Shown one piece after another: positions 1 to 64,000 of a stretch of DNA of 64,000 nt (the stretch's first letter is position 1; the number at the start of each line of letters is the position of its first letter). Source of the DNA: Eledone cirrhosa (taxonomy: Eukaryota). The notes beneath the pieces are model-generated. The model saw nothing but the letters and a program-made list of their open reading frames with translations, searched no databases and was not told the DNA's origin. Made by a program: the position numbers and the translations under genes. The stretch covers positions 232,128,001-232,192,000 of the forward strand of contig OZ024740.1 of the NCBI GenBank assembly GCA_964016885.1. The letters are read 5' to 3'.

Positions 1-330
1 AACGACGAGGGCCAGCCTCGTTGCTAACACCTTGGCCAAATTCTTCAACTCTGTGTTGAGCAGAATTAAGGGCCTGCAATTTCTTATGTTATCTCCTTTG
101 TTCTCATCTGCTTACAGAACTGGGAATTCACCCGTTCTGCTGCCAGTCCCACTAGACCCGTTCGAGGACGTCAAAGAACAGATCTGGCATGTAAAACTCA
201 TAGGGTTAGACCATCCAAACCGGATGATTTGCGTTTCCTACAGTGGCCTAGGGCGTCTTCTATTTCGCCCATTGTGATCGGCCTTTTGGATCTCTCCGCA
301 GCCACGTTCGAGAGTCGCGAGCGGCCGTAA
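1..330 (-). mobile_element. Degenerate L1/Tx1-clade LINE ORF2 fragment (start of RT domain)
   Basis: Minus-strand translation PITMGEIEDALGHCRKRKSSGLDGL / YEFY ... NIRNCRPLILLNTELKNLAKVLATRL matches the KSPGxDG-YEFY and NWRPISLLNxDxKILAKxLAxRL motifs; frameshift and stops present; runs off the window edge. Confidence 0.85.
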
Positions 331-625
331 ATCCTAACGGCAAGCTTAAATATTTTAAAAACGGTTCTATCTTGGACGAAGGGTTTACATATTATTAAAT
401 GATATGTACACTCTACATCCTTTAGAGAACGAAGTACTAAGTTGAATAATGGTGTTACTAGTCTATAATTAGTAACATCTTCATCTATCTATCTATCTAT
501 CTGTCTACTTCTCTCGCACTTTCATTTCTCTCTTTATATATATGTATATATATACATTTATATACATATATATATATATACATAACACTCACACGCACAC
601 ACGCGCGCGCACGCACACACACACA

Positions 626-680
<55 letters not shown>

Positions 681-1137
681 ACACAGTCTAATGTCTATAT
701 ACTTGTATAAAGTATATCAGCACATTAAAACAGACTTTTGTAATAAGTCCCTGCCTTTTTCAGTATGCATGTGTTAGTGAACAATGACAAAATGCGGCGA
801 GAGTTATGAACATATGTCACTTCAACTTACCCCCAACAAACACCAAATATATTCATAATTAGATCCTGGGGAGACGAACGCGAAAGACAGAAGAGACTGC
901 TAAGTATTTTACTTTATTGTTGCTTAATGAGAGAACGGGAGTCCTTGATGTGCGGTACAGGGAGTGTGGAAGTTATATTTCTAGAAGAAAAAGCAATAAT
1001 TTATTACGACAGGTAAAACATTGCTATTCTAATCACAATGAAATAAAAGTCGCCAACACAAGCCCCTTTTACATATTCATTGTATTTGTAGAATAACATA
1101 TATATATATATATATATATACATGTGTACAGGCATAG

Positions 1138-1236
1138 ATCAGTCCCACTGAGGAGCACCTTGAACAAGTGGCGTCTACTATAGTCTCGGGTTAGCCAATA
1201 CTTTATGAGTGAAATTCAGTAGACAGAAACCCGTCG
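1138..1236 (+). mobile_element. Old SINE fragment (octopus-type)
   Basis: tcagtcccactg..gcaccttgaacaagtg..ctactatag..gtagacagaaacccgtcg resembles a SINE body I recall from octopus genomes; recognition from memory only. Confidence 0.55.
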
Positions 1237-1367
1237 ATAATATATATATATACATATTAATAATAATAAATTTGAAGACTAAAATCCAAAGAGGGCTCGA
1301 TAAGGATAAATATATATCAAATATATAAGAACCGTGGAGGAAATATTTATTAAAATAACAGATTAAA

Positions 1368-1482
<115 letters not shown>

Positions 1483-1517
1483 TTTATTAAAATAACAGAT
1501 TAAAGTTTAAGCAAAGA

Positions 1518-2035
1518 AAACAATACGGACATTATAATTAAGGAAGCGGACAAGGGAAGTACTGTTGTCATTATGGATGCTGAAAAATATAAAAATTCTA
1601 TGTTCTCTCTCTTACAAAATAGTAATTACTATGAAAGAGTAAAAAACTACCAGCAATCAAAACAATGACCAGATTAAACACACTGATTTGTCGATACCAG
1701 GAAGACTTAACTAAAAAGGAACGCGATTATTTAACACATTTTGAATACAAAACCAGCAACCTTTACGGACTTCTGAAGATCCATAAGTGTAAAATAATTA
1801 ACGATCCCTGTAAACAATCCACCTCAGCCTGCGTGAACACACAATACCCAACATACCTTAAATTAAGACCAATTGTAGCGGGCCCACAATGTGAAACATA
1901 CAGACTGAGCAACTTTATAGACATACTACTAAAACCAATTCTCAAACACATACCAAGCCTTGTAAGAGACGATCTGGACCTCTTAAACCACCTCCCCAAA
2001 CATGTCAACAACGACACTATTATTGTGTCTTTCGA
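1518..2035 (+). pseudogene. Penelope-like element reverse transcriptase, N-terminal fragment (Neptune-like)
   Basis: IIIKEADKGSTVVIMD ... (frameshift near 1660) ... LYGLLKIHK ... LRPIVAGPQCET ... DTIIVSFD: the DKG, LYGLPKIHK, RPIV and motif A signatures of PLE RTs; truncated at SFD. Confidence 0.9.
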
Positions 2036-2474
2036 TTCACTGAACCAGAACAATTCTCCCATCCCATTTCTCTTGACCATTATCTTTTGCTTGTCGTAAA
2101 ATATTCTAAAAAGGCTACATAATAGATTTCCAAATAAGGGCGCGTATTTAATGAAAACTTGTTCACGTGACAGCCATAATTTCATTTATAACCAATCAAA
2201 TTACGTTTATTTAAAAAAAGCCTTCGTGAGCCCCTTTTTTAAGTAAAAAGAAATTCAAACACTCATATATGGAAAACAACCTGAGCCCTCTCCCCTTGTT
2301 TGTGAGGAACTTTGTAACGCGAACTGGCGCGAAATTTATTATAATTATTGACCAACCAATGAAATTACTTCTCTAAAAACCTGACCTTTCGAGCCACTTT
2401 TTTTCCATATAAAACAAATAACATTCAAAGACCAACCAGATGTGAGAAAAACCACAGACCCTCCATCTCAACTC

Positions 2475-2514
2475 TACTTTTGAAAAGCAGAAGAACTGCG
2501 AAACCGGTAAAGGA
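2475..2514 (+). ncRNA. Minimal type I hammerhead ribozyme, U3-A8 core variant, in PLE 3' region
   Basis: ctt TTGAAAA gcag-aagaa-ctgc GAAA CCGG TA aag; palindromic stem III ACCGGT, GUA triplet; stem I short. Confidence 0.65.
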
Positions 2515-2639
2515 ACCAAATAAATATATATATTTTTTTTAATAAGACTCCAGTTACATTTTTGATTTCATCTTTTATTCTTTATACTTTCACTCGTAGG
2601 ACACCTCGGTTATTTTTCATTTTGTAAAAAAAACTTCAC

Positions 2640-2708
<69 letters not shown>

Positions 2709-2724
2709 CATATATATGTGTGTG

Positions 2725-2766
<42 letters not shown>

Positions 2767-2793
2767 TTAAGCAACTAAACATTTCTTTTTCGT

Positions 2794-2855
2794 AGGTACT
2801 TAGAGTTTCATGATGATAGCTGCTTTATCTCATGAGCATCATAATTCATCAGCCT
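2794..2855 (-). ncRNA. Type I hammerhead ribozyme motif
   Basis: Minus strand: agg CTGATGA attatgat..atcatcat GAAA CT-cta-AG TA cct; canonical core, 3-bp stem I. Confidence 0.65.
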
Positions 2856-3175
2856 TTATAAAATAATTTATGTGATACCGATGCCTTCTCTACGTCATGT
2901 GCTGAATCAATTCGGACCAGATTAAAAAAAAAAATTCCCGATCTAAGGGATGCAACTCATGGTGTGAACATTTTTTATAGCAAATGCTTTAGTCTGATGT
3001 AGCATCTGATTACGAAGAACAAAATTGTACTTGCTATCCAGCACATCTTTCTGATTGCTGAGTGGATATCGGTGATATATCAGCTACTAGTTAGGTCCAG
3101 GTGTGTGCTGCGTGTCTGGTTAGCTGAAATGCACACACGTTATTAAGATAGTCGTTAGGATATAAAGAGATATTG

Positions 3176-3356
3176 GTTTCTTATATAGGCACACAAGTCC
3201 AGCAATTTGGGAGGAGGGGAAAGTTGATTAAATCGACGACAGTGCATGCCTGGTACTTTATTCTATCGACCCCGTCAGGATGAAAGATCATAAAGGGCCG
3301 TAACTCTATGCTGCAAAGCATGGCGTCCGACCCTCTACCGATATTGCTAATCCACC
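3176..3356 (-). mobile_element. tRNA-derived SINE (longer-tail variant, internal deletion)
   Basis: Matches the window's SINE family; 12-bp TSD aaagagatattg at 3164-3175 and 3357-3368. Confidence 0.85.
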
Positions 3357-3535
3357 AAAGAGATATTGAATATTAGCCATCTCTCTGTGTTGCAAAACAC
3401 GCATCTTCGGTTAGCCTGCAGTTGATGCTGTACTCCGCAGTGGGTTCTTTCAGATTCAGTTTCCAGGCATAACATGAGAATTTTGTTGTTCCTTTTATTC
3501 GATACTACTAGGTGTTATATCTCCCCCCTCCTCTC

Positions 3536-3601
<66 letters not shown>

Positions 3602-3607
<6 letters not shown>

Positions 3608-3803
3608 AAGGAGCTTCTACAGGACTAGTACTGTTTCATTCAGATGAAATCTTCAGGAAGCTTCAAGAGCTTCCTGAAGATTTCATCTGAATGAAACAGT
3701 GCTAGTCCTGTAGAAGCTCCTTCTATAAAATAAAAAAATTTACTCTGCCATGTATTGAGTACCTTACTTACTGTGGTTATCCCCGACTCAACCCGGGACC
3801 TAC

Positions 3804-3804
<1 letters not shown>
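3602..3804. mobile_element. (TA)n-flanked foldback element carrying two divergent hammerheads (family A)
   Basis: 61-bp arms 3602-3662 and 3668-3728 with one mismatch and spacer tcaag; unique 3' tail to about 3804. Confidence 0.85.
3667..3719 (+). ncRNA. Type I hammerhead ribozyme (mirror copy at 3611-3662, minus strand)
   Basis: gagcttc CTGAAGA t-ttca-tc-tgaa-t GAAA CAG-tgctagtc-CTG TA gaagctc; perfect 7-bp stem I, 4-bp stem III. Confidence 0.8.
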
Positions 3805-3841
<37 letters not shown>

Positions 3842-3844
<3 letters not shown>

Positions 3845-4010
3845 AAAAAGTATGACCCCGACGGCAGAGCTCAAGCCGTTTCGACGGCTATTTCTGGACT
3901 GAAATAGCAGTCCAGAAATAGCCATTTCTTATTTCCCACTCTACTACCCTAAGTATTGAGTACTCTGGTCCGTTATGGTCCGTCTGGTTCCTTACCACAA
4001 TTCCTTTGTT
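3842..4010. mobile_element. Family B (TA)n-flanked element, internally deleted foldback
   Basis: Homologous to 10611-10808 and 19255-19441. Confidence 0.75.
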
Positions 4011-5027
4011 ATATATATATATATATATATATAAATGAAGTATTTCCGTAGGAAAGGTAAAGGAAAAGAGAGTGCTCTGTGTAGGCTACAGAGTTTTTTT
4101 AGTTATGTAATAAACAACACAAGATAATTATTTCATTTACCGGTGGTTTCTTCAAGACAGATACTTATGTCTGTCTTTTGGGAGGGTCATGCTGCCAATA
4201 TATAAAGTATGATATATCGAAGTTTCATTTCAAAAGGTTTTTATTGTGTTTCGATTGTTACTTATACTTCACAGGTGATTGTCACGAGATCCTGTCACGA
4301 GATACACCGGACTTCAGCATCGATCCACTCTTCTAATGTGAGGACTCAATCAAAATATTTGCATGTAACGTTTCACTTTAAACCTCCCGAGAAGATCGAT
4401 GCGGCATTGGGGTTTATTTCATCAATGAAGATATCGAAGCAATCACCTGTGACATATATATAATGACGTTTATCACTTGAATAAAAAAAAAAAAAAAAAG
4501 TATTAGAACTATGTTTACGATTCGAATGTATTGCTTTCGACCTTCAGATGTCTAATCAAGATATAGAGTTAATTGTTATTAAAGAGGTTGTCAAACCGAA
4601 ACTTCACTGTGTATATTTTCGCATCTCTTTACATAACGCTGTTTTGCTTTAATTTCGGAATATATTTGTTCTATATATAAATTTCTGCGATTCTGTCACG
4701 ACAGGTAAAGAGAGAGGAGTAGTTTGACTACCTCATACTACTCCCCCCTCTTTACGTTTGCTGCCTGCGTGAATGTAAGTGTGTGTAAAAGGAAGGAAGG
4801 GGATGGTGGAAAATTACAGCTGTCAACGGCGTGTATGTGTATTTGTGTCGATGTAAGCGTGTCTCTATTTGCACATTTTATTTTTTATACTCATACATAT
4901 ATATGTATGCATATGCACATACACACACGCACACACCGACATGTCAGCGTATGGAAAGAATTTCTAATTATAACATATTTCTCAATTTTTCGTCTTTAAT
5001 TTGGATCATCTCTTGAACATCTATATG

Positions 5028-5130
5028 AGGCATGGGCAAACTTTTTCGAGAAGCGGGCCGCATGAGATGTGACTCATCATCAGGAGCGTCGCAAACGATA
5101 ATTTACATTCGTGTCCGCATTAAAAAAAGG
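5028..5130 (+). mobile_element. Possible hAT/Charlie-type MITE end
   Basis: aggcatgggcaaact...gcgggccgcat resembles hAT-Charlie termini; second TIR not seen. Confidence 0.4.
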
Positions 5131-5149
5131 GTGGTAACTCAATTTGTTT

Positions 5150-5960
5150 TGATTTGTTTCTTCAGAATTCGTACAGGTTGATTTCCTCGTTCGTAAAAAT
5201 GATTCGTTGGAATATGCTGTTGATTATTGAGATTTCTTTCCTTAGTTTTTGTTTTAGTTTTCTGCTTTGGAAAAGGATTATCAGCTTTAGCTTACTTGTT
5301 TTAAATATATCTGGTACGCCCGGCATACTATCACCCTCAAATTTTGTTTAGATGTATCCAGTTCCTTTGCTTGTTTGATTCCGTCGTCATTAAACTCAAA
5401 GTATGCTTTTATTCTTTTTATTCTTTAACAAAATGTTTAACCTCATCGAGACAAATGTGTATTCGTTCTAGATCGATCCCTATGGGGCATAGTTGTCTTG
5501 TCCTGCAGTATGGGTTTTCTCTTTGCTGTGTGAAGGGCTGCATATATAAAGTTTCAAATATAGGTCTATGTCCATTTTTGTAAAATATGTCTATTTTATT
5601 TTTGATAGTTCTTTGTCACTCGTTTTGAATATAATGGATAGGTGGAGAGCATTTAAGATATTGTGAAATGTATCTAGTTGGCCTTTTTAGTTGTTAAAAA
5701 TAATAGAGACATCGAAAAAGCGTTTCCACTTGTTCTATAAACGTTTAGTCAAATATCGTTTCTACTTTCGTTGACGCATCCAATGACTAGCTTAGGCTAC
5801 ATTTTGCCCGTTGCCTTTTCTTTCGTTTGTTTATGTTTTCCATCAGAGTTAAGTGTGTTCTTTAATACTTAGATGTAGGACTTTAAAGAGGAAATCTGCT
5901 TTACAACGTTCATCTATTGTCTTTGTATTTCTATCCCGTACATGATTACATCTGTGGTTT
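5150..5960 (-). pseudogene. Highly degenerate PLE RT core/thumb fragment
   Basis: Minus-strand pieces NKWKRFFD, LDTFHNILNALHLSIIF, KIDIFYK correspond to WxRxxDD, FxxxLNxxHPxIxFT and TDxFYK of PLE RTs; many frameshifts. Confidence 0.6.
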
Positions 5961-6245
5961 CTTTCATGCTTTCATGTGGTGTAGCAGTGTAAAGATACAG
6001 TTATCTGCACACAACACACACACATACACACGCTCACACACACACACGAAGACACACACATACACACATACATACACACACACACACACATATATATGTG
6101 TGTGTGTGCGCAGGCGTGTTTGTGAGACATGCATAATAAGAGAAGGGTTACAGTTATGTAATTAGAACGTTATAATGGACACACACTCTACAGCCTAATA
6201 AATACATATTCATAATGAAAAATAAATTAGAAAATATACGCATTA

Positions 6246-6425
6246 TGGCAGTATCAGTAGAGGGTTGGACGCCATGCTTTGATGCATAGAGTTACGGCCC
6301 TTGCCATTCTGAGTTCAAATCCCGCCTAGGTTAACTTTGCCTTTCATCCTTACGGAGTCGATAAAATAAAGTACCAGTAATACACTGGGATAATTGCTGG
6401 CCTTGTGCCAAAAGTAGAAACAATT
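6246..6425 (+). mobile_element. tRNA-derived SINE
   Basis: A-box-like tggcagtatc.gt, B-box gagttcaaatcc, family 3' end gtagaaacaatt. Confidence 0.9.
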
Positions 6426-6524
6426 ATTGTTCCGAGAAGGAGCACTTCTGTACAAGTGGTGCTTATTTTCTCTAGGATTTATATTGAGGCTTATTTTATC
6501 CACACAACTATACACATAGACACA

Positions 6525-6745
6525 TGCCGACACTAGTTGGTCTAGTGAGGAGGGTAAGTGGAACCCCAGCAGTAGAAAGGGCGGATGAACTCCTGAGAAA
6601 CAACGGCCATCCAGCCCAAATATGGGTTAAATAGGCTCCTCAACAACCTGCATTTGGCCAAGCGTGGTGGGGATAACTATATCCCTGATAATGACCAAAA
6701 CTAAACTGAAAGCGGTGGAGGTCAACCAGAGAGCGGTTCCTTGAC
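6525..6745 (+). mobile_element. Old RTE-type LINE 5' region fragment
   Basis: Shares gtgaggaggg..aagggc..aac/atggccatcc blocks with 35185-35280 (minus) and 49940-49975. Confidence 0.4.
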
Positions 6746-6917
6746 ACAGAATCGTTAACACATTCACAGTGAAATATGCTAATTTTTCGCAGTTTCGTTT
6801 AACTTTTCCGAAAACTATGCAACGCATATTAAGTTTTCTGAAAGAGCCTCTGAAAACATATGTTTCTACATACGTACACATGTGTGTAAGTGTGTTTGTG
6901 TTTATATATAAAAAATA

Positions 6918-6952
<35 letters not shown>

Positions 6953-6958
6953 CGTGCT

Positions 6959-6989
<31 letters not shown>

Positions 6990-8426
6990 GCATGTATATA
7001 AGTATATATATATATGAAGAGTTGATAGTGTTTGTGTGTGTCTTTGGTGTGTGTGTTTGTGTGCATGTAAACCGTCTGAACAAACTAATTCATTTTAGTG
7101 AGATAGCATAAACCAACTTAATTTTCTTCCCTTCAGGAAACGCCACAGGGTATCAAAATGATTAAAATATATGAGAGGCATTTTTCCTAACAATCTAGGT
7201 TCTTATGATTGCATTATAATTATAATTGATGTTGCCAAGATCCGAACCTTCCGGCTAAGAGAAAGAGATGTGATAATCCTTCTTTGTAATCTGTCATTGT
7301 CTGAAATATATATATTAGGTCATTCTATATCAAAGAAGATGAAATAAAAATTGAATCACTGTTGTCTTTGAGCACTTCACAAATCGAAGGCATGTGCAGG
7401 TTTGTCTATAGATGATATTTTATTTTATTAAACGTCTACTACACTCAATGGCTACAGGAACAATTTATAATTCACTCCATGTGGAAAATATGTTTTTTAA
7501 AATCCCACTTCAATTATACATAAGAACATTAGCAAATGCCATCGACTTCTGGGAATAAAATATACAGTCGACTTATTCCAAATTCTAAATTTGAAAAGTA
7601 TCATACAGTCCGGCTAACTGTTTGGCTTCAACATGGTGGCTGAAACTGCTGAAACTGCTGAAACTGCTATAAATAAAAGCAAATCACCTCAATTCATACA
7701 CGAACGTCGGAAACATCGGAGTAAATACGCTTTATTAGATACATGATATATTTTTTAATATGATAATGGCAAAATTGCTCTGAAGAAAATGCCTCCTGGA
7801 AGGATGATAAAAACATAGGATAAAAAGTGACAATATACATTAACTAAGTTATACTATTCTGTTATGATTTGAGCGTTTACGGACTGTAACGTATTTGAGG
7901 TTCATATTTAGTTATAAGGATGAAACATAGAGCGGATAATAGCGAAGAGTTTATACGTCCTTGCTATGAGGAGAAAAATATAAAGAACGACATAGGCCCT
8001 TCTACGGACAAAGTTAGACACCCTCTCATTACTGGTGTAATCTGTTGTGCATTGGCAAATACACTGATTGTGTATGTGATTGCGAGTGAGCGTGTTGTGT
8101 GAGAGTTAGTGTGTGTAAGTTTATTTTAGTGATGAGTGTGTGTGTGCGTGTGTTATATAACATCGTTTATGTAAGTAGAATAGGGAGATGATATATAGAT
8201 ATTATAATGGTTTCTAACGGAAACACAAGACGAACAATTTTGGAAGAGTGGAAAGAGGGCTAAATTGATTCCACTATTAAACTATTATTTTATTTTAGCG
8301 ACACGGTAATGATAAAACACGAAGTTGAACTTAGGATTTGAAAACAATGTAAAAAGCCGGAAGAAATGACACAAATAATTTTTTCCGGCGTTCTGCCATT
8401 TGACCAAACTTGTGTAGAAGATATAA

Positions 8427-8610
8427 CTGTTTCTACTTTAGGCACAAGGCCAGCAATTACCCAGTACATTACTGGTACTTTATTTTATCGACCCCGTAAG
8501 GATGAAAGGCAAAGTTAACCTCGGCGGGATTTGAACTCAGAATGTAAAGGGACGTAACTATGCTAGAAAGCATGGCGTCCGACCCTCTACCGATACTGCC
8601 AATTCACCGC
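8427..8610 (-). mobile_element. tRNA-derived SINE, full length
   Basis: 18-bp TSD cttgtgtagaagatataa at 8409-8426 and 8611-8628. Confidence 0.95.
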
Positions 8611-9314
8611 CTTGTGTAGAAGATATAATGATAACAGACATGTAAGAATCTTTGAACCGTGAAAATACGGACATCGTGTGTCAAGTATAGTGTAGCGGGG
8701 AAGTGGGAAGGGTAAACATCAAGTTGTCAGGTGGCTTGTGACTGTATGTGTGTGTGTGTTGTTGTTGTTGTGAAACATTGGCGAAGGAGAGTGAGCGTGC
8801 TGTTGCTACTGTTTTTGTTGATGGTGTTGTTTTTTAGTTCAAGCTCAGCCCTGAACAAGAAGATCTATTAAAATAAAAGCATTCCATCTAGGATCATCCC
8901 GTCCATATCATATGTGCAAGGACCGCATTACACAAAGTGAACACATTGAAGGAAGTAGGGTTTGATGTCAAGGAGATTTGGCTGCTATTTTTGGTTTATG
9001 CGTGCGTGTGAAAACGAGAGAGAATGGTGAGTGTGTGTGTAAGTATTGGTGAGTGTTTGGGCATGGTGAATGAGAGAGTAAAACGATAGTCTTCGTGTAA
9101 TTGTATGTGTGGTGATGTAGTATGTGAGGATGTTTCGAGAGGGTGTGCGAATGTGCAACCGTAAGAAAGTGCATCGGTATGTGAGTGTAATGAAAGTGTA
9201 AGAGGAGAGGACGTATCGACAGTCGAACGACTTTCGTCAAATCGGACCGAGGAAACAATGTTTCCATGGGTCTTTCCAATTGCTAATACTATCTATCGTT
9301 CGCAACTCCAGGTA

Positions 9315-9435
9315 GAAGGAGCAACGTGAAATAAAGTGTCTTGCCCAAGGATATAACGCATCGCTCGGTCCGGGAATCGAAATCACAACCACACGATTGC
9401 GAATCCAATTCTAAGCACTCAGCCACACGCCTTCC
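9315..9435 (-). mobile_element. Second tRNA-derived SINE family, head region
   Basis: Minus strand reads ggcgtgtggctgagtgcttaga ... atttcgattcccgg (A/B-box-like), then tccttgggcaagacactttatttcacgttgctcc. Confidence 0.7.
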
Positions 9436-10249
9436 CAAAGAGGAAGTATAAGCGGCGATGAACAAGCGGAAGAGATATAAAGAGACGGACAGATTGATGA
9501 GGAGAGACAGACTGAGAGAGTCTAAGTTTAGAATAAAGAGAAAGAGTCAGGATGTGTGAGAATGAGACGGAGAAGACGTACGTGAGTGTGTAGGAAATGT
9601 GTCAATGTGACCATGTAATGAATGTTCGAATGACGGAGAGCGTGTACGAGCGTGTATGGACGTGTATGAGTGTATATGAACGTGTATGAGTGTGTATGAG
9701 CGTTTCTATGGGATGAGAAAGAGAGAATGCGTATGTGTGTGTATCTATATATGCTTAATGAGTCATAGATGCGGTATGCTGGATACAGAATTATTTTATC
9801 TATAGATCGTACTGGTTGGTATTAAGTAACCCTCAGGTTATTTATTGGTGCTGTATTGTCACACAAATGCTTAGAAGGTCAGCATGTAAATAAATGTAAA
9901 TACAAAATCTATACCATAAAAATACTTAAATATAAGCAAAAGTGTAGCTATGTAACCAAATGTAGATTAAAGTAATTTCTCTAACAATTAGACCTTCATG
10001 AGGTTTCTTTCTTAAGCCTTTAGCACTTATACTGGCCAAATGCGGACAGAATTCTCACACCTCTTTCTGTTCAAACCAGCCATACCAGCCACTGTACTAT
10101 GTTAAGGTATTGTTCTCAAAATAAATATTAAATCTCATAGATTCGATATTGTGTGAGATAATTATGTGAAATGAAGTGTTTACCATGAAAATACAATAGT
10201 AAATAAAGAGTAATGTAAAGGCTAATGGGTTAATGTGATACATATTTAT

Positions 10250-10590
10250 ACTGGGAACTTGGCTCACGAACTTAATACGTTCCTGAAGGCCGTTCGTCAT
10301 CCGAAATATTCGGAAACCGAAACTATATTTCCCGTACGAAATGTTGAAAGAGAAATACAGTGAGAGTGTGAGATTGTATATTAAAGACAGATAGATATCA
10401 TCATAGTGGCTAACTACACAACAACTGACGCTTTACCGCTAAAACTCCAAGGTTATTGCCAACTGTTGTTGCCGGCTTGCGGGTTTGTTAATCGAGACAC
10501 ATTCGTCAACCGAGACGTTTTATGTCCCTAAATATTTTTAGAGAACCAAATTGTTCGGGAAAATTGTTCATGAACAGAGGTTCCACTGTA
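10250..10590. mobile_element. Tigger/pogo-like non-autonomous DNA transposon
   Basis: Right end on minus strand TA+CAGTGGAACCTC; degenerate left end followed by cgaacttaat.cgttcc.gaag typical of Tigger-type MITEs. Confidence 0.55.
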
Positions 10591-10610
10591 ACATATATAT
10601 ATATATATAT

Positions 10611-10806
10611 AGGAACAAGTATGACCCCGACGGCAGAGCTGAAGCCGTTTCGACGGCTAATGCTGGACGAGTCCAGCATTAGCGGTCGAAACGGCTTGAG
10701 CTCTGCCGTCGGGGTCATATTTGTTCCTATTACCCACTCTACTACCCTTAGCATTGAGTACTTTGGTGCGTTATGGTCCACCTGGTTCCTTATCACATTT
10801 CCTTCG

Positions 10807-10808
<2 letters not shown>
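10611..10808. mobile_element. Family B foldback element with half-hammerhead
   Basis: Palindrome 10611-10728; GAAA CGGC-ttgagctct-GCCG TC ggggtc retains stem III and GUC but lacks CUGAnGA; (TA)n on both sides. Confidence 0.8.
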
Positions 10809-10887
<79 letters not shown>

Positions 10888-10889
10888 GA

Positions 10890-11274
10890 AGGTGAGTAAT
10901 ATTGTAGAACAATAAAACTATACATATATCAGATTAGTAGCAATCAACAGTTGGTAGAACTGGAATATATATGAAAGAAGAGATTAAGAGATGGTTAAAA
11001 AGTTCCATATATTTTATTATCCGCATTTCGAAAACAACATCATCCTGGGGCAAAAATTGTGTTCTCATCAGATAAAATAAGGTAACATGATATGAGGCCT
11101 AAAAACACTTGTCAACAGTAGACTTTGCACTTTCCTGTTGACAAGTGTTTTTAGGCCTCATATCATGTTACCTTATTTTATCTGATGAGAACACAATTTT
11201 TGCCCCAGGATGATGTTGTTTTCTAAATGCGGATAATAAAATGGAACTTTTTTAACCATCTTTTAATCTCTTCT

Positions 11275-11277
<3 letters not shown>
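10890..11277. mobile_element. Foldback HHR element (same pLTR family as 23860-26720)
   Basis: Arms ~10975-11118 and 11135-11276, 16-nt spacer; (TA)n flanks. Confidence 0.85.
11012..11077 (-). ncRNA. Minimal type I hammerhead ribozyme
   Basis: ttttat CTGATGA gaacac..gttgttttc GAAA T-gcgg-A TA ataaaa; the plus-strand twin (11176-11241) has GAAA>TAAA. Confidence 0.8.
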
Positions 11278-11313
<36 letters not shown>

Positions 11314-11689
11314 CTTCGCTCGCTCTCCCTTAAATTTTCTTCACTATCACTCTGCATAATCTTGTCTCTCTTTCTTTCTCCCTTTTTATCACCCTTTTTC
11401 TTTCTTCTTCTCTCTTTATCTTTCTCTTTTTTTATGTCTCCCTTTCACTATTCTTTCTCTTTCCCTTTCAATATTTTTCTCTCTCCCTTTTCTCTCTCCC
11501 TTTCACTACTTTCTTCCAACAGTTTAATTTAAATAAACCGTTGTTTTTTTCAATTTTTCTGACATTCATTTGCATATTTACTCATAACTCTGAATCACCC
11601 TCAATAAAATATTTTTTCCACTATCCAGCGAACCTCAACCGTTAAGGTTGTCATTATGCGGGTATGTCAATATTTATAAAACAAATTTG

Positions 11690-11755
11690 TATTTTATCTG
11701 ATGAAAGCGCACCAAAATTTGACTTGGTTGCCCTTGAAATAAATATAATAAAATA
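11690..11755 (+). ncRNA. Minimal type I hammerhead ribozyme
   Basis: tattttat CTGATGA aagcgcaccaa..ttggttgccctt GAAA T-aaat-A TA ataaaata; 8-bp stem I. Confidence 0.8.
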
Positions 11756-12104
11756 TTTATGGTTTTATAAATATAGTTTCCATTTATATTGAATATTTAC
11801 TCCAAAACTGTTGAGTGCTTTATATAAGTAATAAAAAAATGTTAAGCTTGTTGAATCCCAACAAATTAAATATAACCTCTGCATATATATATATATATAT
11901 ATATATATGAAGACACCAAAAAAAGACGATTATTAGGAAGAAAAATACATTTTTTTCTCTTTCTCTCTTTTTTCTGGGTTAGAAAATGAATAAAACGAAA
12001 TATTCTACTTTGTGTGAAGTGTTAAGGTATTAGTTGATTTATTTATTAATTAACAATGGCATTTATTTATTTATTTATATAATGCATTATCATATATATA
12101 TATA

Positions 12105-12505
12105 TGGAATAGAATGAAACGAAATTTCATTTCTCACTCTTATACGGCACTTACTTAAATGCAAGTATATAAGTATGTATACGTACATACATATATGTAT
12201 ACAGACGTACAGTAGTATGTATATATATACATACATGCACACATATATAAATGCACGTATCGGTTTACCGAACATTTATTATAATACTCGTTTGTTTGTA
12301 AACAAACAAACTGCCCGAATTACGCTGTACAGTGTTTAGGCAACCACGGGCTGTTTGTTTGTTTACAAACAAACACACCGAGCATTATAACAAATGTTCG
12401 GTAAACCGATACGTGCATATATATATATGTGCATGTATGTATATATATACATACTACTGTACGTCTGTATACATATATGTATGTACGTATACATATATAC
12501 ATACT

Positions 12506-12510
<5 letters not shown>
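12105..12510. mobile_element. Foldback of the 3' part of the 426-nt unit family (no HHR retained)
   Basis: Inverted arms ~12160-12316 and 12348-12510; homologous to 14680-14889. Confidence 0.8.
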
Positions 12511-12549
<39 letters not shown>

Positions 12550-12599
12550 TGTGTGTGTGTGTAGGTCTGCGAGTGTGTGTGTAGAGTTTGAATATTGAT

Positions 12600-12743
12600 T
12601 TTTCTTGTCTGATGGTCCGACTAAGGTGAAACAATTGTTCTCGGATATGGTGAATTAGCTATTGTGGAACTACTTCTATCAAACTCGTCCCATGGACTGT
12701 GAGCTATACTACTACGGATATAACCCACCAGTGTGCTACTATT
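12600..12743 (+). mobile_element. Family C element with degenerate HHR
   Basis: CTGATGG t-cc-gactaa-gg-t GAAA CAATTG TT; tail homologous to 35600-35726 and 15080-15180. Confidence 0.6.
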
Positions 12744-12763
12744 ATACATATATACATAGATAC

Positions 12764-12769
<6 letters not shown>

Positions 12770-12846
<77 letters not shown>
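12770..12846. repeat. (CA)n microsatellite (others: 15950-16100, 27601-27700, 28790-28870, 47720-47815; (CT)n at 15186-15261, 37870-37958)
   Basis: Direct reading. Confidence 0.95.
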
Positions 12847-12862
<16 letters not shown>

Positions 12863-13312
12863 CATATAGTGAGAGAGATGGGGTTCAAAAATGTACGTGT
12901 GTGTGTTCTTCCAATCTCTATGTCCAGGCTATTAATATCGCTTCCATAATGACGATTGTCATTTTATATGAAACTCATTCACTCCATCCGCATATGATTC
13001 AGGGTGGCATCTTATAATACAGATGCATGAGTAACATTTACTTGACATCCATGTGTGATAGCAATCAGCATCTACCAAAATTGAACCAATTTCTGGTGCG
13101 TTCTTGGTAACTTTATCGTGTTAATTGTATATCAAAGGTCCGTTATGGCATAATACGTTAGCAACTGTAAAGTAAAAATAATGGATATTAGTAGATATAA
13201 ATGTACATCGGGATAATGGATAGCAATCAAAGATAGGAAGAGAGAGAAAGAAAGAAAGAATGGGAGAGAGAGAGACGGAGAGAGAAAGAGAGAGATAGAG
13301 AGAGAGAGGGAG

Positions 13313-13362
<50 letters not shown>

Positions 13363-13475
13363 GGGAGACATTTTTCTCTTTACATATGCGTGTCTTTGAC
13401 AAGTAAAGGTAATACGCTTTATGAATGTGTATATGTGTACATATTCAACTATATATCTATCTACGCACACACGCA

Positions 13476-13559
<84 letters not shown>

Positions 13560-13768
13560 TATTTATACGTACATACATATATGTATACAGACGTACAATA
13601 GTATATATATATATATATATATATACATATATGCACACATGTATACATGCACGCATGGACTTACCGAACATTTATTATAATGCTAGGTGTGTTTGTAAAC
13701 AAACATCTCTTATTAAGCCGTAGTGTCTAGCAACCATCTTTGCTCGTTTGTTCAACACTGACAAAGGA

Positions 13769-13811
13769 ACGATGTACTAGTTTCAAACTTATTAGCTATC
13801 GTCAGCAACGT
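13769..13811 (-). ncRNA. Type I hammerhead ribozyme (426-nt family, inverted copy)
   Basis: acgttg CTGACGA tagc-taataa-gttt GAAA CTAG TA catcgt. Confidence 0.75.
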
Positions 13812-14127
13812 ATACCTTCCTGCCAGATAATTAAACGTCTGAAAGTATATAATTTCCTTATGCATATTAACGGCTGAGTGGTCCAATTTGCATATAGAGT
13901 GGGTTAATCGGCCGGGTGCACCGAAAACGACAAACGGAAAAAATGAAACGAAATTTCATTTCCCACTCTTAGTACGGCTGTTACTGAAATATAAGTATGT
14001 ATACGTACATACAAATATGTATACAGACGTATTTCGTTTTCGGTGCACCCGGCCGATTAACCCACTCGATATGCAAATTGGGCTACTCAGCCGTTAATAT
14101 GCATAAGGAAAGTATATACTTTCAGAC

Positions 14128-14214
14128 GTTCAATCATCTGGCAGGAAGGTATACGTTGCTGACGATAGCTAATAAGCTTGAAACTAGTACAGCGTTCCTT
14201 TGTCAGTGTTGAAC
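14128..14214 (+). ncRNA. Type I hammerhead ribozyme with extended stem I
   Basis: acgttg CTGACGA t-agc-taataa-gct-t GAAA CTAG TA cagcgt; stem I extends via gga/tcc, ctggca/tgtcag, gttcaa/ttgaac; predicted cut after 14189. Confidence 0.88.
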
Positions 14215-14553
14215 AAACGATCAACGATGGTTGCTAGACACTACGGCTTAATACGGGATGTTTGTTTACAAACACACCGAGCATTATAATAAATTCGGTG
14301 AGTCCATGCGTGCATGTATATTTATGTGAATGTATGTATATATAGATACATACTATTGTACGTCTGTATACATATATGTATGTACGTATACATACTTATA
14401 TTTAAGTAACAGCCGTACTAAGAGTGAGAAATGAAATTTCGTTTCATTTTTTCCGTTTGTCGTTTTCGGTGCACCCGGCCGATTAACCCACTCTATATAC
14501 AAATTGGACCACTCAGCCGTTAATATGCATATGGAAAGTATATACTTTCAGAC

Positions 14554-14640
14554 GTTCAATCATCTGGCAGGGAAGTATATGTTGCTGACGATAGCTAATA
14601 AGCTTGAAATTAGTACAGCGTTCCTTTGTCAGTGTTGAAC
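14554..14640 (+). ncRNA. Type I hammerhead ribozyme (second tandem copy)
   Basis: CTGACGA 14585-14591, GAAA 14606-14609, stem III C>T gives a G.U pair; predicted cut after 14615. Confidence 0.78.
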
Positions 14641-14885
14641 AAAACGAGCAACGATGGTTGCTAGACACTACGGCTTAATACGGGATGTTTGTTTACAAAC
14701 ACACCGAGCATTGTAATAAATGTTCGGTAAGTCCATGCGTGCATGTATATATGTGTGCATGTATGTATACATATATATACATACTACTGTACGTCTGTAT
14801 ACATATATGTATGTACGTATACATACTTATATTTAAGTAACAGCCGTACTAAGAGTGGGAAATGAAATTTCGTTTCATTTTTTCC

Positions 14886-14950
<65 letters not shown>

Positions 14951-14954
<4 letters not shown>

Positions 14955-15180
14955 TGGTAACACAACAGTTAGTTCACCATACCGTTAAAAATTGTTTGAC
15001 CTTAGCGGATCTACATCTCGTACTGGTCATGGTTATACGGAACAGGAAAAACAACCGCATACGGTTGTTCTTCCTGGGGCGTATGGTGAAATATGGTTAT
15101 TCTTGTTACCACTTCTACCTAACTCCTCCCATGGACTGAGTGCTCTACCACTACTGATATTACCTTCCAGTGTTCTACCT
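14951..15180. mobile_element. Family C degenerate foldback copy
   Basis: aagtggtaaca..ttcaccatac inverted with gtatggtgaa..tgttaccactt; tail actcctcccatggactgagtg. Confidence 0.55.
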
Positions 15181-15265
<85 letters not shown>

Positions 15266-15544
15266 ATATATATATATATATATAACAAGAAGTGCAAGTC
15301 AACATTTCAAAATTATCTTCGATTATTCATATTCGCTGCTATGCTATATATATTTCAGTGATAGCCATTAATCAACAGCTATGACCTCATCAACCAATTA
15401 GAACTTGAATAGAAAAGACAGGAGAGCATAATGTTGTAATCGATTATACCTTGTTAATTCGTCGATATGCTTAGATCCAGAGTGTGGTGTTTGTCCTCTA
15501 AGGACAACCAACACATAATCAAAATTATATATATATATATAGAA

Positions 15545-15935
15545 TGTTTAAGTATCGAGAGAGAGAAAAAAGGAAAGATAGGCGATATATATATTTAGTT
15601 GCCAATAGTTTGTGCAGATGTGCTCAATACTCGTGCCTACAGGGTTAAATATTAGAAGCGTCAATATTTAGTGGGTGAGAAGAAATAAGCAGAGCGATTA
15701 TAGAAGAAATGAATACAAGAGTTTAAAATCGTTAAAACATGTTTAGATAACAGTGCACCTACGTACGTTTCGCCCAGAATGGGCTTATCAAGGGCATGGA
15801 AAACATTGGGTCGCGTATTGATCATTTTTTTGTTTTCCATGCCCTTGATAACCCCATTCTGGGCGAAACATACGTAGGTCCATTGTTATATAAACATGTT
15901 TTAACGGTTTTAAACTCCTAGTATTCATTTCTTTT
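15545..15935. mobile_element. Foldback HHR element (family D)
   Basis: Arms 15719-15805 and 15831-15917; longer tail on the left running to a TA tract. Confidence 0.8.
15754..15796 (-). ncRNA. Minimal type I hammerhead, U3-A8 variant
   Basis: tgccc TTGATAA gccc-attct-gggc GAAA C-GTAC-G TA gg(t)gca; palindromic stem III ACGTACGT; twin at 15840-15880 carries extra mutations. Confidence 0.75.
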
Positions 15936-15954
15936 ATATTTATATATGTGTGCG

Positions 15955-16018
<64 letters not shown>

Positions 16019-16059
16019 TGTGTGTGTGTGTCTGTGTGTGTGAGTGTGTATGGGTGTGT

Positions 16060-16091
<32 letters not shown>

Positions 16092-16335
16092 CTGTGTGAG
16101 TACGTGAACGCACACATACATTAATGTTTGTTTACCTGGTAGGTAGGTTTAAACAGAGATGGGTTTCATGACCATGTTTTTTTATTAATTGCCGTTATCT
16201 TTTATAACAAAACATACCCGAAAACTGAATGGCAAACAAGCAATGAGGAGAGGGGAAGAGAGCAATACAGCAGTGAACCATCTACACACTCATACATAAC
16301 GACACAATCACAGAAACACTAAATGTTGGCACACG

Positions 16336-16370
<35 letters not shown>

Positions 16371-16409
16371 TCAATCTAAAAGTATAACTTGTATATATAT
16401 GTATATGTA

Positions 16410-17296
16410 TATTAATAAAAAGGAAAAGTAAATATAGACAGATTTTTTCCAGTGAAAAATAGTTTAATTAGGAATAAGTATAAATTAGTAATAAGTAATG
16501 GTTAGTATTCAGTGTTAGTTTTAAGTTTTTTACCGGTTGCGCATTTCAAATGCTTTTCCAAAATAATTTTGAGATAGAGCGTCCGTGATTTGGTTGGTTG
16601 TTGAATGTCACGTGAATAAGCACTATCACTTTGATTGGTTGGAAGAAGTTACGTGAATGTTCAATAATAAAAGTGATGAAATGATATATAGTATTGTCAT
16701 AACACCAAGGTGTGTGTGAGTGTGTGTGTCCAGATTGTACGTACTGCAAGAGAATCCATTAGGCCCTGCCGTATGGAATACTTGTGGATAGAAATGTATG
16801 TAGGATGTATGTTGATGTAGGTATGTTTGTGGACGTGTGTATGTTGTGAGTTCGTCTTAGGGAGAAGTGTTTAGACGGGGTCCGTATTTGTTAATAAAGT
16901 GAGATTCCTTGCTGATGCGCTGGGTGTGGGTGGCATTATCTTTACGTTTGTAGAGGGGAAAGATTCTAAAGTTGGGATGATTATGGGAGGCACAGGTATC
17001 AATGTGTTCACTCAGGGGTATTTTTCTGTATTCCCGTATTTTGATTTCGGATCTATGGACAGTCATGCGTTGGCGGAGGCTGACTTAGTCTGGCCTATGT
17101 ATTGTTCTCGACAACCTGAGCAAGTTAATACATATATGAGGTTTTCTGATGCGCATGTGAAGTTGTGCTTTACTATAAAAGGTTGTCCCAGTTTGAAATA
17201 TAATTCCGAACCCTCTATTAGGTTGATGCATATGCCAGAGTTGGGTCTAAAACTAACACTGAATACTAACCATTACTTATTACTAATTTATACTTA
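16410..17296 (-). mobile_element. 5'-truncated Neptune-like PLE: GIY-YIG endonuclease, 3' UTR/pLTR and inverted pLTR piece
   Basis: 16857-17247 translates PNSGIC..NFTCASENLIYVLTCSGCREQYIGQTK / SLRQRMTVHR..LSEH..KESHFI..PRLN (one frameshift); 17247-17295 is an inverted copy of 16475-16522. Confidence 0.9.
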
Positions 17297-17299
17297 AGG

Positions 17300-17851
17300 T
17301 TTTGCGTATGCTTGTGTATGTACGTATCTGTTTGCGTGTATGTATTTATTTGTTTCTATTACTTCTGTATCGTATTTATTTACTTTGTTCTTAACTCTGT
17401 AGCGGAGATTCATTTGGTCTCCTAGTTAGAATTTTAGTCTACGACTTTTGCTATACCATTTACGTGGTTTTGTCTTTGCGTGCTTTTGTTCTCCACGCTC
17501 CACATATGACTTATTATCTTCGTTTTTTCGTTCATTGCCAGAGAACGTCTATATGCACCACCTAAGAGAACATTAGTCTACGACCTCTTTTATACCATAA
17601 ACGTGGTTTTGTCTTTGCGCGTAATTGTTTTTCACCGCTCCTATTAATGACGTATTATTCGTTTTTTCCCGTTCTTTGCCAGCGAACGTTACCACGAACC
17701 AAAGTATCGTCTTCCCGTCTTCCTCCGGCTGCAACGTTTTTTGAAATATCCAGTTCTGCGTTTACAGATTGACTTTGTTAGTTTCAGAAGATCCCGTTAA
17801 GGGTGAAGCAGCGATTCTTGGCTTAAACTTTAATCTGTTATTTCAATAAAT
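17300..17851 (+). mobile_element. Family G element, longest copy, with ~140-bp internal tandem duplication
   Basis: ttagtctacgac.. repeated at 17434 and 17574; 17660-17850 recurs at 19745-19940; HHR-like motif near 17780. Confidence 0.75.
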
Positions 17852-17858
17852 ATATATA

Positions 17859-17897
<39 letters not shown>

Positions 17898-17907
17898 TAA
17901 AAAAATT

Positions 17908-19139
17908 ATGAATAAAACAATGAAACAGTTCCTTATATTAAACAAAAAAAGTTCATTATTTAACGATCGTTTCTGGGATATATATGTGTTAGAATTGGCA
18001 TGTATATTTAACAGATCTATGTACAAAATTATACAAAATTATACAAAATTATACAAACTATCAAAATTAAATATACATACCAACTCATATATATGCCGTC
18101 TTCAGAAATAATGAAATATATTTATTGATAATAACAACAATTCAAAATTACAGGTCTGTTTGGGAACAGAGTTCAAATTGACCAATGGAAACACAAAAAG
18201 TTTATACAGTTAGGTGTGTGTATATATGTAAGTAACTTCGTTCACAGATATGCATAAAAATATATGTTCACATGCATACGCATGCCGAAAAGATGCATGT
18301 AAATACAAAAATTCAGGGCTAATGTCTCTGTATGTTTATAATCTACAGATAAAATACATATACGCATATAAACATATAAATATAAAAATAAATATATACA
18401 CATTCATATACTCACACATATACATACATTCACACACACTCGCGCATATACGCATAAACATACACACAACCACGAACATACATACACACACACACTCACA
18501 CACACATATATGTGTATATACTATTATCATAAGCATATGGACATTAATGCGCGCACATAAACACTGCCACACATATTTAGATCCAGATACAGAAAGTAGG
18601 TGGGGGGGGGGAAGAGGTCAGTATTTACTGGTGTCAGCAAACTGCCAATTTATAAATGTATCTATTTATAAATGTATCTATAAATTTAGAAATAAAACAC
18701 ACCTAACTGTATAAACTTTTTGTGTTTCCATTGGTCAATTTGAACTCTGTTCCCAAACAGACCTGTAATTTTGAATTGTTGTTATTATCAATAAATATAT
18801 TTCATTATTTCTGAAGACGGCATATATATGAGTTGGTATGTATATTTAATTTTGATAGTTTGTATAATTTTGTATAATTTTGTACATAGATCTGTTAAAT
18901 ATACATGCCAATTCTAACACATATATATCCCAGAAACGATCGTTAAATAATGAACATTTTTTGTTTAATATAAGGAACTGTTTCATTGTTTTATTCATTA
19001 TTTTATCTTGACTCTGTATTCCGTTTATCTTTCACCGAAAGTGATTTTTCATTGCATCTCTTCTTTCCATGATAATCCGGATTACATTGAGTTCTTCATA
19101 CGGATTGGACACTACCGTAAACTCTTGGTAGATTTATCT

Positions 19140-19140
<1 letters not shown>
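17908..19140. mobile_element. Foldback HHR element with ~300-bp arms (family E)
   Basis: Arms 17908-18219 and 18699-18998, nearly identical except one 10-bp tandem unit; CA-rich spacer; tail to (TA)n at 19142. Confidence 0.88.
18801..18954 (+). ncRNA. Type I hammerhead with ~115-nt stem II domain (mirror copy 17952-18115, minus)
   Basis: ttcattattt CTGAAGA [long hairpin incl. gtatgtatatttaa/ttaaatatacatgc] GAAA C-GATC-G TT aaataatgaa; perfect 10-bp stem I. Confidence 0.8.
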
Positions 19141-19189
<49 letters not shown>

Positions 19190-19254
19190 AAATATATATA
19201 TATATATATATGATATATATATATATAAAATATATATATATATATATATATATA

Positions 19255-19437
19255 GCGAGGGAAAAGTGGTAAGGAGCCAGGTGGACCATAACGCACCAAG
19301 GTACTCAATACTTAGGGTAGTAGAGTGGGTAATAGGAGTAAGTAAGACCCCGACGGCTGAGCTCAAGCCGTTTCGACGGCTAATTCTGAATTAGCCGTCG
19401 AAACGGCTTGAGCTCAGCCGTCGGGGTCTTACTTACT

Positions 19438-19442
<5 letters not shown>
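19255..19442. mobile_element. Family B element with perfect 55-bp-arm palindrome
   Basis: 19332-19386 is the exact reverse complement of 19388-19442; 1-nt loop. Confidence 0.9.
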
Positions 19443-19484
<42 letters not shown>

Positions 19485-19608
19485 TATATAATATATATAT
19501 ATTATATATATTATATATATATATATATATATAATATATATGTATATATTATATATATATAATATATATATATATATTATATATATATATAATATATATG
19601 TATATATT

Positions 19609-19703
<95 letters not shown>

Positions 19704-19741
19704 TATATATATATATGATATATATATATATATAAAATATA

Positions 19742-20018
19742 TTATCCGTTTTTTTCCCGTTCTTTGCCAGCGAACGTTACCACGAACCAAAGTATCGTCT
19801 TCCTGTCTTCCTCCGGTTGCAACGTTTTTTGAAATATCCAGTTCTGCGTTTACAGATTGACTTTGTTAGTTTCAGAAGATCCCGTTAAGGGTGAAAGCAG
19901 CGATTCTTTGCTTAAACTTTAATCTGTTATTTTAATAAATATTTGCTCTACGGTTCTTATATATTTGATATATATTTTCCTTATCGAGCCCTCTTTGGAT
20001 TTTAGTCATCAATTTTAT

Positions 20019-20023
<5 letters not shown>
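19742..20023 (+). mobile_element. Family G element with hammerhead-like motif (CAGAAGA core) at 19868-19918
   Basis: agttt CAGAAGA t-ccc-gttaa-ggg-t GAAA GCA-gcgattctt-TGC TT aaact; other pieces at 1258-1368, 1481-1517, 21025-21246, 35793-35921, 40294-40400. Confidence 0.75.
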
Positions 20024-20080
<57 letters not shown>

Positions 20081-20111
20081 AAGGTGTGACACAGGAGTTG
20101 TGATATATTAG

Positions 20112-20343
20112 TAAAAAGGAAAAGTATATTCTGACACATTTTTTCCAGTGAAAAATAGTTTAATTAGGAATAAGTATAAATTAGTAATAAGTAATGGTTA
20201 GTATTCAGTGTTAGTTTTTAGACCCAACTCTGGCATATGCATCAACCTAACAGAGGGTTCGGAATTATATTTGAAACAGGGACAACGTTTTATAGTAAAG
20301 CACAATTGCACATGCGCATCAGAAAACCTAATATATGTATTAA

Positions 20344-20346
<3 letters not shown>
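20112..20346 (+). mobile_element. Second copy of the inverted-pLTR / GIY-YIG junction of the Neptune-like PLE
   Basis: RPNSGICINLTEGSELY..CASENLIYVLT; same junction as at 17247, opposite orientation. Confidence 0.85.
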
Positions 20347-20388
<42 letters not shown>

Positions 20389-20418
20389 CGTTATTTAATA
20401 AACAACATAAGATAAGTG

Positions 20419-20491
20419 TTTCATTTACCAAAGGTTTCACGAAAACAGACGAGCCTGAGACAGACGCCTGAGATCGCTCGTCAGAATGAAA
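20419..20491 (-). ncRNA. Type I hammerhead ribozyme (family F; partial relative at 4032-4150)
   Basis: tttcatt CTGACGA gcga..tcgt GAAA CC-ttt-GG TA aatgaaa; perfect 7-bp stem I. Confidence 0.82.
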
Positions 20492-20554
20492 ATTAAAATG
20501 CTCTGTAGTCTACATAGAGCACTCTGCTTTCCTTTAGCTTTCCTACGGAAACAC

Positions 20555-20599
<45 letters not shown>

Positions 20600-20603
<4 letters not shown>

Positions 20604-20957
20604 GAAATATTAATAAATGAAAAATATCCTCATATTCAAAATATATATTTTATTATACATATTTCAAAGGTATAATGGTGTTTAAGTATGTTTTCATCAG
20701 ATAAAATATATGAGACTGGATATGCGAAATACGGTTTCGGTCTTGATTATTAAAACAGCCACTATTGGAATTGAATAATCAAAACCGTAGCGGTATGTCG
20801 CATATCCAATCCCCTATATATTTTATCTGATGAAAACGTACTTAAACACCATTGGACCTTTGAAATATGTATAATAAAATATATATTTTGATTATGAGAA
20901 TATTTTTCATTTATTAATATTTTGAATAATATTAAATACTCCAGAAATAACTGTCGA

Positions 20958-20960
<3 letters not shown>
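20600..20960. mobile_element. Foldback element with two divergent minimal hammerheads (20642-20710 minus; 20815-20885 plus)
   Basis: tatatattttat CTGATGA aaa..ttt GAAA T-atgt-A TA ataaaatatata; 12-bp stem I, weak stem II; related to 11690-11755. Confidence 0.78.
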
Positions 20961-21024
<64 letters not shown>

Positions 21025-21027
<3 letters not shown>

Positions 21028-21246
21028 ATAATAATAAATTTGAAGGCTAAAATCCAAAGAGGGCTCGATAAGGATAAATATATGTCAATATAAGAACCGT
21101 AGAGCAAATATTTATTAAAATAACAGATTAAAGTATAAGCAAAGAATCGCTGCTTTCACCCTTAACGGGATCTTCTGTGTTTCAGAAGATCTCATTAAGG
21201 GTGAAAGCAGCGATTCTTTGCTTATACTTTAATCTGTTATTTTAAT
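21025..21246. mobile_element. Family G foldback copy
   Basis: Arms 21114-21177 and 21183-21246 joined just upstream of the CAGAAGA core. Confidence 0.85.
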
Positions 21247-21314
21247 TTATATATATATATATAAGTGTAGTGAGTTGATAGAGGCTGGGTTATAGTCAAT
21301 CTAAAAGTGTAACT

Positions 21315-21369
<55 letters not shown>

Positions 21370-21454
21370 AAAAATTGAACGGGAACAAAACAGAGAGGCA
21401 GTACAAACAAAGGTTTATTAGTTTCACGCTCTTGAGAGTGGGGTGGTGGTGGGG

Positions 21455-21488
21455 AACAACGTTTCGGGCATAAGCCCTTCTTCAGGTG
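21455..21488 (-). ncRNA. Minimal hammerhead-like motif
   Basis: cac CTGAAGA a gggc-ttat-gccc GAAA CG TT g; stem II perfect, stem I weak. Confidence 0.55.
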
Positions 21489-21618
21489 AAAAGTGTGTGG
21501 GAAGAGAGTTCCAAGGGTGTGAAGGGGAGTGGTGGAGAGACATATAGAAAAAAGAGGGTGAGAGGAAACGGTACAAATGAAATTAAATATAAAAGCATAA
21601 TAAAAATAAAAATAAACA

Positions 21619-22889
<1,271 letters not shown>

Positions 22890-23665
22890 ATATATATATA
22901 TATATATACAAGTTACACTTTTAAATTGCGTATAGCCATTTGTATTATTTTATATTAAAATACATTCAAAACGATCGTTTCATTATAAGTTTTCTACAAA
23001 TTGGGAAAATAATGTCCAGCTTATGTAGAAGCCTACACATAGTCCGTAGGAATATATGTAGGTGGGCACTTATAAATCATCAGTGGATACCCGACAAATA
23101 TCGATATAAAAAAAACCTTACCGATATTAATGTTCAGCGATAGTACCCCTCCGTGCTAGAATGACCGCCAAATTTGAAATTCCAGCAGTCTCACAATGAG
23201 AAATCTCACACTGCCATCAAGCGGAAAAGGGAAGTCATCGCAAAACATAAAAGTATAAAATAATATGAACGCGGTTCAATTAATTCTTTCAATAATTTTA
23301 ATCATGCGTGAAGAACTCAATTGGATATATATGCTTGTATTATTTATACACGCATATAGGTATTTTCTTAGGCTAAAAACAGAGATAAGATACCGGAAGA
23401 ACAATCAATATTTCATACCAAGAATAAATAGGGAAAGTCATACCTAAAAAGTATCTGGAAATATTCATCCCTGGCCAAATCAAGAGTATAATATTTAATA
23501 CATTAACAGAGAAAGCTTTAAGCAATACTCCGACCGGCTTCCGTCTCACTCAACAAACATTAGGATATACCTTAGTATAATCCCAATTATACGTTTGGGG
23601 TGCTAACTATACGTATTTTGCGGATAGCCATTGTATTATTTTATATGATACACAATTAAAATACA

Positions 23666-23701
<36 letters not shown>

Positions 23702-23709
23702 CATACATA

Positions 23710-23860
<151 letters not shown>

Positions 23861-25029
23861 AGATCAAAAGATGGTTAAAAGAGTTCCATGTATTTTATTA
23901 TGCGCATTTCAAAAACAAATATCATCATGCAATAACATTTGTGTTTTGATCAGAAAAAATAGGAAGACATGATATGAAGGTTAAAAAACACTTGTGGATA
24001 GTGCAGTTTTAAATCAACATATGAAAAGTAGTTTTAGATTGATGTGTGATATTGGGGAAAAAAATTGTTTGAGGGGGGTGGGTGGAAAGGATGAAAAAGA
24101 GGAGGAGATGAGAGTAAAAAGTGGAGGGGGAGGAGTATAATGAGGAAGGATGAGATAGGAGGAGAGATGGGTGATAGAGAGAGAGAGAGATAGCTTTTAT
24201 AACTGAGAAAAATATATTGTTTTACATAGAGAGGTTGAAAAACCGTTGGAAGATAATGTATAAATTAAAAGAATTTGAAAATTAACGAAGATAAAAATAA
24301 TGTAAAGTTAAGGTTTGTATATTGAAGGGTTTAATAATATGTGCGATGAAAAGAAATTGTTAATATGTATTAAGAATAATATTTAAGGGTTTAATAATAT
24401 GTGCGATGGAAAGAAAATGTTGATATGTATTATTAAAAATAGTAAAGGTAATGTAAATAAGGATATATTGTGAAAAAAGTAGAAGATAGGATGAAACATG
24501 AAAGTGAGAAACAAATAATGAATTGAGGATGAATAATCAAACGTCAAAAAAATGTTTATGTTTACGAAGGATTTTTTCAAGGTGATATAAAGTAAGAATA
24601 TATTGTATTGTGTAATAATTGTTTCTATGTTAGGCATAGTGAGAAAAGGTGCAGATTAGGGGTTAGAAATTAAAAGGAAAAGAAAAGAAAAGGAAAAGGA
24701 AGAAAGGGAAGTGATAAATAGGAGTGATATAGAATGAGTAACAAGTATTATATAATGTATAATAAATAACTTTGAAATAAGGTAGAAAGATGGGTATATT
24801 TTTAAAGAAGTATATATATACATATATGTGCCTTGTAGAAAAGTATTCTAAATTGATAAAGTTTTGGATATTAGCTGTATACTTTATGGAATGTTCTGTG
24901 GAATTTATGCAAGCAGAGAGAAAACAAGTCAGTGCGTCTATTTATTATAGAATCTAAATTAGATATAATGGTAACTTTTTCATTTAGACAGAGATTGCAA
25001 GTCTTGGATAGAGAACTGTTCAAGTATGT

Positions 25030-25458
25030 AGAAGCAATTGCAATTGCCCTGCTAAAAATAAATGTCCTCGCAACAACCATTGTCTTGATAAAAACTTAAT
25101 CTACGAATGTAATGTTATAACTGACACCAATTCCTTCACCTATTTTGGCTCCACTTCCACCTCCTTTAAAGCTCGTCTTTATAATCATCATTCGTCTTTT
25201 AAATACCAACTTAAAAGAACCAACACGGCTCTCTCAGAACTCATATGGTCCTTGAAAGACAAAAATATTAAATATAACATCTCTTGGAAAAAGGTTTCTT
25301 CTGATTCTCCATACTTGAACAGTTCTCTATCCAAGACTTGTCTAAATGAAAAATTTACCATTATATCTAATTTAGATTCTATAATAAATAGATGCACTGA
25401 CTTGTTTTCTCTCTGCTTGCATAAATTCCACAGAACATTCCATAAAGTATACAGCTAA
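25030..25458 (+). pseudogene. PLE C-terminal GIY-YIG endonuclease domain (open frame, 5'-truncated)
   Basis: CNCPAKNKCPRNNHCLDKNLIYECNV..TYFGSTSTSFKARLYNHHSSF..TALSELIWSLK..ISW..EK..INR..CLH; left arm preserves TCNLCLNEK. Confidence 0.88.
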
Positions 25459-25561
25459 TATCCAAAACTTTATCAATTTAGAATACTTTTCTCCAAGGCA
25501 CATATATATATATATACTTCTTTAGAAATATACCCGTCTTTCTACCTTATTTCAAAGTTAT

Positions 25562-25746
25562 GGTGGATTGGCAGTATCGGTAGAGGGTCTGACGCTATGC
25601 TTTGCAGCAAAGAGTTACGCCCCTTTATGGTTTGAGTTCAAATCCCGCCGAGGTTAACTTTGCCTTTCATCCTTACGGGGTCGATAAAATAAAGTACCAG
25701 TAATGCACTGGATAATTGCTGGCCTTGTGCCAAAAGTAGAAACAAT
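25562..25746 (+). mobile_element. tRNA-derived SINE inserted in the right PLE arm
   Basis: Full family match; absent from left arm. Confidence 0.95.
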
Positions 25747-26731
25747 TATATAATACTTGTTACTCATTCTATATCACTCCTATTTATCACTTCCCTTTCT
25801 TCCTTTTCCTTTTCTTTTCTTTTTCTTTTAATTTCTAACCCCTAATCTGTACCTTTTCTCACTGTGCCTAACATAGAAACAATTATTACACAATACAATA
25901 TATTCTTAATTTATATCACCTTCAAAAAATCCTTCGTAAACATAAACATTTTTTTGACGTTAGATTATTCATCCTCAATTCATTATTTTTTTCTCACTTT
26001 CATGTTTCATCCTATCTTCTACTTTTTTCACAATATATCCTTACTTACATTACCTTTGCTATTTTTAATAATACATATCAACATTTTCTTTCCATCCCAC
26101 ATATTATTAAACCCTTAAATATTATTCTTAATACATATTAACATTTTCTTTCCATCGCACATATTATTAAACCCTTCAATATACAAACCTTAACTTTACA
26201 TTATTTTTATCTTCGTTAATTTTCAAATTCTTTTAATTTATACATTATCTTCCAACGGTTTTCCAACCTCTCTATGTAAAACAATATATTTTTCTGTTAT
26301 AAAAGCTATCTCTCTCTCTCTATCACCCATCTCTCCTCCTATCTCATCCTTCCTCATTATACTCCCCCCCTCCACTTTTTACTCTCATCTCCTCCTCTGT
26401 TTCATCCTTTCCAACCTCCCCCCCCCTCAAAAAAATGTTTCCCCAATATCACACATCAATCTAAAACTACTTTTCATATGTTGATTTAAAACTGCACTAT
26501 CCACAAGTATTTTTTAACCTTCATATCACGTCTTCCTATTTTATATGATGAAAAGACAAATGTTATTGCATGATGATATTTGTTTTTGTAATGCGCCTAA
26601 TAAAATACATGGAACTCTTTTAACTATCTTTTGATCTTGTATATGATGTATACTCCAGTCCTACAAACTGTAGAGTGCTTCTTATCCGATATCTGCATTG
26701 CTTTATTGTACTACAATAAAACTCACCTCCT

Positions 26732-26825
<94 letters not shown>

Positions 26826-26830
26826 ATTCT

Positions 26831-27345
26831 ATGTTACTGGTTGGTTGTTTGTTCTATGTGTGTGTGTTTTCATGGAACAGCAACATCACAACTTACAATT
26901 AAGGACAGAATGAAAAGACACACACACATAGAACAAACAACCAACCAGTAACATGTAAATAAACAAATATAAACACACACAGACACCCGGATGTAACACA
27001 TGCGCAAACTAAGCACACAACACACACAAAAACAAGATGGCGTAGGACAGAACAAAGGAGAGGCACAAAAACAAAGAAAATAATCCCCAGTCACTGAAGA
27101 GGTCACATAATGTGTGACGAAAGAACTTTGACAATATATGGGCAATCGTCTGGTTGTGGAACCAACCATGCAACCGGAAATTTATAAATTTCTAAATTTC
27201 TAAATTTAATTTATAATAAATTGAAGTGAAACTCCTGGTGCGTGTGTTTCTTTTTGGCAACATGACCCTCCCAAAGTATAACAATATCGGTTTCAACACA
27301 CGTTTTCAGATAAAGAATCTTGCTAAACAAATTCAGAAACTAAAT
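26831..27345 (+). mobile_element. Family I element with short foldback and HHR at 27090-27132
   Basis: gtca CTGAAGA g gtcaca-taatg-tgtgac GAAA G-aa-C TT tgac; inverted repeat 26831-26873 / 26909-26954; relatives at 38018-38275 and 39810-40030. Confidence 0.7.
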
Positions 27346-27597
27346 ATATATATATAAATATAAGGAAAATTATAAAAAAAAGGTTTTGATGAGCGCACGT
27401 GGTATATATATAAAAATGATCTTAATAACATATTAAAAAATTGTAGGCATAAATTTATGCTAGCAAAGACTGCTTTCTCCGTTTTCGATTATCAAAACAT
27501 TTGTTATTTGGTTAAATTGTTCTTTCTTTAAAACTCATGCATGCTGATTCCAACGCAATATAAACATATCATATATGCTTACATACACGCACGCGCG

Positions 27598-27709
<112 letters not shown>

Positions 27710-27961
27710 ATAATAATAATACGCATAATAATACATATAATCACTAGGACAATGCATATTTGTATTAGGTATTTGGGAATGCGATCTCTAGGCAGTGCAA
27801 TGCATAATCTTTCTTAGCAAAATATTTTATGTCTCACTTCTCTTTCTGTCAGGGGTGCGACAGACTGATATTATCAGAAACGGAAATACCAATAAAAACA
27901 TTGCTTCCTTCGTCCGATCTGATGATCGGCAACTCCCTTTCCTTATGATTTTTATTGAATG

Positions 27962-28252
27962 AATTGTTTCTACTTTTGGCCAGCAATTACCCAGTGCATT
28001 ACTGGTACTCTATTTTATCGACCATGTAAGGATGAAAGTCAAAGTTAACCCCGGCGGGATTTGTATAGTAAAATAATTGTTTCTACTTTTGGCACAAGGC
28101 CAGCAATTAACTAGTAGATTACTGGTACTTTATTTTATCGACCCCGTAAGGATGAAAGGCAAAGTTAACCTCGGCGGGATTTGAACTCAGAATGGCAAGG
28201 GCCGTAACTCTATACGTCAAAGCATGGCGTCCGACCCTCTACCGATACTGCC
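27962..28252 (-). mobile_element. Two adjacent SINE copies (partial 27962-28063; near full 28075-28252)
   Basis: Family match. Confidence 0.9.
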
Positions 28253-28345
28253 GATGCCTATACTCTACTAATGTATTGAGTACTATTTCTAACTGATGTC
28301 TCCTCACGATATGATCCGGGAGTCCACCTATTATATATGTATGCA

Positions 28346-28395
<50 letters not shown>

Positions 28396-28436
28396 CATAT
28401 ATGCACACACATACACACACACACATACACACACAC

Positions 28437-28506
<70 letters not shown>

Positions 28507-28802
28507 ATATGGTTCGGAGGGTTTTCTTAAATGTAATGGATAACCGTATTAAATGAGTACTCAATAGAAAGTAGTAGACAATATATATTTATTTCCCATA
28601 ATTTACCCTGACAAAAAGGTTATCTCGTTTCGCTTGGTATATGTATGCATATATGTAATTATGCATGTATCAATCTATGTATGTAAGTGCGTATAAAACT
28701 ATGTATGTATATAAGTATGTATGTATGTTTGCATGTATGTATGTACGTATGTATGTATATGTGTATCTATGTCTGTGTGTATATATATATGTGTGTGTGT
28801 GT

Positions 28803-28876
<74 letters not shown>

Positions 28877-29319
28877 ATATACACACAGACATGTACATAT
28901 ACACACACACTAATGTATATTCTCTTTCCAAACTCATTTCTTTTAACTCTACGAAAAGAAGAGAAAAACATTTGAATTGATAAAGAAAACAAAAGAAAAA
29001 CAAGAAAATATATTAGCAAAAATGAGTGGAAAACATATCACCAAAATCCCTCGTCTTTATCTTGTAACCAGTTTCTTGTCATATTTATAACTGCTTCGGT
29101 ACAGAAAGTAGTAAGGTTGGTAGGGTATATCACAGACCAACAGTAAATGTCAACTTCATTACTTCATTTCTTGCACCCATCAAAATTGATCTGGGGTGAG
29201 GGTGGATTGGGAGGAGATGGAGCTGGTTTAGGGTCAGAGGCCAGCTTTGGTAAATCTTACACAAGGGGAGCTTTGAACTCGCTTGTCACCGACGATACTT
29301 GTCACCATCAGAGCCACAT

Positions 29320-29670
29320 CCATCACTGCCGCCGCCAACTCCACCGCCACCACCACCACCACCACCACCAGAATCTACACCATCCACACCATTGCGACCA
29401 CCTCCACCAACTAACCCACCACCAAGCTTGCCATCACAACCAGAAAACCATCATCATCACCACCAGTAATGTATCACCATTGCCATTATCATCATTACAA
29501 CGCAATACTGCTGCTATCAATAATAACTCAATCACCACTAACCCCGTCCAACCACTGTTAACACACCACCGCATGGTTAACATCATACCCATCAGTATCT
29601 CCATATACATCATCAGAACTATCACAAACCCTAGTACCATCGTATTCACCAGCATTTCCAAACCACATCC
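29320..29670. repeat. Degenerate (CAC/CAT)n low-complexity tract
   Basis: Explains the His/Thr-rich ORF 29147-29680. Confidence 0.8.
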
Positions 29671-29734
29671 AACCGTCTAAAAAGGGTTAAACTGTTAATA
29701 TAGGCCTTAGTAGACTGTTCCACCAAAGTCAATG

Positions 29735-30028
29735 TAAAGTGGTCGTGTAGGTGTCACGACTAAAAGCACCCAGCACACAATGTAAAGTTGTTATGTAGCT
29801 GTCACGACTAAATGCACCCAGCATACACTATAAAGTGGTCTTGTAGGTGATACGACAAAAAGCACCCAGCACACACTGTAAATGTGGTTAGCGTTAGAAA
29901 GGGCATACATCCGTTGAAATATAGCCAGAAACAGTCCTATATGAGCAAGTCACGGTCACCCAACCCAAACTGCCTCTAATGGGACAAACCCGCCTAACCC
30001 ATGCTAGCGTGTAAAATACATGTTAAAT
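29735..30028 (+). mobile_element. Old retroelement 3' part with three ~47-bp tandem units
   Basis: gtcacgactaaaagcacccagcacac..gtaaagtgg x3, then ggttagcgttagaaagggcat..aacccatgctagc, resembling an octopus SINE/RTE-type tail recalled from memory. Confidence 0.6.
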
Positions 30029-30464
30029 ATATTTATATATTAAAATACACACACACACACACATATATATATATACATAAAACAACAGAAAACAAACACA
30101 ACATAAAGAAATCCAATAATATTTAAAAAAAAACAATTAACGAACGCATTACTGACAGATACAACAACAAAGAAAGCAATAAACAACTGCACCAGCTATA
30201 ACAACAACATCAACAAGAACAAGAACAAAAAAAGTAACAAAGACATTGGCCACGCCCATCACAGACGCCCGTTGATATCGTTTGATATCTCGAGTTAGAT
30301 AAAGGGCAGAGAAAGGGCGGAGAAGGCTGATTATTTACATATAATATATTTGCCAATATATCCATGTCACCATGAAAAAAGAAGACTTGTTAGGGACGAC
30401 AATGATGATGATATTATTGGTGTCCTTGTTGCTACCAGTTTGACTTAACAACATAGCATAACAC

Positions 30465-30506
<42 letters not shown>

Positions 30507-30949
30507 AGGTGTGTGTGTGTACAGAGAGAGAATGAGAGAGAAAGAGGTTGTATATTGTATATGTGTATGTTTGTATATATATATATACATATATACAAGC
30601 ATACATACACGCATTTATATGTATACTTCCATACATACATACATGTACACATGTCTATGTATATAATATTTTATTAACCTTGAGAGTATGTAAAAATATA
30701 TAAACAAACTTATAGGGCTGGATATTTGTTGTCGTATATATAAATTATTTCAGGACCTTCGGGATATATCATGTATTTTGTTTTTTCTTTTTCAATGTTA
30801 GACCGAAAGTATATATTTTAATTATGAGGTACATGAATTTTTCAAACGGGGCGCCACTGTCTCTGTTGAACTTTGTGACTTAAAGGGAAAGAAATGAACA
30901 AGCGTCGTCTGAACTGTCGCGCTAGCAGGTAACAGAAACTGATGTTTTT

Positions 30950-31640
30950 ACTGGGTATATTGTAAAGGAATTGTAACTGCTCATGCCTCCTTGTTTATCG
31001 TTTTCAATAGTCTTTCGTTAAGTCGATTAACAGTTCTCACTTTAAATGCTGTCTTCTTAGCCTCAGCAAGTCGCTAAAAACCATTAGGGGAGATGACGAG
31101 AAATGAATAAATATCGACTTTTTCTTTTGTAATTCTTTATTTTCACTAACGCATTCATGAGAAAACAAGGGGCATCACCTTGTCATAGGGGTATATACAT
31201 TTTTAATATCGGTACCATTTCAGCTGTTGAAACCTGGTGTCGATTGTTTCCCACGGATATCAATCAGAGCTGAGCTGGTGTGCTCTAACTAGTTGGGATC
31301 AGTTTTTTTCAAGAAAATCTCTTCGAAAATATGAGAAATGTGGAGCAAGGCTTTGAATAGAACGGTAATAGGTGAGCCAGGTAAGGTACGGTATCTCCGC
31401 ATTCTCATTGCTGAGGGTCAGGGTCCGTTGGCAATTTCACCAATATTTTATAAGATGCAATGTGTTCATGATTTTCAATGAGGAAATCATGACGTCGGTG
31501 AGTCCCGAATCCTTGTCCGAGATTTCTCAGTAGCTAGCTACCGAGCTGCAGCTCATCCGATTTCAACATAACGATGAATCCGTTGGCCACTTCAAAGGTT
31601 ACTACCAACGTGACTAGATAATCATATGTTTCCAAGTTTT
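30950..31640 (-). mobile_element. Possible very old Ty3/Gypsy RT remnant
   Basis: Collinear minus-strand scraps FLKKTD, (G)FQQL, YDKVMP..LMNA recall VKKxDG, DLxxGFxQ and YxxMPFGLxNA; heavily frameshifted. Confidence 0.3.
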
Positions 31641-34600
31641 GAAATAAGTGAGATCCTTATCCTAGACAGACGTCCATCTATAACAGACGTCCGTCCTAGA
31701 CAGACGTCCATCCAAACATCCATCTGACAAGCTCTGTTTACCCATTTTTTGAGGGGCAATTTTTGGAGAGCCGTTGACTCCCCTGATTTCCTCTGTTCTT
31801 TGACGGATTTTGTTTTTTTATCAAGTTGGATGTCTAGCAATGACCCTCCTCACTAAACAAGGTTTATGGGGTTGCCTGTTAATCAGTGACAATTCGACCA
31901 TGTGTCATGGTGTACTGGGTTATATTTTACGAGGAGCGCTCGTGAACGACCTGGTATAGATGACCAAGTGCCGTAACTACATAGCAATTATTTATCTAAG
32001 TAACATTTCTCCCATCTAAAAAAGAGAACCTCGTTGGTTTAACTAGTTATTGCTTATCCATCTATATCTTCTTTGTATATTTGTTACATTCATTAACTTC
32101 ATTTACAGCCTTTTTACAAACTTCTCATGTCCTTGAAAACTGGCCCTGCTCAACAAGTAAAAGATAACCTGTCACTACAGTATATTAGACGATAGGTCCA
32201 GACATATTCCATCGCTAGAATCCTCAGACCTGTTCTTCTACTTTGCTGTTTACCGTAATCAGTTTCTTATTATGTTAACTGTGATAAGCATACACACTTT
32301 ACTGAAGGAAAAGCACTTTCCCAGATGAAGCATCAGTACTCACCTCTCCTCACGGCACATGGATATATTTTAATAATTTATTAACTATATTTTTATGTAG
32401 ATTATATATTTAGAATCCTCCCGGGAGTAGTTTGTGGTTAGTTTGAGGTTAGTTTTGAAGGCGAGACAAATCGCGAAACACAAGAGAATGAAAAGGAGAA
32501 TTATGTGTATCATGCGGCAGCATTCATCTAGGTTGTTAACGAGCAGAAGGATGGACCATAGTGTGAATGCAGTCCAATGGAGGACTCAGGGAAGTATTGT
32601 TTGATACAGACCATAAAGTTTGTGGGTGTACCACTCCAGATGTTCCTGAGGTATACATAACAGTCTTAAATAGGTCTTTCATAAATGATCAAGTATTTTC
32701 CTTTGCTGGATATAAATATGAATAATTTGTAGTGTATTTCAATAATGCCAAACCCAAATAACTTACATACTGGGGTATGCTTGGTTTTGATGGTTTTCCT
32801 CTCTCATGTTTTGATACAAAATAAAATTATCTTTGAATGGATGGCTATTTGACCCTAACTGTAGTAACATTGACATGTAATCTTTGGAATGTTTTAGATA
32901 TGTGACCAATAAATGAGAATTTAAACAGTCAATCAAACTGCCAGATAGAGCTGTCAAATCACACACAAAGCTACATTTGCGTCTTTAAACAAAGACAGAT
33001 TTGAAAGTGGTCACGGTGAAATGCCTCTAATAATAGGCCTAGTTAATCAAAATAATTTTGTGACAAAAAACAACTGAAATTGTGAAGTATTTATTTGTGT
33101 CATATTTGTGAAGTGTTTATTTGTGTCGGCATTTGATCAGGAATTAAGTATTTTCTCACCTTGAATTACAAACTGCAAATATTTGAAACTAACCGAAACA
33201 CGAATCTCATATCATGGGGAAATGGGGAATTAATTATGGCAAATCAATATATAATGGCAGTAACAAATCGATGAATGTTCTGGTTTCCCACTATTTTCGT
33301 TGGCTAACAGCTATTGAGAGAGTTACGGAAAGCAGAAGTATTATCTTCCTACATCTCTAGATATTAATATTTCTTAGATAATAATTACAACAACTCGACT
33401 TATATTTCTATGACACTAATGAAAATATTCTCCATAAAATCCAGTACAACTGAAACACCCTGTTAACCAACGTCAACATACAATATATTACAACCGCTTT
33501 CAAGAATCCAAAATCCGTAAATTTACCTTCCTCTCTATCTAATCTGAAATAATTTTTATCAAATACTTGCATGAAATAATTCTACCTATCGCCATTAACT
33601 TCCACTTTTTTGTACAGTTCTCTTCTATTATAATGTTATTAATGTAATTTTGATTAAGATGTACCGAGATACAACCTTGGCGAAACAGACTTGTTTCCAA
33701 ATATTATGACAGTTAACATTGGAGTTGAAAAGCAATTACATTAAATTAGATATTAAGATAAATACAATAGTGTGTTTTAGATTTATTAACGGGATTATAA
33801 ATTTGCAAAAGAATCTGAACAACCAATTATAATCCAATTGAAAATGCTGATAAAACATTGAAATATTAGATACGTAAAACTCAAGAAAGGGCATAGTTGA
33901 TTGAATTGAACTCAAGACATAACTGGTCGAGGGTTAACTCAATTCTGGGAAACGGAGGATGCCGGGCATGTTAGGCATTTGAATTAGCAACTTAAATATA
34001 TATACTTTAATGACAGTAATTTCCTGATTGTGCATTTAGCCGCTTCAGTCATATTTCTACCACCTTCACGGAAAAAATCATTCTTGTGTAAATGTGTAAC
34101 TAAACGTAACAATGGATGCTAGGAATTTAAGCATATTCTTCATGTGTTATTGTTTGAGTATCCGTATGATTTGTAAATTTTGTCTAAATTCTTCAGCAGA
34201 CTAACTCACACACACATATATAGACAAACGCATAAACGCACACATACGCACACACACGCACACGCGCGCGCACACACACACACATACATAGGGATAAGTT
34301 GTTGCTATTACATATTAGTAAGACCTGTATTCAAATTAATACTCCATACATAAATTAGGATTTAGATATTTTCATAGGAACTACTCTCCAATGGATTGGC
34401 TTATAACAATCTGGTTGATATACATATCTGAGATATGCGTGGTTCGATTCTGCACAGGCTTTTCTGTCCCACAATTATTTATAAAGATCGATTATTATTA
34501 TCGTCATTTCCACTGGGAAGGTTAAGTTTCAAATTTCATAGTCAGCCTATGAACTATTCAGTCGATCCTCGTATGTATATTTATTTCTGTGTCTGTATGT

Positions 34601-34759
34601 GTATTGCGTCTGTGTACGCATGTGTATGCATATACATATATAAACAGAAATATTGAATATTATTTTTTCACATATAAAAATTACATGCACCATCACGCAC
34701 ACAGACCTACAAATACATACACACGCACACTCACTCTCTCTCACACACATATATAGACA

Positions 34760-35370
34760 TATGGTGGCTGCCAACTCGTTTTCGAGTACGGCCACTACTT
34801 TATATCCATGTAGGAGAACCCCTACGGATGCGCTGAACGAGTGTGACGTTTTAGTCCAGCCAGCGATTTGAAAACTCTGGTACAAACACTACACTTTTGA
34901 CAATTATTGACACATAGTGCTGGACCCATGGTACCATCTGACGACAAGTGCAGCGAGATCTCCAGATATAAAGTGCTGCCTGTGCCGTGAAGCTTTTATA
35001 GTGAGCAAAGGCACTGCACAAAGCCAGTCCCACTCTCTTAACCAAGATGATATGTACCAAAAAGAAGAACAAGTCAACATCATTGGATACCATCAGGGTT
35101 GCAGGTGTTATATCAGAGTTTTCCTTCTACTAGAATTCTGCCTTGACAAAGGCTAAGGGGTCATCTCTCCCGGTGATTTTGGATGGCCATTGACTCTTAA
35201 GAGCTCCTTTGCCCTTTGACAGGTTTTGTTTTTAGTCCTGCAGGATGTCCAAAGTCACCCTCCTCACCAAGAAACCTTGGTGGGGTTGCCAGTTTAGTCG
35301 CCAACGATCCGACCATGAGACAGGTTGTACTAGGATACATGTTACCAGTAGCACCAACTGGTGACCTGAC
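34760..35370 (-). mobile_element. RTE-type LINE 5' region
   Basis: Homologous to 49945-50205 (taagagtcaa.ggccatccaaaa, cttagcctttgtca.ggca, agaagg.aactc); candidate HDV-like fold at 35289-35346. Confidence 0.55.
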
Positions 35371-35379
35371 ATATACATC

Positions 35380-35726
<347 letters not shown>

Positions 35727-35737
35727 ATATGTATATA

Positions 35738-35799
<62 letters not shown>

Positions 35800-35920
35800 T
35801 AACATATTAAAGTTTAAGCAAAGAATCGCTGCTTTCACCCTTAACGGGATCTTCTGAAACTCTCTATATTTTCCCTATCAAACCCTCTTTAGATTTTAGT
35901 CTTCACATTTATTATTATTA

Positions 35921-35969
<49 letters not shown>

Positions 35970-36678
35970 TACGTAACACACACATATATTGAATATAACA
36001 CAAATAAATATCATTAAAAGAAAAAAAGGAAATATAATATAAAAATACACCAATAGAAATAAAAGGACGTTTAGAAAACAATACAATGAAGCAGTATAAC
36101 AGAACGACGCAGAACAGAACAAGAGCCAAAACAACATGGGAAATTATAAACCAACAACACAAACAAAACAACAGCAACCACAATAGTAACAAAAACATAT
36201 CCTCTCAATCCCTAATAGAAATATAAACTATTATCAGTATGAAGCAATAAATCAGCATTACCGCCTCCCAGCATTGACCCTCGCTTTGTCATAAATTGCC
36301 GCCAGAAAGCAGCATGTTGCAGCCCACTTGCAGAAGAATTACCAGTGCAATGTTATAGGTTATCAAAACGAGGAGGGAGCTGTTAGATGATTGCAGGAGA
36401 GTGTTTATGTTAACGTCTCTCTTCACCCACTATCTCTATGTGCGTGTATGTGTGTTTGTGACATATTTTCGTAGTGGAAGGAGTTTACAAACAAGCAGGT
36501 ATGAAGTGGCAGTTGAATGGACGTAAGATATATGGCCGAACAGGTTGAATTATGTAATGTGTTTAAAACTGGAAATCTGATCTTATGGTGGCATATATCT
36601 AAAATCAAAACGACATTGTTCAACTTAAAAACACTAGCTAACACTGTCGTCTTCCATTTCCCCATCTTTCACTCCCTC

Positions 36679-36723
<45 letters not shown>

Positions 36724-36769
36724 ATAAATATATCTATATAAATTCATATATGTGTCTATATAGATACAG

Positions 36770-36903
<134 letters not shown>

Positions 36904-36905
36904 GC

Positions 36906-36978
<73 letters not shown>

Positions 36979-37017
36979 TGTATCTATATATATTCATATA
37001 TGTATCTATATAGATAC

Positions 37018-37222
37018 AGACATCCAGAGTTGACATTGCACTCAGTGCTCCTTTGGGAGCCCCTACATGGACACACTAGAAGAGGAAGACCAAGGTTAAC
37101 ATATGTTGATGCCCTAAGGACAGACACTGGTCTGTTGGAGATGTAGGATATGGCAGCGATAATGAGGGACAGAGACCGCTGGAGAGAACTCGTCCATGGA
37201 TCTCGGGAATTTTACCCGCCTT

Positions 37223-37224
<2 letters not shown>
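37018..37224 (+). mobile_element. RTE-clade LINE 3' end
   Basis: [49 protein letters not shown]; ends in (TA)n. Confidence 0.85.
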
Positions 37225-37291
<67 letters not shown>

Positions 37292-37616
37292 GACCGTTTC
37301 TCCTGTAAAAATATTTTTAGCAATTACAAAAGAGTAGAATTGTTTGCTCATTTTATATGTGACATTTTATTGTGAATTGTTGATAAATATCTATTTAGGT
37401 ATAGAAATGTATTTAAATGTTATTCGTGAAAGTTACAGTAAAATGAAATCCAAAATAAAACATTTTAGATGAAACTAATCTATTCTGTCTCTTTACAATA
37501 TATATTCTTTATTTTACGTTTCTATAAATTTCAAAACATGAATATTTCTTCAACGATCATTTTCAAACGTATTACATTTTTTTAAACAAATAAAGCCTAG
37601 ATGGGCATTGGAAAAT

Positions 37617-37803
37617 AATTGTTTCTACTTTGGCAAAAGGCCAGCAATTATCCCAGTGTATTACTGGTACTTTTATTTTATCGATCCCGTAAGGATGAAA
37701 GCAAAGTTAACCTCGGCGGGATTTGAACTCAGACCATAAAGGGACATAACTTTTTTTTGCTGGAAAGCATGGCGTCCGACCCTCTACCGATACTGCCAAT
37801 CCA
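37617..37803 (-). mobile_element. tRNA-derived SINE
   Basis: TSD ttggaaaataat at 37608-37619 and 37809-37820. Confidence 0.93.
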
Positions 37804-37876
37804 TGACCTTGGAAAATAATGCAAACTCTGAAGCAGTCTAATGGTTTTCTCTCTCTCTAAGTCTCCCTCTCCCCCT

Positions 37877-38015
<139 letters not shown>

Positions 38016-38804
38016 TTCGGTTTTTGATTTGTTTTGCAAGATTTCTTATCTGAAAACGTGTGTTGAGACAGATTGTTATAATTTGGAAGGGTCAATGCTA
38101 CCAATAAAAACACATGCACCTGTTGGTTTTCACTTCCGGTTGGTTAGTTCAATAACCGGATGGTTATTTACATATTGTCAACGTTCTGGGGCAGGACAGA
38201 ACAAAGGAGGGACACAAAATAAGAAAGCAGGCACTGGGGAGGTCACAAAATGTGTGACAAACGATATTGTATATTATATTTGTCCCAGTACATTTTTAAT
38301 CTGTTTCAAATATGTTTTTTTTCTTCTGAAGCTACGATACTTAAAAATTACTGTCTTCGGGGATAAATATAACAGTTTAACAAAAACAAAAGCGTTTCAA
38401 TTTATAAACACTGAAGAAGGGATTTTTTCTTCAATTTATACTAGCTACCTTCTGAAAAGAACAGAAATACAGTTGAATTATTTAAAACCTCATCAAAAGA
38501 CTCCGTTAGTTAGGACCGATTTTTTCCAAATTTACCGTTTAAGGTAGCCTACACTCATATATGTATCTAAGGTCATGTTTAAATATATGTGTGTTGCTAT
38601 ATGACTTTGTTCTAACTCCCTTACGGTTGAGTAAATTTAGGGGTTAACTAACTGCTTCTTCTAGCCACGAAGAAGGGTAGACTGGCCACCAGTCTACCCT
38701 TCACAACACTTCTATCTTGACCGCTAGCCACATGATAAGTTTCAACCCTTTCGAATATGTTACTAACAGCGATCACTTTCGAAAAAGTCGGTCCTAACTG
38801 AGGG

Positions 38805-38892
38805 AGTATCTTGATAAGCTTAAAGCATTATAGATAATGCAACACTTAGACATTTCCACTAAGTGCAAGCGAAACTGTCGACAGTCGGGACT
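38805..38892 (+). ncRNA. Type I hammerhead, U3-A8 variant with branched stem II
   Basis: agtatc TTGATAA gctt[gcatta/taatgc; cacttag/ctaagtg]aagc GAAA CTG-tcga-CAG TC gggact. Confidence 0.75.
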
Positions 38893-39083
38893 AGAGGATT
38901 ATTGGTAACATTTATCTATTATTTCTTCAAGCATACATTTTAAACTTAGCTCCGTTTAATTGATTATTTATTTAGTTAATTTTTACGGACCAAGAAAAAA
39001 GATTGGGTAAATTTTATCTGACTATTTTTCAAACTTATTATTTTTATATCGTTCTGATTAATAATTAATTATTTAATTCATTC

Positions 39084-39281
39084 ATTTATTGAGATTGAGT
39101 CGCACCATTGAAGGTCGCCTACACTTGTACATGTATCTATGCTGATGTTTAAATGTATGTGTGTTCCTTATGACATTATATATATATAATGTCATAAGGA
39201 ATATACATACATTTAAACATAAGCATAGATACATGTACGAGTGTAGGCGACCCTCAATGGTGCGACTCAATCTCAATAAAT
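39084..39281. repeat. ~95-bp-arm palindrome centred on a short (TA)n
   Basis: atttattgagattgagtcgcacc..atgacattata / tataatgtcat..ggtgcgactcaatctcaataaat with a few mismatches. Confidence 0.9.
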
Positions 39282-39361
39282 ATATATATATATATATATA
39301 TATTTATATGAACTCATAATCCTTTATTTACTGCTATATATATTTCGATGATAGCCATAGC

Positions 39362-39454
<93 letters not shown>

Positions 39455-39467
39455 ATGTATATATATG

Positions 39468-39522
<55 letters not shown>

Positions 39523-39593
39523 AAATATATATATATATATATATATATGTATAAATATATATATATATATATATGTATAAATATATATATATG

Positions 39594-39627
<34 letters not shown>

Positions 39628-39630
<3 letters not shown>

Positions 39631-39788
39631 AGGGCGGGTAAAATTCCCAAGAATTCCATGGACGAGTTCTCTCCAGCGGTCTCTGTCCCTCATTATCGCT
39701 GCCATGTCCTGCGTCTCGAACAGACCAGTGTCTGTCCTTAGGGCATCAACATACGTTAACGTTAGTCTTCCTCTTCCAGTGTGTCCAT
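39628..39788 (-). mobile_element. RTE-clade LINE 3' end, second copy
   Basis: Close reverse-complement match to 37066-37224. Confidence 0.85.
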
Positions 39789-39987
39789 AGTTATATATAT
39801 ATAGAGTTATATTTGGGGATGGTCATATTGTTATAATATTCCCAGAAATAATAAAAAAAAAACACACCCACTGTTTGGTTTCGATTTGCTTTCGTTTTTT
39901 TTTTATATCTCCCTAGTTAATTTAGCTGGCAATAAATGTTTATCATTGATTGACCAATGGTTAAACATACATATATAAATATATAGT

Positions 39988-40027
39988 GTATCAAAGTTCT
40001 TTCGATGTGTGACATCATCAGTGGTAC
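39988..40027 (-). ncRNA. Family I hammerhead with deleted stem II
   Basis: gtacca CTGATGA tgtcacacatc GAAA G-aa-C TT tgatac. Confidence 0.5.
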
Positions 40028-40211
40028 TATTATGTTTCCTCCCATTGTATTGTAATGTCTATGCCATTTTTATTTAATCAATTTATTTATTTATATTTAC
40101 CTTAGGTCAGTATTGTGTGTTTGGGCAGGGCTGTCGCTTTTTCTGTTCAACTTTGGTTTTCTTAGTTCCATTTCAGTTGCTTCTCTGATTCGTCTACCTG
40201 TTGAGTCATTC

Positions 40212-40299
<88 letters not shown>

Positions 40300-40443
40300 T
40301 AAAATAAAAGATTAAAGTTTAAGCAAAGAATCGTTGCTTTCACCCTTAACGGGATCTTCTGAAACTAACAAAGTCAATCTGTAAACGCAGAAGTGGATAT
40401 TATATATATATATATTACTATATATATATTACTATATATATAT

Positions 40444-40521
<78 letters not shown>

Positions 40522-40524
<3 letters not shown>

Positions 40525-40710
40525 AGGATTTAACCAGTCTTAAACTGGTAAGACCATTGTTGATCAGAGTACTCGATGCGTTGGATAGTAGAGTGGGAAT
40601 ATTAGAAACAGTAGGGGCCCGATGGCTGAGCCCTTGCCATTTCGACAGCCAATTCCAGACTGTTGAAGCGGCAAGAGTTCTGCAGTCGGACCCCCACCTC
40701 TTTCATTCGT
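40522..40710. mobile_element. Old family B foldback copy
   Basis: Degenerate match to 19255-19442. Confidence 0.6.
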
Positions 40711-42312
40711 ATATGTTTATATATATATAATATTTTCTTCAGGAATGAATAAGAGAGAGACTAGGTCTAAATGAGTACGTAATACATATTAATCCTTTTA
40801 ATTCGTAGATAATGTATATTTGTTGCGAAAGAAATGTATTGATACACTTTTTTGAAATAACCAGAGTTTTGTTAATTTTAACGTAGCATTCAAAATATTC
40901 AACAGCTTTTATTTCTACGTGTAATGGTTTAATGTCGAACCGAATTTTATGCACAGACACACGAACGGTGAAAAATAACCGTTCAGCATTGAGATTGATC
41001 GAATATTTTTTATTGCGAAGGAAATCCTCCGGCCTGACGTAGAGATAACCCTTTACAAAATAGCTTCATGGAATTGCTTGTCACAAATGTCTGACCTGCA
41101 TGAAACATTGACATAATTATGGAGAAACATTACCTCACAAACATCAATGTAAAGTTCGAAGATCAATTTTAAAAATCTTTCTAAATTTACTACATTCGTA
41201 TTCTTAATATACGTTAATCTATATTTTGTCCTCGCTCTATCTATTTTTGAAACGGTCTCTCCGCAGTTCACCCTATTCTCATTCTATATTGTGCTATCTT
41301 TCTTGTGAAAAATCTTTCTTTATCCAATACAAATGCTTATTTCTGTATATATATTGACAGTCAGCTTTCTTGATGAGTTCCTTCGAAAGAAACAGGTTTA
41401 GTCTTGTTGAAACCTTTTCTATATTATATATATATATCTATTATATATATATATATAATATATATATATATAATATATATATATACGCGTGTGTGTGTGT
41501 GTACTTATTTTTATGTCTGTATGTGTGTATGCATTTTGCATGTGATTACATATGTGTACGTGCATATTACGTGTGTGTGTGTACATAAGATGTGTTAGTA
41601 TTATAGCGAAAACAGCCGATCCAATATAAATTGTAAATAATTAATTGAACAAGAACCGAGTGAAAGGAAAATAAAACCAAAAGAAAATACATTGATTTAC
41701 TATTTAACTTTGACACTTCAATAGAAACACAGACGTATGTCCTTGCCGATGTGTGTTATGTAAGCGCGTTTGTGACTGTATGCGTTTCAGCCAGAGTAAT
41801 TGTATGTGTGTGAATCAGTGTGAGTTGTATGAAGCTCTATGAGTGACAGCTGGTGTGTGTGTGTGTGTGTATTTTCTGTTTGTATTTGTGCGTGTCTGAA
41901 TGTGTATGAGTGTGTATGCGTGCTAGTGTCAGTGTGAATGTAGGTATATGTATGTATGTGTCATTATGTGTGCATGTGAGTCTATATGCAAATTTATATT
42001 AGTATGTGTGTGTGAGTGTGTGTGTGTGTTTGTGTATCTGTGTGTGTGTGTGTTTGTGTGTGTAGCTATATTTAAAATATATGGGGGTATGATGTAAGTC
42101 TACCCCTCTGTGAATGTCTGATATTTTGTACATGCCTATATGCAGGAGTGTATGTAAATCAAACCGTCTTTAAAGTGCTCTTATATTCGGTCTTTACATG
42201 AAAGATGCTTGGAGTCCGTTCTAATATTTATATGGTTTTTCTTACAAACATTTTGCACGCACACACTCAAACACATAATCATAAATATGTAATATGAGAC
42301 GTGTGCACATGA

Positions 42313-42366
<54 letters not shown>

Positions 42367-42406
42367 GTATATGTATGCATATACATACACCACACACACA
42401 CACACA

Positions 42407-42460
<54 letters not shown>

Positions 42461-42462
<2 letters not shown>

Positions 42463-43648
42463 ATGAGAGGTACACAAATATATGTGTATTCATACATATA
42501 CATGCATATATACAATTTTTTTTTTCACAAGTATGTGAGATTGTGTGTTATCGACCTTAATCAGTGTTGCTCTATGATTATGAGAGACAAGATAATCGGA
42601 ATAATTAAATTGGCTCGATATCAGAGCTATGCAATATATTATAAAGTAAGAAGAAATATTAGACATAAATAAATACCTATTTTTTCTTCAAATTCCCGAC
42701 TGTACAGTTTCATGGCTACTATGCAAAAATCCTACATCATAAAGATGCAATATTGTTGTGAGGTAGGCCAACTTTGCAAGGGAACCCCTCAGGGAAAGAA
42801 CAATTTCAAACAGGTCTGCATCGCGCGAGAGAATCTCGAAAAGGCGGAGGGAAACACTATCACGTGATTCAGTGGTCAAGAAATGGGATTAAATCCCTTG
42901 TAGCGGTGAAAAATATCTCAGAAAGCGGAGGGGATGTTGATACGATACCGAAGCAACAGAAAGGTGGTAAGGTTGACTGGAAGTGTATATAGTATTTGCT
43001 TGAAATAGGTATTTATTTATGCCTAATATTTCTTCTTACTTTATAATATATTACATAGCTTTGATATCGAGTCAATTTAATTATTCCGATTATCTTGTCT
43101 CTCATAGTCATAGAGCAACACTGGTTAAGGTCGACAACACACAATCTCAGATACTTATGAAAAAAATATATGTGTATATATATGCATGTGTATATATGTA
43201 TACACATATTTGTGTACCTCTCATTACTATCTCTAACTCCCTCACGGTAGAGTAACCACGGAAGTATAGTGTCTGCTTTCAAGCAAATACTATATACACT
43301 TCCAGTCAACCTTACCACCCTTCTGTAGCCTCTGTATCGTATCAATATCCCCTCCGCCTTCTGAGATATGTTTCACTGCTACAAGGGATTTAATCCAATT
43401 TCTTGACCACTGTATCACGTGATAGTGTTTCCCTCCGCCTTTTCGAGATTCTCTCGCGCGATGCAGACCTGTTTGAAATTGTTCTTTCCCTGAGGTGTTC
43501 CCTTGAAAAGTAGGCCTACCTCACAAAAATGTTACCTCCCTATAATGTAGGATGTTTGCATAGTAGCCACGAAACTGTACAGTCGGGAATTTGAAGAAAA
43601 AATAGGTATTTATTTATGTCTAATATTTCTTCTTACTTTATAATATAT
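42461..43648. mobile_element. Head-to-head, circularly permuted copies of a ~597-nt HHR unit (family K)
   Basis: Minus part 42461-43005; plus part 43003-43648 with ~49-nt terminal direct repeat 597 nt apart. Confidence 0.85.
43497..43590 (+). ncRNA. Type I hammerhead, U3-A8 variant with long stem II
   Basis: gttccc TTGAAAA gt(a)ggc(c)tac..gtagccac GAAA CTG-ta-CAG TC gggaat; the minus twin (~42693-42786) reads TTGCAAA. Confidence 0.72.
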
Positions 43649-44129
43649 ATATTACATTAATAAAGATGGTGATGTTACATAACTCGTTTATTCTTTATAA
43701 TTATTTCAACGGTTCACCCATGCAATCAAGATGTAATTCATGCATTTCCTGTTATTATGAGAACGGTGTCCTCAGACGATTTTGTGATATGCTGTCGGCA
43801 TATCATGGAATAGGGATGGAGACACCCGTGGGTATTTCTTATAGGTCCTCTAAGATAACTAATCTGTTCAAAGTATCTTAATCAATCGTAATGTTTAAAT
43901 AAACGATTCATATTTTAAATATGAATTGTATATAAGACATTTTCGAACACACCGTATTAATGGAACGTAAAACAAATCTTCCCACGAGCGACATATACGA
44001 GATTCGACAATCAGGGGAGAACTTATTTCCTCTGAATTGGTCTTACATTATGCTTGCAAAACATAATCTCTTTCCTTACACACATACACCCCCTCTCTCT
44101 CTCTGTATATATGTGTGTCTGTGTGTGTG

Positions 44130-44197
<68 letters not shown>

Positions 44198-44798
44198 GAG
44201 AAAGGGAAAATGAAAGGCATTAGTAAAGCACCAGTAATGCACTGGGTCGATTACATCGACTTTCCTCTTCACTTAAAATTACTGGCCTTGTGCCTAAATC
44301 TGAGGCAATTATAACATATAGCTACTACTATGTGTTAATAATGGAGAACGAGGAAGGGTTCTAAATTTGTACTTTTTAAATCTCTTCTCTTTGATTTAAC
44401 TGAAACAGTCTAAATATTCTGGAAATGATTTTTAATGATTAAGATACTTTGAACGGGTGTTTCCATCTTTACTCCATGAAATTTGTTTCCACATAATGTT
44501 TTTAATAATGTACATTTTGAATGGGCTTTGCAGAGATTCGCTGTCGAAGGAGTGCATCACAATTAAGCATATGGAAATTTAAAATATACATTCGATAGTA
44601 TTTTTGCTGCATATTTCTGTTGGTATATTCTTTTAATATCGTATATCTTTGATCCGTATTTGTTATTATAGTAAACGTAAACTCGGAGTTTTATATCATT
44701 ATGCAAACCTGCCAACCTCTAAAACCCAAAGGGGGAATACCATGAAACAAAGTGCCCCAAATTGGGGAGAAATGGGGTAAAATGGAGAGATTTGACAT

Positions 44799-44986
44799 AA
44801 TTGTTTCTACTTTAGGCACAAGGCCAGCAATTACCCAGTGCATTACTGGTACTTTATTTTATCGACCCCGTAAGGATGAAAGGCAAAGTCAACCTCGGCG
44901 GGATTTGAACTCAGATCGTAAAGGGACGTAACTATGCTGGAAAGCATGGCGTCCGACCCTCTACCGATACTGCCAATCCACCACCC
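44799..44986 (-). mobile_element. tRNA-derived SINE
   Basis: 15-bp TSD gagatttgacataat at 44787-44801 and 44987-45001. Confidence 0.95.
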
Positions 44987-45454
44987 GAGATTTGACATAA
45001 TGAAAGCTATACCCATGTTCATAAGAGAAGACATCTCTCACCCACGGCAAAGTGGATGGGAGATCTACGCGTCGGACGGGGAGCGTTGGCAGGTCCAGTT
45101 ATGCCTTTCAATTTCATGTTGATAGATTTTGCACAGGAATATAATGCCCTTTCCATAGATATGAATAGCGTGCAAAAAAATAAAGAAAAAAAAGAAGAAA
45201 GAAATCACTGCAATAATCGTAATCCGCACCTTTGAATATACCTCTGCATAATTTGCTTTATTAAGAAAGTTATGGGGAAACATATTCGTGTGGGTAATTA
45301 TGGACTGTATGTATACGAACTACAGTTTAGGTATATTTCATAAACAAAAAAATACGGTACGCTCTAGAGCTATAATTCTGGACTGAAGTTGATACTGATA
45401 GAAAAGTCACAATATTTCTGTCATCTTTAATTTCCAATACATTTAGTTTCGCAT

Positions 45455-45785
45455 CTTTACATTCTGATTTCGAACACCGTCAAGGTTAATTTTGACTTTC
45501 ATCCATCCAGGGTCGTTAAAATATTTATCAGAATCTGGGGTTGATCTTAATCGCCTTCCCAAAATGTGTAGCCTTGTGTCAATGTTATTATTATGGCGGT
45601 GGATTGGCAGTATCGGTACAGGGTCGCACGTCATGATTTGACGCATAGAGTTACGGCCCTTGACATTCTGAGTTCAAATCCCGCCGAGGTTAACTTTGCC
45701 TTTCATCCTTACGGGGTCGATAAAATAAAGTACCAGTAATGCACTGGGTAATTGCTGGCCTTGTGCCAAAAAGTAGAAACAATTA
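45455..45785 (+). mobile_element. Old SINE remnant (45455-45585) followed by full SINE (45595-45785)
   Basis: Family match. Confidence 0.88.
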
Positions 45786-46366
45786 TTATATTCTTGTTCT
45801 TTTTTTGCTAGAACCACGAAAGAATGTGGATGTGAGTTATTTATGGTAAAATAGAACATAAAATTATGGCGGTTTGAAGTAATGAACTCACTTTGATATG
45901 CAATTAAATCAGATTTCCTTTCACTTATTTTATTACTATCCCTGGTACAAGTATGAATACCACAATTCCCCATTTTCACTCGATTAAAATTTCAAGTAGG
46001 GTTTTAATATAAAGTACTTTTTAATATCCACTTTAATCATAGCAGTTCTACATAAATATATTTAAAATAAATTTATGGCTTTATACAATCTGTGGTATAA
46101 ATCTGGATACAGATTAATCTGGTGCCGGTTGATTACGATATAAATTAAATAAATACCCTAGTAAATTTAAGAAAACTCTATTTACTCGAATTAAATTTGC
46201 TTTATCGACTTACAGTCATGTGATATTCATGGCCAGGAACACAATTGTAAGGATTAAATAAAAACTTCAACGAATTATGTTATGTCAAAAATATTATTTC
46301 ATGTTTCTTATCCAATAGTCCGTAGTTGATTTCGTATAGCGTATACTTTGTTCTTGTTCAAATATG

Positions 46367-46399
<33 letters not shown>

Positions 46400-46405
<6 letters not shown>

Positions 46406-46900
46406 TAGTTGGTTACAGTTTATGCTTTACAACGTCCTCGTGTCTTTTAGGATCACTTTGCATACATCGATATTTAGTATCTGGCAGTGAATCTTGCAGA
46501 CAGACCATTCTTTTAGTTTGTCAATTGTCTATTCTGCTTTTATGTACTTGTGGTTTATCAGGAGCTCTTTTATTACCAAGTAGATCTCTGATAACAAAAG
46601 TGTCCCAGATATCAACCTATCTTATTTTCAGTATATTGAGGACTACATTCTCATATATGGACTGCCTTTTTTTATGATCTTCAGCTTTAGTCTGGGGGAA
46701 TGTGTATTCTATTCATAAAAACTCATGCGCACTGTTTCCCTTTAATTAGAGTCTTTTTTTACGTATCACTATTATCTATTAGTGATATTACTATTATCTA
46801 TTAGTAGTCCCAAGGAAGTGGAAAAACGTTGCATTTATGGTAGCACAACAATTGGCTCTATCTCGAAATGCTTTCAGGTGGTATTCAAGAGGATATAGAG
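46400..46900 (-). mobile_element. Possible R4/Dong-type LINE remnant
   Basis: Collinear scraps MNRIHIP..KKG, RIDN*QTKRM, PKRHEDV recall post-RT motifs of that clade; very degenerate. Confidence 0.25.
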
Positions 46901-46972
46901 ATTTCTTAAATTTAATTTAATGAGAAAGACTATAAGTCAATTGAAGATACACACACACACACACACACACAT

Positions 46973-47032
<60 letters not shown>

Positions 47033-47749
47033 ATATATATATATCGAGCTGAGGATGCTCACATAAAATTCATTGCTAGATTCTAACCCATGAGGCGGCT
47101 CAAATTATAAACGACGTCATCACACTTTTTATCTTCACTGTGATCTCTATGATAATACTTTAATTTAGACATTTCCTATTCAAGAAAGAACAAGTCAATT
47201 CCCAAACTTTAAACTAAATGTTTCTCAGCATCAGACAGCAAAGATTTACAACTAAGCCCACATAGATATCTATGATTTATAATTGGCTTGATAATGCATT
47301 CTTGACTAGCAGTATTCTTTCGTTATTTTATTTAAGTGTGTATGTAAATTTTTTAATGTCTGCTGTCTTATTTATGAAGTATTTATTAGTCTAATTATAA
47401 ACGTTACACCGTTCATCTTAGTTAAACAGAGCAAAAAAAAAAATCGAAGAAAAATAGTAGTGGGGGATATTTTAATATGTTGAATTAGAACAGCTGCAGA
47501 GTATTTCATTCCTTAATCTTGGATAATTCCCATTTCCGAGATGATGAATAATTAATCTATAGGATGAAAGTAAAAACACTGAAATCTTTCGGCAGCCGAC
47601 AGCACGGCAACAAAAATGGCTAATATATCTATTATATGTCTCAGATTCCTGCACCTATAAACCTCTCTCACTTACACAGTCATACACGCACACACATACA
47701 CCCACAGAAACACACAAACACACACACACACACGCGCACACACACACAC

Positions 47750-47823
<74 letters not shown>

Positions 47824-47841
47824 GTGTGTATACATATATAC

Positions 47842-47884
<43 letters not shown>

Positions 47885-47894
47885 TCAGAGTAAA

Positions 47895-48066
47895 CATCAC
47901 GGACGCTCTATCTCAAAATTATTTTGGAAAAGCATTAGAAATGCGCAACCGGTAAAACTTAAAACCAAAACTGAATACTAACCATTATAATTACTAATTC
48001 TCACTTATTCCTAATTAAACTATTTTTCACTGTGAACAATTTGTCAGCATTTTCTATTCCGTTTAG

Positions 48067-48068
<2 letters not shown>
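47895..48068 (+). mobile_element. Solo pLTR of the Neptune-like PLE
   Basis: Reverse-complement match to 16425-16588, including the variant HHR-like motif; between TA tracts. Confidence 0.8.
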
Positions 48069-48125
<57 letters not shown>

Positions 48126-48177
48126 AATGTGTGTACAGATTTTCACACACTCGCACACGCATACGCGCACACACACT

Positions 48178-48208
<31 letters not shown>

Positions 48209-48553
48209 TGATGATTTCAGTCATTAGTCTGCGATCATAATACTAATATTTATAGTTATTTTATAGATAGCTGTTTGTCGATCTTTTAAGTTACGGGGCA
48301 CATAGAAACACAAGAACCCTTACATACACACCTGTACAGATATGTCTCTGTCTACGTACGTATGTATATTTTCCTGTATGTGTATGTGCGTTTATTGATA
48401 TGAAATTATGGGAATAAATATCTCATAATTATAAATCATAATTTTGTTCAAAGCTATGAGCACGGACTGTTTTAGCAGATTCCTTTAACTAGAAGGCCTC
48501 CATGATATTTTATTTGACGAAGACATCAAAATACTGACCCGTTGTTTTGCCAT

Positions 48554-48932
48554 CGGTGGATTGGCAGTATCGGTAGAGGGTCGGACGCCATGCTTTCCAG
48601 CATAGTTACGTCCCTTTACGATCTGAATTCAAATCCCGCCGAGGTTGACTTTGCCTTTCATCCTTACGGGGTCGATAAAATAAAGTACCAGTAATGCACT
48701 GGATAATTGCTGGCCTTGTGCCTAAAGTAGAAACAATTATTATAGGGCGGTGGATTGCCAGTGTCGGTGGAGGGTCGGACGCCATGCTTTCCAGCATAGT
48801 TACGTCCCTTTACGATCTGAGTTCAAATCCCGCCGAGGTTGACTTTGCCTTTCATCCTTACGGGGTCGATAAAATAAAGTACCAATAATGCACTGGGTAA
48901 TTGCTGGCCTTGTACCTAAAGTAGAAACAGTT
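48554..48932 (+). mobile_element. Tandem pair of tRNA-derived SINEs (48554-48738; 48745-48932)
   Basis: Two near-identical full copies head-to-tail. Confidence 0.95.
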
Positions 48933-49190
48933 ATTGATAAACTGGTAGTTCGTGTATATAACAGCAGGGAAACAGTCCAGTTTCAAATGACATCTCAACT
49001 CCAATGTCATGCTCATCCACTTCAAAATTCAAATGTGACCCACCTATGTGTAGCGCTCATATATCTTGGACGGTGTCTTCTTGTATTTAGTTTTACGCAA
49101 GCGCCCTCCTTTCCTCATTACTAATGTGTTATTTCTCCAAATCCCCTCAACAAACTGTTCGATTTTACTTTTATTTTATTACAAGGAGTA

Positions 49191-49408
49191 GGGCGGTAGA
49201 TTGGCAGTATCGGTAGAGCACCGGACACCATGCTTCGTTCCATAGAATGACGGTCCCCTACGTTCTGAGTTCAAATCCCACCGATGTTAGCTTTGCATTT
49301 CATCCTTACGGGGTCGATAAATAAAGCATCAGTAATGCACCGGGGTCGATTTAATCGACTTTCCTCTTCCCCTAAAATTGTTGGCCTTGTGCCAATATCA
49401 GAAATCAT
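49191..49408 (+). mobile_element. Older, longer SINE subfamily copy
   Basis: Same head; contains ggggtcgatttaatcgact..cctaaaat block absent from the young subfamily. Confidence 0.85.
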
Positions 49409-49939
49409 TTTGTTACAAAGAGTATCATATATTCAGTCAGATATTCAAACTCATATATTCAATCAATTATAACAAGTCTGCTAAAGCCTTCACAATCTAC
49501 TAAAACACCTTCATCTTCCTCATAATGCATTTATATGTTTGAAGAAATATCAGTGTACAAGTCTATGTGTATCTGTGAAATTATCTGAGTGCTGCAACTT
49601 GAGAAAGTTCCCAATATCTGTATATTTAGCCCATTATTGACAGCGCAGTATGTGGGAGTGTATTTAGTTCTACCTGTGTACATACTTACATGCATGCATG
49701 TATGTATGTGTGTATCTATATATGTATGTATGTATGTATTTATATTCTTCTGGATTTATGATTTCACAAATGTTTGCCAATAGAGTGAAAGAGTTGGTTT
49801 CTAACATAGATACAAGTCTCTCTCATAGGAATTTACATAACATCAACTAGGTAGATATTTATGCATGTCTGCATGCATGCATGTGTGTGCGGGTATAGAT
49901 GTTATTGTATTATGAATGTGTATGTTTTGAGTTATATGA

Positions 49940-50205
49940 GGGCGGAAGAACTCATAAGAGTCAACGGCCATCCAAAAGTGTGTAAATATGTACCGCGCGG
50001 TTAAACCACTGGGTGTGAAGGACCCTTAGCCTTTGTCAGGGCATTCTTCTAGGAGAAGGCAACTCAAGAAACTGGGATAACTCCGATATAAAAGCTGCGG
50101 CTCAGTAGTTACTGATGATGTTGATCTTTTCTTCTTTTCGGGTTATAGCTACTGTCACTCAGAGAGTGGGATTGGCTCAGTGCACAGTCTTTCCTCACTT
50201 TAAAA
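49940..50205 (+). mobile_element. RTE-type LINE 5' region fragment
   Basis: Homologous to 35010-35205 (minus). Confidence 0.55.
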
Positions 50206-50717
50206 TATATCTTCATGCACAGGCATTGCACGAGAGAATTAATTAATAATTATTAATAATGGTATATCGTGCAATGGCCATATTCGATAACGAGGGGGCA
50301 GCCATCATGTATGTATGAATTCATGTTAAATCGGGTAACATAAGAATTCTTCCATCAAAATTAGGTACAATCTATTTCACTCAAAATGCTGGTGTCGATG
50401 AAACGTTCCAGACGTGACGTGTAGTGGGATCAAACCTGGAAGCATGGGATTAGTAAGCAAACATGTTAACCATGCAGCGTCCATGCAGCCAATTATTTGC
50501 CGTTTCTCGATCAGATATCACCATCAATGGGGGAGTAGCCCTAGTTACCACATAGGTCTTTATCTCCAAACTCCATATTCCCGTTTGGATACTATTTTTC
50601 GTATTCTATAACCATGGATATTGAACCTGAAGAAGGTTAGAAGAATTTCAACAAAAATGGTAACGATTGTTGGCACCAGTTTCTTTGTTTACAGGAAGAT
50701 AATAGAAGGTTTCTAAT

Positions 50718-50896
50718 AATTGTTTCTACTTTTGGCACAATGCCAGCAATTATCCAGTACATTACTGGTACTTTATTTATCGACCCCGTAAGGATGAAAG
50801 GCAAAGTTAACCTCGGCGGGATTTGAACTCAGAATGGCAAGGGCCGTAACTCTATGCTGAAAAGCATGGTGTCCGACCCTCTACCGATACTGCCAA
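50718..50896 (-). mobile_element. tRNA-derived SINE
   Basis: TSD tagaaggtttctaataat at 50703-50720 and 50905-50922. Confidence 0.93.
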
Positions 50897-53171
50897 GGTA
50901 TTATTAGAAGGTTTCTAATAATACCCTAAAAAAAGTTCTACTCCCAGTACAAATACAGTTACACCCCCTAAACAAACCCCATCACTAGCTCAAACGTCAT
51001 CGTGAATATGGCTGTCTTATCGGCAGAGTGAATTATGCGGACCTCAAAACTAACTATTATGATTTAATATGAAGAAGGAATGAGAGCGGGGTTGACGGAG
51101 GAGTAGAAGAAAATGAGAAAGGAATTAGTGTGTGTGTGTGTATTGGGTGGGGTGTAATCTCAAGAAGTACGGGGTGTAATCTAAAGTAGAAGATAAGTAC
51201 AAGTGAGACTTTAAATAAGTAGCAGCAACAACAATAATTACAAAATTCTGTTGTTACTACCAGCGGCGTGAAACCTTTGGATTTTTGGTAGGGATCAAAA
51301 GAATTGGGGAAACTTGTGACGATTATAGTATATCTCAAGGGTATTGCATTTAAGGTGTATGTGAATTAAAATCTTTCCAGTCGGGAATCGAAAACGGTTT
51401 GTGCCCACGGTTCGCTGAAATTAGCATCCCAATATACAGCACTAGGCACTCACAAAAATAAATAAATGAATAAATAAATAAATAAATAAAAGGGGTTTGT
51501 ATCACAGTTGTTTCATATATAGACATAAATCTCCAGCGAGATATATACAGAAAGGGAAATTTGATTGTGTCAAGATAATGTTCCCCTTCACCCCAAATAA
51601 GAGATTCATTATCATAAATAAAGTGGAGTGAATTGTTTTTATTATAAACATCTCGAAAAGATTCGTTGGGTAGGGAACAGTTAAGGAACGTTATATACCA
51701 TAACATAAATACAATAAAAACAACAACAACAAAAGAAGAAATATTAATATAGTTGTACCTATATAAGACTGCATTGCTATTCTTGCTCTAAAGCATGGAT
51801 GTGCAACATATTCCATTGGCAGGCCAAACATTGGAACAATTATTAGGGCTATTAATATTTATTAAGCACTATTCCAAAGATTCACAACTTCTTTCCATAA
51901 TATGGAACTGGGAAATTATAACACACATCACCCTATCAGTGAAATCCTTTAGTATAGGTCAACTAACAGAAAATTGTATTACGGTTACGAAAAAAATATT
52001 AAGGATAATTCCTGCTAAGAAACATAAGGAAATGCACCCCTGAAATTCGAATTCATTTCAAATTGAATTTTTCGTTCTTTTTTTGTTAGTGAAAATTATT
52101 ATTGTATGATTTCATTCCGAATTAGCTAATTGACGAAACAGGTATCTGCGTGTGTGAAATGTTAAGCTACGGTCAATTGGTTTCAGCGGGCCAAATTAAA
52201 TTATCTTTATTCTAATTTCCGGCATTGAGTTCATTTTTTGCCCCACATATATATAGATGGGAACCTTGGAGACTGATTATCTAAAATTTAATGGATATCC
52301 TATAGCACTGCACCCTCTTTAGTCGGCATAGTGCGCCGGTTGAAATCCCGAGAGGAAATAATCCCGGCGCCTTTCATTCTGAGTTCAAATGATACCGAGT
52401 ACACTTTTTCTTACATTCTTCTGAAGTCGATAAATAATATTTCAATCTAGGTCGCTGGACTGACGGTTTCGTTATAATGTAGAATAGGATGCTATGCAGT
52501 GTTTACATTTTGAGTTCAAGCCTTGTTATATCCACTTTGAGTGATTAGGTCTAATGGCTCGCCTCGTTTTGCGCGTAATAAGATTACTAATGGAATATAA
52601 AGAGGTAATTATTTTGTTTTATAACGTGTATTTTGTCATATATTTCTAATGGTAATTCACGTTTTTCAGTTTTTAATTTAATCCCTTCAGATCTGTATTT
52701 TTTCTTTATATAGGAAACACTTTCTTATCATTAAAAATAGTTCACGTTGGGAATTGCTAGTGAGTGACAAGTTATAACACGTTTTGTCAATATGAAGTTA
52801 ACGGCCAGAATGTAAAAATATTGACATGTCGTGAAAAAATCTGTAATTTTCAGTTGTGATTTGATTATTAATATGCAGTTAAGTCAAAAGAAACTATAAT
52901 GAAAGTTTTCGAAATTTCTATAGTTTATCGTTGAATTGGCCAAGGCAAGTTTCATACAAGTCCAAAGCCTACACCAGTTTTAGATACTGTTCTTGTTTAC
53001 TACTCTAAATGTATATGTATTTTGTAAATAGAACGATTAGGGAGAAAATCACATATCACTATCAATATTCTACCGTGGGTCACAGATTAAACCTGCAAAG
53101 ATTTTGTGAGTGGAATGTTGTGTGACACGACGATGCTTTGTATGTTTAAAAATATGTTAACAAATTACAGT

Positions 53172-53355
53172 AATTGTTTCCACTTTTGGCACAAGGCCAT
53201 CAATTACCCAGTACATTACTGGTACTTTATTTTATCGACGCCGTAAGGATGAAAGGCAAAGTCAACCTCGGCGGGATTTGAACTCAAACCGTAAAGGGAC
53301 GTAACTATGCTGGAAAGCATGGCGTCCGACCCTCTACCGATACTGCCAATCCACC
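53172..53355 (-). mobile_element. tRNA-derived SINE
   Basis: TSD attacagtaattg at 53164-53176 and 53356-53368. Confidence 0.95.
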
Positions 53356-53928
53356 ATTACAGTAATTGATATAAAGATAGTTACTGTTGAGATTTACTGG
53401 ATTTAAATTCAGTTGCCTTCGATTTTGTTCCATAGTTAATGTTGTTTAAAGCTTAACACATGAACGTCGTACAATATGTGGAATATTTTAATTATGCTTT
53501 GAATTTTATTCCATAATAAAGGTTATTTAATGTGAAACACTGAAACAAATATTGTTACAAGCGGAATAATATAAATAGATTATCTAGTCAAATTTGAGCT
53601 TGACAAAAATGAGTACTGTTCACATTTGTTGCCTATGTTCGGGATATATAATTAGATATGGGGATCAAACAGAAGTGTTTGAGTAAATCTTCGCCAGCCT
53701 TTGTACTGTACTAGCATACAGTCAATCCATGAAATCACTGCATGCAGCTAAAATGTTGGCAACGAATTGACAGAGACAGGGCATGGCAGAACCTACTAAA
53801 CAATCCTTGAAAGAAATGATTAATGAAGCTTCATTTCACATTTTATGGAATACTATTTAGTTCCAGAGATCAGTGTATTACAGGACTTTAGAAAAATTGA
53901 AATGGGAATTGGTGAAGGAGGGCCATTT

Positions 53929-53990
<62 letters not shown>

Positions 53991-54368
53991 TGATCCATGT
54001 ATGCTTGTTCGAGAAATGCAGACATATATGTGCACAAAATGTACTTCAATTGATGTTTGATGTGCTTGTTATGACTGCGAATTGCACACGTAATTGTATA
54101 TGTTGTATATAAGGTGGCTGTGAAATTAAGATTGTGACAGATGTAATGTTTTACGACTACCATCTATTCACACCAAACATTAAAGAAATATTCCGAACAT
54201 GCAAGAGGTGTTTTTTTATTATTCATTTGTGTAGAAATAACTATTATTTCACGTCGTAAATAAGTGAGGTGTATTTAAATACTTTTACATATACATATAT
54301 GAATACACACACAAACACACACACACACATATATGTATATATATATAGAGGGGGGGGATGTATGAACG

Positions 54369-54443
<75 letters not shown>

Positions 54444-55242
54444 ATATATATATATATATGTATGTATGTATGTATATATATATATGGGTGTGTGTGTGTG
54501 TCTGTATGTGTGTATGTGTGTGTGCGCGCGCGCATATGTGTGAGAGTGTCTGTGTAGCTAGACAACCACATTTTATACCCCTGCACCTTTTCAACAACCC
54601 TCATCCTATGCCGCCCCATTCGCTCTCCCTATTGACGTTCCAAAAATACCTGTTTAAGGAGATTCATCATAAGGAGTGGGGCACAAGAAGTCGGGGGCAT
54701 AAATATTTACGTGGGTGTGAAAGAACTCGTATTTTCACTGCTTATTCTTTTTTCTTAACATTTTATCTACTTAACTCTTGTTTTCTGGCCATACTTTTAC
54801 ACTTTATTCTAGTTATTTCCGTCATTTCTCTCTTTATTTTCGCCGTTTCTTTCATGTGTATGTAAGACAACAAGAAGTGACTGATTATTTGCGTGGGAGT
54901 GAGTTACTGTATGTATAAGTATATTTGTTTATGTGTGTCTGTGTGTGAGTGTGTGTGTGTGTGTATTTGTGTGTGTGTATGTCTGTGTGTGTGTGCGTGT
55001 TTGTGTGTGTGTATGTGTGAGTGTTTGTGTGTGAGTGTGTGTGTGTGTGTGTATTTATGAGTATGTGTGTTTGTGAGTGTATGTGTGTGTGTGTGTGTGT
55101 GCGTGTGTGTGTGCGTATGAGCGCTAGCATGTTTTCGCACTCATCTTTAGGCTCTTGGCAAGTCGAGATTACGACTAGTTTTCCTTACATTAAGCTGATC
55201 ACTTCTCCATTTGATAAACAGAAAATATATTCTTAAGCACAA

Positions 55243-55432
55243 GGGCGGTGGATTGGCAGTATCGGTAGAGGGTCGAACGCCATGCTTTGACGCAGAGAGT
55301 TACGGCCCTTGCCATTCTGAGTTCAAACCCACCGAGGTTAACTTTGCCTTTCATCCTTACGGGGTCGATAAAATAAAATACCAGTAATGTACTGAGTAAT
55401 TGCTGGCCTTGTGCCAAAAAGTAGAAACAATT
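55243..55432 (+). mobile_element. tRNA-derived SINE
   Basis: TSD tatattcttaagcac at 55226-55240 and 55432-55446. Confidence 0.95.
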
Positions 55433-56800
55433 ATATTCTTAAGCACTATGGTTGAACTATTAACTGAAATTCTCTCCTCTGCAGTGACGCAGAAAAATAA
55501 GCTATTGAAAGAATAAATGACAGAAAATGAAAGAAAACATGAAAGAGATTAATGAGAGAAAAGAAAGGAAAAACAGCAGAAAAGATGGACAAATATAGTA
55601 AAAAATTAATTTGAAAGACTTTAACAACAAATGTTCCTTCACAGCCATTTACGTATATGTGTGTGTCAATATGTATGTGAGTGTGCGAGTGTCTATACGG
55701 TGGTTTTTCATCATTGTCACTCAAGAGTTGCGACCTTTTCAGTAACACTCCAGGGTAGTGGATTATCAGAAATGTTACAGTCAGGAGGAGATGCATTTTA
55801 GTATATGTTTTCAATTTTAAAAGCTTTGAAGGCCTGTGATATAACTGGTGCCGAGCTGTATGAAACCTTGCCTCTCCTTAAGACAAAATAGATTTCACGG
55901 TAAGGCTGGTGTTTTATCCGATAATGTAGATCAAAGCAATCTATTTCCTACCCTGCAGACGTCCTTAAACTTCTGCTCACCAAAACTGCTGAGCTGCTGA
56001 ATGGCGGTATGAACTTTGTTTGGAATCTTGGGCTACATCTGCATATATTTGTTCTTTAAAACTGACAAACTTTCTTGTAATATCTAAGAGGAAAATGAAA
56101 TCCCTCTTACGTGTTGATGTGAAAATCTAAAGAAATGTGGCTTGGTATATCTTTTTCTGGGTTAATAGGTTTTCTTTTAAATTCATATGTCGTGTCATTT
56201 TGTTATTAAATTTCTTTGCTTTTACATCGAGCCCTTTCTTCCTTAATGTACCTTTCGTCAAACCTTGCCTCCTTTTCATCACGATGCAGACGCTTTAATA
56301 TCTGCCTTTCTGTTCGATTGCAAATATAATTTGTTTTCTCTTTTCATTCCTGATAACAGAAACAATTTTAATTAGTTCGTAGAGAGGCTTACTCAGAGGA
56401 AAGCTGTTGAGTAAATAATGGCACACCTGATTTTGCTAGGTTAAGTGTTCTTCAGTATGTTGATCAACTTAAATAAAATGTTTTTTAATTGTTTAAAACG
56501 ACCGACTCAGATAGTAGACATAGTTACGTGCTACATTTAATAACTAGTATCTCATTTATGTAAGTTTTATTCAGTTATTGAATTCACTTTCCGTCATTAT
56601 AAAACAAAAGACAAATTGTTAGCATTATTGTAAAAGTATTCACAAGTTCGGGTGGCTGCCAGTAGGTCTAATTGGGATCTTGACATATTGTTCAGATACT
56701 TAATTGCATATCATATCACATATATAATGTATCTTCTTCGTGTGTAACATTCCATCATATATTTTATAGATTAGTTTACATTATTATGATATACATATAC

Positions 56801-57250
56801 ATAAAATAAAGTACCAGTAATGTACTGAGTATTTTCTGGCCTTGTGCCAATAGTAGAAACAATTATTATCATATACATATATGTTTTATGTGCATTGTTG
56901 AATCCAATTTCTATATAATTGTTTCTACTTTTGGCACAAGGCCAGCAATTATCCCAGAGTATTACTGGTACTTTATTTTATCGACCCCATAAGGGTGAAA
57001 GGCAAATTTAACCTCGGCTGGATTTGAACTCAGATCATAAAGGGCCGTAACTCTTTGCTGCAAAGCATTGCGTCCGACTCTCTACCGATACTGCCAATCC
57101 ACTTTTCTATATAATTGTTTCTACTTTTGGCACGAGGCCAGCAATTACCCAGTGCATTACTGGTACTTTATTTTATCGACCCCGTAAGGATGAAAGGCAA
57201 AGTTAACCTCGGCGGGATTTCAACTCAGATCGTAAAGGGACGTAACTATG
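56801..57250 (-). mobile_element. SINE cluster: plus 3' stub (56801-56865), full minus copy (56917-57102), truncated minus copy (57113-57250)
   Basis: Family match; tttctatataattg duplicated around the middle copy. Confidence 0.9.
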
Positions 57251-57479
57251 ATATTATTGGTTTTGTTTTAATATTCATATATTCATAATATTCATATATC
57301 CTTAGAATATTCGATTTTTCTATGTTTGAATAGGATTCCAGCATCCAATTACTAACTATTCAACTGTCTGAATGACAGCTATTTTCAGTGAATACTAGCG
57401 AATAAATAACAACAACAAGTAAGTAGGTCAAGCAATGTAGACATATTTCTCTTCTTCCGAATCACTACGGAATATTTGC

Positions 57480-57660
57480 TGCAGATTTGAAAACAATGTC
57501 CAGTGATATGATCAATATTCATTGCATCAAAATTCATTTTGTGTAAAACTCCCAATAAGTTCTCCACAAGTCTAAAGTTTGGAAGATTTCAATTTTACAT
57601 GTATACCAATCTCATGTCGTCTGCAAAAATTTGAACATCCAACATATCAATCCAAAAAAT
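57480..57660 (-). mobile_element. Degenerate CR1/L2-type LINE RT fragment
   Basis: MLDVQIFADDMRLVY (RT motif C) followed by ..KMNF.. Confidence 0.5.
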
Positions 57661-58293
57661 AGGAAATATTTATGTCATATTCATTTGTTTGACTCGTGCG
57701 TTTTGGCATAGAGTCCAGTCTAGAGACTATTGAAACCTCAATATCCAAAGTTTTTATGACGATTCGTTAGTTACATTCAATTCGAAGACTTGTCAGTAAT
57801 GTATTCTGCTAAATTTACCTAAGAACTAGGAAGTGTTTGACAGAGGAAAGGATGAAGTCTATAGGCAAGTAGATTCAAAATTTATGCAGATGGAATTCCA
57901 GACAATTTCCGTTTATCGAATTTACTTTACAAGGTAGTAGTTGACCAGCGGTTATAGTAGATCCATTTGGCTGAGGTACGGCGTAGTGGGATCAAAAATG
58001 GGACATGACTCCGTCAATTATTTTCAATGAATATAAAGTATTGTTTTGTAATTGCACTTTTTTTCAGAAATAATTACATCGTGGGAGAAATACATTAACC
58101 AACTATAACTACATGTATACAATTGTATACTCGTTTGTTACATTCCGCATATATATATATATATATAGAGTCAAATATTGGTTTCATATATAGGCAAAAA
58201 TTATGTAGTACAAAATTTAGTGATATACTGACAGCATAAGTAAAGGAATAATATAATAGTGTAAAGGACTAAAATACTGCTCGTATATTTAAA

Positions 58294-58472
58294 TAATTGT
58301 TTCTACCTTTGGCACGAGGCTAGCAATTACCCACTGCATTACTGGTACTTTATTTTATTGACCCCGTAAGGATGAATGGCAAAGTTAACCTCGGCGGGAT
58401 TTGAACTCAGAACGTAAAGCGCATAACTCTACGCATGGTGTCTGACGCTCTACCGATACTACCAATTCACCG
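58294..58472 (-). mobile_element. tRNA-derived SINE
   Basis: Family match with small deletions. Confidence 0.88.
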
Positions 58473-58969
58473 TCTTTGCCAATTCACTGCCCTTATTTCT
58501 TATGTTCGAATTCATTAATGTTTTCGTTAATATTGTGTGAAGTATTGCATAAAACCCAGTTATTGAGTGCTTGTTCTGCACTGCCAAAGAATAGTGACAT
58601 GGATTCGTTTCAGCAAATTACTCTATGTTAGCTTAAATATATTTAACATTTTGGGATGGTAAAGATACTATAACGTTTTATTTAATTTGGAAAATTGTAA
58701 CTATCACAAAAGGGCTAACAGGATTTGAACATAAATACTGTAGCTTCTGATATTCATACCGACAATCGTTAGTTCCGGAGGTACTTACAATCAAGGAACA
58801 GACACCAGATTTCGTAGATATGTACATAGTTTGGTAATTGTGCGTTCGTATCTCCCTCCCCGCCTCTCTCTTTCTCTCCCTCTATATATATATATGTATG
58901 TATGTATACACACACCCACACATACACATATATATATATAGAGAGAGATAGAGAGAAAGAGATAGAGAG

Positions 58970-59000
<31 letters not shown>

Positions 59001-59406
59001 TAGAGAGAGAGAGATAGATAGAGAGAGAGATAAATATAGATATAAGTATAGGTATATGTGGGGATGTATGTATATTTGTATATGCATGTAAAGTATGCAT
59101 GTGTATTTTGTGTGATATGCTACATTCAATAAGAAAGAGGGAAATACAAAAAAAAACAACTGAGGGCAAAATAAATAACAATATAGTAATAATGTAAACC
59201 ACTTCAGTGTTAGTTCCACTTATCTTCTCTAGTACTACAAAGACCGCCCCCCCCCCATCCTACTCGCCATTACAAAAATATACACATATTACCAAAACAA
59301 TTTCTGTACACACACATAAACACTCATATATACACACACATATATATATATATGTGTATTTATATATATATATATATATACATATAGATTTATATATATG
59401 TATACA

Positions 59407-59445
<39 letters not shown>

Positions 59446-59472
59446 GTATATATATATATATATATAGATTTA

Positions 59473-59514
<42 letters not shown>

Positions 59515-59538
59515 TTTATATATATATATATAGATTTA

Positions 59539-59696
<158 letters not shown>

Positions 59697-59701
59697 TATA
59701 C

Positions 59702-59752
<51 letters not shown>

Positions 59753-60115
59753 TATATATATATATATATATATAGATATATATATAGATATATATACACA
59801 CAGCGTGTCCCCCTCGAATAATAATGTGTATACATATTTTGGGACATCATGTATATATATATATATAAATCTCTCTCTCTCTCTATATATATATATTTAC
59901 ATGTGTATGTTTGTATAAATGTGTGTGTCTGTATAGATTAGCCGAACTAAATATTAATATGGGACAAATTAGGTGACACGCAATCAAGTGTCTTTAACTG
60001 GCAAGGCACTGAAGGAATCTACACTTGGGACGCCCATTTTCATTTCTTACTACAAGTACATTATTCTTTCTCGATGAAAATGAATGAATATTTTATATGC
60101 GTATTTTCTTATTAT

Positions 60116-60422
60116 GCGGTGGATTGGCAGTATCGGTAGAGGGTCGGACGCCATGCTTTCCAGCATAGTTACGTCCCTTTACGATCTGAGTTCAAATCCC
60201 GCCGAGGTTGACTTTGTCTTTCATCCTTACGGGGTCGATAAAAATAAAGTACCAGTAATGCACTGGATAATTGCTGGCCTTGTGCCTAAAGTAGAAACAG
60301 TTATTATCCCGACATCACTGTTTTACAGTAGGAATATATATCTTTCAATCATATATTATATTATATTAGTACCAGTAATGTACTGGTAAATTGCTGGCCT
60401 TGTGCCAAAAGTAGAAACAATT
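60116..60422 (+). mobile_element. tRNA-derived SINE (60116-60303) plus 3' stub (60369-60422)
   Basis: Family match. Confidence 0.92.
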
Positions 60423-61394
60423 ATGTATGTACGTACGTAAATATTCACGTATCTACGCATATGCAAATATGTTTACATATTTATATATACATATATATAT
60501 GTGTGTGTGGGTGTACGTGAGTGTGTGTGTATGTAAGTGTACGTAAATAGGTAAATAATTTTTCGTCTACTTTTACTCGTATCATTTATTGTTTCCTCAC
60601 GTTCAGGAAATAAACTTTCGAAACATTAATTAGCGAAGGACGATACATTGCCAATATGATACACGCATACACTATATATATATATATACATATATATATT
60701 GAGAGAGAGAGAGAGAGAGAGTTCTAATGATGTGAGACAAAAATTAAGTTCGATAAGATTAGAAATCGTTAGCATTATTGAAAATTTCTCTCAAAACGGA
60801 TAAGTATAAACATTATAGTCAATCAACACTCGCTAAAACATTAAAACGACATATAGAATAAGTGTTTTGTATGGAGAAAATTCACAGATTAGATAAATTT
60901 GTAAAACAATTGTATGACATGGGAGAATTTACAAAGTATGAAAAGCATGTAAGTGAAAACTAGCATACTTAAGACGGTGAACAGAAAATAAGTTTTGAAG
61001 AATAGAAATCAATGACAATAAAAGCCATTAAACAAGACCATTAATGAAAATCTATCATGTCTAGAATTATCTCTATCGCTCGCACTCACACATTCACACA
61101 CACTCATACACACACACACACATACACACACATTTATATATAATTATATATATATATCTCTATTTATATATATGTATTAAATGTTTGAAAGATTGAACAC
61201 TCTTAGATTATTATTTACATTGTATACATAAATATCTATATCTATATCTATGTCCTATACATATAATATATTATCTATATCTATATCTATCATTCTGTTG
61301 AGAAACGTGGACCAACCAACAAAGTCTATGCTTTACAGTCAGACAGAAGGTGAACCATCTCCTAGAGGTCACTATCCTTGGTCACTATTCCCAG

Positions 61395-61627
61395 AGGTCA
61401 CTATTCCCAAAATTCCTCATATCCCTTTCTCTACCGAGCTGCCATTCAAATTCCAAAGACTTCATTTCCCTGTTAAAGCCAGTTTTGCTATGACCATAAA
61501 TAAAGCTCAGGCTCAAAGTTGTAGAATTGAATACAAGAGAATCGCTATTTACCCATGGATAGTTATATTTAGGTTGTTCACGAGTGGGAACACCTGGAAA
61601 TCTTTATATACTATGCACGAACCGTAA
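61395..61627 (+). pseudogene. Helitron Pif1-like helicase C-terminal fragment
   Basis: IPKIPHIP..LPFKFQRLHFPVKASFAMTINKAQAQS / [12 protein letters not shown]: helicase motifs V and VI; frameshift and stop. Confidence 0.88.
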
Positions 61628-61777
61628 AAGGAAAAATCTGGCGTGTCACACACATACACACACGCGCGCGTGCAGCACACACAACACACACACCACGGTC
61701 GCGCCTCATACTGAAAACCAGATAACGCATATAATATAGTTCTCTTTTCTGCCCTACATTTCTTATATATACATACA

Positions 61778-61871
<94 letters not shown>

Positions 61872-61892
61872 ACATATATATATATATACATA

Positions 61893-61977
<85 letters not shown>

Positions 61978-61995
61978 TATATAGATATATTAAAC

Positions 61996-62033
<38 letters not shown>

Positions 62034-62039
62034 CGTACG

Positions 62040-62782
62040 TTATTACTCTAATGCCCGGCCTTATTGAGTGCTTTGCTGCTCATTCCTAATTGTAGGTCGT
62101 TTTGATTGACCATAACCAAAGCTTCGATTTAACTAAGCTTCCACTTGTATTATTATCTTTATTATCTTTCTAGACCTAATAATTAATTAATTAATTTAAT
62201 TAGACAATTCTATTGATTGGTTAATTATTTATGTTTGTTTAATAACGTCTAGTCGAGAGCTTTTCATTCGGAAAGTGGAACGGAATTATTTCCTTTTGTT
62301 CACATTTTGGATTTGCACGCCAAAAACCGGGGGTTACTTCCCTTGTTGGAAATAACACGTGACAACGAAACACTGAATGCTGCCTATTGTAGCAGTCGTC
62401 TGGCGTTGCAGTCCACACCGACTTGAGGCATAGAACGAAATAGCTGTTGATGACGTGATTCCTTTGTTCGATCATAAAATGCCACAAGCTTGCATATTAC
62501 GTAAGTTGGATTGAGGATATCGGATTAATAGAAACACATCGGACGTATTCCAGAATATCGTTCGAATATCGGTCGAGGTCTGTTGTCTAACGTGATTAGT
62601 TTTTTCGTTTTGGTATTGTATGGCTGGGTTTACCTACCGCAATTTTCAATTTGTCAAGCTGTGTAAACATATATTATTACTCTAAGGCCCGACCTTATTG
62701 AGTGCTTTGCTGTCATTCCTAATTGTAGGTTGTTTTGCTTGCCCACAGCCAAAGATTTGATTTTACTAAGCTTGCAGTTGTA
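62040..62782 (+). mobile_element. TA-flanked element with ~110-bp terminal direct repeats 634 nt apart
   Basis: tattactctaa.gccc..ccttattgagtgctttgctg..ctaagctt at 62041-62150 and 62675-62782. Confidence 0.7.
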
Positions 62783-62794
62783 TATATATATATA

Positions 62795-63157
62795 TTATTG
62801 AATATAAAAGAAAAACGAACACAGATATATACATATATGTGTTCACATCGTAAGGGACCAGATTCGCGTTATTATATATACGCACACTATTCAGTTTTTT
62901 AATATACTTAGAAGTGTCCAGGATAATAATTCTTCACCCACTGATGAGCAATAATTGGTATTCCTCTTCACAATTAATTTTGCGAAACAGCAGTACCAAA
63001 GGTGCCTGGGTGATTGGTAGTTACCACAATTCCGGTTTGTATTTATTTTCTTGATTTATTCTTAAATTGAGTCTGGCAAACCCTATTGTCTATATTTAGT
63101 ATTCTTTTCACCTTAGCGAATCTGGTCCCTTACGATTTGAACACATATATGTATATA
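62795..63157. mobile_element. Family H copy: inverted tail stub plus HHR unit (HHR 62934-63013, +)
   Basis: Homologous to 22463-22750; CTGATGA and GAAA intact, cleavage triplet mutated to GCC. Confidence 0.8.
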
Positions 63158-63159
63158 GG

Positions 63160-63480
63160 AGTTTTCTGAATGTCCTCTCCCACCGTACCATAAATAGATT
63201 GGCAAGCTATGCTGACGCCAATGGCTGCTCCTTCATTCTGGGTGTAGATCTTTTCATTATACTTAAACATATGGCCCTTTATGGTAGTTTTAATACTAGA
63301 CCCTGTTGCATATGCGACCATTTTTCTCACCTGATCATTATTTTGGGGTGTCCGTTTGGCTTTGGTCCTTCCATTCCATCTTCGCATGGGAGTCCTTTTA
63401 GCCATTGAAGTTATAGGGGGTGGGTCTACCTCTTATAGGTCTACTGGGCAGGAAACAGCCAAGGTCATGATGATTAGCTA
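63160..63480 (-). pseudogene. PLE-type RT fragment (motif B region)
   Basis: HMFKYNEKIYTQNEGAAIG corresponds to FxFNGxxYxQxxGxAMG. Confidence 0.65.
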
Positions 63481-63502
63481 GGTACTCGGTGTCATAAGTA
63501 AG

Positions 63503-63564
<62 letters not shown>

Positions 63565-63594
63565 GGGGTGTGTGTGGGTGTGTCTGTGTGTGTG

Positions 63595-63940
63595 TTTCCG
63601 AATAACGTTCTCCAAATTTGGCACAAACATGCGTTATGCACCTGACCTTCGTACGAACTTATTACATCTTCAAATTACATCTGCGCCCTCTATAAGAGAA
63701 AAACCGACTTTAAAAAAATCATTTTTGTTAATAACTTGTACAGTTTAGATCCGATTACCTTCAAATTTGGAACAAACGTGCATTATCTTTCCGACTTTAT
63801 TTTGGACTCGTAACATTTTGTTTAGTGCATACCCTGGACTAGAAAAAAGATTCCTTCAAATTTGGAACAACTATGCCTCATATACCAAACTTTATTTTGG
63901 ACTAACCGATTTTTCGAGATTTTATCTAGTTTGGGCCCTG
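63595..63940 (+). mobile_element. Possible non-autonomous Helitron-type repeat
   Basis: Three recurrences of caaatttgg(c/a)acaa.. at ~63613, 63762, 63857 after a microsatellite. Confidence 0.35.
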
Positions 63941-64000
63941 TGTGAGAAAAACTAAATTTAAAAAAAAGTATCGACGTCAACAACTACAATTTGCGGCCAA

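Follow-up and report, generated by a model that had tools for sequence, protein, structure and literature searches.

A head-to-head copy of a non-coding, hammerhead-bearing repeat family in Eledone cirrhosa, probably mobilized by Penelope-like elements

The segment at positions 42461–43648 of the window (i.e. the whole 64,000-nucleotide stretch of Eledone cirrhosa DNA that was analysed) is a head-to-head pair of arms, each derived from one permuted unit of 597 nt. We consider it probable that a non-coding retroelement family inserted here long ago and left a two-armed copy that is probably dead. The family was likely mobilized in trans by the reverse transcriptase (RT) and endonuclease (EN) of Penelope-like elements (PLEs), and its RNA carries a conserved type I hammerhead, with a U3-A8 core, whose self-cleavage is predicted. 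The initial annotation had read the segment as a retrozyme-like non-coding repeat, which our results support, and as an independent family, which they do not: the architecture, hammerhead, tail and a conserved box are shared by the family at this locus (family A) with at least two others, one in the window (family B) and one found at locus L086 (family C).

Architecture of the two-armed copy

With the unit (U) defined as 43003–43599, the locus is organized as follows.

42300..42460, no strand: (TA)n/(CA)n microsatellite, likely the target tract of the insertion
42461..43005, minus strand: minus arm, read from 43005 downward as U275..597 then U1..224 (547 nt); on the outside it has a 'P2'-type 3' end (...CCTCTCATTA), which adjoins the microsatellite
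43003..43648, plus strand: plus arm, U1..597 then U1..49 (646 nt, 1.08 units); on the outside it has a 'tail'-type 3' end (...TTTATAATATAT)
43003..43051, plus strand: first copy of the 49-nt terminal redundancy ('tail'), by direct-repeat comparison
43600..43648, plus strand: second copy of this redundancy, by the same comparison
43165..43226, plus strand: TA/TG-rich stretch, one of two TA-rich sites in the unit; it precedes the P2-type end (U224) and is internal to the plus arm here
43236..43253, plus strand: ACTC...GAGT hairpin, within a box (~43230–43255) conserved between families A and B
43260..43303, plus strand: imperfect palindrome of the unit, read directly, at whose centre the minus arm has its inner 5' end (U275)

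The two arms are evident from two inverted matches, i.e. 42634–43005 against 43277–43648 (372 nt, 94% complementary) and 42472–42682 against 43003–43213 (211 nt, 88% complementary), and they overlap by three bases at their junction (43003–43005). The two copies of the terminal redundancy are identical at 48 of 49 positions and lie 597 nt apart. The two arms of one permuted unit, the direct repeat and the hairpin had all been proposed from the sequence alone and are confirmed here. The direct repeat is also more than a one-off local duplication, as the permuted reading is found at many phases in other copies. The further proposal of one 597-nt circle holds for the permuted unit, but the circle itself does not follow, because PLEs are described as producing such permutation anyway (PMC8557442). 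When folded as a circle, the unit reaches −147.3 kcal/mol, compared with −110.0 ± 4.8 kcal/mol for 60 shuffles.

The region has a GC content of ~0.34, and the unit has no meaningful open reading frame (ORF), as first noticed: its longest frame (119 amino acids between stops) lacks a Pfam match and is not conserved in a 585-nt subfamily. A 228-amino-acid frame beside the family B copy (37861–38547) was rejected as a PLE ORF, being a microsatellite translation. Read contigs over 43230–43800 (two runs from one sample of unknown kind) have repeat-level depth with a few low-depth joints.

Hammerhead motifs in the window

Three predicted hammerheads, two in the arms and one in the family B copy, were located as follows.

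43498..43589, plus strand: predicted type I hammerhead with U3-A8 core (sequence, model match and covariation)
43498–43502 and 43585–43589, plus strand: 5' and 3' strands of its helix I
43503–43509, plus strand: its core TTGAAAA
43510–43570, plus strand: its helix II (61 nt, one bulged base)
43571–43574, plus strand: its GAAA (G12–A14 at 43571–43573)
43574–43583, plus strand: its palindromic helix III
43584, plus strand: its C17, with predicted cleavage between C43584 and G43585
42693..42784, minus strand: mirror hammerhead in the minus arm, matched by the model at 42793–42682 (106.3 bits), with predicted cleavage between 42698 and 42697
38557..38990, plus strand: family B copy (BLAST and covariance-model match)
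38797–38902, plus strand: family B hammerhead (83.4 bits), core TTGATAA, helix II closed by GCTT/AAGC and helix III loop TCGA, with predicted cleavage between 38886 and 38887

The U3-A8 hammerhead-like motif thus lies where it was first noticed in the plus arm; it is of type I with helix I open, and all conserved core positions are present. A hammerhead had been assigned to both arms, which stands in full for the plus arm only: the core of the minus arm reads TTGCAAA, which alters A6, and U replaces C11.1, so that this motif is probably inactive. Since each arm contains a single hammerhead, the copy would be unable to release a unit-length RNA, and together with the mutated minus-arm core this suggests that it is probably a dead insertion.

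The window contains the 18-base 3' half of the hammerhead twice, compared with an expectation of 0.04 occurrences in shuffles. Rfam hammerhead families gave no match at the gathering threshold across the window and none at E values up to 10 in 37000–45000. This silence likely results from the combination of a U3-A8 core with a 61-nt helix II, and such elements are therefore under-counted by current Rfam models. Weak microRNA-like Rfam matches on TA/TG repeats and palindromes were dismissed as low-complexity artefacts. The hammerhead fold of the window copy has an energy of −15.9 kcal/mol, while the local optimum is more stable (−19.8 kcal/mol).

Conservation of the hammerhead across families

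The conserved hammerhead core is C3/U3 U4 G5 A6 N7 G8/A8 A9, G12 A13 A14, A15.1-U16.1 and H17 (numbering as in PMC4209133). Among 111 copies, U3 is present in 102, U4 in 97, G5 in 95, A6 in 102, A8 in 102 and A9 in 100, while N7 is free (U in 68, A in 30). On the 3' side, G12 is present in 109, A13, A14 and U16.1 in all 111 and C17 in 109; conservation in this half partly reflects sample selection, as it was the search key for 60 loci.

Pairing is found in 90.6% of cells across 51 sequences and 15 pairs, compared with 23–43% when the partner is slid, and at one helix II pair 29 of these sequences have G-C, nine have C-G and seven have U-A. In an alignment of 110 distinct sequences (A2) fitted to the covariance model, the corresponding values are 88.0% and 21–38%. 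Double-sided changes occur at 10 of the 15 pairs in these 110 sequences, which was reached by none of 500 shuffles. The covariation as a whole represents few independent events, since the sample comprises only three families with a small number of subfamilies. Helix I is weak, with one particular pair not formed in 48 of the 110 sequences and only four contiguous pairs in the 585-nt subfamily.

The relative noticed near 38550–38990 is indeed a distant one, as 38557–38634 matches U176–253 at 72% by BLAST and the covariance model recovers its hammerhead. Families A, B and C are ~60–72% identical outside the hammerhead core, the core varies only at position 7, and the motif has the same position relative to the tail in all three. 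Family C contributes compensatory changes in helices I and III. As judged from these alignments, three diverged families retain the core and three helices, and compensatory changes affect helices I, II and III.

Copy number and anatomy of the family

The 18-base 3' half has 364 exact matches in the 3-Gb genome (its reversed control has none), and a search with the unit gave 97 matches from 1491 first-look candidates. The hundreds of copies are dispersed over many chromosomes and have individual flanks. Copies of the young 585-nt subfamily are 95–99% identical to its reference copy. Anatomy was studied in 51 unique loci that comprise 80 arms of at least 75 nt. Their outer 3' ends fall at two fixed sites, tail (42 arms) and P2 (30 arms), with eight others, and (TA)5 or longer lies within 40 nt past the 3' end in 59 of the 80 arms. 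By contrast, the inner 5' ends are variable, with a concentration at c1–50 (21 of 80 arms, 6.8 expected).

Arm lengths range from <0.5 to 1.45 units. Most copies are no longer than 1.45 units; long tandem arrays are rare, and none was seen among the 80 arms. Two full-scoring tandem hammerheads are present in four loci (L006, L011, L014 and L019). The terminal repeats represent variable redundancy rather than long terminal repeats (LTRs), and the two unit termini do not form an inverted repeat.

Among 26 head-to-head two-armed copies, 22 have one tail and one P2 end, and none has two tail or two P2 ends. The first 100 listed matches of the 18-mer include 14 neighbour pairs within 3 kb, of which 12 are −/+ (5' ends facing), two are +/+ (spaced by 585–593 nt) and none is +/− (tail-to-tail). 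This polarity fits the hammerhead-sense strand as the copied RNA.

Resident Penelope-like elements

PLEs are abundant in the genome, which contains 10596 GIY-YIG candidates; 150 were scored and all were above the Pfam cut-off. An intact PLE (L092) consists of a 938-amino-acid open frame between two 1.07-kb direct repeats, each of which (pseudo-LTR) contains a minimal U3-A8 hammerhead, and the element ends in (TA)n. By motif scan, U3-A8 motifs are present in four of 35 PLE loci (L061, L085, L092 and L093), a loose form of the scan having also flagged doubtful TA-rich matches (L092 at 1630 and 2202, and L094). Homology between the unit and PLEs was absent in these 35 loci, searched by BLAST with units A and B and with covariance model R1; as more than 10,000 candidates exist, this is a weak negative. 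The one match, at locus L086, was rejected as a partner PLE, because it is a separate family C insertion in a microsatellite behind a decayed PLE.

The (TA)n preference is citable for Naiads, which have an N-terminal EN, whereas the longest open PLE frames found here have a C-terminal endonuclease, an observation that runs against PLE-dependent mobilization.

Mobilization and competing explanations

According to Craig et al. (2021, PMC8557442), PLEs insert as 5'-truncated partial tandems that often have a tail at just one end and a further 5'-truncated copy in inverted orientation, and (TA)n is the preferred target of Naiads. The present family carries the same signature, i.e. a fixed 3' end, 5' truncation, a partial-tandem terminal repeat, a neighbouring inverted copy that is itself truncated at its 5' end, an extension of one end alone and a (TA)n target. 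It differs in having no RT/EN ORF, and its one-end extension is ~170 nt (tail to P2 end), compared with 30–40 bp in the PLEs of that account.

We propose the following sequence of events. Transcription would start from copies with two tandem hammerheads; the RNA would self-cleave after C17, possibly in a dimeric form that pairs through its palindromic helix III, and the unit-length RNA would perhaps be circularized by a host ligase. The PLE enzyme would nick a (TA)n tract, where TA-rich sites of the RNA could anneal and prime reverse transcription. The opposite side of the break would prime synthesis of a second, inverted arm, and microhomology would join the two 5' ends, as may be represented by the three bases at 43003–43005 in the window.

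A more specific version, which we put forward tentatively and regard as doubtful on balance, is that reverse transcription is primed by both sides of one PLE-made (TA)n break on one and the same hammerhead-processed RNA circle, with a different one of the two TA-rich sites used by each side. It would explain (i) the pairing of one tail with one P2 end in 22 of 26 copies and never two ends alike; (ii) arms longer than one unit; and (iii) the accumulation of 5' ends just past one full turn. If true, the family would document in the genome that a telomerase-like RT carries out rolling-circle reverse transcription.

Two other origins of the inverted arms were rejected. Snap-back (hairpin self-priming) is at odds with the inner 5' ends of the two arms, which usually differ, and twin priming on one circle with no displacement is inadequate as a full account, because both arms in the window are long (547 and 646 nt).

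The most serious competitor, in our view unlikely, retains the PLE-dependent retroelement but takes the hammerhead-like junction as inactive, either a relic or a signal for the PLE enzyme, with no RNA circle; permuted copies longer than one unit would then arise from linear transcripts of partial-tandem masters followed by PLE integration. It gains from the 5' ends, which show no peak at the predicted cleavage site: only one of 80 arms ends within 3 nt of it, against 0.8 expected, so that a cleavage footprint is absent among these arms. The concentration at c1–50 would also be expected if transcription started in the upstream repeat, as described for Penelope and Chlamys, and PLEs with or without a canonical hammerhead (e.g. 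Naiads) are reported to yield partial tandems and inverted copies (PMC8557442). Minimal PLE hammerheads are moreover described as poorly active in vitro (PMC4209133), and the window copy's hammerhead fold is not its local energy optimum. Against an inactive junction are the exact core kept in three families that are only ~60–72% identical elsewhere, in which only the free position 7 varies, the compensatory changes in all three helices, and the cleavage and circularization reported as demonstrated for related animal retrozymes (PMC7229834).

A structure made at the DNA level and without an RNA intermediate, i.e. a local satellite or foldback duplication by replication slippage or inversion, or a DNA transposon with internal repeats, is disfavoured and appears highly improbable. 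The locus is a large imperfect palindrome beside microsatellites, and the minus arm ends at the centre of the palindrome at 43260–43303, as such an origin might lead one to expect. However, the family has hundreds of dispersed copies on many chromosomes with their own flanks, a single polarity with fixed 3' and variable 5' ends, termini that are not mutual inverted repeats, no transposase-like ORF in the unit and head-to-head but never tail-to-tail copies.

A chance likeness to a hammerhead within an ordinary SINE-like repeat, for which the silent Rfam models and the ease with which relaxed descriptors match AT-rich DNA (as in our own loose scan) could be cited, is very implausible, given that families A, B and C retain the core and helices and show compensatory changes, that the motif-to-tail placement is equal in all three and that the pseudo-LTRs of the resident PLE contain the same U3-A8 core.

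Comparison with known retrozymes and PLE hammerheads

The closest known systems are retrozymes and PLEs. As in the animal non-LTR retrozymes described in PMC7229834 and 10.64898/2026.07.22.740005, the family is a non-coding, low-GC repeat with one type I hammerhead per unit, direct unit repeats, no LTR or ORF, a proposed PLE dependence and a strongly self-complementary unit. It departs from the long tandem arrays described for them, as its copies are mostly of 1.0–1.45 units with an inverted partner, and from their hammerheads in its U3-A8 core and a helix II of 53–61 nt. The unit had been called long for its class. At 585–597 nt it lies above the 170–400 nt given for animal retrozymes by Cervera and de la Pena (2020, PMC7229834) but inside the 51–972 bp given in the preprint of Li, Clavereau and Pollet (2026, 10.64898/2026.07.22.740005), so that the description is valid only for the narrower range.

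The PLE hammerheads described in PMC4209133 have U3-A8 covariation, a helix I of 4–5 bp, a bulged helix II base and a small palindromic helix III, and U3-A8 hammerheads are already described there in PLEs, including Cercyon of Schistosoma mansoni. The present motif shares with these minimal hammerheads (i) U3-A8 in place of C3-G8; (ii) a helix I of 4–6 bp without a defined loop 1; (iii) a base bulged out of helix II close to its 5' side; (iv) a short palindromic helix III that would allow a dimer; and (v) frequent opposite-strand pairs 100–700 bp apart. It differs in lying in a 585–597-nt non-coding unit rather than in the pseudo-LTR of an ORF-bearing element, in its 61-nt helix II (~13 nt in the resident PLE L092) and in a helix III of three to four pairs, where the minimal PLE hammerheads described have zero to two.

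The plant LTR retrozymes described by Cervera et al. (2016, PMC4918200) are likewise non-autonomous and hammerhead-bearing, with an RNA of 600–1000 nt proposed to circularize. They have type III hammerheads in true LTRs, a primer-binding site (PBS) together with a polypurine tract (PPT), and depend on Gypsy-type enzymes; none of that architecture is seen here.

The family adds an invertebrate-style example to the view of animal hammerhead retrozymes as non-autonomous riders on PLEs, which the 2026 preprint (10.64898/2026.07.22.740005) argues for vertebrates while leaving other animals open. Two features go slightly beyond the literature consulted: the combination of a PLE-type U3-A8 core with a helix II of 53–61 nt, and a regular end rule by which each two-armed copy has one tail and one P2 end, both in (TA)n. 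Any model of the way in which PLE enzymes deal with the two sides of a break has to accommodate this rule. In genome annotation, we recommend masking these loci as PLE-type repeats and not interpreting them as the microRNA-like hairpins suggested by the weak Rfam matches.

Organization of the window copy

Repeat search resolves a two-armed copy of a dispersed repeat (hereafter family A) into the following parts, mapped onto its 597-nt unit (U, 43003-43599):

42461-43648, two-armed copy, arms in opposite orientation and meeting at 43003-43005
43003 onwards, plus strand, plus arm, U1-597 followed by U1-49
43005 down to 42461, minus strand, minus arm, U275-597 followed by U1-224
43236-43253, ACTC/GAGT hairpin

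This mapping, a 49-nt direct repeat (43003-43051 and 43600-43648; 48/49 identical, spacing 597) and two inverted pairs in the window (42634-43005 vs 43277-43648, 372 nt, 94%; 42472-42682 vs 43003-43213, 211 nt, 88%) bear out the reading of the initial annotation, i.e. two permuted arms of one 597-nt unit. The hairpin that it described is likewise present, and its view that the unit lacks a meaningful ORF holds: the longest frame, 119 aa between stops, lacks a Pfam match and is shortened to 81 aa in a younger, 585-nt subfamily. The copy has one of the two outer 3'-end types of family A at each extremity (P2 at 42461, in (TA)n/(CA)n, and tail at 43648), with an overlap of 3 bases at the inner joint. 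It is old: identity is 88-94% between its arms and 92% to its nearest relative. Given this age, the single hammerhead per arm and a mutation at A6 of the minus-arm core, it is very probably inert.

Just outside the element, 43650-43770 has the highest contig depth in two read runs (up to about 17,000, vs 200-1,600 over most of the unit), so this flank is part of another, far more abundant repeat.

Hammerhead structure and conservation

The predicted plus-strand hammerhead has a U3-A8 core in place of C3-G8:

43498-43502 with 43585-43589, plus strand, helix I, five pairs
43503-43509, plus strand, core TTGAAAA (U3 U4 G5 A6 A7 A8 A9)
43510-43570, plus strand, helix II, closed by G-C, U-A, a bulged base, G-C, G-C and C-G
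43571-43573, plus strand, G12 A13 A14
43574-43583, plus strand, helix III, a 10-base palindrome
43584, plus strand, C17, with cleavage predicted after it

Rfam models give no hammerhead match in the window at the gathering threshold, or in 37000-45000 at E up to 10. Comparison among copies suggests that the motif is genuine and conserved as a structure. The stem that closes helix II varies among subfamilies and families yet stays paired (GU(N)GG/CCAC, GCUGG/CCAGC, GCUCG/CGAGC and GCUUG/CAAGC). In 51 copies aligned with MAFFT, 90.6% of cells are paired vs 23-43% with the partner slid, and one helix II pair occurs as three Watson-Crick types (G-C 29, C-G 9, U-A 7). Among 110 distinct copies, in an alignment biased towards the model used for fitting, the values are 88.0% vs 21-38%; both-side changes affect 10 of the 15 pairs (shuffle mean 5.0; 10 reached by 0/500 shuffles), with few lineages and hence few independent events in the sample. 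Core letters are retained in 95-111 of 111 copies and N7 alone varies freely, the 3' half of the hammerhead having been the query by which 60 loci were chosen. Pairing in helix I is weak, with one pair unpaired in 48/110 sequences, and the hammerhead fold of the window copy (-15.9 kcal/mol) is less stable than a rival local fold (-19.8).

Family size and related families

The window locus is one copy of a dispersed family. A search of the 3.0-Gb host genome with the unit gave 97 scored matches, out of 1491 first-look candidates, at 83-92% identity; an 18-mer from the 3' half of the hammerhead has 364 exact matches, and its reversed control none. Family A comprises at least three subfamilies, including that of the window (597 nt) and the 585-nt one, whose copies are 95-99% identical to a reference drawn from a tandem copy. 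The distant relative noted at 38550-38990 is indeed there, as a member of a second family (B), and a covariance model detected a third (C), about 60-65% identical to family A, in locus L086:

38557-38990 of the window, family B copy, same plan as family A
L086 2271-3264 (assembly G000, C2:60810456-60811449), head-to-head family C insertion, same plan as family A
L086 2620-2513, minus strand, and 3103-3210, plus strand, family C hammerheads, helix I CCTC/GAGG, helix III loop ACGU

Family B's own motif has 53 exact matches, and one tandem of this family shows a 719-nt spacing. Family C, inserted in a TA/TG microsatellite behind a decayed Penelope-like element (PLE) ORF, shows compensatory changes, with C-G replaced by U-A in helix I and G-C by A-U in helix III.

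A further family A copy lies about 2.2-3.0 kb past the window end (G000 C1:232194200-232195018). Two 3' halves of the hammerhead lie in it in the same direction at a distance of 593 nt; judging from this arrangement, the copy could release unit-length RNA.

A short, very common repeat at 37740-37800, containing ...GGCGTCCGACCCTCTACCGATACTGCC... in either orientation, often lies beside or inside family A copies and also in the flanks of loci L012, L020, L025, L098 and L119; it may be a tRNA-derived SINE.

Ends, arms and orientation

We compared 80 arms of at least 75 nt from 51 unique loci (30 picked by whole-unit similarity, the others by the 18-mer; nine duplicates removed), using references that begin at the predicted cleavage site. 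The 3' ends are mostly of tail type (42/80, 40-75 nt past the site) or P2 type (30/80, 210-245 nt past it), with eight elsewhere, and (TA)5 or more follows within 40 nt in 59 of the 80. The 5' ends are variable: 21 fall in the first 50 nt past the site (uniform expectation 6.8) and 24 in the last 105 nt (14.2), with no peak at the predicted site itself (one arm within 3 nt; 0.8 expected). Arm length ranges from under 0.5 to 1.45 units, and 21 arms of 0.95-1.15 units form a class with short terminal redundancy (e.g. the 49 nt of the window copy). The copies combine fixed 3' ends with ragged 5' ends in a single polarity, that of the hammerhead-sense strand, which points to this strand as the one reverse-transcribed.

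Head-to-head copies pair one tail with one P2 end in 22/26 cases, have one atypical end in four and never two ends of one kind; by our arithmetic, 22/22 mixed pairs would arise from independent draws with a chance of about 1e-7. Among the first 100 listed 18-mer matches, 14 neighbour pairs lie within 3 kb: 12 in -/+ arrangement, their 5' ends towards each other, two direct (585-593 nt apart) and none tail to tail.

Relation to Penelope-like elements

PLE insertions, as listed by Craig et al. 2021 (PMC8557442), show (i) strong 5' truncation and frequent partial tandems forming a pseudo-LTR; (ii) an inverted 5'-truncated copy often beside the 5' end; and (iii) a 30-40-bp tail at one end only, with Naiads favouring (TA)n targets. 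Every feature in this list also occurs in family A, but its one-end extension is about 170 nt (tail end to P2 end). According to Cervera and de la Pena 2014 (PMC4209133), PLE hammerheads show U3-A8 covariation (about 1,300 matches in Schistosoma mansoni); helix I is short, helix II has a bulged base, and helix III is small and palindromic, which permits a dimeric ribozyme, while activity in vitro is low. Family A shares these four structural traits; unlike those described there, its helix II is long (61 nt; 53 nt in family B) and helix III has 3-4 pairs.

PLEs abound in this genome, with 10596 GIY-YIG candidates, of which all 150 that were scored exceed the Pfam cut-off; five long loci examined have open frames of 604-1096 aa with the endonuclease domain at the end. 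One of them, an apparently intact PLE with C-terminal endonuclease (L092; G000 C1:145867500-145877400, minus strand), contains a 938-aa frame flanked by two direct repeats of 1.07 kb (pseudo-LTRs, 97.8% identical). Each repeat contains a minimal U3-A8 hammerhead about 165 nt before the 3' end (4-bp helix I, core TTGAAAA, 4-bp helix II, palindromic helix III), and the element's 3' end runs into (TA)n. Thus, this genome contains both enzymes of suitable target preference and elements that share the core variant. No partner PLE with homology to family A was found in 35 PLE loci by BLAST or with the covariance model, the sole match being the separate family C insertion in L086.

Family A is a further case of an already described kind of element: U3-A8 PLE hammerheads have been in print since 2014 (PMC4209133) and animal retrozymes since 2020 (PMC7229834), and a PLE derivation of retrozymes is proposed in a 2026 preprint, for vertebrates only (10.64898/2026.07.22.740005). 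The annotated unit was called long for its class, which stands against the 170-400 nt given in the 2020 paper but not against the 51-972 bp given in the preprint.

Proposed mechanism

We propose that rare copies with two tandem hammerheads would be transcribed; four loci (L006, L011, L014 and L019) have two full-scoring hammerheads 585-597 nt apart. The RNA would cut itself after C17, perhaps via a dimer through the palindromic helix III, and the unit-length product may be closed into a circle by a host ligase; such circularization has been shown in other animal retrozymes (PMC7229834). The circular fold of the unit is far more stable than those of shuffles (-147.3 vs -110.0 +/- 4.8 kcal/mol). 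A PLE endonuclease would then nick a (TA)n tract, to which the RNA may anneal by one of its two TA-rich sites, and a PLE reverse transcriptase would copy the RNA, sometimes past one unit; the other side of the break could prime a second arm at the remaining TA-rich site, and the 5' ends of both arms would be joined. The structure of the window copy agrees with such a two-sided insertion.

The absence of 5' ends from the predicted cleavage site argues against the usual template being a cleaved linear RNA, and is equally compatible with a circle and with an uncleaved tandem transcript. Because of this neutrality, the main rival is the same PLE-dependent element without any circle, its hammerhead being a relic or a recognition structure, which we regard as unlikely.

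Other features of the window

A pattern scan identified four hammerhead-like motifs with canonical cores (CTGATGA/CTGACGA, GAAA; helix I of 7-12 pairs):

11698-11747, plus strand
20827-20873, plus strand
20700-20654, minus strand
20484-20426, minus strand

Around 20700-20830 two of the motifs lie face to face, and Rfam at the gathering threshold reports none of the four; they are presumably the first and second permuted units of the initial annotation. A near-perfect 180-nt palindrome at 39093-39272 has weak MIR530/MIR1513-like Rfam scores (60 and 47 bits, below gathering); it looks like a foldback or MITE-like repeat rather than a microRNA gene. Between two microsatellites, an open stretch at 37020-37210 resembles the C terminus of a LINE-type ORF.
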